Shown: in pieces, positions 1 to 64,000 of the stretch | How the letters are laid out: each line of letters starts with the position of its first letter | Position numbering within the stretch: the stretch's first letter is position 1 | Assembly: GCF_003334385.1 (NCBI RefSeq) | Contig: NZ_QOWN01000005.1 | Length of the DNA: 64,000 nucleotides | Strand: one strand, 5' to 3' | Source of the DNA: Escherichia coli | GTDB lineage: Bacteria; Pseudomonadota; Gammaproteobacteria; Enterobacterales; Enterobacteriaceae | Made by a program: the position numbers and the translations under genes | Notes under the pieces: model-generated | Told to the model about the DNA's origin: nothing | Seen by the model: the letters and a program-made list of their open reading frames with translations, nothing else | The model's database searches: none

Positions 1-6
1 TTTTAC

Positions 7-1899
7 TTACATCACCAGACGGCGAATGTCAGACAGCGTGTTGTTAATGATGGTAATGAAACGGGCACCATCAGCACCGTCGATCACGCGGTGGTCGAAG
101 GAGAGAGAAATCGGCAGCATCAGACGCGGCACGAACTCTTTACCATTCCACACCGGCTCCATCGCGGACTTGGAAACGCCGAGGATAGCCACTTCCGGCG
201 CGTTCACAATCGGCGCGAAGTGGGTAGTACCCAGGCCGCCGATGCTGGAGATGGTGAAGCAACCGCCCTGCATTTCGCCCGCAGTCAGCTTACCGTCACG
301 CGCTTTCTTAGAAATAGTCATCAGCTCGCGAGACAGCTCGATGATGCCTTTCTTGTTGACGTCTTTGAATACCGGAACAACCAGACCGTTCGGGGTATCC
401 ACCGCCACACCGATGTTGATGTATTTCTTCAGGGTCAGACGCTGACCGTCTTCCGACAGCGAACTATTGAAGCGAGGCATCTGCTCAAGAGCTGCAGCAA
501 CGGCTTTCATGATGAAGACAACCGGGGTGATCTTCACATCCAGCTTACGTTTCGCCGCTTCTTCGTTCTGCTGTTTACGGAACGCTTCCAACTCGGTGAT
601 ATCGGTTTTGTCGAAGTGAGTAACATGCGGGATCATTACCCAGTTACGGCTCAGGTTCGCACCAGAGATTTTCTGGATGCGGCCCAGTTCCACTTCTTCG
701 ATTTCACCAAACTTGCTGAAGTCCACCTTCGGCCACGGCAGCATGCCAGGGATACCACCGCCAGTCGCTGCCGGAGCTGCTTCTGCACGTTTGATAGCTT
801 CTTTCACGTAAGCCTGAACGTCTTCGCGCAGGATACGACCTTTACGGCCAGTGCCCTTCACTTTCGCAAGGTTAACACCAAACTCGCGTGCCAGACGGCG
901 GATCAGCGGAGTCGCGTGAACATAAGCGTCGTTTTCAGCAAATTCAGATTTGCCTTCCGCTTTCGCAGCTGGTGCTGCTGCCGGGGCTTCAGCTTTTGCT
1001 GCCGGTGCCGGCGCTGCCGCTTCCTGTTTCGCAGGAGCTGCCGCAGGCGCTGCGCCTTCAACTTCGAAGATCATAATCAGCGAGCCAGTTTTCACTTTAT
1101 CGCCAACGTTGACTTTCAGTTCCTTCACGACGCCTGCAAACGGCGCCGGAACTTCCATAGAAGCTTTGTCGCCTTCTACGGTGATCAGTGACTGTTCAGC
1201 GGCAACTTTGTCGCCCACTTTCACCATCACTTCAGTCACTTCAACTTCGTCACCGCCGATATCCGGAACGTTAACTTCTTTCACGCCAGCCGCTGGTGCA
1301 GGGGCCGCTGCCGGAGCTGCTTCCTGTTTAGCGGCCGGAGCTGCCGCGCCTGCTTCACCCGCGACTTCGAAGACCATAATCAGCGAGCCGGTAGACACTT
1401 TGTCACCCACGTTCACTTTGATCTCTTTCACGGTGCCAGCAAACGGAGCCGGAACTTCCATAGAAGCCTTGTCGCCTTCTACGGTGATCAGCGACTGTTC
1501 AGCTTCAACTTTATCGCCAACTTTCACCAGGATTTCGGTCACTTCAACTTCGTCGCTGCCGATATCCGGAACGTTAACGTCTTTTGCCGCCGCAGCCGCT
1601 GGTGCTGCTGCCGGAGCTGCTTCTTTCTTCTCTTCTGCCTGAGCAGGTGCAGCGTCTGCTGCACCGTCGGCGGAATCGAAAATCATAATCAGTGCGCCGG
1701 TCTGGGTTTTATCGCCAACAGAGACTTTGATCTCTTTAACGATACCCGCCTGCGGAGACGGAACTTCCATAGAGGCTTTGTCGCCTTCTACGGTGATCAG
1801 CGACTGTTCGGCTTCAACTTTGTCGCCCACTTTGACCAGGATCTCGGTGATTTCAACTTCATCAGCCCCGATGTCCGGTACTTTGATTTCGATAGCCAT
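7..1899 (-). CDS. aceF: Dihydrolipoamide acetyltransferase (E2) of pyruvate dehydrogenase; three tandem lipoyl domains separated by Ala/Pro-rich linkers
   Basis: 630-aa ORF with three repeats of the lipoyl motif ...[13 protein letters not shown]... and a C-terminal catalytic domain (DHRVIDGA); length matches E. coli AceF as I recall it. Confidence 0.97.
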
Positions 1900-1913
1900 T
1901 ATTCTTTTACCTC

Positions 1914-4577
1914 TTACGCCAGACGCGGGTTAACTTTATCTGCATCGATGTTGAATTTGGCGATTGCGTCAGCAACCACTTTCTTATCGATTTCGCCACG
2001 TTTAGCCAGTTCGCCCAGCGCCGCAACCACGACATAAGAAGCATCAACTTCGAAGTGGTGACGCAGGTTCTCACGGCTGTCGGAACGACCGAAGCCATCA
2101 GTACCCAGTACGCGGTAGTCGTCAGCCGGTACGTAAGTACGGACCTGCTCAGCGAACAGTTTCATATAGTCGGTAGATGCCACTGCCGGAGCGTCGTTCA
2201 TCACCTGAGCGATATACGGAACGCGCGGAGTTTCCAGCGGGTGCAGCATGTTCCAGCGTTCACAATCCTGACCATCACGCGCCAGCTCGGTGAAGGAGGT
2301 CACGCTATAAACGTCAGAACCTACGCCGTAATCTTTCGCCAGGATCTCAGCTGCTTCACGGACGTGACGCAGGATAGAACCGGAGCCGAGCAGCTGAACT
2401 TTACCTTTGCTACCTTCAATAGTTTCGAGTTTGTAGATACCTTTACGGATACCTTCCTCAGCACCTTCCGGCATTGCCGGCATGTGGTAGTTTTCGTTCA
2501 GCGTAGTGATGTAGTAGTAAACGTTCTCTTGTTTTTCACCGTACATACGCTCCAGACCGTCATGCATGATGACAGCAACTTCGTAAGCGTAAGCCGGGTC
2601 GTAAGAGATACAGTTCGGGATAGTCAGCGACTGAATGTGGCTGTGACCATCTTCGTGCTGCAGACCTTCGCCGTTCAGGGTGGTACGACCGGAAGTACCG
2701 CCGATCAGGAAGCCACGCGCTTGCTGGTCGCCAGCCGCCCAGCACAGATCGCCAATACGCTGGAAGCCGAACATCGAGTAATAGATGTAGAACGGGATCA
2801 TCGGCAGATTGTTGGTGCTGTAAGAGGTCGCCGCTGCCAGCCAGGAACAACCTGCGCCCAGCTCGTTGATCCCTTCCTGCAGAATCTGACCTTTCTCGTC
2901 TTCTTTATAGTAAGCAACCTGCTCGCGGTCCTGCGGGGTGTACTGCTGACCGTTCGGGCTGTAAATACCAATCTGACGGAACAGACCTTCCATACCGAAA
3001 GTACGCGCTTCGTCGGCGATGATCGGTACCAGACGATCTTTGATCGACTTGTTCTTCAGCATCACGTTCAGAGCACGAACGAAAGCGATAGTGGTAGAGA
3101 TCTCTTTGCTCTGCTCTTCCAACAGCGCGCCGAAGTCTTGCAGGCTCGGCAGCTCAAGCTTCTCGGTGAAGTTCGGCTGACGGCTTGGCAGATAACCGTG
3201 CAGTTTCTGACGCTGAGCGTGCAGATAGGTATGCTCTTCAGAACCTTCCGGGAAGGTGATGTACGGCAGTTTTTCGATATCTGCATCAGACACCGGCACA
3301 TTGAAACGGTCGCGGATATGACGCACACCGTCCATGTTCATTTTCTTAACCTGGTGCGCGATGTTTTTACCTTCAGCCGCGTCGCCCATGCCGTAACCTT
3401 TAATGGTATGAGCAAGGATTACTGTCGCTTTGCCTTTGGTTTCCTGCGCTTTCTTGAATGCAGCGTAGATTTTCTTCGGATCGTGACCACCACGGTTCAG
3501 TGCCCAGATCTGCTCGTCAGTCCAGTCTGCAACCAGTGCTGCGGTTTCAGGATATTTACCGAAGAAGTGTTCACGAACGTACGCACCATCTTTCGATTTG
3601 AAGGTCTGGTAGTCGCCGTCAACGGTTTCGTTCATCAGCTGGATCAGTTTACCGCTGGTATCCTTACGCAGCAGTTCATCCCAACGGCTACCCCACATCA
3701 CTTTGATCACGTTCCAGCCAGCACCTTCGAAGATGCCTTCCAGTTCGTTGATGATCTTGCCGTTACCGGTGACCGGGCCGTCAAGACGCTGCAGGTTACA
3801 GTTGATAACGAAGACCAGGTTATCCAGTTTTTCACGGGTAGCGATGGTGATCGCACCTTTGGATTCCGGTTCGTCCATTTCACCGTCACCGAGGAACGCG
3901 TAAACGGTTTGTTTAGAGGTATCTTTCAGGCCACGGTGTTCCAGATATTTCAGGAATTTAGCCTGGTAAATAGCACCAATCGGACCCAGACCCATAGATA
4001 CGGTCGGGAACTGCCAGAATTCCGGCATCAGTTTCGGGTGCGGATAGGAAGAGAGGCCATTGCCGTGAACTTCCTGACGGAAGTTATCCAGCTGCTCCTG
4101 AGTCAGACGACCTTCCAGGAAAGCACGAGCGTACACGCCCGGGGAGATGTGGCCCTGGAAGTAAACCAGGTCGCCGCCATCCTGCTCGTTGCGTGCACGG
4201 AAGAAGTGGTTAAAGCACACATCATAAATGGTTGCGGAAGACTGGAAGGACGCCATATGGCCGCCCAGTTCGAGGTCTTTTTTCGACGCACGCAGCACCG
4301 TCATGATGGCGTTCCAGCGGATAGCTGAACGAATACGGCGTTCCAGTTCCAGATTACCCGGATACTCCGGTTGTTCTTCAACGGGGATGGTGTTGATGTA
4401 GTTGCTGATACCTGTGCCTGCGGCTACGTTTACACCGCCTTTGCGGGCTTCAGCAAGCAGTTGGTCGATCAGATACTGAGCACGCTCAACACCTTCTTCA
4501 CGGATGACCGATTCGATCGCCTGGAGCCAGTCGCGAGTTTCGATCGGATCCACGTCATTTGGGAAACGTTCTGACAT
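1914..4577 (-). CDS. aceE: Pyruvate dehydrogenase E1 component
   Basis: 887-aa ORF beginning [24 protein letters not shown]; sits immediately upstream of aceF on the same strand. Confidence 0.97.
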
Positions 4578-4737
4578 GGGTTATTCCTTATCTATCTAAT
4601 AACGTTGAGTTTTCTGGAACCTGTCCCATTGAACTCTCGCCGGAAAGCTCAATAAGACAGGTTCTACGTTTAGTTGCCGCGCTTTTATATGCGCTTGATT
4701 TACAACATCTTCTGGATAATTTTTACCAGAAAAATCA

Positions 4738-5502
4738 CTAATTCTTTCGTTGCTCCAGACGACGCAGAGAACGCTCACGGCGGCTCTCTTCACGACTTCT
4801 GTCGAGCAAAATTTCTTCGATAAAGGCCAGATGGCGATGCGATGCTTCGCGCGCTTCTTCCGGCTTACCGGCCATAATCGCTTCAAATATGCGGGTGCGG
4901 TGACTACTCACCAGCGGCAGCATCTCGCGACGCGAATAGAGCAATTCGAAGTTCTGGCGGACATTCTGGGCCAACATCGGCTCCATACACCTTAGCAGAT
5001 GAAGCAGAACCACATTGTGGGCCGCTTCGGTGACGGCAATCTGATACTGGAGTACGGCGTTTGATTCCGCGTCCAGATCGCCAGACTGCTGCGCCAGCTC
5101 TATGGCGTGGTGGAGTTCACGGATGCGTTCCTTGTCTTCATCGGTACTACGCAGCGCGGCGTAATAAGCGGCGATACCTTCCAGGGCGTGTCGTGTTTCG
5201 AGCAAGTCATACTGTGACTCAGGATGGTCGGAGAGCAGCTCCACCAGCGGATCGCTGAAGCTTTGCCATAGGCTGCTCTGGACAAAAGTGCCGCCACCCT
5301 GGCGACGAAGCAACAAGCCCTTCGCTTCGAGACGTTGAATCGCCTCACGCAAGGAGGGACGGGAGACGTCAAACTGTTTTGCCAGTTCGCGTTCCGGTGG
5401 GAGTTTTTCGCCCGGGCGGAGAGTGCCTTCGAGGATCAAAAACTCCAGTTGCTGCTCAATCACATCGGAGAGTTTTGGTTGGCGGATTTTGCTGTAGGCC
5501 AT
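4738..5502 (-). CDS. pdhR: GntR-family pyruvate-responsive repressor of the pdh operon
   Basis: Track ORF trimmed to the ATG at 5500-5502 giving [14 protein letters not shown]... (254 aa); HTH region [19 protein letters not shown]. Confidence 0.93.
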
Positions 5503-5533
5503 GAGTTCCTGTCTTAAGCCACTTGCCGAAGTC

Positions 5534-5550
5534 AATTGGTCTTACCAATT
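5534..5550 (-). promoter_or_regulatory. PdhR operator-like palindrome AATTGGT-CTT-ACCAATT just upstream of the pdhR start
   Basis: Perfect inverted repeat read directly in the sequence; matches the PdhR box consensus as I recall it. Confidence 0.5.
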
Positions 5551-5954
5551 TCATGTCTGTGACGCTAAAGTAACAAAGTATTCACCTTATGTCCATACAG
5601 GTTTTGATTGAAATCATGAAACTGTGCACATTTTAACAACTTGACATATATAACGTTTCAAAGTTGTAACTATGCACAAATGTAGACTTTACGTAGGAAA
5701 GGAGTTTTTTAACGATTATTAAACTATAAAAATCCGAATTGAACCGATTCACTTACCAATTTTGTGATTTTTAATTCAATTAAAACGAATTTAAATTCAT
5801 TCTACATATTGAGAGGGGTTGAGGCTGAGCTTTACAAACGGTTTCTTTTTAAGCAACTCATCTTCAACCATGCATAAAGCGGGTGCATTCGCTGCCGCAT
5901 ACCATTATTCTTGATCTGACGGAAGTCTTTTTGTAACAATTCAAACTTCTTTGA

Positions 5955-5972
5955 TGTAAACAAATTAATACA
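5955..5972 (+). promoter_or_regulatory. Candidate TyrR box (TGTAAA-N6-AATACA) in the aroP leader
   Basis: Left half-site is perfect, right half matches 4 of 6; aroP is a known TyrR regulon member. Confidence 0.25.
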
Positions 5973-6042
5973 ACAAACGGAATTGCAAACTTACACACGC
6001 ATCACTGCGTAGATCAAAAAAACAACCACCGCACGAGGTTTC

Positions 6043-7416
6043 ATGATGGAAGGTCAACAGCACGGCGAGCAGCTAAAGCGCGGCCTTAAAAACCGCCATA
6101 TTCAGCTTATCGCGCTGGGTGGCGCGATAGGGACCGGGTTATTCCTGGGTAGCGCCTCCGTAATACAGTCCGCAGGGCCAGGGATTATCCTGGGTTACGC
6201 CATTGCTGGTTTTATCGCCTTTCTGATCATGCGTCAGCTGGGTGAAATGGTGGTCGAAGAACCTGTCGCAGGCTCCTTTAGCCACTTTGCTTATAAATAC
6301 TGGGGCAGTTTTGCCGGTTTCGCCTCTGGCTGGAACTACTGGGTACTGTACGTTTTAGTTGCCATGGCTGAGCTGACTGCCGTGGGTAAATACATTCAGT
6401 TCTGGTATCCGGAAATCCCCACCTGGGTTTCTGCCGCCGTATTCTTTGTGGTGATTAACGCCATCAACCTGACCAACGTTAAAGTGTTTGGCGAGATGGA
6501 GTTCTGGTTTGCCATTATCAAAGTTATCGCGGTGGTAGCGATGATCATCTTCGGCGGCTGGCTGCTATTCAGTGGCAACGGCGGCCCGCAGGCGACCGTT
6601 AGCAACCTGTGGGATCAGGGTGGTTTCCTGCCGCACGGCTTCACCGGGCTGGTGATGATGATGGCGATTATCATGTTCTCGTTCGGTGGTCTGGAACTGG
6701 TGGGGATCACCGCAGCAGAAGCTGATAACCCGGAGCAAAGTATACCGAAAGCAACTAACCAGGTTATCTACCGCATCCTGATTTTCTATATTGGTTCGTT
6801 AGCCGTTCTGCTCTCACTGATGCCGTGGACCCGCGTTACCGCCGATACCAGTCCGTTTGTGCTGATCTTCCACGAGTTAGGCGATACCTTTGTGGCGAAT
6901 GCGCTGAACATCGTGGTACTGACTGCGGCGCTCTCCGTGTACAACAGCTGCGTATATTGCAACAGCCGTATGCTGTTTGGTCTGGCACAACAGGGTAATG
7001 CGCCAAAAGCGCTGGCGTCTGTCGATAAACGTGGTGTACCAGTAAATACCATTCTGGTGTCTGCACTGGTAACGGCGTTGTGCGTACTGATTAACTACCT
7101 TGCCCCAGAGTCCGCTTTCGGACTGTTAATGGCGCTGGTGGTATCTGCACTGGTAATCAACTGGGCGATGATTAGCCTGGCGCATATGAAATTCCGTCGC
7201 GCCAAGCAGGAACAAGGCGTGGTAACTCGCTTCCCTGCTCTACTTTATCCGCTGGGTAACTGGATCTGCCTGCTGTTTATGGCGGCGGTACTGGTGATTA
7301 TGCTGATGACCCCAGGAATGGCGATTTCGGTATACCTGATCCCGGTATGGCTGATCGTGTTAGGTATCGGCTATCTGTTTAAAGAGAAAACCGCCAAAGC
7401 CGTAAAAGCGCATTAA
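6043..7416 (+). CDS. aroP: Aromatic amino acid:H+ symporter (APC family)
   Basis: 457-aa polytopic membrane ORF beginning MMEGQQHGEQLKRGLKNRHIQLIALGGAIGTGLFLG. Confidence 0.96.
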   Translation: MMEGQQHGEQLKRGLKNRHIQLIALGGAIGTGLFLGSASVIQSAGPGIILGYAIAGFIAFLIMRQLGEMVVEEPVAGSFSHFAYKYWGSFAGFASGWNYWVLYVLVAMAELTAVGKYIQFWYPEIPTWVSAAVFFVVINAINLTNVKVFGEMEFWFAIIKVIAVVAMIIFGGWLLFSGNGGPQATVSNLWDQGGFLPHGFTGLVMMMAIIMFSFGGLELVGITAAEADNPEQSIPKATNQVIYRILIFYIGSLAVLLSLMPWTRVTADTSPFVLIFHELGDTFVANALNIVVLTAALSVYNSCVYCNSRMLFGLAQQGNAPKALASVDKRGVPVNTILVSALVTALCVLINYLAPESAFGLLMALVVSALVINWAMISLAHMKFRRAKQEQGVVTRFPALLYPLGNWICLLFMAAVLVIMLMTPGMAISVYLIPVWLIVLGIGYLFKEKTAKAVKAH

Positions 7417-7425
7417 TCTCTCTAC

Positions 7426-7450
7426 GCCCTCACCCGTACAGGGTGAGGGC
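7426..7450. terminator. 10-bp perfect stem-loop (GCCCTCACCC gtaca GGGTGAGGGC) between convergent aroP and ampE
   Basis: Inverted repeat seen in the sequence; flanking T-tracts are weak, so it is probably a hairpin-only bidirectional terminator. Confidence 0.4.
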
Positions 7451-7458
7451 AATAATCT

Positions 7459-8313
7459 TTACACCAACGCCCCGTAAATCGTCAGTAGTGCAATCACCAC
7501 CACGACCACGAACGAGGTTTTCTTCGCCATTGAAACCGCTGCCTTCGGCGTCTCCACCTTATCGACATGCGGTTCACGCGCCAGAGAGAACTGCGCCAGA
7601 CGCGTTAACACCTGATACTGCGAAGTATGGAAATCACCCAGCGAAGCAAACCAGGCCGGTAACGCTTTCTCACCATGACCGATCAAGGCATATACCACAC
7701 CCGCAAGACGAACCGGCACCCAATCCAGTACATGAAGCACGGCATCAATGCCGGACTGTAAACGATGATGCGGCGTCTGATATCGCGCCAGCCAGTATTG
7801 CCATGCACGCAAAAACGCATACCCCATCAGCGTAACGGGTCCCCAGGTTCCCCCCACAATCAGCCAGAACAGCGGTGCAAGATAAAAACGAAAGTTAATC
7901 CACAGCAATGCATTTTGCAGCTCACGCAAATACTCACGTTCGTCGCAGCCTGCCGGGACGCCGTGAATCATGGTGAGTTCGCCAGCCATCGTGGCACGGG
8001 CATGGCTATCATTACGTGAAGCAGCTGTCAGATAAGCATGATAATGAAGACGAACTTTACCTGCGCCAATACACAGCAAACCAATCAGCAGCCACACCAG
8101 TAGCGTGGGAACGTTGAACAATACTCCCTGCAATGCGCGTAACAGTAAAAAAGTCACGCCCATCGCAATAATGGTCATGCCTAACGTGCGCCCGAGAGAA
8201 AAATGTTTCACCCGCCGAAAGAACGCTTCAAGACGATGATCAAGCTGCCAGTGCTCGCCCAACTTAAACAGGCGCTCGAAAATTAACACCAGTAAGGTTG
8301 TAAATAGCGTCAT
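7459..8313 (-). CDS. ampE: AmpE inner-membrane protein (ampDE operon)
   Basis: Track ORF trimmed to [15 protein letters not shown]... (284 aa); start overlaps the ampD stop (ATGA). Confidence 0.92.
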
Positions 8314-8861
8314 GTTGTCTCCTTGCTGACCAGCACACGAAACCGTGCCCAATCAAATGCAGGACCGGGATCGGTTTTCCGATCCGGCGCAATATCACAA
8401 TGGCCCGTCATGTTTTTAGCGATATCCGGATAGCAATCAATCAGTGCCCGCGTAACCGCCGCAAGCTGTTGATACTGCGCATCGGTATACGCCAGCGTAT
8501 CGGTGCCTTCAAGCTCAATCCCAATAGAAAAATCATTGCAGCGTTCGCGCCCCTGATACTGAGAGACTCCCGCATGCCATGCACGTTTATCGAAAGGAAC
8601 ATACTGGACTATTTCACCATCACGGCGAATCAAACAGTGAGCGGAGACGCGCAAATGGGCGATCTCAGCAAAGAAAGGATGTGCCTGCGGATCAATAGTT
8701 CCAGTGAATAATGCGTCGATCCACGGACCGCCAAACTCGCCTGGCGGCAGGCTAATATTGTGCACCACCAGCAGGGTGGGTGTTTCGTCATCCGGGCGGC
8801 AATCGTAATGTGGTGAGGGAACGCGGCGCGCGCCAACCAGCCACCCCTGTTCTAACAACAT
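8310..8861 (-). CDS. ampD: 1,6-anhydro-N-acetylmuramyl-L-alanine amidase
   Basis: 183-aa ORF beginning [26 protein letters not shown]. Confidence 0.95.
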
Positions 8862-8888
8862 GCAGGATCTCCTTATATGTGGTGCTAA

Positions 8889-9842
<954 letters not shown>

Positions 9843-10044
9843 TAGTTGACAGATTTATCCGCTCCATCGCGGGCGGATAATCTCCCCTTCCCCAACTTTC
9901 TTCGTAACGCCTCGCAAATTTCTTGTCTTTCGCTGCAACGAAATAAAAAACCTCGGAATCTGCTTTCCCGTTTCGTTTTTTGCCCCTCGCCTGTGCTGAT
10001 GGCGTTTGCCAAAGTAGCGCCAACCAAATCAAGGAGCGAAACAG

Positions 10045-10485
10045 ATGGACAAGCAACGCGGTTTTACACTTATCGAACTGATGGTGGTTATTGGCATCAT
10101 TGCCATTTTAAGCGCCATTGGTATTCCCGCTTATCAAAACTACCTGCGCAAAGCCGCACTCACCGACATGCTACAAACCTTTGTGCCTTACCGTACCGCC
10201 GTAGAGTTGTGCGCGCTGGAACATGGTGGATTAGATACCTGCGACGGTGGCAGCAATGGCATTCCCTCGCCTACCACCACCCGCTATGTTTCAGCCATGA
10301 GTGTGGCAAAGGGCGTGGTGTCGCTGACCGGGCAAGAAAGTCTCAATGGGCTAAGCGTCGTCATGACACCGGGTTGGGATAACGCAAACGGCGTCACCGG
10401 CTGGACGCGCAACTGCAATATTCAAAGTGACAGCGCATTGCAGCAAGCCTGCGAAGATGTCTTCCGCTTTGATGACGCCAACTAA
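10045..10485 (+). CDS. ppdD: Type IV prepilin-like major pilin
   Basis: 146-aa ORF with the class III signal MDKQRGFTLIELMVVIGIIAIL (G/FTLIE cleavage motif). Confidence 0.93.
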   Translation: MDKQRGFTLIELMVVIGIIAILSAIGIPAYQNYLRKAALTDMLQTFVPYRTAVELCALEHGGLDTCDGGSNGIPSPTTTRYVSAMSVAKGVVSLTGQESLNGLSVVMTPGWDNANGVTGWTRNCNIQSDSALQQACEDVFRFDDAN

Positions 10486-10494
10486 GGAGCGGCA

Positions 10495-12285
10495 ATGAAT
10501 ATTCCACAGCTCACTGCCCTGTGTCTGCGTTATCATGGAGTCTTGCTGGATGCCAGCGAAGAGGTGGTTCATGTTGCGGTAGTCGATGCACCTTCGCATG
10601 AGCTACTGGACGCATTGCATTTCGCTACCACCAAACGTATTGAGATCACCTGCTGGACGCGCCAACAAATGGAAGGTCACGCCAGTCGCACACAACAGAC
10701 ATTGCCCGTAGCTGTTCAGGAGAAGCATCAGCCCAAAGCAGAGTTGCTAACTCGAACGTTACAATCTGCGCTGGAACAACGCGCGTCTGATATTCATATC
10801 GAACCAGCGGACAATGCCTACCGCATCCGCTTGCGTATCGACGGCGTATTGCATCCTTTACCGGATGTTTCACCGGATGCCGGAGTCGCATTAACCGCCA
10901 GATTAAAAGTGCTGGGAAACCTGGATATTGCGGAACATCGCCTGCCGCAGGACGGGCAATTCACTGTCGAACTGGCAGGAAACGCCGTCTCATTTCGTAT
11001 TGCGACCTTACCATGTCGGGGTGGTGAAAAGGTGGTATTAAGGTTGTTACAGCAGGTGGGTCAGGCACTGGATGTCAACACGCTTGGAATGCAGCCGTTA
11101 CAACTGGCGGACTTTGCTCATGCCTTGCAACAACCACAGGGACTGGTGCTGGTAACTGGCCCTACCGGCAGCGGCAAAACGGTCACGCTTTATAGTGCCC
11201 TGCAAAAGCTGAATACCGCTGACATTAATATTTGTAGCGTCGAAGATCCAGTTGAGATCCCCATAGCCGGACTAAACCAGACGCAAATCCATCCGCGTGC
11301 CGGACTCACCTTTCAGGGCGTTTTGCGTGCGTTATTGCGCCAGGATCCTGACGTCATCATGATCGGAGAGATCCGCGATGGCGAAACAGCAGAGATCGCT
11401 ATTAAAGCGGCGCAAACTGGTCACCTGGTGTTGTCTACCCTACACACTAATTCCACCTGCGAAACGCTGGTACGTTTACAGCAAATGGGGGTCGCCCGCT
11501 GGATGCTATCATCGGCGCTTACGCTGGTAATAGCCCAGCGTCAGTTGACCGACAAAGTGAAATCAGCGTTACGTTATCCCATCATCATTTTAGCGATGGC
11601 AATCATGGTGGTTGTGGCAATGCTGCATTTTGTTCTGCCGGAGTTTGCCGCTATCTATAAGACCTTCAACACCCCACTACCGGCACTAACGCAGGGGATC
11701 ATGACGCTGGCAGACTTTAGTGGCGAATGGAGCTGGCTGCTGGTGTTGTTCGGCTTTCTGCTGGCGATAGCCAATAAGTTGCTGATGCGCCGACCGACCT
11801 GGCTTATAGTGCGGCAGAAATTGCTGTTACGCATCCCGATTATGGGTTCACTGATGCGGGGACAAAAACTCACGCAGATCTTTACGATTCTGGCGCTGAC
11901 ACAAAGTGCAGGCATTACTTTTTTACAGGGCGTAGAGAGCGTCAGAGAAACAATGCGCTGCCCGTACTGGGTGCAACTTCTGACACAAATCCAGCACGAT
12001 ATCAGTAACGGTCAACCCATCTGGCTGGCGCTAAAAAATACCGGTGAGTTTAGCCCGCTCTGTTTGCAATTAGTGAGAACAGGAGAGGCATCCGGCTCTC
12101 TGGATCTCATGTTAGACAACCTCGCCCATCATCATCGGGAAAACACAATGGCGCTGGCGGATAACCTCGCAGCCTTACTGGAACCGGCGTTGCTGATCAT
12201 AACGGGAGGAATTATTGGTACGCTGGTGGTGGCAATGTATCTGCCAATTTTCCATTTAGGCGATGCGATGAGTGGGATGGGATAA
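10495..12285 (+). CDS. hofB/hofC: Chimeric ORF: GspE/PilB-type secretion ATPase (HofB-like residues ~1-349) fused in frame to the C-terminal ~247 residues of a GspF/PilC-type platform protein (HofC-like); probably a deletion remnant, possibly non-functional
   Basis: Single 596-aa ORF. Walker A LVLVTGPTGSGKT at aa 218-230, Asp box DPDVIMIGEIRD, His box GHLVLSTLHTNS, then ...ALTLVIAQR | QLTDKVKSALRYPIIILAMAIMVVVAML... (junction near nt 11536-11545) continuing as a polytopic membrane protein that ends LLEPALLIITGGIIGTLVVAMYLPIF. No GspE C-terminal tetracysteine domain and no GspF N-terminal cytoplasmic domain. Confidence 0.8.
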   Translation: MNIPQLTALCLRYHGVLLDASEEVVHVAVVDAPSHELLDALHFATTKRIEITCWTRQQMEGHASRTQQTLPVAVQEKHQPKAELLTRTLQSALEQRASDIHIEPADNAYRIRLRIDGVLHPLPDVSPDAGVALTARLKVLGNLDIAEHRLPQDGQFTVELAGNAVSFRIATLPCRGGEKVVLRLLQQVGQALDVNTLGMQPLQLADFAHALQQPQGLVLVTGPTGSGKTVTLYSALQKLNTADINICSVEDPVEIPIAGLNQTQIHPRAGLTFQGVLRALLRQDPDVIMIGEIRDGETAEIAIKAAQTGHLVLSTLHTNSTCETLVRLQQMGVARWMLSSALTLVIAQRQLTDKVKSALRYPIIILAMAIMVVVAMLHFVLPEFAAIYKTFNTPLPALTQGIMTLADFSGEWSWLLVLFGFLLAIANKLLMRRPTWLIVRQKLLLRIPIMGSLMRGQKLTQIFTILALTQSAGITFLQGVESVRETMRCPYWVQLLTQIQHDISNGQPIWLALKNTGEFSPLCLQLVRTGEASGSLDLMLDNLAHHHRENTMALADNLAALLEPALLIITGGIIGTLVVAMYLPIFHLGDAMSGMG

Positions 12286-12311
12286 CGCTGGCGTGTTGCT
12301 CCACGCCAGCG
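12286..12311. terminator. Perfect 10-bp stem-loop (CGCTGGCGTG ttgctc CACGCCAGCG) in the 34-bp spacer between the convergent hofBC ORF and guaC
   Basis: Inverted repeat seen directly; starts right after the fusion ORF stop codon. Confidence 0.4.
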
Positions 12312-12319
12312 TTGGGAGA

Positions 12320-13363
12320 TTACAGGTTGTTGAAGATGCGGTTTTCTTGTTCCTGCACACGAATAAACGTGGTGCGCTTGGTCAGCTCTTTCAGGCGTGA
12401 AGCCCCAACGTATGTACAAGCTGAACGCAGGCCGCCCAAAATATCTCGCGCGGTATTTTCAACCGGGCCTCGCAGCGGCAGCTTAACGGTTTTACCTTCT
12501 GCTGCGCGATATTCCGCAACGCCGCCAACGTGACGTTTCATCGCAGACTCGGAGCTCATGCCGTAGAACAGCATAAATTTCTCGCCGTTCTCCTCAACGA
12601 TGCGACCGCCGCTCTCTTCGTGGCCCGCCAGCATGCCGCCAAGCATGACGAAATCGGCACCGCCGCCAAAGGCTTTCGCCACATCGCCCGGCGTGGTGCA
12701 GCCACCATCGCTGACGATCATTCCGCCCAGACCGTGCGCAGCATCGGCACATTCGATTACCGCAGAAAGTTGCGGATAACCGACGCCTGTTTTGACGCGA
12801 GTTGTACAAACAGAACCTGGGCCAATGCCAACTTTAACGATATCGGCACCTGAGAGGATAAGCTCCTCACACATTTCACCAGTCACTACGTTACCAGCAC
12901 AAATGGTTTTGGTCGGCCACGCTTCACGCGCTTTCGCAACGAACTGCACGAAGTGTTCGGAATAACCATTCGCCACGTCAATACAAACGAAGTTTAATGC
13001 CGGGTTCAGGTCGAGAATCTGTTTAGTTTTTTCGAAATCCGCATCAGACGTACCGGTAGAAACCATCACATGTTTCAGCACATCAGCGGAAGAATTGTTG
13101 ATAAACGCTTGCCACTCTTCGACAGAATAGTGTTTATGCACAGCAGTCAAAATATCAAAAGAAGCCAGCGCAGAGGCCATAGAAAATGTGCCTACGGTGT
13201 CCATATTTGCGGCGATAATCGGCACGCCGGACCAGCTCTGACCTGAATGTTTGAAGGTGAATTGACGTTCCAGTTCAACATCGGAACGGCTTTTAAGAGT
13301 GGAGCGTTTAGGGCGGATGAGAACGTCTTTAAAACCTAACTTCAGATCTTCTTCAATACGCAT
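12320..13363 (-). CDS. guaC: GMP reductase
   Basis: 347-aa ORF beginning [33 protein letters not shown]; IMPDH/GMPR TIM-barrel motifs. Confidence 0.96.
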
Positions 13364-13587
13364 GTGCGGATTCCTGGGGTTAATGGCTATAAGGGTAAGA
13401 GCGCAACTCCAGTGACGCTATCATACGCACTAATCAATGCGGCGCAAGACTGCGAAATTGTCTTTTTTTACGCTACAATCCCATAAATTTACCTGGTAAA
13501 TAGTGAGCGAACGTTTCATCAATTTCGCTTTCGTGCACTCATTTTTAACGTTTTGATAATCATGATGAATTCCCGGGAATATAAATT

Positions 13588-14208
13588 ATGAGGTATATAG
13601 TTGCCTTAACGGGAGGCATTGGCAGTGGCAAGAGTACCGTTGCCAATGCGTTTGCTGATCTCGGAATTAACGTCATTGATGCCGATATTATTGCGCGTCA
13701 GGTGGTTGAACCAGGTGCACCTGCGCTACATGCCATTGCTGATCACTTTGGCGCTAACATGATTGCTGCTGATGGAACATTGCAGCGCCGGGCCTTGCGC
13801 GAGCGGATCTTCGCCAACCCGGAAGAGAAAAACTGGCTTAACGCCCTGCTGCATCCGCTGATTCAGCAAGAGACGCAACACCAGATCCAGCAAGCTACTT
13901 CCCCCTATGTACTGTGGGTTGTGCCATTGCTGGTAGAAAACTCACTGTATAAAAAAGCGAATCGAGTGCTTGTGGTGGATGTCAGCCCAGAAACGCAACT
14001 TAAGCGCACCATGCAGCGCGATGATGTAACTCGCGAGCATGTCGAACAAATCCTTGCTGCTCAGGCAACGCGCGAAGCCCGCCTTGCCGTGGCAGATGAC
14101 GTCATTGATAATAACGGCGCACCGGATGCTATCGCATCGGATGTTGCCCGCCTGCACGCACACTATTTGCAGCTTGCGTCGCAGTTTGTCTCACAGGAAA
14201 AACCGTAA
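13588..14208 (+). CDS. coaE: Dephospho-CoA kinase
   Basis: 206-aa ORF with P-loop [19 protein letters not shown]. Confidence 0.95.
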
Positions 14209-14951
14209 TGCAGACCCAGGTCCTTTTTGAACATCCACTAAATGAAAAAATGCGTACATGGCTGCGCATTGAGTTTTTGATTCAGCAACTCACCGTTAAT
14301 TTACCCATCGTTGACCACGCTGGCGCGCTGCATTTCTTCCGTAATGTCAGTGAATTACTGGATGTTTTCGAGCGCGGCGAAGTCCGCACTGAGCTGTTGA
14401 AAGAACTTGACCGGCAGCAACGTAAACTCCAGACCTGGATTGGCGTGCCTGGCGTGGACCAGAGCCGTATTGAAGCATTAATTCAGCAGTTAAAAGCGGC
14501 GGGGAGCGTATTAATTTCCGCGCCGCGTATCGGGCAATTTCTGCGTGAAGATCGTTTGATTGCTCTGGTGCGTCAGCGACTGAGCATCCCAGGCGGCTGT
14601 TGCAGCTTTGATTTACCTACATTGCACATTTGGCTGCATCTACCCCAGGCGCAGCGCGACAGCCAGGTAGAAACCTGGATTGCCAGCCTGAACCCGCTCA
14701 CCCAGGCACTTACCATGGTGCTGGATTTAATTCGCCAGTCGGCCCCCTTCCGTAAACAAACCAGCCTGAATGGTTTTTATCAGGATAACGGTGGCGATGC
14801 CGACTTGCTGCGCCTGAATCTGTCGCTCGATTCACAGCTTTATCCGCAAATTTCCGGACATAAGAGCCGTTTTGCCATTCGTTTTATGCCGCTGGACACT
14901 GAAAACGGACAGGTACCGGAACGTCTGGATTTCGAACTGGCCTGTTGCTAA
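14208..14951 (+). CDS. zapD: Cell division factor ZapD (YacF)
   Basis: 247-aa ORF beginning [23 protein letters not shown]; start overlaps the coaE stop (TAATG). Confidence 0.94.
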
Positions 14952-14960
14952 GGAGTAAAA

Positions 14961-15158
14961 ATGTCAGAAACTATTACGGTGAATTGCCCAACCTGCGGGA
15001 AAACGGTGGTGTGGGGTGAAATCAGCCCGTTTCGGCCATTTTGCTCCAAACGTTGTCAGCTGATCGACCTCGGAGAATGGGCTGCTGAAGAAAAACGAAT
15101 CCCCAGCAGTGGCGATCTTTCCGAAAGCGATGACTGGAGCGAAGAACCAAAGCAGTGA
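14961..15158 (+). CDS. yacG: DNA gyrase inhibitor YacG (zinc-finger protein)
   Basis: 65-aa [43 protein letters not shown] with a C4 zinc-binding motif. Confidence 0.93.
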
Positions 15159-15164
15159 CATTTG

Positions 15165-15373
<209 letters not shown>

Positions 15374-15377
<4 letters not shown>

Positions 15378-15763
15378 AGACGTTTAAGCTTCGCAATTAC
15401 CGGTTCATTGGCTGGCGGAAAATCATCGGCATTAAGACCGACCAGCGACATCCACTCACCGGGTTGCCCTTCTTTACCCCACGGCTCCCCTTCCCAGCGT
15501 TCGACCAGCCAAAACCACAGTGTTATATGCCTGTCCGGGAATTCATATTCCAGTTTTTCAAATAGCGAAAAATGTTGGGGGGTAATCCCGACTTCTTCCT
15601 GAAGTTCACGCACCACCGCCTGTTCCGGCGTTTCACCCATTTCAATTTTACCGCCGGGAAACTCCAGTTTATTCGCCATGTGCGCATCTGCTGCGCGACG
15701 CGTTATAAAGATTTCATTGTTCTCGTTGCGAATAATACCTACCGCAATTTGCAGCTTTTTCAT
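15374..15763 (-). CDS. mutT: 8-oxo-dGTP diphosphatase (Nudix)
   Basis: 129-aa ORF beginning MKKLQIAVGIIRNENNEIFITRRAADAHMANKLEFPGGKIEMGETPEQAVVRELQEEVG (Nudix box). Confidence 0.95.
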
Positions 15764-15822
15764 TGTCTTAAACCTATAAAAAAGGCGCAGAATCCTGCGC
15801 CTTTTACTTCAACAGTTAGCTT

Positions 15823-18528
15823 TTATTGCAGGCGGCCATGGCACTGCTTGTATTTTTTACCAGAACCGCACGGGCAAGGATCGTTACGTCCTACTTTGCG
15901 CTCTCCGGTTTGCGCCGCCAGTGCAGCTGCGGCTGCAGAGTCGTCATCCTGATGGCTAAGCTGCTGCATTTGCGCTAAACGCTCGGCTTCCATACGACGC
16001 TGTTGTTCCAGCTCCTCAACCTCTTCAGGCATACGTACCTGAACTTTGCTCAGCGTACTGATAACTTCATATTTCAACGACTCCAGCATCGCTGCAAACA
16101 TGGAGAACGATTCACGTTTGTATTCCTGCTTCGGATCTTTCTGTGCGTAGCCACGCAGGTGGATACCCTGACGCAGATAGTCCATCGCTGCCAGGTGCTC
16201 TTTCCACAGGGAGTCAAGCGTTTGCAGCATGACGCCTTTCTCGAAGTGACGCATCATCTCAGCACCAACCACTTCTTCTTTACGCTGATACACTTCGATG
16301 GACTGCGCCAGAATGCGCTCACGCAGCGTCTCTTCATGCAGTTCTGGTTCTTTATCCAGCCACTCGGCAATTGGCAAATCGAGGTCGAAATCGTTCTTCA
16401 GACGTTCCTGCAGCCCCGGAATATCCCACATTTCTTCCAGCGACTGTGGTGGAATGTAGGCATCAATGGTCGCTTTGAACACATCTTCACGAATGCTGTT
16501 AATGGTTTCGCTCACATCGCTGACATCCAACAGTTCGTTACGCTGGGAGTAAATGGCGCGACGCTGATCGTTAGCCACGTCATCATATTCCAGCAGTTGC
16601 TTACGAATGTCGAAGTTACGGCTTTCAACTTTACGCTGGGCGTTGGCAATCGCTTTAGTCACCCACGGGTGTTCAATGGCTTCGCCTGGCTTCATACCCA
16701 GTTTACGCATCATGCCGGATACTCGGTCGGAAGCAAAAATACGCATCAGCGCATCTTCCATCGACAGGTAGAAACGGGAAGAACCAGCATCCCCCTGACG
16801 ACCAGAACGACCGCGCAACTGGTTATCGATACGACGGGATTCGTGACGCTCGGTACCGATGATATGCAGGCCACCTGCTTCCAGTACCGCATCGTGACGT
16901 ACCTGCCAGTCGGCTTTAATTTTTTCAATTTGCTCTGCGGTCGGATTTTCCAGCGCGGCAACTTCTGCCTGCCAGCTACCACCGAGCACAATATCTGTAC
17001 CACGACCCGCCATATTGGTCGCGATAGTCACCGCAGCCGGATAACCTGCCTGAGCAACAATCGCCGCTTCGTTGGCGTGGAATTTGGCGTTCAGGACGTT
17101 GTGCTTAATACCGGCTTTGGTCAGTTCGTTTGACACCAGCTCCGATTTTTCGATGGAGATAGTACCCACCAGCACCGGCTGGCCTTTCGCAGTACGTTCT
17201 TTGATATCTTCAATGATCGCCTGAATTTTTTCCGCTTCAGTCATGTAGACCAGGTCCGGCAGATCTTTACGAATCATTGGACGGTTGGTCGGAACAACGA
17301 CGGTATCCAGCTTGTAGATTGAGCTAAATTCGAAAGCTTCGGTATCAGCAGTACCGGTCATCCCCGCCAGTTTTTCATACAGACGGAAGTAGTTCTGGAA
17401 GGTGATCGAAGCCAGCGTTTGGTTTTCGTTCTGGATCTGCACACCTTCTTTCGCTTCCACAGCCTGGTGCAGACCATCGGACCAGCGACGGCCCTGCATG
17501 GTACGACCGGTGTGTTCGTCAACGATGATAACTTCACCATCTTTAACGATGTAGTCGACGTCACGGGTAAACAGCGCATGAGCGCGCAGCGCCGCCGTTA
17601 CGTGGTGCATCAGCATGATGTTGGCCGGAGAGTACAGAGACTCCCCTTCATCCATGATGCCCTCTTTCACCAGCAGTTCTTCAATCAGCACCAGACCACG
17701 TTCGGTCAGGTTCACCTGGCGAGATTTTTCGTCCACCGAGAAGTGGCCTTCGCCCTGGAAGGTTTCGGAGTCTTCTTTTTCCTGACGGATCAGGTGCGGA
17801 ATAATTTTATTCACGCGTTTATACATTTCCGAGCTGTCTTCTGCCGGGCCGGAAATGATCAGCGGTGTACGCGCTTCATCGATCAGGATGGAGTCCACTT
17901 CGTCCACCAGCGCATAGTGCAGTTTACGCTGTACACGTTCTTCAGGGCTGAACGCCATGTTGTCGCGCAGGTAGTCAAAGCCGTATTCGTTGTTCGTACC
18001 GTAAGTGATGTCAGCTGCGTAAGCTTCGCGCTTTGCCGGTGCTGGCATGCCCGGCAGGTTGATACCGACAGTCAGGCCAAGGAATTCAAACAGCGGACGG
18101 TTGTTTTCGGCGTCACGTTGCGCCAGGTAGTCGTTGACGGTAACTACGTGCACGCCTTTACCGGTTAGTGCGTTCAGGTAAGCAGGCAGCGTTGCGGTCA
18201 GGGTTTTTCCTTCACCGGTACGCATTTCGGCGATGCAGCGTTCGTTAAGAACCATACCGCCGAGTAACTGAACGTCGAAGTGACGCATACCAAAGACGCG
18301 CTTACTTGCCTCACGTACCACGGCGAAAGCTTCCGGGATCAGATTTTCCAGCACTTCGCCTTTTTCCAGACGTGCACGAAACTCTGCGGTTTTCCCTTTC
18401 AGTTCTTCGTCGGAGAGTTTTTCCATCTCCGGTTCCATGGCATTGATGATGTTGACCACTTTGCGCATCCGGCGCAGGGTGCGATCGTTACGACTACCGA
18501 AAACTTTAGTTAACAATTTGATTAGCAT
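15823..18528 (-). CDS. secA: Preprotein translocase ATPase SecA
   Basis: 901-aa ORF beginning [23 protein letters not shown] and ending with the zinc-binding tail [17 protein letters not shown]. Confidence 0.98.
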
Positions 18529-18589
18529 AATAAAATCTCAAACGCCCCGCGTTGCGGAGTTAATAAAATGAAGTAAAGGTTTATTGTTG

Positions 18590-19305
<716 letters not shown>

Positions 19306-19332
19306 GAATTTTATACGACAGTATAAATGTCG

Positions 19333-20271
<939 letters not shown>

Positions 20272-20350
20272 CTATCCAACCGAAGTGTACTATACATTCG
20301 GCGGGCCAGTTTAGCACAAAGAGCCTCGAAACCCAAATTCCAGTCAATTC

Positions 20351-21502
20351 TTAATCAGCTTGCTTACGCAGGAATGCTGGGATATCCAGATAATCCGGCT
20401 CTTTCGCAGTTTGCGGCGCATTGTCATTCACGACTTTAGCAACCGGCTTCTGCTCCTGGGTCAGCGGAGCCATCCCATGCTGCTGGTAGCGATCCATCAC
20501 TGGCTGCTGAACCTGCTTATTGGTCACCAGAGTGATTTCAGGACGTTTGTCCATGCCGATACCTGTCGCAACAACGGTTACGCGCAGCTCGTCATTCATA
20601 TCCGGGTCAAGAGAAGTACCGATAACCACAGTCGCGTTGTCGGAAGCAAATGCACGGATGGTGTTACCTACCGTTTCGAACTCATCCAGACGCAGGTCGA
20701 AGCCCGCCGTGATGTTAACCAGCACGCCGCGCGCGCCAGACAGGTCGATATCTTCCAGCAGCGGAGAAGAGATAGCCATTTCAGCAGCTTCTTCCGCACG
20801 GTCTTCACCGCTCGCCACGCCAGAACCCATCATTGCGTAGCCCATCTCAGACATTACGGTGCGTACGTCTGCAAAGTCCACGTTCATCAAACCCGGACGA
20901 GTAATCAGTTCAGCGATACCTTGCACAGCGCCTTTCAGTACATCGTTCGCTGCGCCAAACGCATCCAGCAGGGAGATACCGCGGCCCAGAACTTTCAGCA
21001 GTTTGTCGTTCGGGATAGTGATCAGAGAGTCCACATGCTTGGACAGTTCAGTGATCCCCTGCTCCGCGAATGCCATACGCTTCTTGCCTTCAAAGTTGAA
21101 AGGCTTAGTGACGACAGCAACGGTCAGGATACCCAAATCTTTTGCCACTTCAGCGACGACTGGTGCTGCACCTGTACCGGTACCACCACCCATACCCGCA
21201 GCAATAAAGACCATGTCTGCACCTTCCAGCGCCGCACGCAATGCATCGCGATCCTCATCAGCCGCATTGCGGCCAACTTCTGGATTAGCGCCAGCGCCCA
21301 GTCCTTTGGTGATACCGCTACCGATTTGAATCGTCTGTCCAACCGCTGTTTTACGCAGCGCTTGTGCATCGGTATTTACCGCGAAGAATTCAACACCTTC
21401 AATGCGCTCGCGCACCATGTGTTCAACAGCATTACCGCCGCCGCCGCCGACGCCGATGACTTTAATCACCGCGTCATTGGTAAGTTCCATTGGTTCAAAC
21501 AT
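20351..21502 (-). CDS. ftsZ: Cell division GTPase FtsZ
   Basis: 383-aa ORF with the tubulin signature GGGTGTG. Confidence 0.98.
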
Positions 21503-21562
21503 AGTTTCTCTCCGATTTGTGCCTGTCGCCTGAGGCCGTAATCATCGTCGGCCTCATAAAAA

Positions 21563-22825
21563 TTAAAACTCTTTTCGCAGCCAACTATTGAGTCGCTTGA
21601 TCCACGAGCCAACTGATGCTGTAACACGTTTTTCTACTTCAGCTTCACCGTTAAGATGTGACTCTTTCCCATAGTGAAGCAATCCCACCGCCGTCGAATA
21701 ATACGGCTCCTGAGCATAATCCGTTAAACCGGTAATGTTCAGCGGCGCGCCGATACGCACTTGCGTATGAAACACGCGCTGAGCACAGGCTGCAAGACCT
21801 TCGATCTGCGCTGCGCCACCGGTTAATACAATGCCTGCCGCCAGGTGATGTTTAACCCCTTGTTGGCGAAGCTTTTCCTGCAACTGCAATATCTCTTCGT
21901 TGACCAGGTTGAGCAGCTCGGTATAGCGCGGCTCGATCACCTCTGCCAGTGTCTGACGTTGCAGACTCCGTGGCGGACGACCACCTACGCTCGGCACTTC
22001 CACGCTCTCATCTTTTCCAACGATGGAACCCAGCGCACAACCGTGGCGAACTTTAATCGCTTCGGCGTCGCTTGGCGGCGTGCCAAAGGCGTAAGCGATA
22101 TCACTGGTCACGACATTGCCAGCATAAGGAATTACCTTAGTGTGGCGCAATGCCCCACCGGTATAAACGGCGATATCCATTGTACCACCACCGATATCGA
22201 CGACGCAGACACCCAGTTCACGTTCATCTTCCGTCAATACCGAATAACTTGATGCCAGTCCGGCAAATATCAGTTGGTCAACTTTCAGCCCACAACGTTC
22301 AACCGCTTTGACGATGTTTTTCGCCATATCGTTGTGACATGTGATCAGGTGCACTTTTGCCTGCATCCGCACGCCCGAAAGTCCTACCGGATTCTTGATC
22401 CCTTCCTGATAGTCAATCGCATACTCTTGCGGGATCACATGCAGCACACGATGCTCATCGCGCACACGCACCGATTTCGCGGTATGGACGACGTTTTCCA
22501 CATCTTCTTGCGTCACTTCTTCTTCAGAAATAGGCACCATACCAATTTCATTCTGGCAGCTGATGTGCTTACCAGAAAGCGCCAGATATACCGAAGAGAT
22601 CTGACAATCTGCCATCAATTCTGCCTGGTCAATGGCGCGTTGTACGCACTTGACCACGGATTCGAGGTCGTTCACCCCGCCTTTATCCATACCACGCGAC
22701 GGGCAGCTGCCCACGCCAATGATATTGACCATACCGTCGGGCAGAACTTCCCCTACTAAAGCGGCAACCTTCGCGGTACCAATCTCCAGTCCTACTACCA
22801 GTTTTCTGTCCGTCGCCTTGATCAT
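21563..22825 (-). CDS. ftsA: Cell division protein FtsA (actin-like ATPase)
   Basis: 420-aa ORF beginning [27 protein letters not shown]. Confidence 0.98.
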
Positions 22826-23652
22826 TGTTGTTCTGCCTGTGCCTGATTTTGTTGCTGAGTAGATTCCTCTGGCGGCAAGGGCGCCCAGCCTACTGCCGCT
22901 CCAGAGTCATAACGCAAATCAACGTAGCTAATCCGTTTGCCATCGGTTTGCGCCTGCTGCTGTAAAACCGGATAAAGTTCTACAAAGCGAGCCAAACGTT
23001 TCATCGTATCGCCCCGGCCAAGATTGAGCTTAATATCGTTATTCAGCGTCAACTGCCAGGAACGCCGCGCGGTCATCGCCGCTTCCTTCAGAGTAAATCT
23101 GTCCTTTGCCAGCATCTGCCCCATTTCGCGATAGCCCTGCAACACTTCATTGGCGCTGCCTTCCGGGCCATACAGCATTGGAAGCACCTGCTTGCTGGTG
23201 CGTTCTGGCGGCACGCTGAAGGTATTTCCTTCCGCGTCTACCATATGTTGATCATTCCACCGCGCAATCGGCACATATTCAACCAGATGAATCTTCAATT
23301 CATCAGGCCACTGCTTTCTGACGCTCACCTGCTTAATCCACGGCAGGCGTTGTTCTATTTGCGTCTGGATGATGTTGACATCCTGGGTCATAAAGGTACC
23401 CGGCTCACCCAATGCCAGGATCGACTGCCGGATATCGTCATTACGTGTGTAATGGCGTTCACCGGTCAACACCAGCTTTGAGAGCGGCAGGCGTTGCGCA
23501 TCTTCCATCCAGCCCAACACGACCCAGCCGCTCACCAACACTGTCGTTAAAACGGTCAGCAGGAAAAGGATCCCCGCCAGACGCGTTCCATTATTGCGGC
23601 GAGAAGAAACCTCTTCTTCGCTGTTTCGCGTGTTCAGAGCAGCCTGCGACAT
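22822..23652 (-). CDS. ftsQ: Cell division protein FtsQ
   Basis: 276-aa ORF with a single TM segment and a POTRA-like periplasmic domain; stop overlaps the ftsA start. Confidence 0.96.
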
Positions 23653-23653
23653 A

Positions 23654-26042
<2,389 letters not shown>

Positions 26043-26095
26043 TCTTTACGCCATTAACTTCTTAAATTCATACGATGCAAAAGGCATCGCTACAA

Positions 26096-27163
26096 TTACG
26101 CCCGGGCAACCCGGCTCACTTCATTTGCCACTCGCTCGGTGGCATCCGGAATGGATGCAGCGCGGGCGCGTTCTGCCATGGTTAATAAGGTTTCTCGCGA
26201 CCACCCGGCCAGGGTGTTGGCGACAGCATCCACGCTAAGCTGTGGCTGCTCGATAATTTTGGCTGCGCCCGCTTTTTCCAGCGGTAGCGCATTCCAGTAT
26301 TGCTGGCGGTCTTTATGTTGAAACGGCACAAACAACGCCGGTAGTCCTGCCGCGGCGATTTCACTCACCGTTAACGCACCGGAGCGGCAAACGACGACAT
26401 CCGCCCACGCATACGCCGCCGCCATATCATCAATAAATTCCGTCACTTTATGCTGCGGTTGCCCCGCTTCGGCATACGCCTGTTCAACGGATTGTTGCGA
26501 ACCTTTGCCGCTCTGATGCCAGATAGTGACTGAATCACCCAGTTTCGCAGCAACCTGCGGCATTGTCTGGTTAAGAATGCGTGCGCCCTGAGAACCACCC
26601 ACTACCAGCACACGAACCGGACCTTCACGTCCAGCCAAACGTTGCTGCGGCAACGGCAGCGCCAACACATCGGTACGCACCGGGTTACCCACTACTTCCG
26701 CATTAGGGAAAGCACCTGGAAACGCCTGCATCACTTTGGTGGCAATCTTCGCCAGCCATTTATTGGTTAAGCCCGCAATACCGTTTTGTTCATGAAGTAC
26801 AACCGGAATGCCTAACGACCACGCGGCCAGACCACCTGGACCTGACACGTAGCCTCCCATACCGAGCACCACGTCAGGTTTGTACGCTTTCATAATCGCC
26901 CGCGCCTGACGCCAGGCGTTGAAGATACGCAGCGGGGCAGCTATCAGTGCTTTTATACCTTTTCCACGCAGACCAGAGATACGAATGAAATCAATTTCGA
27001 TGCCATGTTTTGGCACTAAGTCCGCTTCCATACGGTCGGCAGTCCCCAGCCAGCGAACTTGCCAACCCTGAGCCATTAGATGGTGCGCAACCGCCAGTCC
27101 CGGGAATACATGTCCACCGGTTCCGCCTGCCATCACCATTAATCGCTTTCCTTGACCACTCAT
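26096..27163 (-). CDS. murG: UDP-GlcNAc:undecaprenyl-PP-MurNAc-pentapeptide GlcNAc transferase
   Basis: 355-aa ORF beginning [29 protein letters not shown]. Confidence 0.97.
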
Positions 27164-28404
27164 CGTGAACCTCGTACAAACGCCTGCGCTTTCTCCAGAC
27201 GCGTTTCATAATCAATACGCAACAGCATCATGATGGCTGTCGACATAATCAGTAAGCTCGAACCACCGTAACTGATCAGCGGCAATGTCAGACCTTTGGT
27301 CGGTAACATCCCCGCCGCCGCGCCTACGTTAACCAGCGCCTGGAAGCTAAACCAGATGCCAATAGAACAGGCGAGAAAACCGGAAAAACGGTGGTCAATT
27401 TCTAATGCTTTACGGCCAATCGACATCGCGCGAAAAGCGACGAAGAATACCATTAAAAGTGCCAGCACCACACCGACATACCCCAGTTCTTCGCCGATAA
27501 TGGCGAAAATAAAGTCAGTGTGCGCTTCCGGCAGATACTCCAGTTTTTGTACCGAGTTACCTAAACCTTGCCCCCAAAGTTCGCCGCGACCAAACGCCAT
27601 CAGCGATTGCGTTAACTGATAGCCGCTGCCAAAGGGATCTTCCCACGGGTTCCAGAATGCGGTAACACGGCGGATACGGTACGGTTCGGCGAGTATCAGC
27701 AACACAACCGCTGAAATGCCCATACCGATAATGGCAATGAACTGCCACAATTTCGCTCCCGCCAGGAACAACATCGCCAGCGTAGTCACAAACAACACCA
27801 CCACCGTACCAAGGTCTGGCTGTGCCAGCAGTAACACTGCCAACACCAGAATCACGCCCATCGGTTTCAGGAAGCCGCGCAGGTTATTACGTACTTCGTC
27901 GCCTTTACGCACCAGATAGTTGGCGATATAGCAAAACAGCGACAGTTTTGTCAGCTCCGCAGGCTGGATACGCAGCAAACCGAGATCGATCCAACGCGAT
28001 GCCCCTTTAACCGAGCTACCCACTACCAGGACGATCATCAGCAGGATGATAGATCCGAGCAGCATCGTGGCACTGTAGCGTTGCCAGAACTCCATCGGCA
28101 GACGCAGCGTAATGATCGCCAGAATAAACGCCAAAATCAGATAGACACCATCACGCTTCGCGAAGAAGAACGGATCGTTGGTTAAGCGTTGCCCTATGGG
28201 CATTGACGCCGAGGTCACCATGATAAAGCCAATCGCCGCGAGGCCGAAGGTCAGCCACAGTAAGGTGCGATCGTACATGATCAGGCTGTCGGTATCTTTT
28301 TCCCGCGAGCCCATCACCCAGCCCTTTAGCGCCGTGGAGATCCAGACCAGGATACTGAATCCTGGCAGGCGCGGCATTTTCAGGCGAGGGAGAGATAAAC
28401 GCAT
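27160..28404 (-). CDS. ftsW: SEDS-family peptidoglycan polymerase FtsW
   Basis: Track ORF trimmed by one codon to [22 protein letters not shown]... (414 aa); start overlaps the murD stop. Confidence 0.95.
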
Positions 28405-29720
28405 CAACCTAACTCCTTCGCCAGACGGGCAAACTCATTGCCTCGTTGTTCAAAGTTCTTGAACTGATCAAGGCTGGCACAGGCTGGGGAGAGCAGAACC
28501 ATATCGCCCGGCTGAACACGCGGAGCCAGCAAGCGCATCGCCTGTTCCATAGTTTCGGTTTGTTCTGCCACTTCCGGGCGTAGCGCCGCCAGCTGCGCGC
28601 CGTCACGACCGAAACAATACAGACGTACGTTATCGCCATTCAGGTAACGCGCCAGTGGGCTAAAGTCCGCCGATTTACCATCGCCACCCAGCAACAAATG
28701 CAGTGTGCCGTCTACGTGCAGGCCATTCAGCGCCGCTTCCGTACTGCCGACGTTGGTCGCTTTCGAATCGTTAATCCAACGTACGCCGTTATGCTCCAGC
28801 ACAACTTCAAAGCGATGCGGCAGACCAGTGAATGTGGTTAACGCTTTCAGGCTGCTGGCACGCGGTAACCCTGCAGCATCTGCCAGCGCCAGCGCCGCCA
28901 GCGCATTGGTGTAGTTATGCTGCCCGGAAAGTTTCATCTCTTTCACATTCAGCACTTTCTCGCCTTTAACCCGCAGCCAGGTTTCGCCCTGCTGATGATT
29001 CAGGTGATAGTCACCCATGTTGACGCCAAAGCTGACGCAGCGTTCATCCGCACCGCGAATCGGCATTGTTAAGGCATCATCAGCATTAACCACGCAAACT
29101 TTCGCGTTTTCGTAAATGCGCAGTTTTGCTGCACGATACTGTTGTAAACCAAACGGATAGCGATCCATATGATCTTCAGTCACGTTCAGAATGGTCGCTG
29201 CTACCGCCTGTAAGCTGGAGGTGGTTTCCAGCTGGAAGCTCGACAGTTCCAGCACGTACAGTTCACACTCATCATCCAGTAGCATCAACGCAGGCAGGCC
29301 AATATTGCCACCCACACCAACGTTAACCCCCGCCGCTTTCGCCATTTCACCCACTAGCGTGGTGACCGTGCTTTTGCCGTTAGAACCGGTAATCGCCACA
29401 ATCGGTGCTTGTGCTTCGCGACAGAACAGCTCGATATCGCCAACGATTTCGATTCCGGCATCAGCGGCAGCGCTTAAGGATGGATGCGCCAGTGCAATAC
29501 CGGGACTGGCGACAATCAGATCTGCCGCCATCAGCCATTCATCATTCAGACTGCCCGTGTGGCGTTCTACGGCTTCGGGTAATTTATCCAGGCCAGGCGG
29601 TGTCATACGCGTATCCATAACGCGCGGCGTCACACCGCGAGCGAGGAAAAAGTCCACGCAGGAAAGCCCGGTGAGGCCCAGGCCGATAATGACGACATTT
29701 TTACCCTGATAATCAGCCAT
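28404..29720 (-). CDS. murD: UDP-N-acetylmuramoylalanine--D-glutamate ligase
   Basis: 438-aa ORF beginning [30 protein letters not shown]. Confidence 0.97.
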
Positions 29721-29722
29721 GA

Positions 29723-30805
29723 TTAACGTACCTTCAGCGTTGCCAGACCAATCAGAACCAGCATCAGCGAAATAATCCAGAAACGCACAATGACGCGCGG
29801 TTCCGGCCAGCCTTTCAGTTCATAGTGGTGATGAATCGGTGCCATGCGGAAAATACGTTGTCCGCGCAGTTTAAAGGAGCCGACCTGCAGGATGACAGAA
29901 AGCGTTTCTACCACGAACACGCCCCCCATAATCACCAGCAGGAATTCCTGACGTAGCAGTACGGCGATAATGCCTAACGCACCACCTAACGCCAGCGAAC
30001 CTACATCGCCCATAAAGACCTGCGCCGGATAGGTGTTAAACCACAGGAAGCCCAGTCCTGCCCCGACTATCGCGGTACAGACAATAACCAGTTCCCCGGC
30101 GTGTCGCAGATACGGTATATGCAAGTAGCTGGCAAAGTTCATATTGCCGGTCGCCCACGCCACCAGCGCAAAACCACCGGCGACAAATACGGTCGGCATA
30201 ATTGCCAGGCCGTCGAGACCATCGGTCAGGTTTACCGCGTTGCCAGTACCCACAATGACGAAGTAAGCCAGCAGAATGTAGAACAGCCCCAGCTGCGGCA
30301 TCACATCTTTAAAGAATGGGACCACCAGCTGCGTTGCGGGCGTGTCTTTGCCGGCAAGGTACAGGGCGAAGGCGACACCCAGCGCAATGACCGACATCCA
30401 GAAATACTTCCAACGAGCGATCAACCCTTTGGTGTCTTTACGCACCACTTTGCGATAATCATCAACAAAGCCAATAACACCGTAACCTACCAGCACCACC
30501 AACACGCACCAGACGTACGGATTGGACGGGTAAGCCCACAGCAGTACGGAGATCACAATCGCCGTCAGGATCATAATCCCGCCCATGGTCGGCGTACCGC
30601 GCTTGCTGAAGTGTGATTCAGGACCGTCGTTACGCACCACCTGACCAAAGGAAAGTTTTTGCAAATGAGCAATCATACGCGGGCCCATCCACAATGAGAT
30701 GAACAGCGCGGTCAGCAGGCTGACGATGGCGCGAAACGTCAGATAGGAAAAGACGTTAAAGCCGGAATAATATTTGACCAAATGTTCGGCCAGCCAAACT
30801 AACAT
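29723..30805 (-). CDS. mraY: Phospho-N-acetylmuramoyl-pentapeptide transferase
   Basis: 360-aa polytopic membrane ORF beginning [27 protein letters not shown]. Confidence 0.97.
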
Positions 30806-32157
30806 GTCCCATTCTCCTGTAAAGCGCGTACTACCTCTTCCATGGCGGCACTACGTGAACCCTTAACTAAAATCGTAATTACCTGTTGCTCAGCAATCAG
30901 TAATTTAAGACGCGTAATTAACGCAGTTTTATCAGCAAAATGTTCGCCAACGCCGCTGGCGGTGCTGATAGCATGGCTTTGTTTACCCACGCTTAACACG
31001 CGGTCAATACCAGCAGCTTTTGCCGCCTCGCCCACCTGTACATGGCAGGCTTCGCTTTCAGCGCCCAGTTCCGCCATATCGCCCACCACCAGCACGCGGT
31101 AGCCCGGCATTTCAGCCAGTACCTGGACTGCTGCAGTCATTGAACCGACATTGGCGTTGTAGGAGTCGTCGAGCAGCAACTGGTTTTCTGCCAGTTGGAT
31201 GGGGAACAGACGGCCTGGAACAGCTTTCAGATTTGCCAGCCCCGCTTTGATAGCATCAAGCGTTGCGCCCACGGACATGGAGAGCGCAGCGGCTGCCAGC
31301 GCATTCGCAATATTGTGACGCCCCGGCAACGGCAGCAGAACATCGACGCTACCGGTTGGGGTTTGTAGGGTAAATTCCGTACCGTGCGAGGTCACATGGA
31401 TATTGGTGGCGGTGAAATCGCTGTTGGCGGCATTGGGTGAGAAACGCCACACTTTGCGTGAGCCAATTACGCTCTGCCAGTTCAGCCAGTCGTTGTTGTC
31501 GGCGTTCATAATGGCGATACCGTTTTCCGGCAGGCCGCTAAAGATTTCACCTTTCGCTTTCGCGACACCCGCAAGCGAGCCAAAACCTTCCAGATGCGCC
31601 GCTGCCAGGTTGTTGACCAGCGCAGCTTCCGGGCGAGTCAGACTCACAGTCCAGGCTATTTCGCCCTGATGGTTCGCGCCAAGTTCAATAACTGCGTAAT
31701 CGTATTCCGGCGTTAAGCGCAACAGCGTCATCGGTACACCGATGTCGTTGTTGAGATTGCCTGCCGTATAAAGCGTGTTGCCGCACTGGCTTAAAATCGC
31801 CGCCGTCATCTCTTTAACGGAGGTTTTGCCGGAGGACCCCGTCAGAGCAACCACGCGCGCCGGAACTTGCTGGCGAACCCATGCAGCCAGTTCACCAAAC
31901 GCCAGACGCGTATCCTTGACGATTAACTGCGGCAGGTCGATGTCCAGCGGACGGCTAACCAGTAGTGCGCCTGCGCCGCCAGCTTTCGCCTGGTCGGCAA
32001 AATCGTGGGCATCAAAACGTTCGCCTTTCAGGGCAACAAACAGGCAGCCCGGCGTCAGTTTTCGGGTATCAGTGGTTACAGCATCAAGGGTGATATCTGC
32101 ACCTTGCAGTTCACCGTTGAGAATGTCGGTAAGTTGGCTAAGGGTTACGCTAATCAT
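30799..32157 (-). CDS. murF: UDP-MurNAc-tripeptide--D-Ala-D-Ala ligase
   Basis: 452-aa ORF with Mur ligase motifs. Confidence 0.97.
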
Positions 32158-33641
32158 GCAATCACCCCCAGCAGACGCGCCACCGTGACGCGATCGGAGT
32201 AGTCCAGACGCTGATTGCCAACAATCTGGTAATCTTCATGGCCTTTGCCCGCGACCAGTACCACATCATTCTCTTTAGCCTGCATAACGGCGCAAGTCAC
32301 CGCTTCAGCACGGCCTTCCATCACTTTGGCATGTCCGGCATCTAACATTCCCGCCAGAATATCGTTGATGATGGCACGCGGTTCTTCGGTACGCGGGTTA
32401 TCGTCCGTCACCACCGCCACGTCAGCAAACTCTTCGGCAATTGCGCCCATCAGTGGACGCTTACCTTTATCGCGATCGCCACCACAGCCAAAGACACACC
32501 ACAGCTTGCCCGCACAGTGCAGACGCGCCGCCTGTAAGGCTTTTTCCAGTGCATCCGGCGTATGCGCGTAATCCACCACCACCGTCGGTTTGCCTGGCGC
32601 AGTGAACACTTCCATACGTCCGCAAACCGGTTGCAGACGCGCGGCGGTTTTCAGCAGATCAGCCAGTGGATAGCCGAGTGCCAACAGTGTCGCCAGCGCG
32701 AGCAGCAGGTTGCTGACGTTAAAAGCGCCCATCAGATGGCTTTCAATTTCGCCATCGCCCCAACTTGAGCTAAAGCGAATCGTCGCACCGCTGTCGTGAT
32801 AGTTCACTTCGGTCGCTTTCAACCAGCGTCCGTGACAGTTCGGATTAATATGATCTTCCATTGATACCGCAACCGCGTCCGGCAGTTTTGCCAGCCAGCG
32901 GCGGCCCACTTCATCGTCGGCGTTAATAATCGCCTGACCGCAATGATGCTCAGAATAAAGCAGCCATTTCGCGGCTTCGTAGTGTTCCATATCACCATGA
33001 TAATCAAGGTGATCGCGGCTTAAGTTGGTAAAGACCGACGCCGCAAATTTCAATGCCGCCACACGGTGCTGTACCAGCCCGTGGGAGGAAACTTCCATTG
33101 CGCAAAACGTCGCGCCCTGATCCACCAGCCCCGCCAGCTCATGCTGAACATCGACTGCCGAACCGGTTGTATTTTCTGTCGGGATCACTTTCCCCAGCAG
33201 GCCGTTACCAACGGTGCCCATTACCGCGCTGGTTTCGCCAAGCAGTTGGCTCCACTGCGCCAACAGCTGGGTAGTCGTGGTTTTGCCGTTGGTGCCCGTT
33301 ACGCCCACGAGACGTAAATTGTCAGAGGGTTCATGGTAAAAGCGGCCCGCCAGTGCAGATAAACGCTCGTTGAGCTGGCTGAGATAGATGACCGGTACGC
33401 CGTGCATTTCACGGATTTCACCATCGGTCGCCTCATCTTTCGCCTCTGCAATAATGGCAGCCACACCTTGCGCTATCGCCTGCGGGATATATCGACGCCC
33501 GTCCGCCTGATGACCTACTACAGCTACAAAGAGATCGCCCGCCGCAGCCACACGGCTGTCGAGTGTCATCTCTCGCAGTGCTCGCGAAGGTGCGTCTGGC
33601 ACCCACGGAGCAAGAAGGTCGCGCAAATTACGATCTGCCAC
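32154..33641 (-). CDS. murE: UDP-MurNAc-L-Ala-D-Glu--meso-DAP ligase
   Basis: 495-aa ORF with Mur ligase motifs ([11 protein letters not shown]). Confidence 0.97.
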
Positions 33642-35394
33642 CTGTCCCCTCGCCTTGATTAATCACAAATTCATTTTTATCGCCCGTTGTCAGCGCATCC
33701 GGCTCGATGTTCATGGTACGCAATACGCCGCCCATGATGGCACCAAAGACCGGCGCGGAAACGGCGCCGCCGTAGTATTTACCCGCCTGCGGATCGTTGA
33801 TAACAACAACCAGCGCGAAGCGCGGCTGACTCGCAGGCGCAACGCCTGCGGTATAAGCAATATATTTATTGATGTAGCGACCGTCCGGCCCGACCTTTTT
33901 CGCGGTACCGGTTTTAATGGCGATACGATAGCCTTTAATCGCCGCCTTCACGCCGCCGCCGCCTGGTAGCGCCACGCTTTCCATCATATGCACCACAGTG
34001 CGGACAATGGATTCCGGGAAGACACGTTCACCGGGAACCGGGGGGTCAACTTTGGTAATCGACAGTGGGCGATAAATGCCGTAGCTGCCGATAGTTGCGT
34101 AGACTCGCGCTAACTGTAATGGTGTTACCATTAGCCCGTAGCCGAAAGAGAAGGTGGCCCTCTCTATGTCAGACCACCGTTGTTTTTGAGGATATAAGCC
34201 ACTGCGTTCTCCGACCAACCCCAAATTGGTCGCTTTTCCCAGTCCAAAACGTGAGTAAGTATCTACTAACGCTGAGGACGGCATCGCTAACGCCAGCTTG
34301 GAAACACCGACGTTACTCGACTTCTGTAATACCCCGGTCAGGGTTAATTCGCTGTAGCGTGCCACGTCTTTGATTTCGTGGCCGTTAATTCGATAAGGAA
34401 TGGTATTGAGTACCGAGTTTTCCCGCACCACGCCACGTTGCAACGCGGTCATTACCACCATCGGTTTAACCGTTGAGCCCGGTTCAAACACGTCGGTGAT
34501 GGTACGGTTACGCATCGCCTCTTTCGGCGTGCCGCTCAGATTGTTAGGGTTGTATGACGGGCTGTTAGCCATCGCCAGCACTTCACCGGTGTTGACATCC
34601 ACCAGCACGGCGCTACCAGATTCAGCCTTGTTAAAGGCCACCGCGTTGTTCAGTTCGCGATAAACCAGCGCCTGCAGGCGTTCATCAATACTCAGCGCCA
34701 GGTTGTGCGCTGCCTGGCTGTCAGTAGAAGAAATATCTTCAATTACGCGACCATAGCGGTCTTTACGCACAATGCGCTCACCCGGCTGCCCGGTAAGCCA
34801 TTTATCGAAACTCTTCTCAACGCCCTCAATCCCTTGACTATCGACGTTAGTAAAGCCGATGAGGTGAGCAGTCACTTCGCCGGACGGATAGTAACGGCGA
34901 GACTCTTCACGCAGATGAATCCCCGGCAGTTTCAGTTTTTTGATGTAGTCCGCCATGTCAGGGTTCACCTGACGCGCCAGATAAATAAAGCGCCCTTTCG
35001 GGTTGGCGTTAATGCGGGCTGAAAGCTGATCCAGCGGAATATTGAGCGCGTTAGCCAGCGCCTTCCAGCGGTCACCGACGCTGATACCGCCAGCGTCATG
35101 CACTTCTTTCGGGTCAGCCCAAATCGCTTTTACCGGCACGCTCACCGCTAACGGGCGACCAGAACGGTCAGTAATCATGCCGCGGGAGGTGGAAACTTGC
35201 TGAACGCGAAGAGAACGCATGTCGCCCTCTTTCACCAGCATATCCGGGGAGATAACTTGTAACCACGCTACGCGTCCGAGCAGAAAAGCCAGCGCCAGGA
35301 GAATACAGCCGCATAACAACGCAAAACGCCAACTGATAAAGTTGGCATGTTCTTCCTGACGTTTTGGTTTCTGCGTTTTCGCCGCTGCTTTCAT
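33628..35394 (-). CDS. ftsI: Penicillin-binding protein 3 (septal transpeptidase)
   Basis: 588-aa ORF with the SXXK motif STVK and KTG triad. Confidence 0.97.
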
Positions 35395-35409
35395 GCGTCG
35401 CGTTTATCC

Positions 35410-35775
35410 TTATTTTTGCACTACGATATTTTCTTGTGACGGATCAACATGCTGCATTTGCAGCTTTTCCGTGGCGATCCTTTCCACCCGGCTATGGTCG
35501 CCGAGCGCATTCTCTTCAAGGATCAGGTTGCGCCATTCAATGTCTAAAGCATCTCGCTCCAGCACCAGTTGTTCGCGCTGAGCGGTCAGTAAACGGGTAT
35601 GGTGCGCCGTGGTTACCACAGTCACCGCCGTCAAAATAATGCAAATGAACAGGCAGAGTGGCAGCTTCCCAAATCGCAAAAGATCGTCACCGATAACACC
35701 AGGCAATGCATGGCGCTCGTGGCTTCCCATCGATCCTTTAACTTTGCTTAGAGCTTCTGTCACTCTGCTGATCAT
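35410..35775 (-). CDS. ftsL: Cell division protein FtsL
   Basis: 121-aa ORF beginning [31 protein letters not shown]. Confidence 0.95.
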
Positions 35776-36713
35776 GCATTCGTCCTCTCTGCAATACGCA
35801 GAACTGAACTACGGGCACGAGGGTTCTCAGCCACCTCTTCTTCGCCCGGCATTAACTTGCCTAGTGCTCGCAGCTGACGGCCACCCAGTTTTTTGAGCTG
35901 CTCTTCAGTCATCGGTAACCCTGCCGGAACTTGCGGACCGCGGCTGTTTTCACGCATAAAACGTTTCACAATACGGTCTTCCAGCGAGTGGAAGCTGATG
36001 ATCGAAAGCCGCCCACCCGGGGCCAGCACGTTGAGCGAGCTTTTTAGCGCCTGCTCTATCTCCTCCAGTTCACTGTTTACCCAAATGCGCACCGCCTGGA
36101 AGGTACGGGTCGCGGGATGTTTAAACTTATCTTTCACCGGCGTTGCAGCAGCCACGACTTCCGCCAGTTCTTTGGTGCGGGTCATCGGCTGTTCGCGGTT
36201 ACGCTCGACAATGGCGCGGGCAATGCGTTTGGCAAAACGCTCTTCACCATAGGTTTTCAATACCCAGGCGATATCGGCTTCTTCTGCGGTTTGTAGCCAT
36301 TCAGCGGCTGACTGCCCACGGGTTGGGTCCATACGCATGTCCAGCGGACCATCGCGCATAAAGGAAAAGCCACGTTCAGCATCATCAAGTTGCGGTGAAG
36401 AGACGCCAAGATCGAGGAGAATGCCGTCGATCTTGCCGATAAGATCGCGCTCGGCAACGTATTCGCCCAGCGCGGAGAAAGGTCCGTGGATGATGGAGAA
36501 GCGCGGATCATCAATAGTCTTCGCAACGGCGATAGCCTGCGGGTCGCGATCGATCGCCAGCAAACGCCCCTCTTCGCCAAGCTGCGAGAGGATCAGACGT
36601 GAGTGACCACCGCGACCAAAAGTCCCATCAATGTAGATGCCATCAGGACGGATATTGAGGCCATTAACGGCTTCATCCAGCAGCACCGTAGTATGTTTAT
36701 AGTTTTCCATCAT
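35772..36713 (-). CDS. rsmH: 16S rRNA m4C1402 methyltransferase RsmH (MraW)
   Basis: Track ORF trimmed to the tandem ATGs at 36708-36713 giving [19 protein letters not shown]... (313 aa). Confidence 0.94.
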
Positions 36714-36714
36714 T

Positions 36715-37173
36715 TTATAGAGACAAGTCCTGCAGTCGCTCCGATAAGTCTCCGGTAGCCAACTGCTCTGCGTCGATATCTTCCTTGACCTGTTGATGCC
36801 AGGTTGTTTCATCCCACAGCTCAAACTTGTTGAACTGTCCAACCAGCATCACTTCTTTTGTCAGCCCGGCATGTTGCCGCAGTACTGGCGCGATTAACAA
36901 TCGACCTGCGCCATCCATCTGACATTCGCTGGCATGACCTAACAGTAGGCGCTGCACACGGCGCTCAACCGGGTTCATGCTCGACAGACGCGATAATTTT
37001 TGCTCGATAATTTCCCATTCAGGCAGGGGGTAAAGCAGCAGGCACGGGTGATAAATGTCAATGGTGCAAACCATTTGACCGGCAGCGTTCTCAAGCAGCT
37101 GTTCCCGATAACGGGTAGGCACTGATAAGCGCCCTTTGCTGTCGAGATTGACTAACGTTGCTCCCCGGAACAT
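36715..37173 (-). CDS. mraZ: Transcriptional regulator MraZ
   Basis: Track ORF trimmed to [26 protein letters not shown]... (152 aa). Confidence 0.94.
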
Positions 37174-37192
37174 GCCAGCCTCACCCCTTATT

Positions 37193-37217
37193 CCCACTTT
37201 GCCCCACAATTTCCCAC
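37193..37217 (-). promoter_or_regulatory. MraZ operator: three direct repeats GTGGG (minus-strand sense) spaced 10 bp apart in the mraZ leader
   Basis: CCCAC at 37193-37197, 37203-37207 and 37213-37217 on the plus strand; consistent with the MraZ binding repeats described for the dcw promoter. Confidence 0.55.
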
Positions 37218-37225
37218 TGAAAGGA

Positions 37226-37254
37226 GTTTACGGAGCTGAGGAAAAGCTTGTCAA
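37226..37254 (-). promoter_or_regulatory. Pmra sigma70 promoter of the dcw cluster (-35 TTGACA, 17-bp spacer, -10 GTAAAC)
   Basis: Perfect TTGACA on the minus strand at 37249-37254 with a -10-like hexamer at 37226-37231. Confidence 0.5.
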
Positions 37255-37729
37255 GCCAGTCACAAGGCATACCGAGGTAAAAAACCCGATGTTTACGGCT
37301 AATATCAGCGTTGTTTATTTTACGTCCAACGCGCGAAGCAAATTAACGTTATGAATAGCTGTAAGAAAAAATCCCTCATCGTCATCACCGTTTTAAAATG
37401 ACTCACTATTTTCCACAGCAAATATAAAGTGTCAGTTTGCGACGCGAGCGGCATTTTAGGACATATCTTCCCCGGTTAACAGTCCTTGTTACGTCTGTGT
37501 GGCGCTTGATGCCAGCGGGTTTGCGCAAAAGCAAAGAAAAGTGTTTGTTAAATCGGCAATTCATCGCCGCATGTAACAAAATAATGCAAAAACGCGCTGT
37601 CGATATCACTTAATTATTGTGAATTTCAGCTGGTGAGTTAATTAACGGGCGGGTTTAAAAGCATTTATCAATAATAGTCAGGAATAGTCTTATTTACTTT
37701 AAGCATATTGATGTCCAGTCCCGTACTCT

Positions 37730-37765
37730 ACGCGCCAGAGGGAAATTCACCTGGCGCGTATTTTT
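37730..37765 (+). terminator. Plus-strand intrinsic-terminator-like element (ACGCGCCAG - 12-nt loop - CTGGCGCGT followed by A TTTTT) 9 bp from the cra stop codon
   Basis: Seen in the sequence; the T-tract is on the plus strand, while cra is on the minus strand and no plus-strand CDS lies upstream. Confidence 0.4.
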
Positions 37766-37774
37766 GTTCGCGGC

Positions 37775-38779
37775 TTAGCTACGGCTGAGCACGCCGCGGC
37801 GATAGAGATTACGTTTAATGCGCGTTAAACCAGGTTTTGGCTTACGCGGTTCGTCCAGGCTTGCCAGGACAATCTCCAGCACACGCTCTGCGACATCGCG
37901 GTGACGTTGAGCCACTGCCAGCACCGGACACTGTAAGAAGTCGAGCAGTTCGTTATCGCCAAAGGTGGCAATTGCCAGGTCAGAAGGCAGTTTGCCGTCG
38001 CGACGCAGCGTGACATCCATCACTCCTTGCAACAACGCAAACGACGTTGTGAACAGCGCCTGCGGCATCGGATGCGTTTCCAGCCATTTTTCGAATAACT
38101 GGGCAGCCGCCTCCCGCTCATAGCTGTTGGCATACAGGAAATGCACTTCGCGCGGATCATCTTTCCAGGCAGTACGGAAACCTTGTTCACGCAGGAAGCT
38201 GACAGAAAGCTCCGGTAGCGCACCAAGATAAAGCACCGTCTCGGCGGGAAACTTACGTAACTCTTCCGCCAGCATTTCGGCATCATCCTGATCGGCACCA
38301 ACCACGCTGGTGAAGTGTTCACGATCGAGGGCGCGGTCCAGCGCGACAATCGGGAACGGGTCGTTAGCCCAGCGTTGATAAAAAGGATGCTCAGGAGGCA
38401 ACGACGTCGAAACAATAATGGCATCAACCTGACGCTGTAAAAGGTGCTCAATGCACCGCATTTCGTTGTCTGGCTGATCTTCTGAGCAGGCAATCAGCAG
38501 TTGATAACCCCGTTGCCGCGCTTGGCGTTCAAGATAGTTAGCGATGCGGGTATAGCTGGTGTTCTCCAGATCGGGGATCACAAGACCAATAGAACGTGTG
38601 CGTCCAGCACGAAGCCCAGCTGCCACGGCGTTCGGGTGGTAATTGTGCTCACGCACCACAGCCATGACTTTTTCAACGGTTTTGTCGCTCACACGGTATT
38701 GCTTCGCTTTGCCGTTAATAACATAGCTTGCAGTGGTCCGCGACACTCCCGCCAGCCGAGCGATTTCATCCAGTTTCAC
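37775..38779 (-). CDS. cra: Catabolite repressor/activator Cra (FruR), LacI family
   Basis: 334-aa reading with GTG start; begins [33 protein letters not shown]. Confidence 0.95.
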
Positions 38780-38958
38780 AATTGCCCCTTGCGTAAAATG
38801 TAAAAACCATAGCCATTGTACTGGTATGGGTTAAATTCATTAACATCTAAGCGCAGAAAATTAACTGCGGCAACTGCTTTTATTCCAGGTTCCCACTGAT
38901 TTCGCAAAAAAAGCCCAACGTGACATGTTGGGCTGTAAATTGCGCATTGAGATCATTC

Positions 38959-39450
38959 TCAACGCATTATTTTATCGCCGCGCGAAAGTCCGACCACACC
39001 AGAGCGAGCAACCTCCACAATTTTCGCCACATCGCGAATCGATGCTAAAAATGCATCAAGCTTACCGCTGGTGCCTGCTAATTGAACGGTATAAAGCGAG
39101 GGTGTGACATCGATAATTTGCCCACGGAATATTTCCGTATTACGTTTCACTTCGTCACGCCCGTAACCGCTGGCCTGAATTTTCACCAGCATGATTTCCC
39201 GCTCAACATGCGCGCCCTGCCCCAACTCACTCACGCGCAAGACATCGACCAGTTTGTGTAATTGCTTTTCGATCTGCTCAAGTACTTTTTCATCGCCCAC
39301 GGTCTGGATGGTCATACGCGATAATGTCGGATCGTCGGTTGGCGCAACGGTCAGGCTTTCAATGTTGTAGCCACGCTGGGAAAAAAGGCCAATCACGCGG
39401 GATAACGCGCCTGATTCATTTTCGAGTAAGACTGATAATATCCGGCGCAT
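38959..39450 (-). CDS. ilvH: Acetolactate synthase III small (regulatory) subunit
   Basis: Track ORF trimmed to [33 protein letters not shown]... (163 aa). Confidence 0.94.
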
Positions 39451-39452
39451 AA

Positions 39453-41177
39453 TCAGGTTCTCTCCGTTTTGCTTAACCACATTTCATCCATTCCGCCCCC
39501 GCGAATCTGCATCGGGTAGACGTGCTCGCTGCCATCGACGGTAACATCAACAAACACCAGGCGATTATTGCGCACCTGTTCCAGCGCCTCGCTAAGTTTG
39601 CTTTCCAGCTCATGCGGATGAGAAATCTGGATCCCGACATGCCCATAGGCTTCCGCCAGACGGACGAAATCGGGTAGCGATTGCATATAAGATTGTGAAT
39701 GACGGCCGGAATAGATCATGTCCTGCCACTGCTTCACCATCCCCAGATAGCGGTTATTGAGATTCACCACCAGTACGGGCAACTCGTATTGCAACGCGGT
39801 AGACAGTTCCTGGATGTTCATCTGAATACTGCCGTCGCCAGTGACGCAAACCACGGTTTCTTCTGGCAACGCCATTTTGACGCCCAGTGCCGCAGGTAAA
39901 CCAAAACCCATCGTGCCGAGGCCACCGGAATTGATCCAGCGACGCGGTTTGTCGAATGGATAATAAAGTGCAGCAAACATCTGGTGCTGCCCGACATCGG
40001 ACGTCACGTAAGCGTCTCCCTTCGTCAACCGCCAAAGAGTCTCGATCACCGCCTGCGGTTTAATCTTTTCACTGTGAGTGTCATATTTCAGGCACTGACG
40101 AGCGCGCCACTGTTCAATTTGCTGCCACCAGTCGCGGATCTCATCCAGTGGTTGATGGGCGGATTCTTGCGACAAGAGTTCAAGCATTTGTTCGAGGACC
40201 TGGCGAGCATCCCCCACAATCGGGATATCCGCAGTCACGGTTTTAGAAATGGAAGTAGGATCAATATCGATATGCAGAACAGTGGCATTTGGGCAGTACT
40301 TTGCCAGATTGTTCGTCGTTCGGTCATCAAATCGTACCCCGACGGCGAAAATCACATCCGCGTTATGCATCGTCATATTGGCTTCGTAGGTACCGTGCAT
40401 TCCCAGCATGCCCAGTGCCTGACGATGCGTTGCCGGAAACGCCCCCAGCCCCATCAATGAGCAAACAACGGGCAGATTCAACGCCTCCACCGTTTCTTTC
40501 AACTGCTGATGGCAGCCCGCCGTGATTGCCCCACCGCCTACGTAGACAACCGGTTTTTTTGCCGCTACCAGCGTTTGCAGAGCACGCTTAATTTGCCCTT
40601 TATGTCCGGTAGTAGTGGGATTGTAAGAACGCATACTGACCGACTCCGGCCAGACATAGGGTAATTTGTTCGCCGGATTAAGAATATCTTTCGGTAAATC
40701 AACGACTACTGGTCCTGGGCGACCACTTGCCGCCAGCCAGAAAGCCTTTTTCAGCACCTGCGGAATGTCTTCCGTTTGCTTAACCAGAAAACTGTGTTTA
40801 ACCACCGGTCGCGAAATCCCCACCATGTCGCACTCCTGAAAGGCATCGTAACCTATCAACGAGGTCGCTACCTGCCCGGAAAGGACAACTAATGGAATGG
40901 AATCCATATAAGCGGTGGCGATGCCAGTAATCGCATTGGTCGCCCCTGGACCCGACGTTACCAGCACGACGCCGACTTCCCCGGTCGCGCGCGCCAGGCC
41001 ATCGGCCATATGCACCGCCGCCTGCTCATGACGAACTAATACATGATCAATACCACCCACGGTATGCAATGCATCATAAATATCAAGGACTGCGCCTCCG
41101 GGATAACCGAATACTTGTTTAACGCCCTGATCGATAAGCGATCGGACGACCATCTCGGCTCCAGACAACATCTCCAT
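39453..41177 (-). CDS. ilvI: Acetolactate synthase III large subunit
   Basis: Track ORF trimmed to [31 protein letters not shown]... (574 aa); ThDP-binding motif GDGS. Confidence 0.95.
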
Positions 41178-41494
41178 GGCCTGCCTCACTGTTTGACGGA
41201 AAAAATGTGTAAAACACATTAACCGTCCGATCTTGCTTAAGCAATTGGCAGCCAGAGACATAAACACGGGGTAATAAGAATAAACAGGAGGAAAGGTGAA
41301 AAGAAACGATAAAATCCTCCATTACAGAGGATTAAATTGATAATAAATCGGCTGAATCCCACAACTTACAGCAATTTCTCTATTTTTTTAATTAATCCTA
41401 AAATAGAGAGCCCACACATTCAGAATAAAATTCTACATTCAATAAAAAATGCAGAATAAACCAGACATTCATGTCTGACCTATTCTGCAATCAG
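41178..41494 (-). promoter_or_regulatory. ilvIH promoter and upstream AT-rich control region (known Lrp-binding region)
   Basis: AT-rich 317-bp spacer upstream of ilvI; individual Lrp sites not resolved by eye. Confidence 0.35.
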
Positions 41495-42439
41495 TTAGCG
41501 TTTGCAAATTGAGACTAATTGCTCTTCCATCCACTGATGGCCTTTATCGCGCCCGGCAGCTTCATGCCAGGAGAGATAACAGGTTCTGCTGTTTTGTTTT
41601 AACGGCAGCGGTAATACCTGTAATTCTAAGGATTCAGCGAACTCTTCAGCCAGCCAACGCGGCGCAATAGCGACCAAATGCGTTTGCGACACCACGCTAA
41701 GTACGCTCATCATTGCCATGCCCTGATACGCGATACTGGCTTGCTTATCTACCGTGTCATACCAAGGTTGACTAAATGACGCGAAACGATCGAGCGAAAC
41801 CGCCGCATGTTGTTCGTTATAAACATCATGTTTCAGTAACGGGCCCTTAATTGTTGGATGATTTTTGCTGGCTACCAGCACCATTTCATCTTTAAATAAT
41901 GGTACGCTGGTAAATTCAGGACGATGGAAGTCTTCATAACTAATCACAAACTCCGTTTCCTGATAACGCAGCTGATGTTCAGTGTTCTGATTTAATGAAG
42001 ACTTGAACATAACATGTATATTTGGCGCAATCTGCTCAATGTGATTATAAATCTGCGAGGTCAGAATGCTGTCTAACGGGCTGCAAACACAAAGATGAAA
42101 TACACGTTCACTGCTCGCGGGTTCAAAACCTGAACCAGGCAATTCATTTTGTACTAGTTGCAATGCCTGACGAACTGAACCAAAAAGTTGAAATGCGCGA
42201 GCAGTCGGTTGAATACCACGGCCATAACGAACAAAAAGCTCGTCATTAAACATCACCTTCAGGCGTGCAACAGCGTTACTGACCGCAGGTTGCGACATTC
42301 CCAGAACATGAGCGGCACGAGTAATGTTTTGCTCCTGCATCACGGCATCGAAAACGGTTAATAAGTTGAGATCGACCATGCGTAGCTGTGGTTTGCTTAA
42401 CTCCGCCGTCTCTGGATGATCTGTTTGTACCTCTGGCAT
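41495..42439 (-). CDS. leuO: LysR-family transcriptional regulator LeuO
   Basis: Track ORF trimmed to [57 protein letters not shown]... (314 aa). Confidence 0.93.
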
Positions 42440-43098
42440 ACTTAACTCCACTGTCACACTTAACTCCCTTTCCCTTATTGGAATGCAGAGAAATAATCCT
42501 GAAGAATATGATTTATCATGCATATAAAATAAGAAAAAGCAAAATGAGTAAAATTCGGAAAACATAAAGATACGGGTTCTGATAAAAACAGAATCCATTG
42601 CCGTGGAATGAGTCATTTACCACAGCATAATAATCCATAATATTTTTGTTGCGAAAACAATCTAATCATAACTACCGCGAATACTCAATCATCTACAAAA
42701 TGGATTAAATGTGCTTATTTAATAATTAATTTATATATTTAATGCATTAATTCTTAACATTAATTGATCAATAATATTCACCAAATCAATATCAAAAAAA
42801 ATCGCAAAACATATAATTCAATACAAATCATCAGGATAGGTTTTGCAACGCGTGCATTTTGTCCCCTTTTTCCTCGTTGATTAGATGCAAAAATTTATGC
42901 TGAAATATGTCAACCGATGAAAAGCGTCGGTAGTTAAGCAGAAATTAATATCGCTTACTTTAACCACCGCAGCACAATTAGCTAATTTTACGGATGCAGA
43001 ACTCACGCTGGCGGGACGTTTTTATTGCGTCAGGGTTGACATCCGTTTTTGTATCCAGTAACTCTAAAAGCATATCGCATTCATCTGGAGCTGATTTA

Positions 43099-43185
43099 AT
43101 GACTCACATCGTTCGCTTTATCGGTCTACTACTACTAAACGCATCTTCTTTGCGCGGTAGACGAGTGAGCGGCATCCAGCATTAA
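43099..43185 (+). CDS. leuL: leu operon leader peptide (28 aa, four consecutive Leu codons)
   Basis: [28 protein letters not shown] read at the 3' end of the 63-aa track ORF; followed by the attenuator hairpin. Confidence 0.9.
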
Positions 43186-43204
43186 GCCAGCACGCAGTCA
43201 AACA

Positions 43205-43235
43205 AAAAACCCGCGCCATTGCGCGGGTTTTTTTA
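43205..43235 (+). terminator. leu attenuator terminator (CCCGCGC catt GCGCGGG followed by T7)
   Basis: GC-rich hairpin with a run of 7 T, located between leuL and leuA. Confidence 0.85.
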
Positions 43236-43277
43236 TGCCCGAAGCGAGGCGCTCTAAAAGAGACAAGGACCCAAACC

Positions 43278-45940
<2,663 letters not shown>

Positions 45941-45942
45941 TC

Positions 45943-47959
<2,017 letters not shown>

Positions 47960-48007
47960 TCCCCTTGCCCGGTCAAATGACCGGGCTTTCCGCTATCGTC
48001 CACGTCA

Positions 48008-49186
48008 TCAAACGTCTTTAACCTTTGCGGTTAAAAATAATGCGACAACAGAAATAACCGCAATTACCCAGTAGACAGCAAAGTGCCCCCAACTTTGTGC
48101 AATTGCTCCCTGAATAACGCCAGCCAGAATTACCCCGGTAGAAATACTGTTAGTAAATAAGGTGGTAGCTGCCCCCGCTCTTCCAGGCATTAAATCCTGA
48201 AACCATAGCATCCCAATACCCGCAACAATGCCGATAAATACAGCGTTAAAAAGTTGCAGCGTCATCAACGCCATACGGCTATTAAAGAAAATCAATCCGG
48301 TGTAAAACAGTACTCCTGCCGCCACTGCTATGACCATCATTCGCCGCTTACCATAACGTTTGACATAGTAGCCAGCCAGAATCATTGCTGGTATTTCCAG
48401 TCCAGCTGCCGTCCCCATCAGGAAACCCGCCAGTTTGTCTGGCAATCCTAACTCGCTACTGATCCACAACGGCATATCAATAATGTACATGGTGTTGCAG
48501 GTCCACATTAACGTCGAGGCGACAAATAACATCCGTACGTTACTATCCTGCCAGCCACCTTGCATTGATAAAGCATTTTCCGACGGCAGTTCTACCCGCG
48601 CCACAGACGGAAGCATAAATGCAATCAATACCAGACTGAGTGTGAATATCCCGGCGGCAATCGAAAACATCACCGTAAAGCCGTAATTCAACGCCAGCAT
48701 AAAGGCCAACGGTGGACCGATAACCCATGCCAGAGAAAGCTGCGCACGCATCACCGAGCTAAACATCACCACTTCTCGCGCCGAGTTATCCGCATATTCC
48801 CGCGCCAGAGCAAATAACTGTGGCATTGCCGTATTGGCCAGAGATGCCAGAAGCACACCACAGGTGATAAGCGTCAGATAATGACGATTAAATGCAAACA
48901 ATAGCGCATTGCCGATAGCCATCAAACAGCAAAATATAATCAGTTTTCGCCGATCGCCCTGACTGTCAGAACGTTTTGCCAACCAGAGGCTTACGCCGAT
49001 CCCAGCAATAGCATTCACCGTATAAAAGAGGCCGATCCAGAAAGGTTGCGCGCCAACCTCACGACTCAGAAATAAGCTCAATGTAGGAGCCTGTAGCGCC
49101 CCGGCCACCCCCATCATAAAAGCGACCAGCATAAATGCCGCGTAAACACCGTTCATACGGCGAGCCATCGTCATTATCCAGATCAT
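48008..49186 (-). CDS. setA: MFS sugar efflux transporter SetA
   Basis: 392-aa 12-TM ORF beginning MIWIMTMARRMNGVYAAFMLVAFMMGVAGAL. Confidence 0.95.
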   Translation of the reverse strand: MIWIMTMARRMNGVYAAFMLVAFMMGVAGALQAPTLSLFLSREVGAQPFWIGLFYTVNAIAGIGVSLWLAKRSDSQGDRRKLIIFCCLMAIGNALLFAFNRHYLTLITCGVLLASLANTAMPQLFALAREYADNSAREVVMFSSVMRAQLSLAWVIGPPLAFMLALNYGFTVMFSIAAGIFTLSLVLIAFMLPSVARVELPSENALSMQGGWQDSNVRMLFVASTLMWTCNTMYIIDMPLWISSELGLPDKLAGFLMGTAAGLEIPAMILAGYYVKRYGKRRMMVIAVAAGVLFYTGLIFFNSRMALMTLQLFNAVFIGIVAGIGMLWFQDLMPGRAGAATTLFTNSISTGVILAGVIQGAIAQSWGHFAVYWVIAVISVVALFLTAKVKDV

Positions 49187-49213
49187 ACGTTCCCTTTTTA
49201 GCGCGGCGAGAAT

Positions 49214-49440
49214 AAAAAAAACCAGCAGGTATAATCTGCTGGCGGGTGATTTTACACCAATACTCAGTCACACATGATGCAGGCAAGTCAACTTTCAGAA
49301 TTGCGGTCATCCCACTGCATCAGTCCTTCAAGCATGGTTAATCGTTGTGGGACGCTTAACCAACGCAACCAGCACAACTTCGCTGTCGCGGTAAAATAGT
49401 GCTGATAAAACTGACGCATGGGGCACCCCCTTGCTTCATC
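49214..49440 (-). ncRNA. sgrS: SgrS small RNA (glucose-phosphate stress; encodes SgrT and carries the base-pairing region plus terminator)
   Basis: Minus-strand sequence GATGAAGCAAGGGGGTGCCCCATG...GTGTGACTGAGTATTGGTGTAAAATCACCCGCCAGCAGATTATACCTGCTGG followed by T8; divergent from sgrR. Confidence 0.85.
49288..49419 (-). CDS. sgrT: SgrT small protein (43 aa) encoded inside SgrS
   Basis: MRQFYQHYFTATAKLCWLRWLSVPQRLTMLEGLMQWDDRNSES read from the ATG at 49417-49419. Confidence 0.85.
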   Translation of the reverse strand: MRQFYQHYFTATAKLCWLRWLSVPQRLTMLEGLMQWDDRNSES

Positions 49441-49507
49441 GTTAGGAATTATTGACTTAATATAGGGAAAATAAAATTGCTGTCTTTTGCACAGGAGTTC
49501 CCCTTTT

Positions 49508-51163
49508 ATGCCATCTGCTCGTCTGCAACAACAGTTCATCCGCCTGTGGCAATGCTGCGAGGGTAAATCGCAGGACACAACGCTCAACGAACTGGCAGCG
49601 TTATTGAGCTGCTCGCGTCGTCATATGCGCACCCTGCTCAACACCATGCAGGATCGCGGCTGGCTGACGTGGGAAGCGGAAGTCGGGCGCGGTAAACGCT
49701 CGCGTCTGACATTCCTCTATACCGGGCTGGCGCTTCAGCAACAGCGGGCGGAAGACCTGCTGGAGCAGGATCGTATCGATCAACTGGTGCAGTTGGTTGG
49801 CGACAAAGCGACTGTGCGGCAAATGCTGGTTTCTCATCTGGGCCGCAGCTTCCGCCAGGGGCGGCACATCCTGCGCGTGCTCTACTATCGTCCGTTGCGT
49901 AATCTGCTACCTGGCAGCGCATTGCGCCGTTCCGAAACCCATATCGCCCGGCAAATCTTCAGTTCGCTAACGCGCATAAATGAGGAAAATGGGGAACTGG
50001 AAGCAGACATCGCCCACCACTGGCAGCAAATTTCACCGCTTCACTGGCGTTTCTTTTTGCGTCCAGGAGTCCATTTTCACCATGGTCGTGAACTGGAAAT
50101 GGACGATGTGATCGCCTCTTTAAAACGAATCAATACGCTGCCGCTCTATTCGCATATTGCTGACATTGTGTCGCCGACGCCCTGGACGCTGGATATCCAT
50201 CTCACGCAACCGGACCGCTGGTTACCGTTACTGCTGGGGCAAGTTCCGGCGATGATCCTGCCGCGCGAATGGGAAACCCTCAGTAACTTTGCCAGCCATC
50301 CCATCGGCACCGGTCCGTATGCGGTGATTCGCAACAGCACCAATCAACTGAAAATTCAGGCATTCGATGACTTCTTCGGTTACCGGGCATTAATCGACGA
50401 AGTTAACGTCTGGGTTCTGCCGGAAATTGCCGACGAGCCAGCCGGAGGGCTGATGCTAAAAGGTCCACAGGGCGAGGAAAAAGAGATTGAAAGCCGCCTG
50501 GAGGAAGGTTGCTACTATTTACTGTTCGACAGCCGCACCCATCGCGGGGCGAATCAGCAAGTCAGGGACTGGGTAAGCTATGTGCTTTCTCCAACTAATC
50601 TGGTCTATTTCGCTGAGGAACAGTACCAGCAACTGTGGTTCCCGGCTTATGGACTGCTCCCCCGTTGGCACCATGCCCGCACCATAAAGAGCGAAAAACC
50701 GGCTGGCCTGGAAAGCCTCACCCTAACCTTTTATCAGGATCACAGTGAGCATCGGGTGATTGCCGGGATCATGCAGCAGATTCTGGCAAGTCACCAGGTC
50801 ACGCTGAAAATCAAAGAGATCGACTACGATCAGTGGCATACAGGAGAGATCGAAAGTGATATCTGGCTAAACAGCGCCAACTTTACCCTGCCGCTGGACT
50901 TCTCTGTTTTCGCACATTTATGCGAAGTGCCACTGCTACAACATTGCATTCCCATTGACTGGCAAGCCGACGCTGCTCGCTGGCGCAATGGCGAGATGAA
51001 TCTGGCGAACTGGTGCCAGCAACTGGTCGCCAGCAAAGCGATGGTGCCATTATTGCACCACTGGCTGATCATTCAGGGGCAACGCAGTATGCGCGGCCTG
51101 CGCATGAATACCCTCGGCTGGTTCGATTTTAAATCAGCGTGGTTTGCGCCACCGGATCCATGA
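49508..51163 (+). CDS. sgrR: Transcriptional activator SgrR (N-terminal wHTH DNA-binding domain, C-terminal solute-binding-protein-like domain)
   Basis: Track ORF trimmed to [44 protein letters not shown]... (551 aa); SD AGGAG at 49494-49498. Confidence 0.94.
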
Positions 51164-51204
51164 TTGCTGGTTGATAACAAAATCACTACACTAACGCCGT
51201 TCTC

Positions 51205-51300
51205 AACGGGGTGCCACGCGTACGCGTGCGCTGAGAAAATACCCGTCGAACCTGATCCGGATAACGCCGGCGAAGGGATTTGAGGCTCCTTCTCAAGTCC
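51205..51300 (+). promoter_or_regulatory. TPP riboswitch (thi-box) in the thiBPQ leader
   Basis: GGGGTGCC...CTGAGA AAATACCCGT CGAACCTGATCCGGATAACGCCGGCGAAGGGA matches the conserved THI element core (CUGAGA / ACCUGAUC.GGAUAAUGCC.GCGAAGGGA). Confidence 0.85.
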
Positions 51301-51326
51301 TTTGCCACTCTTTTTTGAGGTGCAAA

Positions 51327-52310
51327 GTGTTAAAAAAATGTCTGCCCCTGCTGTTGCTGTGCACAGCGCCCGTTTTCGCTAAACCCGTTCTGACTGTTTA
51401 TACCTACGATTCCTTCGCCGCCGACTGGGGGCCTGGTCCGGTGGTTAAAAAAGCCTTTGAAGCCGACTGTAATTGCGAACTGAAACTGGTGGCGCTGGAA
51501 GATGGCGTTTCGCTTCTCAACCGTCTACGGATGGAAGGCAAAAACAGTAAAACCGATGTGGTGCTGGGGCTGGATAACAACCTGTTAGACGCCGCCAGTA
51601 AAACCGGACTGTTTGCCAAAAGCGGTGTGGCAGCGGATGCCGTTAACGTTCCCGGCGGCTGGAATAATGACACTTTCGTACCGTTTGATTATGGCTACTT
51701 CGCCTTCGTTTATGACAAGAACAAACTGAAAAACCCGCCACAAAGCCTGAAAGAACTGGTTGAGAGCGATCAAAACTGGCGGGTGATTTATCAGGATCCG
51801 CGCACCAGTACACCGGGGCTGGGTCTGTTGCTATGGATGCAAAAAGTCTATGGCGATGACGCCCCACAAGCCTGGCAGAAACTGGCGAAGAAAACGGTCA
51901 CGGTCACCAAAGGCTGGAGCGAAGCCTACGGCCTGTTTTTAAAAGGTGAAAGCGATCTGGTACTGAGTTACACCACCTCTCCGGCTTATCACATTCTCGA
52001 AGAGAAGAAAGATAACTACGCCGCCGCGAACTTCAGCGAAGGTCACTATCTGCAAGTGGAAGTCGCCGCCCGCACCGCTGCCAGCAAGCAGCCGGAGCTG
52101 GCGCAAAAATTCCTCCAGTTTATGGTTTCTCCGGCTTTCCAGAATGCGATCCCAACCGGCAACTGGATGTATCCGGTGGCAAACGTCACGCTGCCTGCCG
52201 GTTTTGAAAAATTGACCAAACCCGCAACCACGTTGGAGTTCACGCCAGCCGAAGTGGCGGCACAACGTCAGGCATGGATTAGCGAATGGCAACGCGCCGT
52301 CAGCCGTTAA
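51327..52310 (+). CDS. thiB: Thiamine/TPP ABC transporter periplasmic binding protein
   Basis: 327-aa reading from the GTG at 51327 (SD GAGG 51317-51320): LKKCLPLLLLCTAPVFAKPVLTVYTYDSF with a signal peptide. Confidence 0.94.
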   Translation: MLKKCLPLLLLCTAPVFAKPVLTVYTYDSFAADWGPGPVVKKAFEADCNCELKLVALEDGVSLLNRLRMEGKNSKTDVVLGLDNNLLDAASKTGLFAKSGVAADAVNVPGGWNNDTFVPFDYGYFAFVYDKNKLKNPPQSLKELVESDQNWRVIYQDPRTSTPGLGLLLWMQKVYGDDAPQAWQKLAKKTVTVTKGWSEAYGLFLKGESDLVLSYTTSPAYHILEEKKDNYAAANFSEGHYLQVEVAARTAASKQPELAQKFLQFMVSPAFQNAIPTGNWMYPVANVTLPAGFEKLTKPATTLEFTPAEVAAQRQAWISEWQRAVSR

Positions 52311-53896
52311 TTCCCGGCTGGTTAATTCCAGGTGTAAGCGCCACCACGCTGGTGGTAGCGGTTGCGCTGGCGGCGTTTCTCGCCCTGTGGTGGAACGCGC
52401 CGCAGGATGACTGGGTGGCAGTCTGGCAGGACAGCTATCTGTGGCATGTGGTGCGCTTCTCCTTCTGGCAGGCGTTTCTCTCGGCACTGCTCTCTGTCAT
52501 ACCCGCGATATTCCTCGCCCGCGCGCTCTATCGCAGGCGCTTTCCGGGTCGGCTGGCGCTGTTGCGTCTGTGTGCAATGACCTTGATCCTCCCGGTGTTG
52601 GTCGCTGTTTTCGGCATTCTTAGCGTCTATGGTCGCCAGGGCTGGCTGGCAACACTCTGCCAATCGCTCGGTCTGGAGTGGACCTTTTCGCCCTACGGCC
52701 TGCAAGGTATTTTGCTGGCCCATGTGTTTTTTAATCTGCCGATGGCGAGCCGCTTATTACTCCAGGCACTGGAAAACATCCCCGGCGAACAGCGTCAACT
52801 TGCCGCCCAGCTTGGGATGCGTAGCTGGCATTTTTTCCGCTTCGTCGAATGGCCGTGGTTACGGCGACAAATCCCGCCGGTTGCTGCGCTTATCTTTATG
52901 CTCTGTTTCGCCAGCTTCGCCACCGTGCTATCGCTGGGGGGCGGTCCGCAGGCGACCACTATCGAGCTGGCAATCTATCAGGCGCTGAGTTACGACTACG
53001 ATCCTGCCCGCGCGGCAATGCTGGCGCTGCTCCAGATGGTGTGCTGCCTCGGGCTGGTGCTGTTGAGTCAGCGATTGAGTAAGGCCATTGCGCCCGGCAC
53101 CACGCTGCTGCAAGGCTGGCGCGACCCGGACGATCGTCTGCATAGCCGCATTTGCGACACGGTGTTAATTGTGCTGGCGCTGCTGCTGTTGCTGCCACCG
53201 TTACTGGCGGTGATCGTCGATGGGGTAAATCGCCAGTTGCCGGAAGTGCTGGCACAACCGGTGCTGTGGCAGGCGCTGTGGACCTCGTTGCGTATTGCGC
53301 TGGCGGCAGGTGTATTGTGCGTAGTGCTGACCATGATGCTGCTATGGAGCAGTCGCGAACTGCGGGCGCGGCAGAAAATGCTGGCGGGTCAGGTGCTGGA
53401 GATGAGCGGCATGTTGATCCTCGCCATGCCGGGGATTGTGCTGGCTACCGGCTTCTTTTTACTGCTCAACAACACTATCGGCCTGCCACAATCTGCTGAC
53501 GGCATTGTGATTTTCACCAATGCGTTAATGGCGATCCCTTATGCGCTGAAAGTGCTGGAAAACCCGATGCGCGATATCACCGCCCGCTACAGCATGTTAT
53601 GTCAGTCGCTGGGGATTGAAGGCTGGTCACGCTTAAAAGTGGTGGAGCTGCGCGCCCTGAAACGTCCACTGGCGCAGGCGCTGGCCTTTGCATGCGTGCT
53701 GTCGATTGGTGATTTTGGCGTGGTGGCGTTGTTCGGTAACGATGATTTCCGCACCCTGCCGTTTTATCTCTACCAGCAAATTGGCTCCTATCGCAGCCAG
53801 GACGGTGCGGTCACCGCGTTAATTCTGCTGCTGCTCTGTTTTCTGCTGTTTACCGTGATTGAAAAACTACCGGGGCGAAATGTTAAAACTGACTGA
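52286..53896 (+). CDS. thiP: Thiamine ABC transporter permease
   Basis: 536-aa polytopic membrane ORF with two ABC permease domains; overlaps the thiB 3' end. Confidence 0.95.
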
Positions 53897-54578
53897 TATC
53901 ACCTGGCTTTACCACCATTTGCCGATGCGTTTTAGCTTAACGGTGGAACGCGGCGAGCAGGTGGCGATCCTCGGGCCAAGCGGCGCGGGTAAAAGTACCC
54001 TGCTGAATTTGATCGCCGGTTTTCTGACGCCAGCCAGCGGTTCGCTGACTATCGATGGCGTAGATCACACAACTATGCCGCCGTCACGCCGTCCGGTGTC
54101 GATGCTGTTTCAGGAGAACAACCTGTTCAGCCACCTGACGGTCGCACAGAACATCGGGCTGGGGCTAAATCCGGGATTGAAACTGAACGCGGTACAGCAG
54201 GGGAAAATGCACGCTATCGCCCGCCAGATGGGGATTGATAATTTAATGGCGCGGTTACCGGGCGAGCTTTCCGGCGGTCAGCGACAGCGAGTGGCGTTAG
54301 CGCGTTGTCTGGTACGCGAACAGCCGATTTTATTGCTCGATGAACCGTTCTCTGCGCTCGATCCGGCGTTACGTCAGGAGATGTTGACGCTGGTGAGCAC
54401 GAGCTGCCAGCAGCAAAAAATGACGCTATTGATGGTGTCGCACAGCGTGGAAGATGCGGCGCGGATCGCCACGCGCTCGGTAGTAGTCGCCGACGGGCGC
54501 ATCGCCTGGCAGGGTATGACCAATGAGTTGTTGAGCGGTAAGGCGAGTGCTTCGGCACTATTGGGGATTACGGGTTAG
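53880..54578 (+). CDS. thiQ: Thiamine ABC transporter ATP-binding protein
   Basis: Track ORF trimmed to [13 protein letters not shown]... (232 aa); Walker [13 protein letters not shown] signature LSGGQRQR. Confidence 0.95.
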
Positions 54579-54584
54579 TATGCA

Positions 54585-54672
<88 letters not shown>

Positions 54673-54691
54673 ACCCGCACAAGACTATCTC

Positions 54692-55456
54692 CTAAACCCC
54701 AACCACTTTACGCAAAATATCGATATACACCGGCATCAACGGGTGGCGAATTAACACCACCAGCGCCACCACGCCGATGGCAGAAATCAACGGCGTCAGC
54801 CACAACAAACGACCGCGGGACAAATAATGACTCAAACGGTCAGTCGCTTTACCGCTGCGCCATAACCGCCAGCACAGCCAGCCACCAACCCACAAAAACA
54901 CCGCTGTTGCCAGCAGCAACCATTTAAACTCACCGCTCTGCATTCCGGCAGGAATATCGATCGCCGCGCCCGCCAGAATCCCTGGCAGGAAGTAAAACGG
55001 CGGCCACAGCAGGCAGCCGATAATATTCGGCGTAATAAATTTAGCCACCGGCAGATCCAGCATTCCCGCCACCATTGGCACCAGCGGACGCGTCGGGCCA
55101 ACAAAACGACCGACCAGAATGGTGAACATGCTGTGTTGATGCAACGCATGTTCAGTTTTATCAAGTAGTGCTTTGTTTTTCTTCAGAAATGACCAGCGAT
55201 GCAACGGCTTTTTAAAACGCCAACCCAGCCAGAAAGAAATCCAGTCGCCCATCAAGCAGCCAATAATCCCTGCCAGCCAGGCGTACCAGAAACTTAACTC
55301 GCCGCTGCCAATCAGCGCTCCCAGCCCCGCCATCAGCACCGTACCGGGTAGAATCAAACCGACCAGCGCCAGCGACTCCAGAAAGGCCACCAACACCACC
55401 GCCATCAATGAATACACGGTGGATTGGGTAATAAAGTGTTCCAGCAATGCTTGCAT
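54692..55456 (-). CDS. yabI: DedA-family inner membrane protein YabI
   Basis: 254-aa membrane ORF beginning MQALLEHFITQSTVYSLMAVVLVAFLESLALVGLILPG. Confidence 0.93.
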   Translation of the reverse strand: MQALLEHFITQSTVYSLMAVVLVAFLESLALVGLILPGTVLMAGLGALIGSGELSFWYAWLAGIIGCLMGDWISFWLGWRFKKPLHRWSFLKKNKALLDKTEHALHQHSMFTILVGRFVGPTRPLVPMVAGMLDLPVAKFITPNIIGCLLWPPFYFLPGILAGAAIDIPAGMQSGEFKWLLLATAVFLWVGGWLCWRLWRSGKATDRLSHYLSRGRLLWLTPLISAIGVVALVVLIRHPLMPVYIDILRKVVGV

Positions 55457-55541
55457 AATGTGCCTGTCAAATGGACGAAGCAGGGATTCTGCAAACCCTA
55501 TGCTACTCCGTCAAGCCGTCAATTGTCTGATTCGTTACCAA

Positions 55542-56420
55542 TTATGACAACTTGACGGCTACATCATTCACTTTTTCTTCACAACCGGCACGAAACTCGC
55601 TCGGGCTGGCCCCGGTGCATTTTTTAAATACTCGCGAGAAATAGAGTTGATCGTCAAAACCAACATTGCGACCGACGGTGGCGATAGGCATCCGGGTAGT
55701 GCTCAAAAGCAGCTTCGCCTGACTAATGCGTTGGTCCTCGCGCCAGCTTAAGACGCTAATCCCTAACTGCTGGCGGAAAAGATGTGACAGACGCGACGGC
55801 GACAAGCAAACATGCTGTGCGACGCTGGCGATATCAAAATTGCTGTCTGCCAGGTGATCGCTGATGTACTGACAAGCCTCGCGTACCCGATTATCCATCG
55901 GTGGATGGAGCGACTCGTTAATCGCTTCCATGCGCCGCAGTAACAATTGCTCAAGCAGATTTATCGCCAGCAGCTCCGAATAGCGCCCTTCCCCTTGCCC
56001 GGCGTTAATGATTTGCCCAAACAGGTCGCTGAAATGCGGCTGGTGCGCTTCATCCGGGCGAAAGAAACCCGTATTGGCAAATATTGACGGCCAGTTAAGC
56101 CATTCATGCCAGTAGGCGCGCGGACGAAAGTAAACCCACTGGTGATACCATTCGCGAGCCTCCGGATGACGACCGTAGTGATGAATCTCTCCTGGCGGGA
56201 ACAGCAAAATATCACCCGGTCGGCAGACAAATTCTCGTCCCTGATTTTTCACCACCCCCTGACCGCGAATGGTGAGATTGAGAATATAACCTTTCATTCC
56301 CAGCGGTCGGTCGATAAAAAAATCGAGATAACCGTTGGCCTCAATCGGCGTTAAACCCGCCACCAGATGGGCGTTAAACGAGTATCCCGGCAGCAGGGGA
56401 TCATTTTGCGCTTCAGCCAT
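55542..56420 (-). CDS. araC: Arabinose operon regulator AraC
   Basis: Track ORF trimmed to [55 protein letters not shown]... (292 aa). Confidence 0.96.
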
Positions 56421-58459
<2,039 letters not shown>

Positions 58460-58469
58460 GGACACGATA

Positions 58470-59972
58470 ATGACGATTTTTGATAATTATGAAGTGTGGT
58501 TTGTCATTGGCAGCCAGCATCTGTATGGCCCGGAAACCCTGCGTCAGGTCACCCAACATGCCGAGCACGTCGTTAATGCGCTGAATACGGAAGCGAAACT
58601 GCCCTGCAAACTGGTGTTGAAACCGCTGGGCACCACGCCGGATGAAATCACCGCTATTTGCCGCGACGCGAATTACGACGATCGTTGCGCTGGTCTGGTG
58701 GTGTGGCTGCACACCTTCTCCCCGGCCAAAATGTGGATCAACGGCCTGACCATGCTCAACAAACCGTTGCTGCAATTCCACACCCAGTTCAACGCGGCGC
58801 TGCCGTGGGACAGTATCGATATGGACTTTATGAACCTGAACCAGACTGCACATGGCGGTCGCGAGTTCGGCTTCATTGGCGCGCGTATGCGTCAGCAACA
58901 TGCCGTGGTTACCGGTCACTGGCAGGATAAACAAGCCCATGAGCGTATCGGCTCCTGGATGCGTCAGGCGGTCTCTAAACAGGATACCCGTCATCTGAAA
59001 GTCTGCCGATTTGGCGATAACATGCGTGAAGTGGCGGTCACCGATGGCGATAAAGTTGCCGCACAGATCAAGTTCGGTTTCTCCGTCAATACCTGGGCGG
59101 TTGGCGATCTGGTGCAGGTGGTGAACTCCATCAGCGACGGCGATGTTAACGCGCTGGTCGATGAGTACGAAAGCTGCTACACCATGACGCCTGCCACACA
59201 AATCCACGGCAAAAAACGACAGAACGTGCTGGAAGCGGCGCGTATTGAGCTGGGGATGAAGCGTTTCCTGGAACAAGGTGGCTTCCACGCGTTCACCACC
59301 ACCTTTGAAGATTTGCACGGTCTGAAACAGCTTCCTGGTCTGGCCGTACAGCGTCTGATGCAGCAGGGTTACGGCTTTGCGGGCGAAGGCGACTGGAAAA
59401 CTGCCGCCCTGCTTCGCATCATGAAGGTGATGTCAACCGGTCTGCAGGGCGGCACCTCCTTTATGGAGGACTACACCTATCACTTCGAGAAAGGTAATGA
59501 CCTGGTGCTCGGCTCCCATATGCTGGAAGTCTGCCCGTCGATCGCCGCAGAAGAGAAACCGATCCTCGACGTTCAGCATCTCGGTATTGGTGGTAAGGAC
59601 GATCCTGCCCGCCTGATCTTCAATACCCAAACCGGCCCAGCGATTGTCGCCAGCTTGATTGATCTCGGCGATCGTTACCGTCTACTGGTTAACTGCATCG
59701 ACACGGTGAAAACACCGCACTCCCTGCCGAAACTGCCGGTGGCGAATGCGCTGTGGAAAGCGCAACCGGATCTGCCAACTGCTTCCGAAGCGTGGATCCT
59801 CGCTGGTGGCGCGCACCATACCGTCTTCAGCCATGCACTGAACCTCAACGATATGCGCCAATTCGCCGAGATGCACGACATTGAAATCACGGTGATTGAT
59901 AACGACACACGCCTGCCAGCGTTTAAAGACGCGCTGCGCTGGAACGAAGTGTATTACGGGTTTCGTCGCTAA
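58470..59972 (+). CDS. araA: L-arabinose isomerase
   Basis: Track ORF trimmed to [27 protein letters not shown]... (500 aa). Confidence 0.97.
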
Positions 59973-59978
59973 GTAGCC

Positions 59979-60413
59979 GCATCCGGTATGTAACACCTGA
60001 TGCGACGCTGACGCGTCTTATCTGGCCTACACGCTGCGATTTTGTAGGCCGGATAAGCAAAGCGCATCCGGCATTCAACGCCTGATGCGACGCTGGCGCG
60101 TCTTATCAGGCCTACGCGCTGCGATTTTGTAGGCCGGATAAGCAAAGCGCATCCGGCATTCAACGCCTGATGCGACGCTGGCGCGTCTTATCAGGCCTAC
60201 GCGCTGCGATTTTGTAGGCCGGATAAGCAAAGCGCATCCGGCATTCAACGCCTGATGCGACGCTGGCGCGTCTTATCAGGCCTACGCGCTGCGATTTTGT
60301 AGGCCGGATAAGCAAAGCGCATCCGGCATTCAACGCCTGATGCGACGCTGGCGCGTCTTATCAGGCCTACACGCTGCGATTTTGTAGGCCGGATAAGCAA
60401 AGCGCATCCGGCA
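59979..60413. repeat. Tandem BIME array: five complete 85-bp units (starting at 59979, 60064, 60149, 60234, 60319) plus a partial sixth, each unit holding an inverted REP pair
   Basis: Unit GCATCCGGCATTCAACGCCTGATGCGACGCTGGCGCGTCTTATCAGGCCTACGCGCTGCGATTTTGTAGGCCGGATAAGCAAAGC repeats with an exact 85-bp period; fills the araA-araD spacer. Confidence 0.9.
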
Positions 60414-60426
60414 CGAAGGAGTCAAC

Positions 60427-61122
60427 ATGTTAGAAGATCTCAAACGCCAGGTATTAGAAGCCAACCTGGCGCTGCCAAAACACAACCTGGTCACGCTCAC
60501 ATGGGGCAACGTCAGCGCCGTTGATCGCGAGCGCGGCGTCTTTGTGATCAAACCTTCCGGCGTCGATTACAGCGTCATGACCGCTGACGATATGGTCGTG
60601 GTTAGCATCGAAACCGGTGAAGTGGTTGAAGGTACGAAAAAGCCCTCCTCCGACACGCCAACTCACCGGCTGCTCTATCAGGCATTCCCCTCCATTGGCG
60701 GCATTGTGCATACGCACTCGCGCCACGCCACCATCTGGGCGCAGGCGGGTCAGTCGATTCCAGCAACCGGCACCACCCACGCCGACTATTTCTACGGCAC
60801 CATTCCCTGCACCCGCAAAATGACCGACGCAGAAATCAACGGCGAATATGAGTGGGAAACCGGTAACGTCATCGTAGAAACCTTTGAAAAACAGGGTATC
60901 GATGCAGCGCAAATGCCCGGCGTTCTGGTCCATTCCCACGGCCCGTTTGCATGGGGCAAAAATGCCGAAGATGCGGTGCATAACGCCATCGTGCTGGAAG
61001 AGGTCGCTTATATGGGGATATTCTGCCGTCAGTTAGCGCCGCAGTTACCGGATATGCAGCAAACGCTGCTGGATAAACACTATCTGCGTAAGCATGGCGC
61101 GAAGGCATATTACGGGCAGTAA
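60427..61122 (+). CDS. araD: L-ribulose-5-phosphate 4-epimerase
   Basis: 231-aa ORF beginning [48 protein letters not shown]. Confidence 0.97.
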
Positions 61123-61125
61123 TGA

Positions 61126-61141
61126 CTGTATAAAACCACAG
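61126..61141 (+). promoter_or_regulatory. LexA (SOS) box CTGTATAAAACCACAG upstream of polB
   Basis: Matches the CTGT-N8-ACAG consensus; 4 bp after the araD stop and 55 bp before the polB GTG. Confidence 0.8.
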
Positions 61142-61196
61142 CCAATCAAACGAAACCAGGCTATACTCAAGCCTGGTTTTTTGATGGATTTTCAGC

Positions 61197-63548
61197 GTGG
61201 CGCAGGCAGGTTTTATCTTAACCCGACACTGGCGGGACACCCCGCAAGGGACAGAAGTCTCCTTCTGGCTGGCGACGGACAACGGGCCGTTGCAGGTTAC
61301 GCTTGCACCGCAAGAGTCCGTGGCGTTTATTCCCGCCGATCAGGTTCCCCGCGCTCAGCATATTTTGCAGGGTGAACAAGGCTTTCGCCTGACACCGCTG
61401 GCGTTAAAGGATTTTCACCGCCAGCCGGTGTATGGCCTTTACTGTCGCGCCCATCGCCAATTGATGAATTACGAAAAGCGCCTGCGTGAAGGTGGCGTTA
61501 CCGTCTACGAGGCCGATGTGCGTCCGCCAGAACGCTATCTGATGGAGCGGTTTATCACCTCACCGGTGTGGGTCGAGGGTGATATGCACAATGGCACTAT
61601 CGTTAATGCCCGTCTGAAACCGCATCCCGACTATCGTCCGCCGCTCAAGTGGGTTTCTATAGATATTGAAACCACCCGCCACGGTGAGCTGTACTGCATC
61701 GGCCTGGAAGGCTGCGGGCAGCGCATCGTTTATATGCTGGGGCCGGAGAATGGCGACGCCTCCTCGCTTGATTTCGAACTGGAATACGTCGCCAGCCGCC
61801 CGCAGTTGCTGGAAAAACTCAACGCCTGGTTTGCCAACTACGATCCTGATGTGATCATCGGTTGGAACGTGGTGCAGTTCGATCTGCGAATGCTGCAAAA
61901 ACATGCCGAGCGTTACCGTCTTCCGCTGCGTCTTGGGCGCGATAATAGCGAGCTGGAGTGGCGCGAGCACGGCTTTAAAAACGGCGTCTTTTTTGCCCAG
62001 GCTAAAGGTCGGCTAATTATCGACGGTATCGAGGCGCTGAAATCCGCGTTCTGGAATTTCTCTTCATTCTCGCTGGAAACTGTCGCTCAGGAGCTATTAG
62101 GCGAAGGAAAATCTATCGATAACCCGTGGGATCGAATGGACGAAATTGACCGCCGTTTCGCCGAAGATAAACCTGCGCTGGCAACTTATAACCTGAAAGA
62201 TTGCGAGCTGGTGACGCAGATCTTCCACAAAACTGAAATCATGCCATTTTTACTCGAACGGGCAACGGTGAACGGCCTGCCGGTGGACCGACACGGCGGT
62301 TCGGTGGCGGCATTTGGTCATCTCTATTTTCCGCGAATGCATCGCGCTGGTTATGTCGCGCCTAATCTCGGCGAAGTGCCGCCGCACGCCAGCCCTGGCG
62401 GCTACGTGATGGATTCACGGCCAGGGCTTTATGATTCAGTGCTGGTGCTGGACTATAAAAGCCTGTACCCGTCGATCATCCGCACCTTTCTGATTGATCC
62501 CGTCGGGCTGGTGGAAGGCATGGCGCAGCCTGATCCAGAGCACAGTACCGAAGGTTTTCTCGATGCCTGGTTCTCGCGAGAAAAACATTGCCTGCCGGAG
62601 ATTGTGACTAACATCTGGCACGGGCGCGATGAAGCCAAACGCCAGGGTAACAAACCGCTGTCGCAGGCGCTGAAAATCATCATGAATGCCTTTTATGGCG
62701 TGCTCGGCACCACCGCCTGCCGCTTCTTCGATCCGCGGCTGGCATCGTCGATCACCATGCGTGGTCATCAGATCATGCGGCAAACCAAAGCGTTGATTGA
62801 AGCACAGGGCTACGACGTTATCTACGGCGATACCGACTCAACGTTTGTCTGGCTGAAAGGCGCACATTCGGAAGAAGAAGCGGCGAAAATCGGTCGTGCA
62901 CTGGTGCAGCACGTTAACGCCTGGTGGGCGGAAACGCTGCAAAAACAACGGCTGACCAGCGCATTAGAACTGGAGTATGAAACCCATTTCTGCCGTTTTC
63001 TGATGCCAACCATTCGCGGAGCCGATACCGGCAGTAAAAAGCGTTATGCCGGACTGATTCAGGAGGGCGACAAGCAGCGGATGGTGTTTAAAGGGCTGGA
63101 AACCGTGCGCACCGACTGGACGCCGCTGGCCCAGCAGTTTCAGCAGGAGCTATACCTGCGCATCTTCCGCAACGAGCCATATCAGGAATATGTACGCGAA
63201 ACCATCGACAAACTGATGGCGGGTGAACTGGATGCGCGACTGGTTTACCGTAAACGCCTTCGCCGTCCGCTGAGCGAGTATCAGCGTAATGTGCCGCCTC
63301 ATGTACGCGCCGCTCGCCTTGCCGATGAAGAAAACCAAAAGCGTGGTCGCCCCTTGCAATATCAGAATCGCGGCACCATTAAGTACGTATGGACCACCAA
63401 CGGCCCGGAGCCGCTGGACTACCAACGTTCACCACTGGATTACGAACACTATCTGACCCGCCAGCTACAACCCGTGGCGGAGGGAATACTCCCTTTTATT
63501 GAGGATAATTTTGCTACACTTATGACCGGGCAACTTGGGCTATTTTGA
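61197..63548 (+). CDS. polB: DNA polymerase II (family B, SOS-inducible)
   Basis: 783-aa reading with GTG start; exonuclease motif FDIETT, polymerase motifs [10 protein letters not shown] and YGDTDS. Confidence 0.97.
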
Positions 63549-63712
63549 GCAAAAAAAAGAGTTCGCCAGATACCATTTTGATGCGTGACGAATGCTTTGC
63601 CATCCAGTACCATAGCGCCCTTTCCATTCCTGGACCTGAATAACACCACTACCTCATAAGCACGGTAGCGGGTGGTTATTGCCTGCAATTAAAGATATAG
63701 AGCCGAACACAT

Positions 63713-64000
63713 ATGCCTTTTACACTTGGTCAACGCTGGATCAGCGATACAGAAAGCGAATTGGGACTTGGAACCGTTGTCGCGGTGGATGCGCGAACTG
63801 TCACTTTACTTTTCCCATCTACTGGTGAAAACCGTCTGTACGCACGCAGTGATTCCCCCGTGACCCGCGTGATGTTCAACCCTGGTGATACCATTACCAG
63901 CCATGACGGCTGGCAGATGCAAGTCGAAGAAGTAAAAGAAGAAAATGGCTTGCTGACCTATATCGGTACTCGCCTGGATACTGAAGAGTCCGGCGTAGCC
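63713..64000 (+). CDS. rapA: RNA polymerase-associated SWI2/SNF2 ATPase RapA (HepA), N-terminal 96 codons only; continues past the window end
   Basis: Translation from the ATG at 63713: [96 protein letters not shown]; not in the ORF track because no stop codon falls inside the window. Confidence 0.9.

What the first reader, a model, noticed from the sequence alone, without database searches (positions are those of the whole stretch)
900..1899. Triplicated lipoyl domain repeats in aceF at the DNA level
Three ~300-bp near-identical direct repeats encode the three lipoyl domains and their Ala/Pro-rich linkers (repeated strings such as ggtgatcagcgactgttcagc...ttcaactt). Such repeats are known substrates for recombinational loss or gain of lipoyl domains, so domain number should be verified when assembling this region.
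Basis: seen in the sequence. Interest (0 to 1): 0.12.

Follow-up and report, generated by a model that had tools for sequence, protein, structure and literature searches.

The report
Three lipoyl-domain repeats in aceF
This is the textbook triple repeat at the start of the E. coli pyruvate dehydrogenase E2 gene (aceF); it is ordinary, but the repeats do occasionally lose or gain a unit in real strains and much more often get collapsed by genome assemblers.

Summary
[quoted passage not shown] The three units (303/309-bp period) are not "near-identical". The domains share 77-86% of nucleotides and 76-86% of amino acids. I predicted the in-frame crossover products at these islands. All 10 deletion products looked up (one or two domains) exist exactly in public assemblies, and two predicted duplication products equal four-domain proteins already retrieved. 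In 5,424 complete E. coli genomes no four-domain allele was found. I identified six genomes with clean two-domain alleles (C2, C4, Rb-50, VTB97379v, 01_3327, 03_3013) on different backgrounds, and one with an out-of-register 192-bp deletion (strain 463). The commonest "two-domain" database allele is 500 times more frequent, relative to wild type, on contigs of 10 kb or less than on contigs over 1 Mb, so it is mostly assembly collapse. Interest is low; the assembly caution is justified.

The parts
7..1899 (-). aceF coding sequence, 630 aa, E2p (dihydrolipoyllysine-residue acetyltransferase) of the pyruvate dehydrogenase complex
   Evidence: ORF; NF008814 1101.5 bits and TIGR01348 1041.6 bits, both above cut-off; 100% identity to K-12 MG1655 aceF; identical to PDB 7b9k chain A
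1675..1896 (-). Lipoyl domain 1 (residues 2-75); lipoyl-lysine K41 codon at 1777-1779
   Evidence: Pfam Biotin_lipoyl 4-73, E=1.3e-21; coordinates and DKA motif
1588..1674 (-). Ala/Pro/charged linker 1 (residues 76-104)
   Evidence: Translation
1366..1587 (-). Lipoyl domain 2 (residues 105-178); lipoyl-lysine K144 codon at 1468-1470
   Evidence: Pfam Biotin_lipoyl 107-176, E=5.4e-23
1285..1365 (-). Ala/Pro linker 2 (residues 179-205)
   Evidence: Translation; an 8-codon deletion allele in strain 127
1063..1284 (-). Lipoyl domain 3, the innermost (residues 206-279); lipoyl-lysine K245 codon at 1165-1167
   Evidence: Pfam Biotin_lipoyl 207-277, E=4e-22; matches NMR structures 1qjo and 2k7v
925..1062 (-). 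Ala/Pro linker 3 (residues 280-325)
   Evidence: Translation; -4 and +8 codon alleles in other strains
814..921 (-). Peripheral-subunit (E1/E3) binding domain, residues 327-362
   Evidence: Pfam E3_binding, E=7.5e-16; PDB 4qoy and 8oqj
13..705 (-). Catalytic acetyltransferase and core-forming domain, residues 399-629, containing DHRVIDG
   Evidence: Pfam 2-oxoacid_dh, E=3.4e-80; PDB 4n72
1778..1809 (-). Longest exact repeat island, 32 nt, copy in L1. The partner copy is at 1469-1500 in L2.
   Evidence: It is the junction of the 527-aa deletion allele P0271 and of the 733-aa duplication allele P0001.
1469..1500 (-). Partner copy in L2 of the 32-nt island. Its sub-stretch 1469-1491 is also the upstream copy of the 23-nt L2/L3 island, whose partner is 1166-1188.
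   Evidence: L2xL3 breakpoints of the 529-aa and 731-aa alleles map to CDS 409-461.
1163..1188 (-). Copy in L3 of the 26-nt L1/L3 island (partner 1775-1800). It contains the 23-nt L2/L3 island.
   Evidence: It is the junction of the one-domain 426-aa allele P0286.
1914..4577 (-). aceE (E1p), upstream gene of the same operon
   Evidence: TIGR00759 1645.8 bits; annotation in K-12
4738..5502 (-). pdhR, repressor and first gene of the pdhR-aceEF-lpd operon
   Evidence: NF007001 495.5 bits; annotated start in K-12

Best explanation
Window 985-1899 (minus strand) is the 5' half of E. coli aceF. An ancient tandem triplication of a unit of about 303 bp encodes three lipoyl domains, each followed by a flexible Ala/Pro linker. 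Each domain carries a lipoyl-lysine 'swinging arm' that shuttles acetyl groups between the E1, E2 and E3 active sites (established knowledge; PMC8421416). The copies have diverged to 77-86% nucleotide identity, mostly at synonymous sites. Islands of exact identity of 32, 26 and 23 nt remain at the invariant core around the lipoyl-lysine. I infer that unequal crossing-over or replication slippage at these in-register islands removes or adds exactly one unit. This leaves an intact hybrid domain and an open reading frame. Such events are rare in real strains (about 0.1-0.2% of complete genomes carry a loss, and none carries a gain). The same islands make short-read and small-k assemblers collapse, expand or permute the units. 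The domain architecture, the islands, the existence of recombinant alleles with junctions in the islands, and the assembly bias are shown. The molecular pathway (RecA-dependent or slippage) and the fitness effects are inferred.
For: Identity and architecture. Repeat statistics. Islands of exact identity were enumerated. The duplication products predicted from the 32-nt and 23/20-nt islands equal database proteins P0001 (733 aa) and P0003 (731 aa) residue for residue. All 10 deletion products looked up are in the collection: 454, 182, 77, 38, 37, 34, 9, 1, 1 and 1 contigs. An eleventh predicted product (492 aa, 14-nt run) was not looked up. Abundance of single-unit deletions rises with island length (Spearman rho 0.88, p=0.008, n=7). 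Complete chromosomes with intact two-domain ORFs: C4, C2, Rb-50 and VTB97379v (529 aa), and 01_3327 and 03_3013 (527 aa). They have different residual SNP counts, and breakpoint intervals at CDS 124-141, 409-461 or 454-461. Four-domain alleles sit on five different aceF backgrounds and on two Salmonella complete chromosomes. Across the family, 150 representatives carry 1 (46), 2 (95), 3 (8) or 4 (1) domains. In 35 of 104 multi-domain proteins the domains are more alike within the protein than to any other representative. Assembly artefact: the 527-aa allele is 11.5% of wild type on contigs of 10 kb or less but 0.022% on contigs over 1 Mb (odds ratio 21.8, p=1e-265). Permuted and mixed-species entries also exist. 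Literature: one domain suffices in engineered E. coli E2p and Serratia symbiotica has lost one or two (PMC5013485); the three domains act redundantly (PMC8421416).
Against: No raw reads were examined, so even the alleles on complete chromosomes are not validated at read level. C2 and C4 come from one study. The 01_3327/03_3013 allele is flagged as a pseudogene by PGAP, although the ORF is intact. No four-domain allele occurs in 5,424 complete E. coli genomes. The E. coli four-domain entries could therefore all be artefacts. All deletion alleles are depleted on the longest contigs relative to wild type. The correlation with island length is predicted equally by real recombination and by de Bruijn graph collapse. 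The islands are at or below the roughly 23-27 bp usually quoted as the minimum for efficient RecA-dependent recombination (from memory: Shen and Huang 1986).
Confidence: 0.85

Rival explanations
1. The repeats are too diverged to recombine in vivo, and every one-, two- or four-domain aceF in the databases is an assembly or annotation artefact.
For: The 527-aa allele is concentrated on contigs of 10 kb or less (70.8% against 10.0% for wild type) and almost absent from contigs over 1 Mb. Some entries have permuted domain order or mix species-specific segments (P0040, P0036, P0002, P0010, P0015, P0025). The copies in MEGAHIT contig L007 differ, as expected from a strain mixture. No four-domain allele occurs in 5,424 complete E. 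coli genomes.
Against: Six complete chromosomes from cow, human and chicken sources in different countries carry clean in-register two-domain alleles. They have different SNP backgrounds and at least three breakpoint intervals. With about 80% identity and exact runs of 32 nt or less, assemblers using k of 55 or more, or long reads, have no reason to collapse the units. Two Salmonella complete chromosomes carry four domains made by different crossovers. Natural loss is documented in Serratia symbiotica. Domain number varies from 1 to 4 across the family.
Confidence: 0.12
2. The similarity of the three units is maintained mainly by continuing gene conversion (concerted evolution), not by independent purifying selection on each domain.
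For: L2 and L3 are almost equidistant between E. coli and Salmonella (Ec L2 against Se L2 89.6%, against Se L3 86.0%; Ec L3 against Se L3 86.5%, against Se L2 85.1%). In 35 of 104 multi-domain relatives the domains are more alike within a protein than between representatives, reaching 97%. The S. Pullorum allele is a mosaic of L2 and L3 halves.
Against: L1 is clearly orthologous by position (93.2% to Salmonella L1 against 75-78% to the other domains). Third-position identity between L1 and the other domains is only 57% while amino-acid identity is 76-80%. That is the signature of old paralogues held by protein-level selection. For L1 at least there has been no homogenisation since the E. coli-Salmonella split.
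Confidence: 0.3
3. The apparent repeat is a by-product of G+C-rich, low-complexity Ala/Pro-coding sequence rather than a true duplication.
For: The linkers do contain short GCNGCNCC-type repeats (family D2; the 12-bp repeat).
Against: The strongest similarity is in the domain-coding parts, not the linkers. The diagonals at 303, 309 and 612 exceed every one of 200 dinucleotide-preserving shuffles. Each unit is an independent significant Pfam Biotin_lipoyl match.
Confidence: 0.01

Closest known systems
E. coli K-12 AceF (E2p, UniProt P06959; PDB 7b9k, 1qjo, 4n72)
   Same: Identical sequence: 630 aa, three lipoyl domains, binding domain and catalytic domain. From memory, the tandem repeats were described when the gene was first sequenced (Stephens et al. 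1983, Eur J Biochem).
   Different: Nothing differs. The window is this gene.
Engineered E2p chains with one, two or up to nine lipoyl domains (Guest, Perham and colleagues)
   Same: The same repeats. One domain is sufficient for activity (Guest et al. 1985, as cited in PMC5013485). The natural 426-, 527- and 529-aa alleles found here have the same architecture as the engineered one- and two-domain chains.
   Different: Those were made in vitro. The alleles here occur in sequenced isolates and have junctions at exact-identity islands. Statements about growth effects of fewer domains (Dave et al. 1995) and about nine-domain chains (Machado et al. 1992) are from memory and were not read here.
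AceF of Serratia symbiotica endosymbionts
   Same: Natural loss of one or two lipoyl domains from a three-domain enterobacterial AceF (PMC5013485).
   Different: That loss is fixed in reduced genomes. In E. coli it is a rare polymorphism, about 0.1-0.2% of complete genomes.
Other E2 chains: E. coli SucB (one lipoyl domain), human DLAT (two), Azotobacter vinelandii E2p (three)
   Same: The same domain type and swinging-arm mechanism. The family carries 'one to three' lipoyl domains (PMC10849603). My count of 150 representatives gives 46, 95, 8 and 1 proteins with 1, 2, 3 and 4 domains.
   Different: Different copy number and independent duplication histories.

Membership tests
E2p, pyruvate dehydrogenase dihydrolipoyllysine-residue acetyltransferase (NCBIfam NF008814 / TIGR01348) | Whole-protein score above the curated equivalog cut-off | tested here: met
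   NF008814 1101.5 bits (cut-off 722); TIGR01348 1041.6 bits (cut-off 552.1); SucB models fall below their cut-offs
E2p, pyruvate dehydrogenase dihydrolipoyllysine-residue acetyltransferase (NCBIfam NF008814 / TIGR01348) | N-terminal lipoyl domain(s) with the lipoyl-lysine in a DKA motif | tested here: met
   Three Biotin_lipoyl matches, E=1e-21 to 5e-23; DKA lysines at residues 41, 144 and 245
E2p, pyruvate dehydrogenase dihydrolipoyllysine-residue acetyltransferase (NCBIfam NF008814 / TIGR01348) | Peripheral-subunit-binding domain followed by a 2-oxoacid_dh catalytic domain with the DHRxxDG active-site motif | tested here: met
   E3_binding 327-362 and 2-oxoacid_dh 399-629; DHRVIDG is visible in the translation
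E2p, pyruvate dehydrogenase dihydrolipoyllysine-residue acetyltransferase (NCBIfam NF008814 / TIGR01348) | Operon context pdhR-aceE-aceF-lpd | tested here: met
   aceE and pdhR lie upstream in the window. lpdA follows aceF in the other E. coli records fetched. The window itself starts 6 nt beyond the aceF stop codon, so lpd is outside it.
E2p, pyruvate dehydrogenase dihydrolipoyllysine-residue acetyltransferase (NCBIfam NF008814 / TIGR01348) | Lipoylation of the three lysines and acetyl-transfer activity | not testable with these tools
   Established experimentally for this exact protein (PMC8421416, PMC2753649)
Tandem in-frame repeats acting as substrates for unequal crossing-over or slippage | Head-to-tail direct repeats with a period that is a multiple of three | tested here: met
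   Periods 303 and 309 nt
Tandem in-frame repeats acting as substrates for unequal crossing-over or slippage | Tracts of exact identity long enough to support recombination | tested here: inconclusive
   The longest tracts are 32, 26 and 23 nt. That is at or just above the roughly 23-27 bp minimum quoted from memory for RecA-dependent recombination. Overall identity is only 77-86%.
Tandem in-frame repeats acting as substrates for unequal crossing-over or slippage | Recombinant alleles exist whose junctions map to the identity tracts | tested here: met
   The predicted products were found exactly. Breakpoint intervals are CDS 91-122, 124-141, 409-461 and 454-461.
Tandem in-frame repeats acting as substrates for unequal crossing-over or slippage | The events occur in living cells, not only in assemblies | tested here: inconclusive
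   Six complete chromosomes on different backgrounds carry two-domain alleles, but no reads were examined. There is strong evidence that many database entries are artefacts.

The most novel reading that the evidence does not exclude
Lipoyl-domain copy number in aceF is a genuine, recurrent natural polymorphism in E. coli and Salmonella. Intact one-, two- and four-domain alleles arise repeatedly at identity islands of 32 nt or less and persist in wild lineages. This goes beyond the 'one to three' domains usually quoted for E2 chains. It would offer a natural experiment on why three domains are kept. Public databases also carry hundreds of collapsed copies, and PGAP mislabels at least one intact short allele as a pseudogene.
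Probability: 0.5. Interest if true: 0.3.

Novelty: already known. Interest (0 to 1): 0.13.

Why it matters
The feature itself is textbook and adds nothing new about pyruvate dehydrogenase. The useful outcome is practical. aceF domain counts from fragmented or small-k assemblies are unreliable. The commonest 'two-domain' allele is about 500 times over-represented on short contigs relative to contigs over 1 Mb. Intact short alleles can also be annotated as pseudogenes. A handful of complete genomes nevertheless appear to carry real two-domain alleles. These could be used to test the old question of why E. coli keeps three apparently redundant lipoyl domains.

Tried and rejected
1. Counting genomes with at least 80% coverage of the 915-bp repeat block, to detect unit loss. 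This failed because off-register pieces are joined and inflate coverage. I replaced it with boundary-specific queries and hybrid-domain queries.

2. Reading deletion alleles from the homologue list. The list is ranked by score, so longer four-domain proteins come first and shorter alleles are buried. I solved this by predicting the exact products and looking them up.

3. Literature searches for spontaneous or evolved aceF domain changes in E. coli. They found nothing relevant in the open-access library. The original papers of Stephens 1983, Guest 1985, Machado 1992 and Dave 1995 are not held, so statements from them rest on memory or on citation by others.

4. I considered that the repeat might be a low-complexity artefact and rejected this.

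5. I considered that the window's own aceF might be mis-assembled and rejected this: it is identical to the K-12 reference and to about 1,300 genomes at 99% or more.

6. Not all of the roughly 10 complete genomes with an altered L2-L3 boundary were identified. Five are characterised: four clean 303-bp losses and strain 463. The rest are probably linker-crossover or linker-indel alleles, but I did not list them.

Full report
**What is there.** The first 1,950 bases of the window are 100% identical to E. coli K-12 MG1655 and many other strains. On the minus strand, 7..1899 is a 630-aa ORF. It scores 1101.5 bits against NCBIfam NF008814, the pyruvate dehydrogenase E2 acetyltransferase model, whose cut-off is 722. 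It is identical to PDB chain 7b9k_A. Pfam finds three Biotin_lipoyl domains (residues 4-73, 107-176, 207-277), an E3_binding domain (327-362) and the 2-oxoacid_dh catalytic domain (399-629). aceE (1914..4577) and pdhR lie upstream on the same strand.

**The observation.** Tandem Repeats Finder reports period 303, 2.7 copies and 80% matches at 1064-1878. The repeat finder gives three 300-nt copies spaced 303 and 309 nt apart. A self dot-plot of 900-1899 has three diagonals, at offsets 303, 309 and 612, with 0.50-0.61 identity. The best diagonal in any of 200 dinucleotide-preserving shuffles reached 0.442. In window coordinates the parts are:

- L1: 1675-1896
- linker 1: 1588-1674
- L2: 1366-1587
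- linker 2: 1285-1365
- L3: 1063-1284
- linker 3: 925-1062

The repeats are not near-identical. The domains share 77.9%, 77.0% and 85.6% of nucleotides and 80%, 76% and 86% of residues. Third codon positions are only 57-72% identical. The quoted 21-mer occurs exactly once, at 1483, with one-mismatch versions at 1180 and 1792.

**Where exact identity survives.** I enumerated in-frame exact direct repeats of 14 nt or more in the first 1,000 nt of the CDS. The longest are:

- 32 nt at offset 309 (window 1778-1809 and 1469-1500)
- 26 nt at offset 612
- 23, 21 and 20 nt at offset 303

All lie in or next to the invariant [18 protein letters not shown] core around the lipoyl-lysine.

**Do the repeats lose or gain units?** A protein search unexpectedly ranked about 40 AceF entries of 723-738 aa from E. 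coli, Salmonella and Citrobacter above the 630-aa protein. These have four lipoyl domains. For every island I then predicted the product of an in-register crossover. The duplication products of the 32-nt and 23/20-nt islands are identical, residue for residue, to P0001 (733 aa) and P0003 (731 aa). I looked up ten of the eleven predicted deletion products by exact sequence, and all ten are present. Their abundances are:

| Product | Island | Contigs |
|---|---|---|
| 527 aa, L1xL2 | 32 nt | 454 |
| 529 aa, L2xL3 | 23/20 nt | 182 |
| 530 aa, linker crossover | 17 nt | 77 |
| 426 aa, one domain | 26 nt | 38 |
| 529 aa | 17 nt | 37 |
| 529 aa | 21 nt | 34 |
| 529 aa | 15 nt | 9 |
| 426, 420 and 527 aa | 19, 17 and 14 nt | 1 each |

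For single-unit deletions, abundance rises with island length (rho 0.88, p=0.008, n=7).

**Real or artefact?** Both occur.

*Complete genomes.* 5,424 of the 5,426 complete E. coli genomes carry the repeat block. Of these, 5,422 have the L1-L2 boundary, always once. 5,414 have the L2-L3 boundary at 80% coverage or more, also always once. There is therefore no four-domain allele, and at most about a dozen altered genomes. Using the hybrid domains as queries separates carriers cleanly from wild type. C4, C2, Rb-50 and VTB97379v match the L2/L3 hybrid at 98.5-100%, against 96.0% or less for wild type. 01_3327 and 03_3013 match the L1/L2 hybrid at 98.3%, against 95.5% or less. Their ORFs are intact with the native start and ribosome-binding site. 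They sit on different SNP backgrounds, with breakpoints at CDS 124-141, 409-461 or 454-461. They are therefore independent events. PGAP nevertheless labels the 01_3327 gene a pseudogene.

*Contig-length control.* The wild-type protein has 10.0% of its index blocks on contigs of 10 kb or less and 12.3% on contigs over 1 Mb. The 527-aa allele has 70.8% and 0.2% (odds ratio 21.8, p=1e-265). Relative to wild type, it makes up 11.5% on short contigs but 0.022% on contigs over 1 Mb. Most copies of that allele are therefore assembly collapse at the 32-nt island. The 529-aa allele falls from 2.4% to 0.22%. Entries with permuted domain order (P0040, P0036) or mixed-species segments (P0002, P0010, P0015, P0025) are further assembly artefacts.

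*Four-domain alleles.* The E. coli four-domain alleles sit on five different backgrounds. In four of the five the duplicated unit is an exact copy. They remain unvalidated. Two Salmonella complete chromosomes carry four domains made in different ways: L1-L2-L3-L3 by a linker crossover with a 282-bp period, and a mosaic in S. Pullorum.

**Evolutionary context.** Among 150 family representatives, 46 have one lipoyl domain, 95 two, 8 three and 1 four. In 35 of 104 multi-domain proteins the domains are more alike within the protein than to any other representative. Between E. coli and Salmonella, L1 is orthologous by position (93% against 75-78%). L2 and L3 are nearly equidistant, which suggests some exchange between them.

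**Literature.**
- The three E. coli domains act redundantly (PMC8421416).
- One domain suffices in engineered E2p, and Serratia symbiotica has lost one or two (PMC5013485).
- E2 chains are said to carry one to three domains (PMC10849603).

I found no open-access report of natural copy-number polymorphism in E. coli.

**Verdict.** The finding is correct and the feature is long known. 'Near-identical' is an overstatement. The recombination and assembly caution is supported and is now quantified. Interest is low.

Noticed in passing
window 11529-11542 (junction); fused ORF 10495..12285 (+): The window lacks 787 bp that MG1655 has between hofB (gspE) and hofC. The deletion lies across a 14-bp direct repeat and creates an in-frame 596-aa HofB-HofC fusion ORF. 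None of the 5,426 complete E. coli genomes has this junction: all match as two separate places and none reaches 80% coverage.
   Followed up: partly
window 60047-60367 (+), araA-araD spacer: Four copies of an 85-bp tandem unit, all with the same Rfam score (naRNA4/REP-like hits, 60.2 bits each). The window is 170 bp (two units) longer than MG1655 here.
   Followed up: partly
window 7242, 24252, 33232, 37332, 38522, 42642: Single-base differences from the MG1655 record NZ_CP009685.1 in otherwise identical sequence. The window is therefore a K-12-like strain but not that MG1655 record.
   Followed up: no
L003 1303..3003 (E. coli strain 463, NZ_CP183105.1); corresponds roughly to window 1213-1404: An in-frame 192-bp deletion joins the second VGDKV motif of L2 to the first VGDKV motif of L3. 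This is a half-domain shift of register across about 20 bp of imperfect homology. It leaves a 566-aa protein with a one-and-a-half-domain segment carrying two DKA motifs. P0038 (668 aa) carries a partial internal duplication of 38 aa in L2. Both may exploit the internal two-fold pseudo-symmetry of the lipoyl domain.
   Followed up: partly
L023 1701-3284 (E. coli 01_3327, NZ_CP074961.1): PGAP annotates the intact 527-aa two-domain aceF as a pseudogene ('incomplete; missing N-terminus'). The ORF starts at the native ATG behind the native ribosome-binding site.
   Followed up: yes
L001, L004, L005, L026 (aceF of strains 8600, PSJ-16, 127, M9682-C1); window linkers 925-1062, 1285-1365, 1588-1674: Linker-length polymorphism is common: -4 aa and +8 aa (duplicated AAAPAKQE) in linker 3, and -8 aa in linker 2. 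There is also a 645-aa allele with at least +3 Ala in linker 1, whose other extra residues were not mapped.
   Followed up: partly
L012 (Salmonella CP075029) and L011 (S. Pullorum CP006575), aceF at 1501-3672 and 1501-3678: Four-lipoyl-domain aceF on complete Salmonella chromosomes. One is L1-L2-L3-L3 through a linker crossover (282-bp period, 294-nt exact copy). The other is a mosaic: L1-[L2 head/L3 tail]-[L3 head/L2 tail]-L3.
   Followed up: partly
P0040, P0036, P0002, P0010, P0015, P0025, P0032, P0035 (protein database entries): AceF entries with permuted domain order, with segments that look like different species, or with duplicated binding-domain regions. They are probably mis-traversals of the assembly graph in mixed samples.
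   Followed up: partly
window 4580-4693 (+) and 21494-21583 (-): Rfam matches above gathering score to tp2 (antisense to the pdhR-aceE spacer) and to 'PssrA' (inside ftsZ). Other hits fit the expected K-12 features: SgrS, the Leu leader, a TPP riboswitch, STnc40 and further naRNA4 copies at 15181-15374.
   Followed up: no
search summaries: A few matches to aceF (3-6 places) are on records labelled as plasmids in the complete-genome collection. I did not look at what these records are.
   Followed up: no

Follow-up and report, generated by a model that had tools for sequence, protein, structure and literature searches.

Why does one open reading frame (ORF) follow the major type IV pilin gene ppdD in this Escherichia coli genome, in the place of the two genes hofB and hofC, and what would become of pilus assembly with such a product? 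We addressed this question in a window of 64,000 nucleotides, meaning the whole stretch of DNA analyzed from contig NZ_QOWN01000005.1 (assembly GCF_003334385.1), the rest of which, from aceF through polB, looks like normal sequence of the K-12-like, phylogroup-A kind. Among the genes cloned for the PpdD pilus assembly system of E. coli, hofB codes for the ATPase and hofC for the platform protein (bioRxiv 10.1101/856302). In the window, ppdD (positions 10045 to 10485, plus strand) is intact and the same as in the intact reference locus used below, and it is followed after 9 bp by a single ORF of 596 amino acids (10495 to 12285, plus strand, stop codon included). The ORF listing agrees on this point with a preliminary description made from the sequence letters, which had read one 596-amino-acid ORF directly after ppdD instead of two genes. 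The downstream gene guaC (12320 to 13363, minus strand) is also intact and lies 34 bp beyond the ORF; both gaps, which had been described as unchanged, are equal in the window and in the reference. Given that guaC is convergent, the loss of DNA described here has no polar effect. It is very probable that the ORF is a rare and recent null allele of the ppdD-hofB-hofC operon, generated by a spontaneous, repeat-mediated deletion of 787 bp that recurred independently in a second lineage.

As an intact reference, we used the best-matching intact locus, that of strain 510016, and compared it with the window base by base. The reference carries hofB (annotated as gspE) with 461 amino acids and hofC with 400 amino acids, the two genes overlapping by 11 bp. 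From these same gene lengths, given for K-12, the locus had been estimated to be about 787 bp shorter than normal, and the comparison with the reference shows that exactly 787 bp are missing. Identity to the reference extends over 1,498 bp in the left flank and 789 bp in the right flank, and these two stretches overlap by 11 bp. The sequence AGCCCAGCGTC occurs twice in the reference (2988-2998 and 3775-3785, a spacing of 787 bp) and once in the window (11532-11542), where the alignment places the breakpoints. With its flanks, the repeat is identical at 13 of 14 positions; hofBC contains just one other exact 11-mer that is repeated, and no repeat of greater length. The sole SNP between window and reference over the compared flanks is at window position 9116, in nadC. 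A search for inverted repeats that might stimulate slippage gave a single 10-nt pair, unrelated to the breakpoints, and thus none that brackets them or joins the repeat copies. The 787-bp loss bears the signature of slipped-strand, microhomology-mediated deletion between short direct repeats: the repeat stands at both ends of the missing segment in the parental arrangement, one copy is left, and the junction is free of filler and mobile-element DNA. This bears out the earlier proposal of a single internal deletion, possibly mediated by microhomology, as one in-frame loss at an 11-bp repeat with matching flanks. Mechanistically, the copy toward the 3' end of the ATPase core in hofB misaligned with the copy just upstream of the first transmembrane segment (TM1) of hofC, and the slipped-strand deletion left one of the two in place.

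Deletion hot spots between short direct repeats were reportedly described for lacI of E. coli by Albertini and colleagues in 1982 (in Cell). Those deletions resemble the hofB-hofC deletion in that several hundred base pairs are lost at a short, near-perfect repeat, one copy is left, no foreign DNA is involved, and the events recur at the best repeat pair. The lacI cases were selected laboratory mutants, whereas the hofB-hofC deletion is an allele of a natural isolate in a chromosomal operon.

That two truncated genes were joined without a frameshift might be taken as a sign of selection for the product. The reading frame of hofC is one base off that of hofB, and 787 equals 1 modulo 3; moreover, each gene reads its copy of the repeat in the same codon phase, as Ala-Gln-Arg (HofB, …VI-AQR-LVRK…; HofC, …QK-AQR-QLTD…). 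The fusion is in frame because the length of the deletion cancels the +1 offset between the two genes and the repeat is in equal codon phase, and therefore every deletion between the two copies is bound to leave the frame open. That it is open is a matter of geometry and provides no evidence of selection.

A junction at a repeat also raises the question of whether the allele is real, and the preliminary description had named misassembly at this point as an outcome that would speak against it. The exact 596-amino-acid protein is present in four NCBI records (HAH1512240.1, HAH9032880.1, HAM4712444.1, and OWD71246.1) as well as in Logan assemblies. Identity to the window is 100% both for a contig of GCA_014465035.1, over 21.8 kb, and for a Logan contig from ERR1948963 (7 samples), over 13.5 kb. 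The carriers of the window's allele form one clone. In favor of a misassembly at the 11-bp repeat of genes that are intact in the organism, the carriers found are all drafts: with a 111-bp query spanning the junction, none of 5,426 complete E. coli genomes had the two halves contiguous. However, different pipelines arrived at the identical junction, which stands in the four protein records as well as in Logan assemblies made from several runs of reads, and the second lineage has it both in a deposited assembly and in an independent Logan assembly (DRR102973). A repeat of 11 bp is also shorter than the k-mer sizes usually used by assemblers, which likewise counts against misassembly. Because different pipelines agree, misassembly is very unlikely, and we regard it as a barely tenable account of the junction.

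To place this allele in the context of the species, we searched the region from 10045 to 12320 with megablast against the 5,426 complete E. coli genomes, 5,425 of which matched. In 5,423 of the 5,425 matching genomes, the region aligned as two pieces, spanning 3,063 bp among the matches listed, versus 2,276 bp here. HofB also has 461 amino acids in Salmonella, Citrobacter, and Enterobacter, the cluster of intact HofB proteins comprises 15,911 distinct member sequences, and between-lineage dN/dS values are 0.04 for hofB and 0.12 for hofC. Both genes are thus nearly universal in the species and kept by purifying selection, with the fusion allele as a rare exception; scanned for an exact 40-mer across the junction, JGI metagenome contigs likewise gave 0 matches. 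General decay of the operon was considered as well and is ruled out by the retention of the locus in 5,423 of 5,425 matching genomes together with the dN/dS values of 0.04 to 0.12. The reverse polarity, in which the 596-amino-acid gene would be the older state and the two-gene arrangement would have arisen by insertion, has the existence of the ORF in its favor and nothing further. It is refuted by the separate full-length genes in 5,423 complete E. coli genomes and in other Enterobacteriaceae, and by the fact that the "extra" 787 bp code for conserved family domains that align to solved structures; its probability is negligible. Among the best 8,000 candidates by shared words, a homology search for natural fusions of an ATPase and a platform protein in other taxa gave, as two-domain proteins, only deletion alleles of E. 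coli, a result that does not extend to distant taxa.

One of the proteins from the homology search, referred to here as P0002, is a second 596-amino-acid product with the same junction and four amino acid differences. It is encoded on two mutually identical contigs, one from GCA_005390245.1 and the other from the independent Logan assembly of DRR102973. These contigs align to the window without gaps across the junction and differ from it by 98 SNPs in 14.8 kb, 6 of which fall in the hofB part of the fusion and 9 in the hofC part. The 2,276-bp region of the GCA_005390245.1 contig matches the intact genomes M8, GE3, RM10466, and others with 100% identity, in two pieces that span 3,063 bp, while the same region of the window matches another intact set (510016, MS15047, and others). 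Since the intact genomes matched by each allele belong to that allele's own lineage, the same 787-bp deletion most likely arose twice, independently. The recurrence would be due to the AGCCCAGCGTC pair, which offers the best substrate for slippage within the operon; the pair is also present in other lineages.

Alternatively, the deletion could have arisen once and entered the second lineage on a short tract of homologous recombination. Compatible with such an imported patch, no SNP that distinguishes the lineages is found between window positions 11322 and 11832, a stretch of 510 bp that covers 210 bp upstream and 290 bp downstream of the junction. Yet the tract would have to be shorter than ∼0.5 kb and centered on the junction, at all 15 SNPs of the fused gene each lineage agrees with the intact allele of its own kind, and the repeat pair is both present in other lineages and the best substrate for slippage that the operon has. 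Several further microhomology deletions in the ppdD-hofB-hofC operon also speak against a single origin, which we consider unlikely compared with two independent deletions.

These further alleles, from public E. coli assemblies, are, like the 787-bp deletion, in-frame deletions bounded by microhomology that fuse adjacent genes of the operon, but they have other breakpoints and other microhomologies (5 to 11 bp), and some of them join the pilin to the ATPase. Two fuse hofB to hofC: P0004, with 553 bp deleted at TACCC, was found on 13 contigs, one of them a 4.9-Mb assembly, and P0003 lacks 469 bp at CAT(C/T)CA. The others fuse ppdD to hofB, with 252 bp deleted at the 11-bp sequence GCTGGACGCGC in P0024 and 105 bp deleted at GCC(T/A)GCGAAGA in P0010 and P0011. 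Detection as two-domain proteins reveals in-frame deletions only, and because in-frame events alone are visible in this way, the true number of deletions in the operon is likely higher than the number found.

We then asked what the fusion product keeps of its two parents. It consists of HofB residues 1 to 349 and HofC residues 151 to 400, the Ala-Gln-Arg from the repeat being common to both, and what is retained shows 100% sequence identity with the intact proteins from closely related strains. All parts of the ORF given here are on the plus strand. The hofB-derived part (10495 to 11531) corresponds to HofB residues 1 to 346, that is, an MshEN-like N-terminal domain and the ATPase core through the His box. 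It is followed by the junction (11532 to 11542), the sole remaining copy of the repeat, which codes for A-Q-R, and by the hofC-derived part (11543 to 12285), corresponding to HofC residues 154 to 400 with TM1, TM2, the second cytoplasmic T2SSF domain, and TM3. Domain searches for the two families, which had been suggested as a check, returned one partial match of the HofB type and one of the HofC type: the NCBIfam HofB-type GspE model NF007755 covers fusion residues 2 to 350 (profile positions 6 to 354 of 465), and the NCBIfam HofC model NF007861 covers residues 347 to 595 (152 to 401 of 401). With Pfam models, T2SSE (PF00437) matches residues 75 to 355 (E = 9e-118), and T2SSF (PF00482) gives one complete domain at 465 to 584, its other match consisting of the model tail only (positions 58 to 125).

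On the ATPase side, the Walker A motif GPTGSGKT (residues 222 to 229; 11158 to 11181) is kept, the His-box HTN is at residue 317, and the RecA-like core typical of GspE/PilB-type ATPases, with its Walker A, Asp box, Walker B, and His box, is retained to the last conserved strand (…LVIAQR). The reading of residues 1 to 349 as an intact ATPase N terminus and core therefore stands, as does the observation that the protein never reaches its C-terminal tetracysteine domain. Intact HofB has the motifs CPHC at 355 and CVHC at 385, whereas the fusion contains no CxxC motif and thus lacks the tetracysteine (CxxC...CxxC) arrangement that is typical of assembly rather than retraction ATPases. The lost residues, HofB 350 to 461, align to the C-terminal CxxC...CxxC region and the terminal helices of PilB/GspE structures (5zfr, 5tsg, 1p9r, and 4ksr).

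On the platform side, the switch to a GspF/PilC-like protein occurs at VIAQR|QLTDKV, as had been described, and the first cytoplasmic domain is gone: HofC residues 1 to 150 are absent, and HofC 61 to 162 align to the crystallized first cytoplasmic domains of PilC (2whn) and EpsF (2vma and 3c1q). Kyte-Doolittle hydropathy predicts three transmembrane segments, as in PilC and GspF, all of them after fusion residue ∼360: TM1 at residues ∼361 to 381 (11575 to 11637, with the hydropathy maximum of 2.99), TM2 at ∼412 to 426 (11728 to 11772), and TM3 at ∼564 to 586 (12184 to 12252). The three peaks expected of a GspF/PilC-type platform are thus present, but of its paired T2SSF domains, the first ahead of TM1 and the second between TM2 and TM3, only the second is complete. 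From this predicted topology, the ATPase remnant of ∼355 residues would remain in the cytoplasm, with a direct tether to TM1. Neither reference gene is full length here, and neither zinc-finger nor domain-1 sequence is recognizable in the ORF, which disposes of the remaining grounds on which the preliminary description could have failed. The ORF has the core features of both families yet lacks one defining feature of each, namely the tetracysteine domain and the paired T2SSF domains. We would class it as what is left of two family members after their fusion; it is a member of neither family and represents no new architecture.

How would such a protein behave? It would be membrane anchored, with a cytoplasmic, C-terminally truncated ATPase joined to TM1 of a platform protein that has no first cytoplasmic domain. 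In EpsE of Vibrio cholerae, variants in which the zinc-binding domain is deleted, or any one of its cysteines changed, no longer support secretion and are dominant negative, and removal of zinc abolishes ATPase activity (Rule et al. 2016, PMC5061722). EpsE without the zinc-binding CM domain is the nearest tested functional analogue of the fusion, being an assembly ATPase of the same family from which the tetracysteine domain is gone; in the fusion, by contrast, the whole C terminus after the core (112 residues) is missing, and a covalent bond links what remains to a membrane protein. For the platform, PilC's N-terminal domain binds PilB and has been modeled in the pore of the hexamer (2017, PMC5424180). 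The fusion would therefore combine an ATPase without a zinc-binding region that is essential in homologues with a platform that has no ATPase-engaging domain, and its 1:1 covalent linkage would be at odds with the geometry that has been proposed, in which a hexameric ATPase surrounds PilC as a monomer or dimer. Because an essential module of the ATPase and the ATPase-engaging domain of the platform are both gone and the 1:1 link misfits the hexamer geometry, the allele would be a null for assembly of the PpdD pilus and for pilus-dependent DNA uptake, and the product is almost certainly nonfunctional for type IV pilus assembly.

The preliminary description had left two outcomes side by side, inactivation or an unusual ATPase-platform chimera. 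The first is far better supported, given the essential modules that are missing; the second has fared much less well. A motor that is tethered to the membrane and still works or has gained a new function, or a regulator selected for a dominant-negative effect on the machinery of the pilus or of type II secretion, would be in keeping with the in-frame fusion, the intact ATPase core and Walker A motif, the coherent topology, the conservation of the frame in at least two lineages, and the dominant-negative behavior of EpsE without its zinc domain (PMC5061722). Against it, the codon phase of the repeat forces the in-frame outcome with no need for selection, the interaction module and the essential module are both missing, carriers are extremely scarce (none in 5,426 complete genomes and none among the JGI metagenome contigs), and the apparent preference for open frames reflects an ascertainment bias, in that in-frame deletions alone show up as two-domain proteins. 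We therefore give a functional chimera only a small probability and favor inactivation. Nevertheless, since the RecA-like core is kept and the predicted membrane topology is coherent, a stable product may have residual or dominant-negative activity.

Compared with the intact PpdD system (the haemorrhagic coli pilus), in which HofB is a PilB/GspE-type protein and HofC a PilC/GspF-type protein, the locus described here codes for one polypeptide instead of two. Both have the same pilin gene upstream, with one SNP, that in nadC, within ∼1.5 kb upstream of ppdD. The ppdD-hofB-hofC operon is silent in laboratory culture. In the preliminary description, the ppdD-hofBC genes had been given as reportedly required for using DNA as a nutrient. 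The eight genes reportedly assigned to this use of DNA by Palchevskiy and Finkel in 2006 are hofMNOPQ, yhgH, yhgI, and yhiR, and ppdD-hofBC is said not to be among them. Expression of ppdD is under Sxy/CRP-S regulation (PMC1635313), which is presumably intact in the window since ppdD and its upstream sequence are unchanged.

In sum, a known mechanism has here given rise to a loss-of-function allele of an ordinary kind, to which the recurrence and an annotation issue add modest interest. The NCBI label "type II secretion system protein GspE" is misleading for what is a fused remnant of two genes, and we suggest treating it as a pseudogene-like allele. Its recurrence at one repeat pair makes a tidy natural example of a hot spot for microhomology deletion and calls for no new mechanism. 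A more far-reaching idea, which we consider decidedly unlikely, is that the repeat pair serves as a mutational hot spot that, repeatedly and for good, switches off the PpdD pilus and DNA uptake, with the loss selected in some niches (e.g., as an escape from pilus-dependent phage or host recognition), or that the tethered ATPase remnant acts in a dominant-negative manner on related secretion ATPases. As for the biology of the organism, the carrier strains would be natural hofBC nulls with an intact pilin gene, and they could help to test which role the cryptic PpdD pilus and competence play in nature.

The 787-bp deletion that fuses hofB to hofC in the window was also found, with an identical junction, in a second E. 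coli lineage, represented by assembly GCA_005390245.1 (locus L004, 10001-11791) and by a Logan assembly of DRR102973 (locus L005, 9055-10845). The window differs from this lineage by 98 SNPs across 14.8 kb, and the flanks of the two loci are 100% identical to intact genomes belonging to another set than those matching the window. The deletion in the second lineage is probably an independent recurrence.

Besides the 787-bp allele, two further hofB-hofC fusions, both in-frame, were found in E. coli. One encodes 674 aa, lacks 553 bp at the microhomology TACCC (GCA_949281545.1, L007 5001-7025; also L008), and is present on 13 contigs. The other encodes 702 aa and lacks 469 bp at CAT(C/T)CA (GCA_965264585.1, L006 5001-7109).

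Public E. coli assemblies additionally contain proteins that join the pilin PpdD to HofB. Their junctions were inferred from the protein sequences together with reference DNA and mapped onto the intact locus of strain 510016 (L001 1501-3336), giving a 105-bp deletion at GCC(T/A)GCGAAGA for P0010 and P0011 (576 aa) and, for P0024 (527 aa), a loss of 252 bp at GCTGGACGCGC, a repeat of 11 bp. A separate protein, P0065 (391 aa, from a JGI contig of 4,834 bp), consists of ~85 N-terminal GuaC residues followed by HofC from residue ~96, with the join falling at a "WQA" common to both; given that guaC is convergent to hofC, this protein would require an inversion or would represent a chimeric metagenome assembly.

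Strain 510016, the closest intact reference, carries an IS200C insertion (~707 bp; L009 48557-49015) between secA and mutT that is absent from the window (site at ~15778-15782). Between yacG and mutT (window 15262-15296), the window's clone and the L004 lineage differ by ~116 bp, probably a polymorphism of an intergenic repeat element. Between araD and araA (window ~60158-60247), the alignment with strain 510016 breaks with overlapping reference coordinates, suggesting a copy-number difference of an intergenic repeat.

The density of SNPs separating the window from L004 varies in a strongly mosaic fashion (window 495-4577 and 12320-13363), with 10 to 16 SNPs per kb in aceE, aceF, and guaC versus 0 to 2 per kb in pdhR, aroP, ampE, ampD, coaE, and zapD, as is typical where lineages have recombined in the past.

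Follow-up and report, generated by a model that had tools for sequence, protein, structure and literature searches.

The promoter Pmra with its MraZ operator has reportedly been described in E. coli K-12 by Hara 1997, Mengin-Lecreulx 1998 and Eraso 2014, and Eraso et al. 2014, a study cited by later papers, is said to have demonstrated both the binding of E. coli MraZ and a repression that depends on the boxes. Across bacteria, MraZ sites consist of three GTG(G/T) boxes with 6-nt spacers (PMC12957436). Such MraZ-binding repeats have been described for E. coli, B. subtilis and Mycoplasma (bioRxiv 2022.02.09.479790), and physical binding of MraZ and repression through the boxes have been demonstrated for B. 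subtilis and M. genitalium (bioRxiv 2022.02.09.479790; PMC12957436). In E. coli, Pmra, or mraZ1p, is the first dcw promoter and has been assigned a short leader of 38 nt (PMC5089854); the mraZ promoter is transcribed in vitro by E-sigma70, with a promoter-proximal pause at +14/15 (PMC7876045).

The locus analysed here, the spacer between cra and mraZ, shows no substantive difference from the K-12 system, having the same locus, promoter and three direct repeats. Pmra and the MraZ operator are textbook E. coli cell-division regulation, and their confirmation adds nothing new. What is new is that the upstream two thirds of the spacer, treated as empty in focused studies, is under purifying selection as strong as that on Pmra. 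This upstream part holds a functional second promoter at a fixed distance and two invariant segments, the latter being candidate input sites for signals of growth or metabolism to the dcw cluster. The rigidly spaced upstream promoters and these segments are a modest new lead.

The cra–mraZ spacer, Pmra and the MraZ boxes

The window, i.e. the whole 64-kb stretch of DNA that was analysed, is E. coli chromosome in the orientation opposite to the K-12 convention, with the genes on the minus strand, such that a K-12 coordinate equals 126807 minus the window coordinate. The two genes that bound the spacer are as follows.

38779-37775, minus strand: cra, the upstream neighbour of the spacer
36715-37173, minus strand: mraZ, the first gene of the cluster, annotated as MraZ in RefSeq

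The spacer runs from 37174 to 37774 (K-12 89033-89633). The coordinates and the length of 601 bp given in the preliminary description are exact, as the cra stop codon lies at 37775-37777 and the mraZ ATG at 37173-37171, both on the minus strand; downstream of the spacer the gene order is mraZ, rsmH, ftsL, again on the minus strand. The G+C content of the spacer is 43.1%, against 52.8% for the window. Its sequence is 100% identical to that of E. coli SCU-104, and a single base sets it apart from K-12 89033-89633. Of 5,426 complete E. coli genomes, 5,424 carry it, each in a single copy; at least 80% of its length is covered by one match in 5,423 of these, and no annotated feature underlies it in any of the 5,424, K-12 included. 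Three of the 5,425 places that match the spacer in the search of E. coli genomes are in records typed as plasmids.

Conservation was assessed in the best 80 of 496 relatives, all of them Enterobacteriaceae species. In 78 of the 80, cra adjoins mraZ, with 553-733 bp between the two genes. The neutral reference, four-fold degenerate sites, shows an identity with E. coli of 0.45 in cra and 0.59 in mraZ. A contig labelled Chryseobacterium sp. 18061 carries a typical Enterobacteriaceae cra-mraZ locus, with the same landmark coordinates as the locus of Citrobacter sp. 18056 and a one-base difference from it over 181 spacer columns; this contig probably represents contamination or a labelling error.

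The elements nearest to mraZ are the following.

37217..37254, minus strand: Pmra (mraZ1p), with the -35 TTGACA at 37254-37249, an 18-bp spacer, the -10 TAAACT at 37230-37225 and the start at G37217
37193..37217, minus strand: MraZ operator as identified from sequence, three GTGGG boxes at 37217, 37207 and 37197 with a 10-bp period on one helix face
37183..37187, minus strand: GGGGT, possibly a degenerate fourth box, which follows box 3 in register at 10 bp

The hexamers of Pmra match the consensus at 10 of 12 positions and are spaced by 18 bp. A perfect -35 TTGACA had previously been noted and is indeed present, but the 17-bp spacer assigned to it is not, as 18 bp lie between TTGACA and TAAACT and a spacing of 17 bp is obtained only with GTAAAC as the -10. 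The placement of this 17-bp spacer upstream of the three GTGGG repeats was also inexact, since 31 bp separate the end of TTGACA from the first box. Published start mapping upholds the promoter itself: Cappable-seq positions the start at K-12 89590, equivalent to window G37217 (score 27.2), which is the eighth nucleotide after TAAACT and the first base of box 1, and which gives a leader of 44 nt. The older figure of a 38-nt leader implies a start at A37211, 6 nt from the Cappable-seq start and 14 nt from TAAACT; the start of the 44-nt leader is favoured because it better fits the TAAACT hexamer. In a tiling massively parallel reporter assay (MPRA), Pmra is recovered as the minimal promoter 89547-89587 (window 37260-37220). 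As a sigma-70 promoter should, Pmra thus has a hexamer spacing within 16-18 bp, is active with E-sigma70 and starts transcription within 5-9 nt of the end of its -10. Across the 78 species, the Pmra block is 0.90 conserved with an invariant core, and the sequence between the -35 and the -10 is itself invariant. The statement that this region feeds the entire dcw cluster went too far; Pmra is reported as the promoter required by the first nine genes.

Read on the minus strand after TAAACT, the sequence continues CCTTTCA, GTGGGaaatt GTGGGgcaaa GTGGGaataa GGGGtgaggctggc, and then the ATG, with the boxes covering +1 to +25 of the Pmra transcript. No second triple GTGGG repeat exists on either strand of the 64-kb window with one mismatch allowed, and the triple repeat was seen in none of 100 dinucleotide-preserving shuffles. 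The pattern GTGG-N6-GTGG-N6-GTGG occurs exactly once per locus, at the same place upstream of mraZ, in all 82 loci inspected (the 80 Enterobacteriaceae species, K-12 and E. coli SCU-104), and the GTGGG boxes are 0.91 conserved in the 78 species, with box 1 lying 44 bp from the mraZ ATG, or 54 bp in some genera. The translation of mraZ contains two DXXXR motifs, DSKGR (residues 11-15) and DGAGR (residues 87-91), and a pair of such motifs is the DNA-binding signature of MraZ (bioRxiv 2022.02.09.479790). The repeat pattern, its position directly upstream of mraZ at the dcw promoter and the presence of a cognate two-motif MraZ gene identify the three GTGGG boxes, as far as sequence can, as the MraZ operator, a finding that was already known. 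The repeats at 10-bp spacing have the same form as published MraZ boxes, as previously claimed, and the overall picture of a non-coding spacer carrying Pmra and a triple MraZ operator agrees with the sequence, the 80 relatives and the literature.

The possible fourth box, GGGGT, overlaps the G-rich ribosome-binding region of mraZ, and its G positions are nearly invariant. In Buttiauxella, Cedecea, Dryocola, Kosakonia and related genera, a 10-bp insertion is found approximately 20 nt before the mraZ ATG (window equivalent 37183), where it follows the G-rich unit after box 3 and adds one further in-register G-rich unit. The box array in this group of genera may therefore be four to five units long. 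Within mraZ, 149 nt into the gene at window position 37024 (K-12 89783), a single base carries both a 3' end from Term-seq (Adams et al. preprint tables) and a weak 5' end from Cappable-seq; these coincident ends could mark a processing or pause site.

Conserved islands and further starts upstream of Pmra

The distal ~450 bp had been characterised as AT-rich and lacking a convincing ORF. No real ORF is found there, but this DNA is not mere filler, as it contains three transcription starts and four islands. When the conservation of the distal 450 bp across the Enterobacteriaceae was checked, these four islands proved to be 84-94% identical across the 78 species, in contrast to 45-59% at neutral sites. 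From cra towards mraZ, the features are as follows.

37664..37692, minus strand: island iv, with TAAGAnnATTCC at 37692-37681, TATTAT at 37676-37671 and a start at 37664
37569..37588, minus strand: island iii, TGCATTATTTTGTTACATGC, 0.86 identity, with TATTTT at 37583-37578
37447..37490, minus strand: distal promoter, with CTGTTA at 37482-37477, an 18-bp spacer, TAAAAT at 37458-37453, the discriminator GCCGC and the start at 37447
37420..37464, minus strand: island i, 45 nt, 94% identity, which takes in the -10 of the distal promoter and, in its transcript, +2 to +27 (CGCGTCGCAAACTGACACTTTATATTT)
37334..37372, minus strand: island ii, 39 bp, ATTTTTTCTTACA..TATTCATAACGTTAATTTGCTTCG, 84-92% identity

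Four sense-strand Cappable-seq starts fall within the spacer (K-12 89143, 89237, 89360 and 89590), and every one of them sits in or just past a conserved block, behind a plausible -10. The furthest upstream, at 37664 (K-12 89143, score 6.2), belongs to island iv, in which the invariant positions are T, GA and TC, while a weak start at 37570 (K-12 89237, score 2.1) lies within island iii. Island ii, the identity of which is 0.84 at 37372-37360 and 0.92 at 37357-37334, has no sense-strand start in Cappable-seq, no conserved ORF and no structure.

The strongest of the upstream promoters is that with its start at 37447, which is active alone and conserved in both sequence and position; it rests on three lines of evidence, namely conservation, Cappable-seq and MPRA. 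All 78 species have TAAAATGC upstream of the mraZ ATG, at a distance of 271-275 nt, which rises to 280-286 nt in the distant group with the 10-bp insertion. TAAAAT matches the consensus at five of six positions, and CTGTTA is a poor -35 (three of six at 18 bp) that is at least 90% conserved at a fixed spacing; the 18-bp spacer between them varies in sequence and is fixed in length. The start was predicted from the conserved TAAAAT and then met in the Cappable-seq table at K-12 89360, with a score of 9.4, about a third of that of Pmra. It is a T, the sixth nucleotide after TAAAAT, and gives a leader of 274 nt. The tiling MPRA maps exactly two minimal promoters within 89077-89780, at 89317-89357 and 89547-89587, and the former, a 40-bp segment equivalent to window 37490-37450, makes the distal promoter autonomous in LB. 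It lies 230 bp upstream of Pmra. Island i, which includes its -10, is the most conserved stretch of the spacer, on a par with Pmra (0.90) and the boxes (0.91), and behaves as non-coding DNA, in that it does not vary at third codon positions and contains a 1-nt indel. A search of the literature found no focused study of the 89360 promoter, which is present in high-throughput data sets.

In E. coli strain 4/4 (NZ_CP023826.1), IS5 is inserted at CTAA (37460-37456), overlapping the beginning of TAAAAT. The element (locus L083, 3319-4512) puts 1.2 kb between mraZ and the distal -35 with all that precedes it, and this strain has the sole interrupted spacer match among the 5,424 genomes listed. The strain, a natural isolate, is evidently viable despite the insertion, and an intact distal region is therefore non-essential.

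The spacing between these elements is rigid on the side of mraZ. In 76 species, TAAAAT and the Pmra -35 are separated by 202-207 bp, a distance divided by island ii into 99-102 bp from TAAAAT to the island and 103-105 bp from the island to the Pmra -35. Further upstream, the distance from island iii to TAAAAT falls mainly into two clusters approximately 10 bp apart, and that from the cra stop to island iii is variable, at 138-316 bp. The stretches between islands change in sequence at about the neutral rate while barely changing in length. A fixed length with free sequence, together with the lack of RNA covariation, suggests a constraint on DNA geometry. No second copy of islands i and ii was found elsewhere in the E. 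coli genomes.

A number of regulator-site patterns were looked for in the spacer. The sequence TAAGACTATTCCTG at 37692-37679 on the minus strand has two mismatches to the consensus of the RcsAB box, TaAGaatatTCctA, where 0.04 such matches would be expected in 601 bp. The start at 37664 follows 15-28 nt downstream of it, and the core positions of the box coincide with the invariant T, GA and TC of island iv; TAAGACTATTCCTG is a candidate RcsAB box and is offered as a lead only. A further match on the minus strand, TGTGACTGGCTTGACA at 37264-37249, deviates from the CRP consensus at one position; it overlaps the Pmra -35 and is centred approximately 39.5 bp upstream of the start. This CRP site was rejected, its left half being kept only in Escherichia and Citrobacter; mraZ is mentioned in a CRP genomic-SELEX paper. 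Candidate DnaA sites in the spacer were likewise discarded, being one-mismatch matches only, at non-conserved positions. The patterns for Cra, the PdhR consensus and IHF gave nothing beyond chance in the spacer, and the H-NS-like ACGTTAATTT in island ii is a weak lead. One segment has been used as a probe for PdhR.

37230..37273, minus strand: DNA of the PdhR gel-shift probe, overlapping the Pmra -35; the probe sequence matches window 37273-37230

Binding of PdhR to this probe was weak in the gel shift (PMC3265435 Table 4). The sequence CCGTAAAC occurs twice, at 37233-37226 at the Pmra -10 and at 37297-37290, 64 bp upstream; the upstream copy is followed by the conserved GGGTTTTTT and is semi-conserved across genera.

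At the other end of the spacer, a hairpin follows cra.

37730..37759, minus strand: hairpin just past the cra stop, with an 11-bp stem; the 61-nt fold has a minimum free energy of about -22 kcal/mol

On the cra sense strand, AAAAAU precedes the hairpin and no U-run comes after it, the sequence continuing instead as AGAGUACGG; the opposite strand carries the U-run (37760-37768). The hairpin is therefore present without the sense-strand U-run of an intrinsic terminator for cra. Most genera have a hairpin of different sequence at the same position, and in most other genera the T-run is on the cra sense side. The three Escherichia species share the layout with the antisense U-run, and a compensatory change from C-G to U-A is found in their stem. 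This distribution suggests that the cra terminator has been inverted in Escherichia.

The regulatory reading and its alternatives

The spacer is very probably the transcriptional control region of the mra/dcw operon, comprising Pmra, the MraZ operator and further promoters upstream. From Pmra, a sigma-70 promoter, transcription starts at or just inside box 1. An MraZ oligomer could then place one subunit on each box, along one helix face from +1 to +25, and once bound would block initiation or promoter escape, such that mraZ represses itself and the genes downstream; this model of repression is drawn from the anatomy seen here and from work on MraZ in other species. Three more promoters face in the same direction from upstream, with starts at 37664, 37570 and 37447. 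The 274-nt distal transcripts would have to cross Pmra and the operator, and bound MraZ could block them too. The G+C-rich discriminator GCCGC suggests sensitivity to growth rate or ppGpp, and the invariant stretch from +2 to +27 and the 39-bp island ii most likely serve as protein-binding sites. The rigid spacing points to an architecture at the level of DNA rather than to RNA structure.

It is barely credible that the distal conservation instead reflects a small protein gene, such as the 44-codon ORF 37454-37320 or a tiny hydrophobic peptide across island ii. The ATG of this ORF, which overlaps the last two bases of TAAAAT, is kept in 78 of 78 species, and the frame spans islands i and ii; yet it is intact in only one of the 78, while 44 keep a length divisible by three and 15 are free of internal stops. 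The main start at 37447 lies downstream of its ATG, and no gene is annotated there in 5,424 genomes. Divergence at the three codon positions is 0.046/0.089/0.020 in island i and 0.166/0.103/0.164 in island ii, without an excess at third positions. Seven small ORFs, including 37136-37354 on the plus strand and 37406-37609 on the minus strand, are intact in 0-13 of the 78 species, whereas the control, the first 20 codons of mraZ, is intact in all 78. The latter two ORFs had been said to lack coding features, and neither is kept across the 78 species; the interpretation of the spacer as non-coding stands. It is also highly unlikely, though less so than a hidden gene, that transcription from the distal promoter yields a structured leader or a 5'-derived sRNA that attenuates dcw, in the manner of UpsM. 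The leader is 274 nt long against 268 nt in Rhodobacter sphaeroides, its length is strictly conserved, and a T-run at 37284-37279 follows a small hairpin. That hairpin, however, is weak (z = -0.9) and no different from shuffles, and was rejected as a candidate; a terminator scan of the region called none, leaving attenuation without a terminator-like site, and the searchable Term-seq tables list no 3' ends from the spacer start to K-12 89783. RNAalifold applied to a leader alignment of 27 species found no covariation (term -0.39, 0 of 24 compensatory pairs); the sole long helix predicted joins the C-rich Pmra region, which is invariant, to the G-rich boxes. A scan of 36500-38500 against Rfam (E <= 1) gave no match in the spacer. 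An osmY-RNA match inside mraZ/rsmH was sub-threshold, attributed to chance and outside the spacer.

More weight attaches to the possibility, on balance a doubtful one, that the upstream starts are incidental and that the islands are sites for a regulator or nucleoid protein acting on Pmra through helical phasing or looping. The rigid spacing and the occurrence of indels in quanta of approximately 10 bp would both suit such an arrangement, as would an island ii devoid of a start site, the continuation of conservation in island i for 27 nt past the start, and the invariant spacer of Pmra, which suggests overlapping sites. An incidental origin of the starts sits poorly with the autonomous promoter activity of the 40-bp segment 89317-89357 in the MPRA, with a start at 89360 that scores a third of Pmra and with the retention of TAAAAT in 78 of 78 species. 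The reading of the distal region as a promoter and its reading as a set of distant regulator sites are not mutually exclusive. For the cra-proximal hairpin, it is unlikely that, with the T-run on the opposite strand, it ends an antisense transcript running from the spacer toward cra. A stem of 10-11 pairs followed by AUUUUUGUU on the window plus strand does have the canonical shape of an intrinsic terminator, but no promoter-like site was found on the antisense strand, and given the cra-side T-run in other genera, inversion of the terminator in Escherichia is the simpler account.

Within the control region thus preferred, the 330 bp upstream of mraZ may conceivably form one rigidly spaced module shared by the Enterobacteriaceae, a proposal that can be made only tentatively. 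It would comprise the second promoter with a stringent-type discriminator, the +2 to +27 segment and island ii halfway along (about 100 and 103 bp), with these as sites for regulators or looping. If true, such a control module would feed a new signal into the expression of the cell-division genes.

Comparison with known systems

Stringent promoters of the rrn P1 type are arranged in tandem and have a G+C-rich discriminator. The distal promoter resembles these in that its -10 is directly followed by GCCGC and that another promoter of the same orientation comes after it; it differs from them in having a poor -35 and no evident UP element. A long mraZ leader starting from a far-upstream promoter is shared with UpsM of Rhodobacter sphaeroides (PMC5089854), the respective lengths being 274 and 268 nt. 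Unlike UpsM, the E. coli leader was found to contain no terminator or conserved structure and shows no sign of releasing a small RNA, and it belongs to a minor transcript beside the short one from Pmra.

The closest similarity remains that to the box arrays of other MraZ systems. In M. genitalium, where four boxes have been resolved by cryo-EM (PMC12957436), as in E. coli, GTG(G/T) cores at a 10-bp period lie directly upstream of mraZ, and in both species transcription starts inside box 1 (PMC12957436). B. subtilis has three GTGG[A/T]G boxes (bioRxiv 2022.02.09.479790), which have the GTG(G/T) cores and the 10-bp period in common with those described here. An invariant A-rich flank of box 3 (AAAGTGG) is also common to this operator and the arrays of M. 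genitalium and B. subtilis. The E. coli array has three clear boxes and at most one degenerate unit, and some enteric genera have one extra unit of 10 bp.

Follow-up and report, generated by a model that had tools for sequence, protein, structure and literature searches.

A stem-loop lacking a U-tract immediately downstream from cra (fruR) in Escherichia coli, probably the 3′-terminal structure of the cra mRNA

Introduction

Bidirectional intrinsic terminators, as known from the SEnd-seq literature, are hairpins with an A-tract on one side and a U-tract on the other. An example is found between can and hpt (PMC6131387). A different kind of 3′ end was described for Rho-dependent transcripts of E. 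coli, which carry protective terminal stem-loops without a U-tract and are followed by sequences in which C exceeds G (Dar and Sorek 2018, PMC6061677).

Here, a hairpin located directly downstream from the cra (fruR) stop codon was analysed in a 64,000-nt stretch of E. coli DNA (hereafter the window, meaning the whole of this stretch). An earlier note, made from the sequence, had described this hairpin as terminator-like on the strand opposite to cra and had proposed that either cra relies on a hairpin-only end or an unannotated short plus-strand transcript terminates there. The first proposal is supported by a 3′ end mapped in K-12 and by comparative data pointing to the cra-sense RNA, and we estimate at about 0.7 the probability that the hairpin is the 3′-terminal stem-loop of the cra mRNA. 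As a U-tract is missing from the cra strand at this place, the release of the transcript is not expected to follow canonical intrinsic termination.

The hairpin and its position in the cra 3′ UTR

The cra CDS (37775..38779, from the ORF list and the RefSeq annotation) and mraZ (36715-37173, from the ORF list and annotation) are both located on the minus strand of the window, as are ftsI, ftsL, rsmH, the fruR leader peptide and ilvH/ilvI. They are separated by a spacer of 601 nts (37174-37774) for which the RefSeq E. coli records annotate no plus-strand gene. Since cra and mraZ are co-directional, the hairpin lies within the 3′ UTR of cra itself, 15 nts past the stop. Window positions (w) were converted into coordinates of K-12 (NC_000913.3) as 89032 + (37775 - w), and the conversion was checked on a promoter-like sequence, TTGACA-18-TAAACT at 37254-37225, which predicts a start at about 37218, i.e., 89,589, in agreement with the published Pmra starts at 89,588-89,590 (PMC6131387, PMC4782308). 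The region was matched in 5,424 of 5,426 complete genomes, and across these 5,424 E. coli genomes the hairpin is present at one place per genome; a REP/BIME-like repeat is ruled out by this single copy.

The stem-loop covers 37729..37760 on the minus strand, as defined by the sequence and by folds, and comprises a 10-bp stem and a 12-nt loop. On the plus strand, the arms ACGCGCCAG (37730-37738) and CTGGCGCGT (37751-37759) form a perfect 9-bp stem enclosing the loop (37739-37750), and T37729 and A37760 provide the tenth pair, with 7 G-C pairs among the 10. In the cra-sense RNA, the stem reaches 11 pairs by means of one G.U pair. The 9-bp stem is followed on the plus strand by A37760, then by TTTTT (37761-37765), a G and TT; read on the plus strand, the resulting T-run TTTTTGTT (37761..37768) is a U-tract that follows the hairpin, and read on the cra strand it is an A-tract that precedes it. 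The five Ts end 9 nts from the complement of the cra stop codon (37775-37777), so that the stem, loop, T-run and spacing are all as the earlier note had given them. The plus-strand tail TTTTTGTTC contains 7 T in 9 positions (T-score 4.30). Past the stem on the cra strand, the tail GAGUACGGG contains 1 U in 9 and no U-rich tract, again as had been noticed.

The 32-nt hairpin folds with -19.5 kcal/mol on the plus strand and -18.5 kcal/mol on the cra strand, the two being near-equal in K-12-like strains. In a plus-strand context of 61 nts, the fold has a z-score of -3.4, and 1 of 200 shuffled sequences was equally stable. In a custom scan of the 64-kb window, 9 stems were perfect over 9 bp or more and enclosed loops of 3-14 nts, compared with 2.9 +/- 1.8 in dinucleotide shuffles, and this hairpin is the only one of the 9 with at least 6 T in 9 flanking bases, a combination expected 0.03 times per window in the shuffles. 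A simple terminator scan omitted the hairpin because it allows loops of 3-8 nts only.

Both strands were also scored with a terminator discriminant (d-score) of the type of d'Aubenton-Carafa 1990. The plus strand scored +20.1 and the cra strand -57.4, while the canonical ilvH terminator of the same window scored +11.8, in line with the orientation initially perceived. Judged by its sequence, the element thus resembles a terminator in reverse orientation to cra. It does not have the make-up of a bidirectional intrinsic terminator, the hairpin being joined to a U-tract on the plus strand only. Such an arrangement could point to a dual use, in which the element would end or protect the cra mRNA and, in Escherichia, would also act as a reverse-facing intrinsic terminator against stray antisense transcription from the A+T-rich dcw spacer before this reaches cra. 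In favour of this proposal, the G+C-rich stem of 10 bp leads straight into UUUUUGUU and scores higher than the ilvH terminator, and the low chance expectation for a hairpin with such a T-run argues in the same direction, whereas the loop of 12 nts exceeds the usual length in terminators. Weighed together with the transcript and population data presented below, we regard a dual use as rather unlikely.

The 3′ end of the cra mRNA and transcriptional read-through

In K-12, SMRT-Cappable-seq reported a forward transcript of b0080 from a TSS at 87,968 to a TTS at 89,082, labelled 'novelTTS' (PMC6131387, Supplementary Data 1). This TTS corresponds exactly to window position 37725 on the minus strand, 4-5 nts beyond the base of the stem, where the earlier note had predicted a minus-strand end at about 37725. 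In this one PacBio dataset with modest read numbers, 94 reads were counted at the TSS, of which 20 ended at the TTS, 24 at most 50 bp beyond it and 6 further downstream, with a median 3′ extension of 119 bp for the cra transcript (PMC6131387). Hence 24 of the 50 reads reaching the TTS stop within the next 50 nts (window 37724-37675). Furthermore, a read-through unit starting at the same TSS as the cra transcript covers b0080, b0081, b0082 and b0083, i.e., cra-mraZ-rsmH-ftsL (PMC6131387). The hairpin fits a protective 3′ stem-loop, as it is stable, has no U-tract and is directly followed by the steady-state RNA end. That an RNA 3′ end was mapped at the base of the hairpin also speaks against a chance inverted repeat or an element acting at the DNA level, a reading taken up below.

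Counting against the assignment of the hairpin to the cra mRNA end, Term-seq, a thresholded method, yielded no 3′ end on either strand at 89,03x-89,09x in any table of PMC7815308, and in the table for LB at OD 0.4 both strands are empty from 83,641 to 89,783. TERMITe contains neither these coordinates nor these gene names. A literature search on the cra/fruR-mraZ (yabB) junction returned no papers, and the locus is not mentioned in the O157 small-gene paper.

Downstream from the hairpin on the cra strand, C exceeds G about 2:1. The A+T-rich stretch at 37629..37708 (minus strand), with 21-22% C compared with 10-11% G, is a candidate Rho-loading region; many cra reads end in its first part. For the K-12 plus strand, supplementary file 2 of PMC7815308, in which 800-nt windows were compared, contains no region of Rho termination between 79,798 and 107,527, which also weighs against the preferred reading. 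It should be considered that Pmra lies 500 nts downstream and that its transcription would mask an effect of Rho in a comparison of 800-nt windows. A further point of the same kind is that an A-tract upstream of the stem is atypical of Rho-dependent termini (PMC6061677).

Recurrence of hairpins past the cra stop in Enterobacteriaceae

Comparison of 80 orthologous Enterobacteriaceae cra loci showed a cra-strand stem-loop past the cra stop in all 80, mostly starting within about 16 nts. At least 20 of these loci have at least 5 T in the 9 nts after the stem on the cra strand. A AAAGGCAGC...GCUGCCUUUUUU hairpin with a U-tract is found in Kosakonia, Atlantibacter and Franconibacter, and textbook terminators of the form AAAGGCAGC...GCTGCCTTTTTT occur in these three genera as well as in Phytobacter and Cedecea. 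The hairpin lacks a U-tract in Escherichia, in most Citrobacter, in Salmonella and in Klebsiella. A-rich sequence preceding the stem, corresponding to a T-run on the other strand, was found in Escherichia and at one other locus (L071), and the rarity of a comparably A-rich tract among the other genera is a point against a reverse-facing terminator.

Within the first 60 nts past the cra stop, at least six unrelated hairpin families, with or without a U-tract, can be distinguished (loci L002-L081). The terminator has been swapped repeatedly among genera at a fixed position after cra. It could be imagined that in Escherichia the canonical cra terminator of many genera was replaced by a reverse-facing one, the stem-loop only capping the cra mRNA, and that the U-tract would either end an unannotated plus-strand RNA or insulate cra from antisense transcription originating in the highly conserved dcw spacer; we view this scenario as speculative and improbable.

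Because hairpins with unrelated sequences recur past the cra stop across genera, structure seems to be favoured over sequence at this position. The strand under selection was addressed with a helix search that is symmetric for the two strands, G.T and A.C both being allowed inside Watson-Crick stems. Among 76 distinct hairpins, 56 positions were G.T (a wobble in the cra sense) and 12 were A.C; G.T outnumbered A.C at 35 loci and the reverse was true at 5, the loci being related and the counts therefore not independent. Since a G.T on the cra strand is a G.U pair in the cra mRNA and a C.A mismatch in a plus-strand RNA, this asymmetry argues for selection on the cra-sense RNA.

These observations also bear on the possibility that the element is a chance inverted repeat or acts at the DNA level, for example as a REP-like sequence or a protein-binding palindrome, with no role as RNA. 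The covariation found in Escherichia and Citrobacter is statistically weak, which is compatible with this idea. On the other hand, neither the recurrence of hairpins with unrelated sequences past the cra stop nor a wobble bias restricted to one strand is expected of a DNA-level element, and together with the mapped RNA 3′ end they leave this explanation with a very small probability.

Variation of the hairpin in Escherichia and Citrobacter

In the homologous hairpins of Escherichia and Citrobacter, three pairs differ at both partners, for instance by a C-G to U-A exchange in E. whittamii. Where only one partner has changed within the conserved stem core (pairs 12-33 and 14-31), the exchanges are C-G to U.G and A-U to G.U, all of them wobbles on the cra-sense RNA only. 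Paired cells amount to 87.5% in these alignments, compared with 31-53% when the partners are slid, and the covariation itself is weak, its observed score being reached by 48 of 500 shuffles. In E. albertii, the hairpin folds with -18.9 kcal/mol on the cra strand versus -9.9 on the plus strand, where the stem contains a C.A mismatch, an asymmetry that is unfavourable to a plus-strand terminator.

Within E. coli, the identity of a 62-nt region to the window is at least 99% in 1,398 genomes, 95-99% in 2,697 and 90-95% in 1,329. All 18 bases of the stem are invariant among seven haplotypes sampled from E. coli, and the variation is found in the loop, at the closing T37729 and in the T-run. The B2-type allele combines T37729A with a change of ATTTTT to ACTTTT, giving the tail ACTTTTGTTC and a plus-strand d-score of -41; its exact 62-nt haplotype is carried by 438 genomes, among them that of the type strain ATCC 11775. 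The loss of terminator character in these 438 genomes, alongside about 1,330 genomes in the most divergent class, argues against a function of the plus-strand T-run as a reverse-facing terminator. Nevertheless, each of the four Escherichia lineages (E. coli, the cryptic clade, E. albertii and E. whittamii) has preserved a run of 4-5 T amid diverging neighbours, and the run may therefore not be neutral. This retention speaks for a dual use, and, with the near-equal folding of the two strands in K-12-like strains, it is also a point against the hairpin serving solely as the cra mRNA end.

A natural insertion was encountered at locus L088 (E. coli 23CRST031), in which an IS1A is located beside the hairpin base on the spacer side, at the equivalent of window position ~37727. 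In this strain, cra is cut off from the spacer and the hairpin and T-run are intact.

Search for a plus-strand transcript

The second proposal of the earlier note was that a short unannotated plus-strand RNA, either an sRNA or an antisense RNA, would originate in the spacer and end at the hairpin and its U-tract. The geometry of the hairpin and U-tract on the plus strand is favourable to this view. A scan of the spacer for sigma-70-like promoters on the plus strand found none at a threshold of 9/12, and relaxing the threshold yielded three weak promoter-like matches at 8/12 (~37328, ~37379 and ~37589). A search of Rfam 15 over 36500-39200 on both strands, with E-values up to 10, matched neither the hairpin nor the spacer; the matches obtained were at chance level, namely osmY RNA where mraZ has its 5′ end (36771-36838, E = 0.18) and, over the ilvH terminator, a toxic-sRNA model. 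In the SMRT-Cappable-seq data, there is no reverse-strand end at 8903x-8906x (PMC6131387), from libraries that excluded RNAs shorter than 1 kb, so that they could not have revealed a short RNA.

With no RefSeq gene, no Rfam family, no Term-seq 3′ end and only the three weak promoter-like matches, the proposed transcript has found no backing. It is further weakened by the T-run, which is polymorphic within E. coli along with the closing pair and has decayed in much of the population. In addition, the plus-strand sequence upstream of the hairpin overlaps the promoter of the minus-strand TSS at 89,143, which explains its conservation without a plus-strand RNA. We therefore consider it very unlikely that such an RNA ends here. 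The lack of a plus-strand promoter at 9/12 in the spacer and of a plus-strand 3′ end in PMC7815308 likewise disfavours a terminator acting against antisense transcription.

A plus-strand ORF at 37437..37613 (58 aa, TTG start) was considered as a missing gene and set aside; it ends 115 nts before the hairpin and overlaps unbroken conserved runs, which look regulatory rather than coding.

Conserved blocks and transcription starts in the cra-mraZ spacer

The mraZ-proximal ~450 nts of the spacer (37174-37700, minus strand) contain near-invariant blocks across 11 Enterobacteriaceae, including an invariant run of 39 nts, CTAAAATGCCGCTCGCGTCGCAAACTGACACTTTATATT, at ~37459-37421, and the further blocks TTTGTATTATTTTGTTACATGC (~37590-37567) and TATTCATAACGTTAATTTGC. 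Since the conservation occurs in unbroken runs and does not spare every third base, it looks regulatory rather than coding.

Cappable-seq starts on the K-12 plus strand were reported at 87,969, which is that of the cra promoter, and at 89,143, 89,237, 89,360 and 89,590 (PMC4782308). Those at 89,143, 89,237 and 89,360 correspond to window positions 37664, 37570 and 37447 and are thus located within the spacer on the mraZ strand, where they adjoin conserved elements, including the -10 sequences TATTAT (37676-37671) and TAAAAT (37458-37453). Because of these starts, mraZ would have leaders of 270-490 nts, which are absent from the RefSeq annotation. A promoter-tiling preprint describes two distinct promoters at mraZ. 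In Rhodobacter, a long dcw leader is reported to contain the sRNA UpsM (PMC5089854).

Directly downstream from the variable hairpin, a block TTAAGATTATTCCTTA-N-AATTATC (window ~37677-37695) is kept in nearly all genera, roughly 50-120 nts past the cra stop in loci L006-L081. In many genera, the TTAAGATTATTCCTTA block is an imperfect inverted repeat, AGATTATTC-N4-GAATTATCT, of which the E. coli copy is degenerate. The sequence of this repeat suggests a putative transcription-factor site overlapping the promoter of the 89,143 start. It was also observed that in L082 (NZ_CP016828.1) and L083 (NZ_CP019250.1) two locus tags are skipped between mraZ and cra, e.g., from RS22985 to RS23000, which suggests that spacer features were present in earlier annotations and were later withdrawn.

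A model for the end of the cra mRNA

If the hairpin is the 3′-terminal stem-loop of the cra mRNA, the most likely course would be as follows. RNA polymerase moving along the minus strand would pass the cra stop at 37775 and, 15 nts later, transcribe the stem-loop (37760 to 37729). Part of the polymerases would then halt at the hairpin or within about 50 nts past it, in the A+T-rich sequence where C exceeds G. Such halting may involve Rho, or alternatively a roadblock at the next promoter, that of the 89,143 start, whose -10 element TATTAT (37676-37671) is located at the far end of the zone in which the reads stop. The RNAs released in this way would be trimmed by 3′-to-5′ exonucleases back to the hairpin, which would protect the mRNA and leave the steady-state end 4-5 nts beyond the stem, at 37725. 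The other polymerases would continue into mraZ. The T-run on the plus strand, a feature of Escherichia, would serve at most as a secondary backstop against antisense transcription.

Together with the mapped end, this assignment gives cra a defined 3′ end, which already stands in a published table as 'novelTTS' without being discussed there. It also shows that the boundary between cra and the essential mraZ-dcw cell-division operon is leaky, and the leak could couple the expression of a carbon-flux regulator to the transcription entering the division cluster. Beyond cra, the locus provides a clear example of how terminators are exchanged at one and the same place in different Enterobacteriaceae, and of how the asymmetry between G.U and A.C can reveal on which of its two strands a hairpin is selected. 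These findings are of little practical value, and a 3′-end hairpin without a U-tract, being a known kind of element, will not surprise a specialist.

Comparison with known systems

Among described elements, bidirectional terminators have in common with the cra hairpin that a single hairpin serves both strands and that an A-tract is present at one side. The cra hairpin differs from them in that the tract is single-sided, so that by its sequence only the plus direction would terminate, and no convergent transcript is known. Canonical intrinsic terminators resemble it on the plus strand, where a G+C-rich stem leads directly into UUUUUGUU with a positive discriminant, and at the orthologous positions of many genera, which carry a cra-strand hairpin followed by a U-tract. 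In E. coli, however, the U-tract is on the strand without a known transcript, and the loop exceeds the 3-8 nts that are usual.

The Rho-dependent transcripts with protective stem-loops (PMC6061677) differ from cra in some respects, since cra has an A-tract upstream of the stem and a 12-nt loop, and since Rho action and trimming at cra are steps that we infer. Similar to this class, cra has a stable stem-loop without a U-tract just past the gene, with a 3′ end a few nts beyond it, C in excess of G downstream, diffuse 3′ ends and read-through.

Follow-up and report, generated by a model that had tools for sequence, protein, structure and literature searches.

The AT-rich leuO-leuL spacer of Escherichia coli: very probably a native divergent control region, with layout, length and composition conserved across the Enterobacteriaceae and bulk sequence turned over

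What is the long AT-rich stretch that separates leuO from the leucine operon of Escherichia coli: a control region native to the locus, the remnant of an acquired island, DNA drifting under mutational bias, or the hiding place of a gene that annotation has passed over? We addressed this question in a stretch of 64,000 nucleotides, referred to here as the window. The region is already known as a well-studied H-NS-silenced divergent promoter region and holds nothing biologically new. Our own analysis covers where it lies and how it is composed, how far layout, length and AT core are conserved, the conserved promoter blocks, and where published sites fall in it, while silencing by H-NS and StpA, regulator binding and counter-silencing by upstream transcription are taken from the literature. 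Taken together, we are highly confident that the spacer is the native divergent control region of leuO and leuLABCD, with the leu promoter at one end, the leuO promoters at the other and an AT-rich H-NS silencing platform with anti-silencer sites in between.

An earlier note on this DNA had described about 660 bp of non-coding sequence between leuO and the leu leader, and this proved accurate: the gap from the leuO start codon to the leuL start codon is exactly window 42440-43098, i.e. 659 bp, and no RefSeq feature lies inside it, either in the window or among the genomes listed. The spacer and its flanks are the following.

42440-43098, no strand assigned: leuO-leuL divergent intergenic spacer, 659 bp, GC 0.328, equivalent to K-12 MG1655 83709-84367
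41495-42439, minus strand: leuO coding sequence (LysR-type regulator, 314 aa), RefSeq annotation, GC 0.45
43099-43185, plus strand: leuL leader peptide (28 aa, four consecutive Leu codons), from the list of open reading frames and RefSeq
43085-43234, plus strand: leu operon attenuator RNA (Rfam Leu_leader RF00512), 145.8 bits, E = 2e-33

RefSeq places leuO, leuL and leuA at these positions as well. The genes run in the order ilvIH, leuO, leuLABCD, with leuO co-directional with ilvIH and divergent from leu, so that a LysR-family gene stands back to back with its own target operon. The leuO ATG (42437-42439) is preceded by a GGAG Shine-Dalgarno sequence, the two lying within 42437-42449. At the other end, the Leu_leader match spans the full length of the model (145.8 bits against a gathering score of 50); it adjoins the spacer, covers its last 14 bases and is separate from the AT-rich part.

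Coordinates were referred to K-12 MG1655, and strain PI7 was set aside because it is not collinear with the window. The window is the reverse complement of the K-12 sequence, at 99.98% identity over 48.7 kb, and the spacer carries a single mismatch to K-12, at 42642. Elsewhere in the window, at 11529-11542, about 774 bp are missing that are present in K-12 MG1655 (115278-116052, from the hofC 5' end to the hofB 3' end) and in PI7. Since the flanking alignments overlap by 14 bp at the hofB/hofC junction, a microhomology-mediated deletion that fused or truncated hofB and hofC is suggested. The araD/araA intergenic region holds an 85-bp tandem array at 59978-60413 (5.1 copies, 97% matches), in which the window exceeds K-12 by two units (170 bp), the figure for PI7 being about one unit; as copy number differs among the three, the array is a variable-copy repeat.

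How unusual is the composition of the spacer? Its GC content is 0.328, compared with 0.528 over the 64 kb (z = -5.4 relative to every window of 659 bp). The earlier note had called it the most compositionally deviant stretch of the window and had pointed to long A/T runs, and both descriptions hold. The sliding-window GC minimum falls here at 100 bp (42703-42802, GC 0.15), 200 bp (42629-42828, 0.21), 300 bp (42523-42822, 0.25) and 659 bp (42481-43139, 0.326), and the spacer also holds the longest uninterrupted stretch of A and T in the 64 kb (29 bp, 42715-42743). We refer to the 200-bp minimum as the AT core.

42629-42828, no strand assigned: AT core, GC 0.21, including 42703-42802 at GC 0.15 and the 29-bp A/T run at 42715-42743

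Measured against a uniform GC of 0.33, a value of 0.15 over 100 bp has a binomial probability of 4e-5 per window, and it was reached by none of 200 shuffles. The spacer is also the longest intergenic region of the window; the other 26 have a mean GC of 0.442, and some short gaps are equally or more AT-rich, namely leuO/yabR (154 bp, 0.312) and sgrR/sgrS (67 bp, 0.328). The second most AT-rich long stretch is the aroP/pdhR divergent gap, another long divergent regulatory region (5503-6042, GC 0.35 over 540 bp, with a minimum of 0.21 at 5705-5804). Because these three gaps are low in GC as well, part of the deviation of the spacer is a general trait of long regulatory intergenic DNA. AT-rich DNA lies on both sides of leuO (window 41178-41494 and the spacer), with a 16-bp A/T run at 41381-41396 in the leuO/yabR gap. 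Within the gene, GC at four-fold sites is 0.49, compared with 0.71 in leuA, and 0.45 over the whole coding sequence. The entire leuO unit is thus compositionally atypical, yet syntenic across the family.

Of 5426 complete E. coli genomes, 5400 contain a match to the spacer; in 5379 of these at least 80% of it is present in one piece, and in the other 21 less than 80%. In strain FDAARGOS_943 (L002 3288-4161) an IS1A element takes the place of leuO and of spacer positions 1-498, and in PK5074 (hit H13) an IS1 element is inserted within leuO; some natural strains have thus lost leuO or carry a broken copy. Within E. coli, spacer identity is at least 99% in 3074 genomes and 90-95% in 1243, the differences being scattered substitutions, and in the leuO and leuA segments on either side identity is 95% or higher throughout. 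In other Escherichia species spacer identity is 84-90%, which exceeds the identity at leuO four-fold sites (0.60-0.62) in two of three. Escherichia sp. E1V33 and 'E. coli' SCPM-O-B-8794 (L007 and L008) combine identities of 0.60-0.62 at leuO four-fold sites, 0.80-0.81 at those of leuA and 0.84-0.85 in the spacer; divergence as uneven as this within 2 kb may point to recombination or to differing constraints.

Is this layout common to the family? A survey with LeuO as query and one genome per species gave 80 Enterobacteriaceae loci, 79 of them long enough to use. In all 79, leuA is divergent from leuO and there is a leader peptide containing LLL or LLLL, and in close relatives, too, the spacer sits at the same position. 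Its length ranges from 549 to 753 bp (median 633) and its GC from 0.31 to 0.44 (median 0.344), with flanks at 0.50-0.58. Related species, too, have an AT core in mid-spacer, centred at a median distance of 270 bp upstream of the leuO ATG, and in 35 of the 80 spacers it is more clustered than in 95% of the spacer's own shuffles. The sequence itself behaves differently. Against Salmonella, Citrobacter, Enterobacter and Klebsiella, spacer identity is 0.60-0.68, compared with 0.53-0.55 for shuffled controls and 0.47-0.51 for leuA four-fold sites (globally 0.67-0.68 for Salmonella and Citrobacter, shuffled controls 0.55), and most 20-bp bins are less than 0.55 conserved across genera. Across 76 non-Escherichia species, what conservation there is falls mainly in two blocks, one leuO-proximal (42505-42570) and one at the leuL promoter. 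Position, length, AT-richness and both promoter ends are therefore conserved, and the bulk sequence has turned over. The earlier note had spoken of conserved native sequence and not an insert, and had proposed an alignment with Salmonella. The native origin stands, given the 5400 E. coli genomes, the 79 loci and the lack of a tRNA gene nearby; the conserved sequence applies within Escherichia and fails between genera. In Salmonella, layout, length and GC are alike, at an overall identity of about 0.68 and of about 73% in the leuO-proximal half.

Which elements can be placed in the spacer? The promoter blocks and binding sites that we located are listed here.

43034-43077, plus strand: leuLABCD promoter block, at least 90% conserved over 80 sequences
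42505-42570, minus strand: leuO-proximal conserved block (TCTTTATGTTTTCC ... CTTTTTCTTATTTTATATGCATGATAAATCATATT), 0.63-0.81 per 20 bp, the highest cross-genus conservation of the spacer
42774-42792, no strand assigned: candidate LeuO core site ATATTCACCAAATCAATAT, ATATTCA-CCAAA-TCAATAT, containing a T-N11-A LysR box
42731-42750, no strand assigned to the pair: predicted SlyA sites TTAATGCATTAA (42739-42750) and TTAAATATATAA (42731-42742, minus strand), placed here from the sequences and distances in PMC5797941
42972-42986, plus strand: MarA binding site gcacaattagctaat, an exact match to the site in PMC5684230

In the leuLABCD promoter, the -35 hexamer TTGACA occupies 43036-43041 and the -10 and start region CCAGTAACTCTAAAAGCATATCG 43055-43077, the hexamers being assigned from their spacing. 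The -35 hexamer is contained in the 9-mer GGTTGACAT (43034-43042, plus strand). A second, inverted copy of this 9-mer points towards leuO at 42907-42915 (minus strand), with no good -10 at canonical spacing; it could be due to chance or be part of a distal leuO promoter. The block at 42505-42570 is probably the leuO core promoter or the start of the 5' UTR. A simple sigma-70 scan of the spacer returned one weak match, fewer than in shuffles, and missed both the known leuL promoter and the leuO-proximal block.

LeuO site I at leuO has been described as a 7-N5-7 palindrome almost identical to that of the cas promoter (PMC6698644). The candidate at 42774-42792, ATATTCA-N5-TCAATAT, resembles the perfect palindrome ATATTCA-N5-TGAATAT of the casA-cas3 intergenic region, and as a putative core of site I it would fit that description. 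The leuL promoter is about 280 bp away from this candidate, the leuO ATG about 335 bp. In four Escherichia sequences its half-sites are largely kept (one base differing) and the N5 is variable, while the palindrome is absent from the spacers of other genera, Salmonella included; because it is confined to Escherichia, individual sites appear to be lineage-specific. For SlyA, an electrophoretic mobility shift was reported with a 344-bp fragment (primers TC51 and TC52; PMC5797941) that corresponds to window 42440-42783, and for MarA a ChIP-seq peak 'leuL<>leuO' with +++ binding in vitro (PMC5684230, Table 1). With up to two mismatches allowed, the high-affinity H-NS motif of 10 bp, TCGATAAATT, has two matches in the spacer, at 42728 and 42762 (3.0 per kb versus 1.2 elsewhere, a weak enrichment). 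AA/TT helical phasing, a crude proxy for curvature, was not significant, the observed value being reached by 11% of shuffles.

Could the AT-rich stretch, possibly together with leuO, nevertheless have arrived by horizontal transfer, as an insert or the remnant of an island, with H-NS silencing it as foreign? A spacer GC of 0.33 and a leuO GC of 0.45 in a background of 0.53, the gap in four-fold-site GC between leuO (0.49) and leuA (0.71) and the AT-rich DNA flanking leuO on both sides would suit such an origin, and the composition-based predictor GIST does flag leuO as an island (PMC5797941, Table 2). The distribution and layout contradict a recent insert, which we reject on these grounds despite the GIST flag: all 79 usable loci have the leuO/spacer/leuL-leuA arrangement at similar length and GC, 5400 of 5426 E. 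coli genomes carry the spacer, and leuO has been termed 'core genome' (PMC6797219). Scars of repeats or mobile elements were considered and discarded as well, with no tRNA gene in 38000-48000, no integrase or transposase among the neighbours (cra, ilvIH, leuO, leuLABCD) and no bordering direct repeats beyond short chance-level repeats and AT palindromes. The same holds for a plasmid or phage origin, for which no genuine copy was found: the sole matches were PLSDB 'plasmid' records of 0.4-4.9 Mb and chromosomal fragments. In the phage collection, the matches were 'Salmonella phage S.Kent 1-2-1', a record of 1,423 bp, and a Salmonella Infantis contig of 290 kb. These PLSDB and phage-collection records are probably mislabelled chromosomal sequences. 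An insert is hence extremely unlikely, and an acquisition may have predated the divergence of the family, which would make the region native for all practical purposes. We give equally little credence to an unannotated gene in the spacer, whether it encodes a short protein, a LeuO lengthened at its N terminus or a small RNA. Ahead of the annotated ATG, the leuO frame continues for 59 codons without a stop, which would occur by chance in about 1% of cases (a rough estimate for this composition), but most species have only 4-26 open codons in frame there and a good ribosome-binding site (GGAG) precedes the annotated ATG, and the extended protein was discarded for this unconserved extension and this start. 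Open reading frames of 38-41 aa occur at 42764-42880 (plus strand), 42881-43006 (minus) and 42516-42638 (minus), the second free of stop codons in six Escherichia sequences. However, the first is frameshifted in O157 and SCU-122, the third has a stop in SCPM-O-B-8794, and the second has lost its start in E1V33 and SCPM-O-B-8794, its changes being mostly amino-acid replacements; with frameshifts, stops, start loss and replacement-dominated change in close relatives, all three were dismissed. No Rfam model reached its gathering score in the spacer (best 19 bits, a plant microRNA model), RNA families other than Leu_leader being below threshold, outside the AT core or plant microRNA noise, and no RefSeq feature lies under the match among the genomes listed.

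A more serious question is whether the spacer is under selection at all. It might be mostly unconstrained DNA at an AT-biased mutational equilibrium, with H-NS binding passive and not selected. Turnover between genera is almost as fast as at synonymous sites (0.67-0.68 against 0.55 in shuffled controls, leuA four-fold sites at 0.47-0.50), and the low conservation of most 20-bp bins would be in line with drift. A GC of roughly 0.33 is, moreover, about what AT-biased mutation alone is expected to produce in enterobacteria. Drift does not readily account for a length that 79 species keep within 549-753 bp although bacterial genomes are biased towards deletion, nor for an AT core whose GC of 0.15 per 100 bp is far under 0.33 and which recurs mid-spacer in other species. 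It is likewise at odds with the conserved blocks at both promoter ends, with a spacer that within Escherichia is better conserved than the synonymous sites of leuO, and with the several experimentally mapped sites in the spacer (PMC5797941, PMC5684230, PMC6698644, PMC3950696). We regard drift as improbable. We tentatively propose, though we would put it somewhat short of an even chance, that the spacer is kept across the Enterobacteriaceae by selection on its bulk properties (about 630 bp, GC about 0.34, a mid-spacer AT core) and not on its sequence, as a 'compositional' silencer or insulator in which transcription factor sites turn over by lineage.

How would the native control region, our preferred reading, work? 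That this is an H-NS-silenced leuO regulatory region, as the earlier note had it, is well supported by the literature. leuO has no fewer than two promoters, P1 and P2, on which H-NS and StpA act as repressors; BglJ-RcsB switches on P2 through a site located 57 bp upstream of the P2 start, and LeuO regulates its own gene (PMC5025477, PMC3950696). The list of H-NS-bound genes includes leuO in three genome-wide E. coli data sets (PMC5797941, Table 2), and the leuLABCD promoter fragment is bound by LeuO, with binding enhanced by 2-isopropylmalate (PMC12494820). In Salmonella, an H-NS nucleation region has been defined upstream of the leuO promoter, and silencing there is relieved by upstream transcription or supercoiling (PMC6797219, PMC10981669). 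In Vibrio vulnificus, the H-NS footprint upstream of leuO exceeds 160 bp (PMC9728156). By comparison with these systems, the AT core at 42629-42828 is probably the H-NS nucleation and silencer segment of E. coli. At the leuL-proximal end, a strong and highly conserved sigma-70-type promoter would feed the leucine attenuator; at the leuO-proximal end would lie the leuO promoters, and the AT-rich middle of about 200 bp would serve as the platform on which H-NS, with StpA, nucleates and spreads, keeping leuO off under ordinary growth. Silencing would be relieved when LeuO, BglJ-RcsB or SlyA, and reportedly also LrhA, bind in or beside the AT core, or through negative supercoiling or transcription from neighbouring promoters, known in Salmonella as the 'promoter relay'.

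The relay was likewise named in the earlier note. The ilvIH-leuO-leuLABCD order and the divergence that it involves are present here; the relay linking ilvIH, leuO and leuABCD, in which activation passes from one promoter to the next in cis by way of DNA supercoiling, was demonstrated in Salmonella Typhimurium, solely in leu-500 and topA backgrounds (reviewed in PMC4264507, with a related result in PMC10981669). The Salmonella relay region, with its AT-rich H-NS silencer, is known from work of the Wu laboratory (cited by PMC4264507, PMC6797219 and PMC10981669). We infer by analogy that it may operate in E. coli as it does in Salmonella. The two loci are orthologous, with identical gene order, and the spacers of S. 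enterica subspecies (645-655 bp, GC 0.33) come near that of E. coli in length and GC. The Salmonella spacer shares the promoter-proximal blocks, with an alignment of about 73% in its leuO-proximal half; it differs in its overall identity of about 0.68 and in being without the candidate LeuO palindrome of E. coli. In the literature on the locus, control by BglJ-RcsB is described for E. coli only, whereas the experiments on the relay and on a 'cis-spreading filament' were done in Salmonella.

How does the spacer compare with other silenced or divergent promoters? The bgl, proU and cas (casA-cas3) promoters also lie in AT-rich regulatory DNA (casA-cas3 gap 414 bp, GC 0.295) and, as at leuO, are silenced by H-NS and StpA and relieved by LeuO, BglJ-RcsB or SlyA (PMC3950696, PMC5797941, PMC6698644); casA-cas3 shares the type of LeuO palindrome with the candidate site in the spacer. 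Unlike them, leuO is a silenced gene that encodes an anti-silencer, at a locus that is core-genome and syntenic across the family and not accessory. Because the silenced gene encodes the anti-silencer itself, leuO has feedback loops (PMC5025477). The spacer also resembles classical LysR-type divergent promoters, in the divergent regulator and operon, the palindrome of T-N11-A type (a candidate here), the autoregulated regulator and an effector, 2-isopropylmalate, that is an intermediate of the pathway (PMC12494820). It departs from such pairs in its length of about 660 bp and in a control dominated by H-NS silencing and the leucine attenuator. The region upstream of leuO in Vibrio vulnificus is AT-rich, too, and its H-NS footprint overlaps the LeuO autoregulatory sites, with ToxR as the activator instead (PMC9728156).

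Gaps between LysR-type regulators and their operons are usually roughly 100-200 bp. The leuO-leuL spacer is a textbook case of H-NS silencing in the core genome combined with neighbouring promoters coupled by supercoiling. Selection on bulk properties, if true, would be a modest evolutionary point about a known element and not a new kind of element. As a native, family-wide regulatory region that composition-based predictors flag as foreign (GIST, PMC5797941), it can serve for calibration, and its layout, length and AT-richness, conserved without conserved sequence, help to separate native silencer regions from true inserts.

Follow-up and report, generated by a model that had tools for sequence, protein, structure and literature searches.

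The stretch at positions 49,214 to 49,440 raises a question in two parts: whether it is an intact sgrS, the gene of a small RNA with the sgrT reading frame embedded in it, and whether both functions of such an RNA can be expected of this particular copy. Throughout, the window means the whole 64,000-nucleotide stretch of Escherichia coli DNA that was analysed, and all coordinates refer to it. The original prediction had placed the known dual-function SgrS at 49214-49440 on the minus strand, divergent from sgrR, and had called it intact. When all Rfam families were scanned, SgrS (RF00534) was matched from 49440 to 49214 with 228.8 bits (gathering score 37, E value 2.7e-64), untruncated over model positions 1-232 of 232, and this was the top Rfam match anywhere in the window. 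The boundaries of the match are exactly the predicted ones. The SgrS small RNA is 227 nt long, with its 5' end (+1) at 49440 and its 3' end at 49214, and 227 of 227 nucleotides are the same as in sgrS (b4577) of K-12 MG1655 (NC_000913.3, 77367-77593). Its predicted fold reached -79.2 kcal/mol, with a z value of -3.43, and was better than all 200 dinucleotide shuffles.

An open reading frame and a hairpin that are merely similar to those of SgrS, whether decayed or assembled by chance, would be a competing explanation. Because the E value was obtained over the whole model and the identity to an experimentally characterised gene is 100%, a chance resemblance to SgrS is excluded, and the sequence contains no counter-evidence to the SgrS identity. 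The 3' base-pairing region is kept and the sgrT frame is undisrupted. Together with the Pfam match of SgrT and the NCBIfam match of SgrR described below, these results bear out the prediction of a known and intact dual-function RNA. The stretch is almost certainly sgrS on the chromosome of a K-12-like E. coli, at its native place between sgrR and setA.

The locus order, thiB - TPP riboswitch/sroA - sgrR / sgrS-sgrT - setA / leuD, is the canonical arrangement. As a whole, the window corresponds in reverse complement to about 62.8-126.8 kb of K-12, from rapA/polB to aceF, collinear and ~99.98% identical, and the 4.5 kb around sgrS carry one substitution relative to MG1655, inside thiB. MG1655 (SgrS b4577 and sgrT b4662, in thiB-sroA-sgrR / sgrS-setA / leuD) thus has the same 227 nt, the same neighbours and the same orientation. 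It also shares the spacings of 67 nt to the sgrR ATG and 27 nt to the setA ATG as well as the G13 hairpin discussed below, and nothing differs within the feature.

On the upstream side, sgrR encodes the 551-aa transcriptional activator of sgrS and lies at 49508..51163 on the plus strand (K-12 b0069). SgrR matched its NCBIfam equivalog NF010149 at 1126.8 bits (cut-off 476), over residues 1-550 of 551. The predicted distance of 68 bp to an sgrR on the opposite strand agrees with the ATG at 49508: there are 67 intervening bases, and 68 is the value obtained by subtraction. The 67-bp divergent control region (49441..49507) holds the sgrS promoter and presumably the SgrR-responsive sequences. It is identical at 66/67 and 65/67 positions in two sampled copies whose sgrS is 87-89% identical, and is therefore better conserved than the RNA itself; in an earlier study, too, the sgrR-sgrS region was conserved, and activation of sgrS required it (PMC2760817). 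A sigma-70 scan placed no promoter at the known SgrS +1. Its sole minus-strand match, AAGACA-16-TATATT, ends at 49459, 19 nt upstream of +1, and was not taken as the sgrS promoter. Judging from the letters alone, AATAAT at 49453..49448 (-13..-8) is a candidate -10 element of sgrS, and the miss of the scan would fit a promoter that depends on an activator and has a weak -35.

The protein-coding part was then read within these boundaries. The sgrT CDS, 43 codons and a TGA stop, occupies 49288..49419 on the minus strand (SgrS nt 22-153), with its ATG at nt 22 (49419) and the TGA ending at nt 153 (49288). The predicted 43-codon frame is hence readable from 49419 to 49288 with no disruption. Its 43-aa product, MRQFYQHYFTATAKLCWLRWLSVPQRLTMLEGLMQWDDRNSES, equals K-12 b4662 in sequence and matched Pfam SgrT (PF15894) at 3.5e-13 over residues 3-37, and "glucose uptake inhibitor SgrT" is the RefSeq label at the same position in identical genomes. 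A search of SgrT against the NCBIfam HMMs gave no family at E<=0.001, which seems to reflect incomplete coverage by the HMMs and not a lack of membership. The ribosome-binding site, whose check had been proposed together with that of the frame, was found as well: the Shine-Dalgarno sequence AAGGGGGU (nt 9-16) stands before the AUG with a spacer of 5 nt.

This Shine-Dalgarno sequence overlaps an inverted repeat, GGGGGUGCCCC (nt 11-21), the two together lying at 49420..49432 on the minus strand according to sequence reading and fold. The first 40 nt of SgrS were predicted to form a hairpin of -12.4 kcal/mol that covers both the Shine-Dalgarno sequence and the AUG, and in the full-length SgrS ensemble the mean probability of being unpaired was 0.31 for the former and 0.10 for the latter. 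The GC-rich inverted repeat GGGGGUGCCCC of K-12 SgrS was described by Wadler and Vanderpool, whose genetic evidence points to an inhibition of sgrT translation by it. They could not detect SgrT when the native K-12 allele was used, and saw it only once mutations had opened the hairpin (PMC2760806). With the ribosome-binding site of sgrT enclosed in the GC hairpin, a low SgrT output is expected, as the published K-12 genetics suggests. The word "intact" in the original prediction therefore holds for the sequence and needs a refinement for SgrT output, the position of the Shine-Dalgarno sequence inside the K-12-type hairpin having been missed. In short, the dual function is intact in sequence, and its protein side is probably weak. 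By analogy with the K-12 gene, base pairing should carry most of the response in the G13 allele.

The hairpin allele is recognised by G13 (position 49428, SgrS nt 13), which gives GGGGG. The exact 65-mer from SgrS -20 to +45 was present in 1421 of 5400 genomes, about a quarter, and 3979 differed. All four sampled genomes that differ in the 65-mer carry G13A (GGAGG), a change that disrupts the hairpin. Horler and Vanderpool likewise saw the stem-loop over the Shine-Dalgarno sequence in just three of 15 strains of E. coli (PMC2760817).

A stricter reading of these results is that SgrS here acts in practice as a base-pairing sRNA only, with an intact sgrT that is essentially untranslated, its Shine-Dalgarno sequence being hidden by the GGGGGUGCCCC hairpin. 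The presence of the hairpin, the predicted pairing of the Shine-Dalgarno sequence and AUG, the undetectable SgrT of the native K-12 allele, and the consensus GGAGG with its weaker fold in the four sampled G13A genomes all point in this direction. Yet the frame is without decay in this allele and its Pfam match is good, and SgrT made ectopically from the K-12 sequence acts on PtsG (PMC3901232, and PMC12612679 citing Lloyd 2017). Moreover, low translation differs from none, and a condition that could open the K-12 hairpin is a possibility which the authors themselves left standing (PMC2760806). We consider the silent state of sgrT possible, with a probability that stays noticeably below one half. 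It is plausible, and it refines the main reading without replacing it: "dual-function" would then fit the gene family and not this copy under normal conditions.

That published possibility leads to another view of the same hairpin, namely that G13 makes the sgrT ribosome-binding site a conditional switch and is not a loss-of-expression variant. In this case the hairpin would yield to temperature, to a protein or to another RNA, and SgrT would be made only under a second signal. Conditional opening was raised as a possibility by the authors (PMC2760806), and we hold the switch to be quite unlikely. If true, such a switch would separate the two functions of one SgrS transcript. The reading kept here is that of a dual-function RNA which is intact in sequence and probably weak in SgrT.

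The second function depends on the base-pairing (seed) region GUGUGACUGAGUAUUGGUGU, SgrS nt 168-187 (49254..49273, minus strand), with the core CUGAGUAU at nt 174-181 (49260..49267). The core is the perfect complement of K-12 ptsG -22..-15, which adjoins the ptsG Shine-Dalgarno sequence. The window lacks ptsG, and the leader sequence used for pairing was that of K-12 ptsG and not that of the genome's own gene. When 30-nt segments of SgrS were scanned against ptsG -45..+15, the eight best started at nt 158-168 with -27.8 to -28.5 kcal/mol, compared with a median of -11.4. The seed duplex with K-12 ptsG -29..-9 reached -28.5 kcal/mol, a value matched by 0 of 2000 shuffles of SgrS 157-195. A further calculation paired full-length SgrS with 140 nt of ptsG leader; it gave -64.5 kcal/mol with giant loops, 323 of 500 shuffled targets were as good, and the result was discarded.

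No other internal part of SgrS is as open as the seed in the partition function, where its mean probability of being unpaired is 0.67 against 0.38 for the whole RNA. The seed also keeps both G176 and G178, and regulation is lost when these are mutated (PMC2760806). The conserved base-pairing segment of the original prediction is thus readable on the minus strand as nt 168-187, with a ptsG-complementary core and with 24/24 identical positions (nt 164-187) in the divergent allele of E. coli AR_0081. According to published work, the same seed represses manXYZ, asd, purR, folE and adiY and stabilises the yigL mRNA (PMC4021124, PMC12612679, PMC3901232).

Downstream of the seed, the small hairpin GGUG-UAAAAU-CACC (nt 183-196; 49245..49258, minus strand) appears in the centroid structure just before the terminator, and a short hairpin preceding the SgrS terminator is mentioned in the literature (PMC4509938). 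The intrinsic terminator itself covers 49214..49243 on the minus strand. It was found by the terminator scan and in the Rfam structure line as an 8-bp stem with a 7-nt loop, GCCAGCAG-AUUAUAC-CUGCUGGU (49243..49221), followed by the T8 tail (U8 in the RNA, 49221..49214); a terminator hairpin with a T8 tail is what the original prediction had named. The published values for SgrS are a polyU length of 8 and a hairpin free energy of -11.3 (PMC4509938). By analogy with the characterised RNA, the terminator with its U8 would serve as the Hfq-binding module.

Behind the terminator follows setA at 48008..49186 on the minus strand, which encodes a sugar efflux transporter of 392 aa (K-12 b0070) and has its ATG 27 nt 3' of the SgrS end. 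Its product matched TIGR00899 with 602.6 bits against a cut-off of 522.3, and the SetB equivalog with 446.7, under the cut-off of 693. The 27-bp spacing and the cotranscription of sgrS and setA are given in published passages (PMC9765468, PMC4509938), as is a read-through of about 50% at the sgrS terminator in unstressed cells, which yields setA mRNA (PMC4509938, PMC9765468). The stretch might accordingly be chiefly the 5' leader of setA mRNA, with the read-through sgrS-setA transcript as main product and the short RNA as a by-product of partial termination. In line with this, setA lies 27 nt past the U tail on the same strand, with no promoter-like site between, and the cited read-through and cotranscription point the same way. 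Against this, Hfq binding and target regulation are confined to the terminated form, the read-through RNA not being bound by Hfq, and termination improves under stress, which is the inducing condition (PMC4509938).

The distribution of the two genes in E. coli bears on both sides of this matter. Of 5426 complete E. coli genomes, 5400 had a single-copy sgrS match of 87-100% identity and the other 26 had none; three of the matches sit on records labelled as plasmids. Two allele groups were seen, one at least 99% identical to the window (n=3230) and one of 80-90% identity (n=2158). An sgrS at least 95% identical to that of the window occurs in 3241 genomes (3230 + 11), and setA likewise in 3241. 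From these equal counts, the K-12-type sgrS allele and setA appear to travel together, as would suit a leader of setA. Meanwhile, setA was absent between sgrS and leuD in both of the sampled genomes with 87-89% identity (AR_0081 and HS-02). About 2158 E. coli genomes keep sgrS with conserved seed and terminator, the two sampled ones having no setA downstream and the setA count being in agreement, and SgrS therefore stands on its own. Taken with the behaviour of termination under stress, this largely refutes the leader reading, which we regard as very improbable, and SgrS as a regulatory RNA in its own right is retained.

Two haplotypes can hence be distinguished at 48008..49440: the K-12 type with setA after sgrS, and the 87-89% type, in two sampled genomes, without it. 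The 88% dimorphism, K-12 versus CFT073/O157:H7, was described already in 2009 in passages of PMC2760817; those published passages on the dimorphism contain no statement of a tight linkage between the sgrS allele and setA.

To locate the divergence, the modules of the window copy were compared with those of AR_0081 from the 88% group. The control region (66/67 identical), the leader (20/21), sgrT codons 1-36 (106/108), the seed (nt 164-187, 24/24) and the terminator stem (8/8 and 7/8, or 15/16) were nearly unchanged. Much lower values were obtained for the last seven sgrT codons with the stop (14/24), the two linkers (6/10 and 5/11, or 11/21) and the terminator loop (2/7). The divergence of sgrS is therefore concentrated outside the functional modules. 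In other words, the CFT073/O157:H7-type allele (~88%; AR_0081, HS-02) has the promoter region, the seed and the terminator stem in common with the window copy, and nearly all of sgrT codons 1-36 as well. In contrast, its Shine-Dalgarno sequence is GGAGG instead of GGGGG, the last seven residues of its SgrT are EGSHSDY instead of DDRNSES, the linkers and the terminator loop differ, and its tail is U6 followed by C, with no setA after it.

Some members of this group show changes of their own in sgrT. O157:H7 has a further change of the sgrT start from ATG to ATT, which is also published (passages of PMC2760817); in O157:H7 strain 1130, where the start is ATT, the CDS is still annotated by RefSeq. 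In HS-02 (locus L003, 3022..3152), a 1-nt deletion shifts the frame of sgrT, which is annotated as a pseudogene, and 1 of 24 seed positions is changed; this genome is a natural case in which SgrT has been lost and the seed essentially kept. The sgrR annotation of HS-02 is 54 nt longer than usual.

Beyond E. coli, SgrS of Salmonella enterica has the same architecture and function by published description (PMC2760817, PMC2760806, PMC4021124). By the same description it differs in that the hairpin occluding the Shine-Dalgarno sequence is missing and more SgrT is made, in an SgrT of 40 aa, in a terminator 22 nt past the seed and in the extra target sopD. Other RNAs that combine a seed and a small ORF in one transcript are VcdRP of Vibrio cholerae, AzuCR and Spot 42/SpfP of E. 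coli and RNAIII of S. aureus, and VcdR also represses PTS transporter mRNAs (PMC12612679). Their sequences and regulators are unrelated to those of SgrS and their peptides have other targets, and they are analogues and not members of the family.

On the basis of the published mechanism (PMC2760806, PMC2760817, PMC4021124, PMC12612679, PMC3901232, PMC4509938, PMC9765468) and the features found here, the working of the locus may be outlined as follows. Upon accumulation of sugar-phosphates, SgrR would act on the 67-bp divergent region and switch on the sgrS promoter there, as the literature has it. Transcription would stop at the intrinsic terminator to give the 227-nt RNA, whose 3' hairpin and U8 tail, according to the same kind of passages, would bind Hfq. 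The single-stranded seed (nt 168-187) would pair with the ribosome-binding region of ptsG mRNA, the complementarity being computed here, and by the literature this pairing would block translation and lead to decay by RNase E. Meanwhile, the 5' two-thirds of SgrS, in which the ORF is intact here, would encode the 43-aa SgrT. This protein is reported to bind PtsG (EIICB-Glc) and to stop transport (PMC4021124, PMC12612679, PMC3901232), by which glucose uptake would be blocked. Read-through of the terminator would, by passages of the literature, produce setA mRNA in place of a functional sRNA. Because the RNA is 100% identical to the allele used in experiments (PMC4021124, PMC2760806), we infer that this copy would be induced under stress by SgrR and would repress ptsG in vivo.

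The rest of the window held several further observations. Over its 64 kb, the host genome differs from MG1655 by 16 substitutions, two extra 85-bp REP units and a 787-bp hofB-hofC deletion. An 11-bp direct repeat, AGCCCAGCGTC, flanks the missing 787 bp on both sides, the junction lies at about 11532-11542, and the deletion yields an in-frame ORF of 596 aa, HofB(1-349)::HofC(151-400), at 10495..12285 on the plus strand, each part being 100% identical to K-12. An 80-nt probe of the junction reached at least 80% coverage in none of the 5426 complete E. coli genomes, so that the deletion is either private to this genome or an error of the assembly. Between araD and araA (about 60035..60420, plus strand) lies a REP/BIME array of near-identical 85-bp units, called "naRNA4" in Rfam, with two more units (+170 bp) than in MG1655. 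Other "naRNA4" (REP-type) matches lie in the mutT-yacG spacer at 15181..15374 (minus strand).

The Rfam match "PssrA, plasmid-encoded Shigella sRNA A" at 21494..21583 (minus strand, 105.5 bits) is the chromosomal 3' end of ftsA with the 5' leader of ftsZ; it ends with the ribosome-binding site and AUG of ftsZ (GGAGAGAAACUAUGUUUGAA) and overlaps the region of the antisense RNA StfZ annotated in K-12. The family name PssrA is misleading at this position. The remaining Rfam matches were, like the mutT-yacG repeats, K-12 features: the leu operon leader (leuL) at 43085..43234 (plus), the TPP riboswitch/sroA upstream of thiB at 51197..51296 (plus), tp2 at the start of pdhR at 4580..4693 (plus) and STnc40 across the 3' end of secA at 15778..15847 (minus).

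SgrS of this genome is already known in every respect, and for the biology of SgrS the locus brings nothing new. It serves as a positive control only, in which a characterised dual-function RNA was recognised, and its ends exactly placed, from raw sequence. What it adds is the population picture of which known E. coli allele is present here, namely one that is poorly translated for SgrT.

Follow-up and report, generated by a model that had tools for sequence, protein, structure and literature searches.

The TPP riboswitch ahead of thiBPQ in an Escherichia coli chromosomal segment, and the conserved GTG start codon of thiB

The thiB riboswitch is one of three textbook TPP riboswitches of Escherichia coli, and its mechanism was dissected in 2023 on the exact sequence described here (Berman et al. 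2023, RNA 29:1658; PMC10578472). In that study, a wild-type reporter was repressed by TPP, aptamer point mutants such as G17C lost repression and were constitutively ON, and the TPP response disappeared when a mutation destabilized the hairpin in which the ribosome-binding site (RBS) is paired. Single-round in vitro transcription yielded full-length product only, at every TPP concentration, and bicyclomycin was without effect on TPP repression of the reporter. Deletion or randomization of linker nucleotides 95–99 left the switch constitutively OFF; these nucleotides are identical to nucleotides 5–9 of the P1 5' strand, and pair with the 3' strand of P1 to give an antisequestering helix. Equilibrium and cotranscriptional probing did not decide the switching regime (PMC10578472).

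Our window, meaning the whole 64-kb stretch of DNA that was analyzed, is an E. coli chromosomal segment that corresponds to the reverse complement of MG1655 at ~70–78 kb. According to the open reading frame (ORF) list and the MG1655 annotation, the gene order is sgrS/sgrT, sgrR, a short intergenic leader, thiB-thiP-thiQ, yabI and araC, and the flanks sgrS, sgrR, thiBPQ, yabI and araC are shared between the window and MG1655. The element in the leader is the same as the K-12 thiB (tbpA) riboswitch/SroA, and the leader is identical to that of MG1655 base for base, from the sgrR stop codon to past the thiB start, so that the published K-12 experiments apply to it directly. The numbering used by Berman et al. 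(142 nt, from the transcription start site to thiB +12; PMC10578472) fits the window only if nucleotide 1 is position 51197 and the thiB start is position 51327; with this assignment, nucleotides 5–9 and 95–99 both read UCUCA, and nucleotide 17 is a G. [quoted passage not shown] The features to which we refer are listed below.

51161–51163: stop codon (TGA) of sgrR.
51164–51169, + strand: putative weak -35-like hexamer TTGCTG, read from the sequence.
51187–51192, + strand: putative -10-like hexamer TACACT of the thiBPQ/sroA promoter, proposed from cross-genus conservation.
51199–51291, + strand: SroA, a 93-nt stable RNA that equals the aptamer domain (MG1655 sroA, b4762, 75516–75608, mapped via the thiB start).
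51201–51206/51280–51285, 51207–51212/51239–51245 and 51213–51219/51224–51231, + strand: aptamer helices P1, P2 and P3, respectively (cmscan).
51251–51253/51274–51276 and 51257–51260/51267–51270, + strand: aptamer helices P4 and P5, respectively (cmscan).
51231–51278, + strand: thi-box core CUGAGA ... ACCUGAUC ... GCGAAGGGA, read from the sequence.
51291–51306, + strand: linker that serves as 'invader' strand in the antisequestering helix and pairs with 51269–51285 (folding, conservation and PMC10578472).
51300–51327, + strand: sequestering stem, in which CUUUGC (51300–51305) pairs with GCAAAG (51322–51327), and CUC (51308–51310) with GAG (51317–51319).
51317–51322, + strand: Shine-Dalgarno sequence GAGG(UG), with an anti-Shine-Dalgarno duplex of -6.9 kcal/mol.
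51327–51329, + strand: GTG start codon of thiB, whose first G closes the sequestering stem (RefSeq coding sequence; 77/77 loci).
51327–52310, + strand: thiB (tbpA), encoding the periplasmic thiamine-binding protein (ORF and annotation).
52286–53896, + strand: thiP, encoding the ABC transporter permease and overlapping the end of thiB (ORF and annotation).
53880–54578, + strand: thiQ, encoding the ABC transporter ATPase (ORF ending at 54578; MG1655 thiQ is 699 nt).

A cmscan search matched Rfam family RF00059 (TPP, THI element) to positions 51197–51296 on the + strand over the full length of the model (1–105 of 105); its score of 65.9 bits exceeds the gathering score, which is 54.3 bits. The E-values, 1e-10 over the 64-kb window and 5e-13 in a local search, place this match far beyond chance, and a RefSeq feature named 'TPP riboswitch' has precisely the coordinates 51197–51296. 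The first-pass annotation, which had proposed a TPP riboswitch ahead of thiBPQ and named a covariance-model scan as the check, is thus borne out both by the match above the gathering score and by the RefSeq feature at the same coordinates. The span that it gave (51205–51329) was correct in location; its left edge was wrong, dropping the first bases of P1, and its right edge marks the end of the start codon, while the sequestering helix already ends at 51327. Every one of the aptamer pairs listed above is standard. The helices form a three-way junction in which P1 closes a pyrimidine-sensor arm (P2/P3, with CUGAGA in J3-2) and a pyrophosphate-sensor arm (P4/P5, with ACCUGAUC ... GCG.AGGGA), and both conserved segments can be read directly, as CTGAGA at 51231–51236 and ACCTGATCCGGATAACGCCGGCGAAGGGA at 51250–51278. 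In the cmscan alignment P1, P2, P3, P4 and P5 are all present, and the sole missing stem is the optional P3a. A gap of 30 nt separates the aptamer from thiB, which heads the thiBPQ operon and lies downstream on the same strand. The same arrangement recurs elsewhere: 85 stretches share the aptamer core, and all 77 that could be scored have thiB downstream in frame, with a conserved GTG.

Two other candidate features at this site were set aside. A match to MIR8139 at 51272–51305 reached only 17.5 bits where the gathering score is 90 (E-value 0.38), and we attribute it to chance; it mirrors the antisequestering hairpin. A minus-strand ORF of 40 amino acids (51186–51308) lies inside the riboswitch, is unannotated in the two reference records that were opened, and was treated as spurious. 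Elsewhere in the window, Rfam matched SgrS at 49214–49440 (- strand; 228.8 bits) and the leucine operon leader at 43085–43234 (+ strand; 145.8 bits), both of them expected neighbors in this part of the E. coli chromosome. Four copies of the REP-type element naRNA4 are spaced 85 nt apart at 60047–60367 (+ strand; 60.2 bits each, gathering score 59.5), and two stronger copies are located at 15181–15374 (- strand). Also above their gathering scores were tp2 at 4580–4693 (+ strand; 103.4 bits), STnc40 at 15778–15847 (- strand; 84 bits), and PssrA ('plasmid-encoded Shigella sRNA A') at 21494–21583 (- strand; 105.5 bits), whose presence in the chromosome may mark an insertion-sequence remnant.

The region between sgrR and the aptamer is short. 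The -35-like TTGCTG begins one base past the sgrR stop codon, matches TTGACA at 3/6 positions, and lies 17 nt upstream of the -10-like hexamer; the latter ends 6 nt before the annotated sroA 5' end (51199). Examination of 68 related loci with enough flanking sequence revealed TACACT or TACAAT at a fixed distance upstream of P1, with TACAAT in most other genera. A consensus promoter scan reported no promoter at its thresholds, and the two hexamers are put forward as the probable thiBPQ promoter on the basis of the -10 conservation and of published start-site mapping. Approximately 5,400 of 5,426 complete E. coli genomes carry the riboswitch region, and in about 1,000 of these 5,400 the query did not align in one piece over sgrR and the riboswitch. 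One such genome that we opened, that of strain GPEC1337, has the type III secretion system (T3SS) effector gene espY2 upstream on the opposite strand, and its homology to the window starts at ~51162; the thiB promoter block is kept there, despite the replacement of sgrR by espY2.

Downstream of the aptamer, the linker contains UCUCA (51291–51295), a copy of the P1 5' strand at 51201–51205, and the partner of the linker (51269–51285) covers the 3' strand of P1 together with the 3' side of P4/P5. Minimum free energy (MFE) folding gave -11.6 kcal/mol for the sequestering stem, and the MFE fold also holds a hairpin between 51277–51285 and 51291–51299. The extended antisequestering helix (16 bp; 51269–51285 with 51291–51306) has a value of -21.3 kcal/mol, about equal to that of the short hairpin and the sequestering stem taken together (-20.5 kcal/mol). 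P1, the antisequestering helix and the sequestering helix are mutually exclusive in pairs, the antisequestering helix overlapping the sequestering stem at 51300–51306 and P1 at 51280–51285. A clear ON state with a free Shine-Dalgarno sequence was absent from equilibrium folding, in which the unpaired probability was 0.23 for the free RNA and 0.20 with the aptamer forced, indicating that switching must involve kinetics or a ligand energy outside the model. Berman et al. likewise consider the folding pathway and the energy of ligand binding to be important (PMC10578472). For this reason, the direction of switching given below is based on the published mutagenesis and probing, and not on thermodynamics. 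That the expression platform sequesters the Shine-Dalgarno sequence had been presumed in the first-pass annotation; our folding predicts it, and the mutagenesis of the exact sequence in PMC10578472 shows it.

In the mechanism that best accounts for these data, transcription begins at ~51197–51199, from a putative weak promoter immediately next to the sgrR stop codon, and the first ~90 nt fold into the TPP aptamer. With TPP bound, P1 and P4/P5 are held shut, and CUUUGC...CUC (51300–51310) then pairs with GAG...GCAAAG (51317–51327), burying the GAGG of the Shine-Dalgarno sequence and the first base of GUG 51327 in the sequestering stem, so that thiB goes untranslated. Without TPP, the linker (51291–51306), which repeats the P1 5' strand, invades P1 and the 3' side of the aptamer, and the resulting antisequestering helix uses up the 5' arm of the sequestering stem, leaving the ribosome-binding site open. 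The present analysis supplies the match to the aptamer model, the three mutually exclusive helices with their conservation, and the finding that the GTG and its Shine-Dalgarno sequence are conserved; the TPP response, the translational control and the requirement for the linker come from the published experiments on the identical sequence (PMC10578472). We are highly confident that the thiB leader is a translational OFF switch of the thiamine ABC-importer operon thiBPQ.

Comparison of 74 distinct leaders demonstrated hardly any change between GGGAUUUGAG and GAGGUGCAAAGUG, CUCAAAAUCCUUUGCC included. The sequestering helix was pairable in 95.9% of cells, compared to 33–58% in a slid register, and the antisequestering helix in 93.5%, compared to 36–66%; the pairs that never vary number 6 of 9 in the former and 8 of 16 in the latter. 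Covariation was close to nil, with a single compensatory change from A-U to G-C (Dickeya) and with shuffles matching the observed scores, the helices barely varying at all. We take the conservation of the platform as a sign of constraint and of pairing potential, and not as proof of pairing. Among six E. coli strains, chosen to span the diversity of the genomes that carry the region, the leader from promoter to start was invariant save for the P3 loop (51220–51222) and T51315. The loop triplet GTA is replaced by AAA, AGC or AGA among strains, and T51315G, found in strains MS21324 and NR379, converts the upstream in-frame TTG into GTG.

Some of the related loci showed peculiarities of their own. 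Klebsiella, Raoultella and some Citrobacter (L031, L039, L040, L053, L064, L065, L074, L084 and others) have a far longer P3 arm, with ~35 extra nt between GGGGTG and GCTGAGA relative to E. coli, in agreement with the larger SroA-hybridizing transcript of K. pneumoniae (PMC3511261). The aptamer-core pattern was also matched in three metagenome-assembled genome (MAG) contigs labelled Syntrophaceae (L016, 4265–4312; L017, 983–1030; L035, 873–920), where no thiB lies downstream of the match; in L016, the next ORFs resemble a fragment of a group II intron reverse transcriptase and a large serine recombinase.

RefSeq and MG1655 both begin the thiB coding sequence at GTG 51327 (984 nt, 327 amino acids). 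The first 18 residues (51327–51380, VLKKCLPLLLLCTAPVFA) form a Sec signal peptide, in which an n-region containing KK precedes the hydrophobic core and the cleavage motif VFA. Residues 19–327 align to PDB entry 2QRY, the crystallized E. coli thiamine-binding protein, with one substitution (E-value 1e-211), Thr76 (51552–51554) in place of Ala. The 2QRY chain starts at mature Lys19, in agreement with an 18-residue signal peptide; because the construct begins at that residue, the structure gives no information on where translation initiates.

The only in-frame start codons between the stop at 51192 and position 51400 are TTG 51315, GTG 51327 and TTG 51354, and the last of these falls within the hydrophobic core of the signal peptide. 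To compare start regions, one genome per species was searched for the thiB-type aptamer core, which occupies 51231–51278 in the window (41 specified bases), giving the 85 stretches mentioned above, most of them from Enterobacteriaceae and Pectobacteriaceae; 77, from ~25 enterobacterial genera, have a readable start region. The sample was chosen on the aptamer and not on the start region, which avoids selection bias, and the species are related, so the counts are not independent. The riboswitch-adjacent GTG was present in 77/77 leaders, each time preceded by GAGG or GGAG, and the anti-Shine-Dalgarno duplex ahead of it averaged -6.8 kcal/mol. In the window, the last G of GAGG (51317–51320) is 7 nt ahead of the G of the GTG, leaving a 6-nt spacer. 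The codon four positions upstream of the GTG (TTG 51315 in our sequence) is a start codon in 46 of the 77 loci (TTG 34, ATG 10, GTG 2), a non-start sense codon in 29 (CTG 13, CAG 13, AAG 2, TCG 1), and a stop codon in two (TAG, TAA). No Shine-Dalgarno sequence was found before this upstream codon in the 77 loci, where the duplex averaged +2.1 kcal/mol and was -2.2 kcal/mol at best. Variation within E. coli proved uninformative as start-codon evidence, with T51315G only swapping TTG for GTG.

These results bear on whether translation could begin at TTG 51315, giving a precursor four residues longer (MRCK-VLKK...). The codon is a permitted start, in frame and followed by no intervening stop, its position is occupied by TTG, ATG or GTG in 46/77 loci and by GTG in some E. 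coli strains, and the longer product would still have a plausible signal peptide. On this last point the first-pass annotation had gone too far in calling GTG 51327 the only start compatible with the signal peptide: initiation at TTG 51315 merely adds MRCK to a positively charged n-region, and because these four residues would be tolerated, the signal peptide does not exclude it. The two codons are separated instead by the position of the Shine-Dalgarno sequence and by cross-genus conservation. TTG 51315 has no Shine-Dalgarno sequence (+1.5 kcal/mol here, as against -6.9 kcal/mol before the GTG), overlaps that of the GTG, and corresponds to non-start sense codons in 29 loci and to stop codons in two, whereas the GTG is used by all annotations and by both experimental papers (PMC10578472, PMC3511261). 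In Salmonella Typhimurium, tbpA has a GTG start 129 nt downstream of the start site mapped by 5'-RACE (PMC3511261). Initiation at TTG 51315 is accordingly very improbable, and thiB starts at GTG 51327, as first annotated and as supported by RefSeq, MG1655, Salmonella and 77/77 leaders. Comparison across genera thus backs the GTG start without recourse to annotation pipelines.

Other accounts of the leader concern what follows sequestration and what becomes of the RNA. In the native operon the riboswitch could act also, or mainly, via Rho-dependent termination inside thiB, since sequestration of the RBS would leave an untranslated thiB mRNA open to Rho; we give this reading slightly less than an even chance. 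ChIP-qPCR in a rho R66S mutant yielded Rho termination scores of 3.0 for thiB and 2.8 for thiM (PMC5499598), RNA polymerase pauses by the RBS/start codon at ~117 and ~136, with TPP shortening the ~117 pause (PMC5234074), and the Berman reporter held only 12 nt of thiB, so that any rut sites within the ORF were absent from it (PMC10578472). However, TPP repression of that reporter was unchanged by bicyclomycin, indicating that the core switch works without Rho (PMC10578472). A Rho layer in the native thiBPQ operon is plausible, and 'translation only' may be an incomplete description there, given the Rho score of 3.0 (PMC5499598). Intrinsic attenuation, in which the sequestering hairpin and the U/A-rich run downstream would act as a Rho-independent terminator with SroA as the terminated product, has in our view almost no chance of being correct. 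One review assumes that SroA arises from attenuated transcription (PMC3384567), but a scan of the + strand from 50800 to 51500 found no terminator-like site, only full-length RNA was made in vitro at every TPP concentration (PMC10578472), and the 3' end of SroA at 51291 lies upstream of the sequestering hairpin. It is also improbable that SroA acts in trans as a small RNA in its own right, with a function apart from cis control of thiBPQ. A discrete RNA of ~93–100 nt does accumulate, according to the MG1655 annotation and to Northern blots in Salmonella, and deletion of Salmonella sroA lowers tigecycline survival, which a plasmid copy complements, and competitive fitness in mice (PMC3511261; PMC3384567). 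The deletion, however, also takes away the thiBPQ start site and the riboswitch, making cis effects possible, as the authors themselves state (PMC3511261); the review terms the function of SroA unclear (PMC3384567), no target of SroA is known to have been validated, and the SroA 3' end falls between the aptamer and the platform, as would be expected if decay or processing of the RNA left the structured aptamer behind as a stable product.

Within the translational OFF switch, the rare GUG start codon may itself be a part, its first G pairing with C51300 to close the sequestering helix. The change G51327A weakens the sequestering stem from -11.6 to -9.0 kcal/mol, and this cost of ~2.6 kcal/mol for AUG could explain why GUG is invariant in 77 leaders from ~25 genera and the neighboring codon takes nine forms. 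We offer this role for the GUG tentatively, as a conjecture that is on balance unlikely, and we hold in the same doubt its corollary, that RNA structure, in addition to translation efficiency, would select the identity of the start codon.

Several loci in the comparative set have unusual start regions. The upstream codon is ATG (ATGAGGTGCAAAGTG) in L018, L028, L039, L062, L064, L065, L072, L074, L078 and L079, which belong to Citrobacter, Raoultella, Kosakonia cowanii and some Enterobacter; this ATG overlaps the Shine-Dalgarno sequence and has none of its own, and thiB may be given a wrong start there by gene callers with a preference for ATG. More generally, gene callers are likely to be misled by the ATG or TTG that some genera, among them Citrobacter, Raoultella and Kosakonia (K. 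cowanii), have four codons upstream. An in-frame insertion of 10–17 codons follows the GTG in Symbiopectobacterium and a 'Serratia marcescens' record (L032, L043, L044), in Pectobacterium (L070) and in Brenneria (L077). In these Pectobacteriaceae-type loci the insertion precedes the usual signal peptide, and in L070 it is followed by a second VLK... start-like segment. The N terminus would thus be either greatly extended or partly duplicated in these loci, and the true start may lie further downstream. In Enterobacter sp. EA-1 (L050), the start region of thiB is shifted (GAGGTGCAAAGTGTGAAAAAA) and a frameshift occurs ~30 codons on, so this thiB is either a pseudogene or an assembly error.

We found no difference from K-12 within the element, and ThiB carries Thr76 where 2QRY has Ala. 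The other two E. coli riboswitches considered here, those of thiM and thiC, have the same aptamer class as thiB. The thiM riboswitch controls a different operon, thiMD, and its aptamer junction spacing differs from that of thiB; it reads CUGAGA-AAU-ACCC and has a longer J2-4. As in thiB, TPP leads to sequestration of both the Shine-Dalgarno sequence and the start codon of thiM (PMC10578472), and Rho involvement has been demonstrated for thiM (PMC5499598). In thiC, a regulatory RNA polymerase pause occurs near the start codon (PMC5234074), and the optional P3a insertion is present, whereas the corresponding columns are deleted in thiB in the cmscan alignment. Rho-dependent termination is also strong in thiC, which scores 12, compared to 3.0 for thiB (PMC5499598).

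Follow-up and report, generated by a model that had tools for sequence, protein, structure and literature searches.

The spacer between araA and araD in the 64,000-nucleotide stretch of Escherichia coli DNA analysed here (the window) raises three questions: what kind of repeat fills it, how it came to its length, and what it does as DNA and as part of the araBAD mRNA. We propose that it is, very probably, a rare five-unit allele of the E. coli araA-araD BIME-2, with a recent gain of two units, acting as a gyrase site and forming RNA hairpins that would bias expression to araBA. The element, its class, its interactions with gyrase and TnpA-REP and its copy-number polymorphism have all been published already, and the sole new item is the rare length allele, with a five-unit count read from the assembly.

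The spacer, delimited by the araA stop and the araD start, covers 454 bp (59973-60426), and the araA product of the window has the same protein accession as that of K-12 in related records. Tandem Repeats Finder detects one array only, at 59978-60413, with a period of 85, 5.1 copies, 97% matches, 0% indels and a score of 816. The original prediction of a REP/BIME array of five units with an 85-bp period in a 454-bp spacer was accurate in coordinates, period and copy number. When the array is laid out in rows of 85 bp, the three internal units (60058-60142, 60143-60227, and 60228-60312) are all identical, and the first and last units differ from them at five positions and one position, respectively. 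Each 85-bp unit carries one 36-nt Z2 palindrome, GCCTGATGCGACGCTGGCGCGTCTTATCAGGCCTAC, and one inverted 29-nt Y palindrome, GTAGGCCGGATAAGCAAAGCGCATCCGGC, giving five Z2 and five Y palindromes in alternation plus a 14-nt Y remnant, with coordinates obtained by regular expressions (Table 1). Two kinds of linkers join them, one of 13 nt placed tail-to-tail (G/ACGCTGCGATTTT) and one of 7 nt placed head-to-head (ATTCAAC), the latter occurring four times between successive units. By the same regular expressions, GTAG opens every Y unit and CTAC closes every Z2 unit. The array is wholly extragenic, lying between the stop of araA and the start of araD, both on the + strand. Small minus-strand ORFs in the array (51 to 73 aa, with TTG starts) were rejected as by-products of the periodic sequence, since a period of 85 bp is not divisible by three and the frame is lost from unit to unit.

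Table 1. Features of the araA-araD spacer and of the flanking genes (window coordinates)
Feature	Positions	Strand	Evidence
araB	56759-58459	+	NCBIfam equivalog model, score far over cut-off
araA (L-arabinose isomerase), stop TAA at 59970-59972	58470-59972	+	NCBIfam NF002795, 897.9 bits
Complete BIME-2 array: Y remnant followed by 5 x (Z2, 13-nt linker, inverted Y)	59973-60413	+	Tandem Repeats Finder, regular expressions, K-12 annotation
Truncated Y remnant GTAGCCGCATCCGG, begins on the base after the araA stop	59973-59986	+	Regular expression
Z2 no. 1, variant (A at 59995, TGACGCG, ATCTGG)	59995-60030	+	Regular expression
Y no. 1, inverted, starts GTAG	60044-60072	+	Regular expression
Z2 no. 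2	60080-60115	+	Regular expression
Y no. 2	60129-60157	+	Regular expression
Two units (170 bp) extra relative to MG1655; position by convention, internal units 60058-60312 being identical	60143-60312	+	Row comparison with the MG1655 spacer; blastn overlap of two MG1655 alignments
Z2 no. 3	60165-60200	+	Regular expression
Y no. 3	60214-60242	+	Regular expression
Z2 no. 4	60250-60285	+	Regular expression
Y no. 4	60299-60327	+	Regular expression
Z2 no. 5	60335-60370	+	Regular expression
Y no. 5, end 3 nt upstream of the araD Shine-Dalgarno	60384-60412	+	Regular expression
araD ribosome-binding site AAGGAG, 5 nt upstream of the ATG	60416-60421	+	Sequence inspection
araD (L-ribulose-5-phosphate 4-epimerase), ATG at 60427	60427-61122	+	TIGR00760, 449 bits
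polB	61197-63548	+	NCBIfam equivalog model, score far over cut-off

Judged by its sequence, the array is the BIME-2 element known at this E. coli locus. Its features are (i) alternating inverted Y and Z2 palindromes with GTAG/CTAC feet in an extragenic 3' position, (ii) conserved tandem units, (iii) short linkers with neither an L linker nor an IHF site, and (iv) a dispersed family, the search query matching at a median of 14 sites in each E. coli genome. The palindromes were named Y and Z2 from the published annotation and from the CCGGAT/CCTGAT distinction of the literature. BIME-2 elements are tandem z2 + y pairs with short linkers, whereas BIME-1 elements pair Y with Z1 in single copy and carry an IHF site in a long L linker (Ton-Hoang et al. 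2012, PMC3333891). The array resembles the BIME-1 or RIB/RIP type as an inverted REP pair at the 3' end of a transcription unit, but differs from it by its Z2 palindromes, its short linkers and the absence of an IHF consensus. Indeed, the IHF consensus WATCAANNNNTTR has five matches in the window and none in the array (59973-60426), and one of the five falls inside another REP element (15181-15374), which serves as a positive control for the scan. We therefore reject the original suggestion that the array binds IHF, a property that belongs to the L linker of BIME-1.

The REP element at 15181-15374 forms a second cluster, in the mutT-yacG spacer, with two Z/Y pairs that match the Rfam naRNA4 family at 78 bits on the minus strand. 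Unlike the araA-araD array, it has an IHF consensus, TATCAATGAGTTA, at 15273-15285 between its Z/Y pairs.

The naRNA4 family (RF02564) also matches each Y + Z2 pair of the araA-araD array, four times in all on the + strand, at a marginal 60.2 bits against a gathering score of 59.5, and the minus-strand matches in the array (41.7 bits) are under threshold. These gathering-level matches could be taken to mean that the units encode small RNAs of the naRNA4 kind, associated with the nucleoid and acting with HU. We regard this as most improbable: the score is marginal, and the family models a generic Z2 + Y REP pair, so that the match re-identifies a BIME-2. RF02564 derives from REP325, an array of 12 palindromes in which each two-hairpin segment is a Z2 + Y (bioRxiv 10.64898/2026.03.23.713779), and REP325 itself, the source of naRNA4, is reported to make no measurable contribution to nucleoid compaction (bioRxiv 10.64898/2026.03.23.713779). 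Relative to the model, the array has a shorter Y unit, with 66 nt matched against a 77-nt model, and its 60.2 bits compare with the 78 bits of the mutT-yacG element. REP325, which lies between yjdM and yjdN, shares with the array the alternating tandem Z2/Y arrangement between co-directional genes and an Rfam score above gathering level, and differs from it in locus, linkers and palindrome number (12 versus 10). E. coli REP clusters hold from 1 to 12 palindromes (bioRxiv 10.64898/2026.03.23.713779); the ten palindromes of the window are thus within the known range of the class, yet are the highest number seen at the araA-araD locus.

Within the BIME-2 assignment, the closest comparison is with the araD-araA element of K-12 MG1655, which Sutormin et al. 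2019 (PMC6379681) give in their supplementary tables as a BIME-2 at 66566-66813. The MG1655 spacer has three units and is 284 bp long, as given by the coordinates of araD (65855-66550) and araA (66835-68337), confirming the length of about 284 bp and the two extra units (170 bp) given in the original prediction. Both elements share the locus, the flanking genes, the Y remnant, the sequences of the first, internal and last units and the linkers; they differ by three units versus five and by one base. Adding two exact copies of the internal unit to the MG1655 spacer, together with a single SNP (A for G at 59995), gives the window spacer. This position is the first base of Z2 no. 1, where the A breaks the basal pair of that hairpin.

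Over the whole window, comparison with MG1655 62977-127593 gave the 170-bp array gain, nine substitutions and one 787-bp deletion. The substitutions, all transitions, are at 7242, 24252, 33232, 37332, 38522, 42642, 51552, 55285, and 59995, the last being the only one inside the array. The nearest genome among the matches listed, in a ranking done with a 24-kb stretch covering six window SNPs, is the human commensal SCU-104, which has three units. At the eight SNP positions that could be compared (7242 lies beyond the region compared), SCU-104 shares four with the window (33232, 37332, 55285, and 59995), and the four others are all G:C to A:T. Stbl4 and 'TOP10' records have the MG1655 base at 42642, 51552, 55285, and 59995, and at 59995 the XL10-Gold record also has the G of MG1655. 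The SNPs shared with SCU-104 thus indicate that the window strain is not a laboratory derivative of K-12 but a natural strain closely related to it.

The 787-bp deletion (MG1655 115265-116051) lies between 11-bp direct repeats, AGCCCAGCGTC, with its junction at 11529-11542 of the window. By this loss the 5' part of hofB is fused with the 3' part of hofC, leaving a single open frame of ~596 aa (open segment 10486-12285), and this junction was found in 0 of the 5,426 complete E. coli genomes.

How common is a five-unit spacer? The araA-araD region has a match in each of the 5,426 complete E. coli genomes, and spacer lengths were tallied in 58 informative genomes picked at regular intervals along the match ranking. 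Three units (284 bp) were found in 22 of the 58 and two units (199 or 198 bp) in 13; one unit was found either in a 114-bp spacer (7 genomes) or in a 168-bp spacer together with a different GC-rich insert (15 genomes). Five units (454 bp) were found in a single genome of this sample, the top-ranked record. Lengths of 114, 199, 284, 369, and 454 bp thus form an allelic series of one to five units, with most genomes at one to three. Among the matches listed, five units occur in 3 of the 5,426 complete genomes, those of Stbl4 (CP081009), XL10-Gold (CP081008) and TOP10 (CP080620), and four units in GM4792, XL1-Blue (CP081007), JX21CE35 (chicken, China) and FACU 2024 (Egypt). A query made of three internal units in succession, for which a perfect match is possible only in arrays of at least five units and which misses arrays of diverged units, likewise gave 100% only in the Stbl4, XL10-Gold and TOP10 records, and 99.4 to 99.6% in the four-unit records, among the matches listed.

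The 168-bp spacer, present in about a quarter of the sampled genomes (e.g., NZ_CP123009.1, strain NWU_3, positions 301-468 of the extracted stretch), has one BIME unit followed by a GC-rich palindromic insert, TTGTTTTCCCCCTCGCCCCTTTGGGGAGAGGGCCGGGGTGAGGGGAAACGACC, and the sequence just upstream of araD is also altered. The insert appears to resemble boxC-type repeats.

The series of one to five units across complete genomes bears out the expectation that copy number varies between strains, and the number of BIME-2 copies at a particular locus has been reported to vary among strains (PMC3333891). The associated idea of a strain marker held in part: the array behaves as a VNTR-type marker but fails as a lineage marker, since it is homoplasic, with five units on two first-unit haplotypes. 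As in a bacterial VNTR, whole units are gained or lost in register, internal units are identical, and alleles form a homoplasic series of one to five units; the unit here differs in being a dispersed structured element with protein partners (gyrase and TnpA-REP). Our literature search found no use of the araA-araD array as a typing VNTR. The unit count would therefore make a poor lineage marker and, because it differs between assemblies of the same laboratory strains, a useful locus on which to test the quality of assembly and polishing.

Sequence comparison also indicates that the five-unit allele is a rare length variant and that the two-unit gain of the window is recent and recurrent. This is based on the following: (i) SCU-104, the closest genome found on the same first-unit haplotype, has only three units, (ii) the extra units are 100% identical, which points to a recent gain, and (iii) the window has A at 59995 where the five-unit laboratory records have G, so that five units arose on different first-unit haplotypes. 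Unit number is thus homoplasic, with changes that outpace the accumulation of point mutations. The two added 85-bp units, exact copies of the internal one, were gained recently, most likely by slipped-strand misalignment or unequal sister-strand exchange between identical tandem units, which best explains why identical repeats gained whole units in register.

A different route to the same allele would be the addition of units by the cleavage and strand-transfer activity of TnpA-REP (RAYT) instead of replication slippage. Partial BIMEs of the MG1655 araD-A element (oligonucleotides B315/B316) are, in single-stranded form, substrates of TnpA-REP in vitro, with cleavage at CT sites of the iREP and of the linker, and the recombination products obtained with araD-A substrates include the 'assembly of multiple REPs' (PMC3333891). 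The unit sequences of the window are identical to the MG1655 units from which these substrates were derived, and the GTAG foot, essential for TnpA-REP recognition and activity, is kept in every palindrome of the array. Nevertheless, the gain of whole 85-bp units in perfect register is what misalignment of tandem repeats would be expected to produce, and we consider an origin by TnpA-REP distinctly unlikely. Slippage or unequal exchange is thus the preferred mechanism.

Such turnover could conceivably be fast. Among the records of cloning and expression strains of K-12 and B, several of them recA1 strains, counts of three, four and five units are seen, and such variation is also found independently on a wild haplotype. 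That the araA-araD BIME-2 is a hypermutable locus altering its length on laboratory time scales, with a unit number that determines how many gyrase sites and mRNA hairpins there are and thereby measurably shifts AraD relative to AraA and AraB, nevertheless seems to us very unlikely; were it true, common laboratory strains would differ unnoticed in the stoichiometry of the arabinose operon.

A five-unit allele of this rarity calls for scrutiny of the count itself, which for the window is taken from the assembly alone. Three identical 85-bp units in a row (255 bp) are beyond short-read resolution, and the three complete genomes with five units all have neighbouring accession numbers. In this series of records, the count is four for XL1-Blue, five for XL10-Gold, Stbl4 and 'TOP10', four for BL21(DE3) and BL21-RIPL, and three for Rosetta2. 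By comparison, three units were read directly in MG1655, in the B-type region of MC4100 and in the BL21(DE3) reference NC_012971.2; the K-12 strains W3110-P, C600 and J53 have a matching 884-bp span, and C41, C43, BLR and BL21 TaKaRa have the same two-piece match pattern as NC_012971.2, so that the four units of the neighbouring-accession BL21(DE3) and BL21-RIPL stand against a three-unit pattern in other B-strain records. Moreover, NC_012971.2 and MC4100 carry a variant of the unit-2 linker, GCGTTCCGATTTT, that BL21(DE3) CP081489, BL21-RIPL CP083273 and Rosetta2 CP083274 lack despite identical flanks. The missing variant and the four-unit calls stem either from genuine turnover of the repeats or from polishing that homogenised repeat variants.

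The 'TOP10' record adds a further caution. Over 41 kb it differs from Stbl4 by a single base, which creates an internal stop in sgrR, and it carries intact araC, araBAD and leuABCD (NZ_CP080620.1, 1-41054 of the extracted region), in conflict with the Delta(ara-leu)7697 genotype of TOP10. Either the 'TOP10' strain label or the independence of the 'TOP10' and Stbl4 records is therefore doubtful, and the three five-unit records may not be independent. A literature search found no paper describing the CP080620 and CP081007-9 assemblies, only a user of CP081007. Altogether, the laboratory-strain records with neighbouring accessions are neither clearly independent nor clearly reliable at the array, and the disagreement on unit number between assemblies of nominally the same laboratory strains justifies the caution about assembly voiced at the outset.

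These observations could mean that five units are an artefact of assembly or polishing, the real strain having three or four. We judge this unlikely: four-unit alleles occur in apparently unrelated records (GM4792, JX21CE35, and FACU 2024), and expansion past three units therefore looks real; the window retains the unit-specific SNPs of its first and last units; and the usual assembly error in repeats is collapse, not expansion. The published variation of BIME-2 copy number between strains (PMC3333891) also speaks for a genuine allele.

As for MC4100 (NZ_HG738867.1, 766-1252 of the extracted region), it combines a B-type spacer with a B-type AraA accession and an araD annotated as frameshifted. 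A B-type ara region would fit an araD139 allele brought in from E. coli B/r.

What would five units change at the DNA level? A subset of BIME-2 elements is enriched in sites of gyrase cleavage, with Y palindromes cut much more often than Z2, and the gyrase signal rises, rather than falls, when transcription is blocked (PMC6379681). In the MG1655 araA-araD BIME-2, Topo-Seq found three gyrase cleavage sites under ciprofloxacin (Cfx) and three under rifampicin plus ciprofloxacin (RifCfx), while Espeli and Boccard (1997) had reported two cuts in this element, as noted in the same study (PMC6379681). Gyrase action at the array, as originally predicted, is thus documented for the three-unit K-12 allele. 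As DNA, the element would act as a transcription-independent gyrase site cut mainly in Y, as documented for that allele, and five units should bring more gyrase sites and more hairpins.

As RNA, the spacer is predicted to be strongly folded. The whole spacer gave -229.7 kcal/mol (z -7.09), and no shuffled sequence folded as well. Folded alone, the hairpins gave -21.4 kcal/mol for Z2 (Z2 no. 2, z -5.48) and -14.3 kcal/mol for Y (Y no. 1). In the predicted centroid structure each palindrome forms its own hairpin, i.e., ten in all on the araBAD mRNA strand, and the 14-nt Y remnant can base-pair with the first of the two arms of Z2 no. 1. Scans of 59700-60700 for sigma-70-like promoters and for intrinsic-terminator-like sites found none; in the 13-nt linker, TTTT comes 9 nt past the Z2 stem rather than directly after it, where the U run of a terminator was sought.

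REPs between tandem genes have been found to raise the ratio of upstream to downstream expression, with a stronger effect for canonical REPs, and REP325 both causes partial Rho-dependent termination and blocks decay of the upstream transcript; the effects of REPs nevertheless vary widely with context, with no general effect on half-life (bioRxiv 10.64898/2026.03.23.713779). Stable stem-loops, some REPs among them, shield 3' ends from PNPase and RNase II (PMC6061677). From this general REP literature, the ten mRNA hairpins would block 3'-to-5' exonucleases and partly halt read-through, and the array would thus bias araBAD expression to araB and araA over araD. On REPs and araBAD expression specifically, the literature search found only incidental mentions.

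Unit number could also have been selected as a means of tuning AraD against AraB and AraA, with an adaptive five-unit allele. The general upstream bias of REPs between tandem genes (bioRxiv 10.64898/2026.03.23.713779), the position of the array between araA and araD with its end abutting the araD ribosome-binding site, and the coexistence of one- to five-unit alleles in E. coli are all compatible with such selection. Against this, five units are very rare among the matches listed, where they occur in laboratory cloning strains that are not grown on arabinose, and they appear on two haplotypes with three-unit close relatives, a pattern that fits neutral instability. We hold adaptive tuning to be highly improbable. 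Should unit number alter araD expression, strains used for arabinose-inducible systems or for studies of arabinose metabolism could differ subtly.

Elsewhere in the window, Rfam matches at gathering level were obtained for PssrA (RF02797, 21494-21583, minus strand), tp2 (RF02030, 4580-4693, + strand) and STnc40 (RF02057, 15778-15847, minus strand), and the expected SgrS, leu leader and TPP riboswitch were matched as well.
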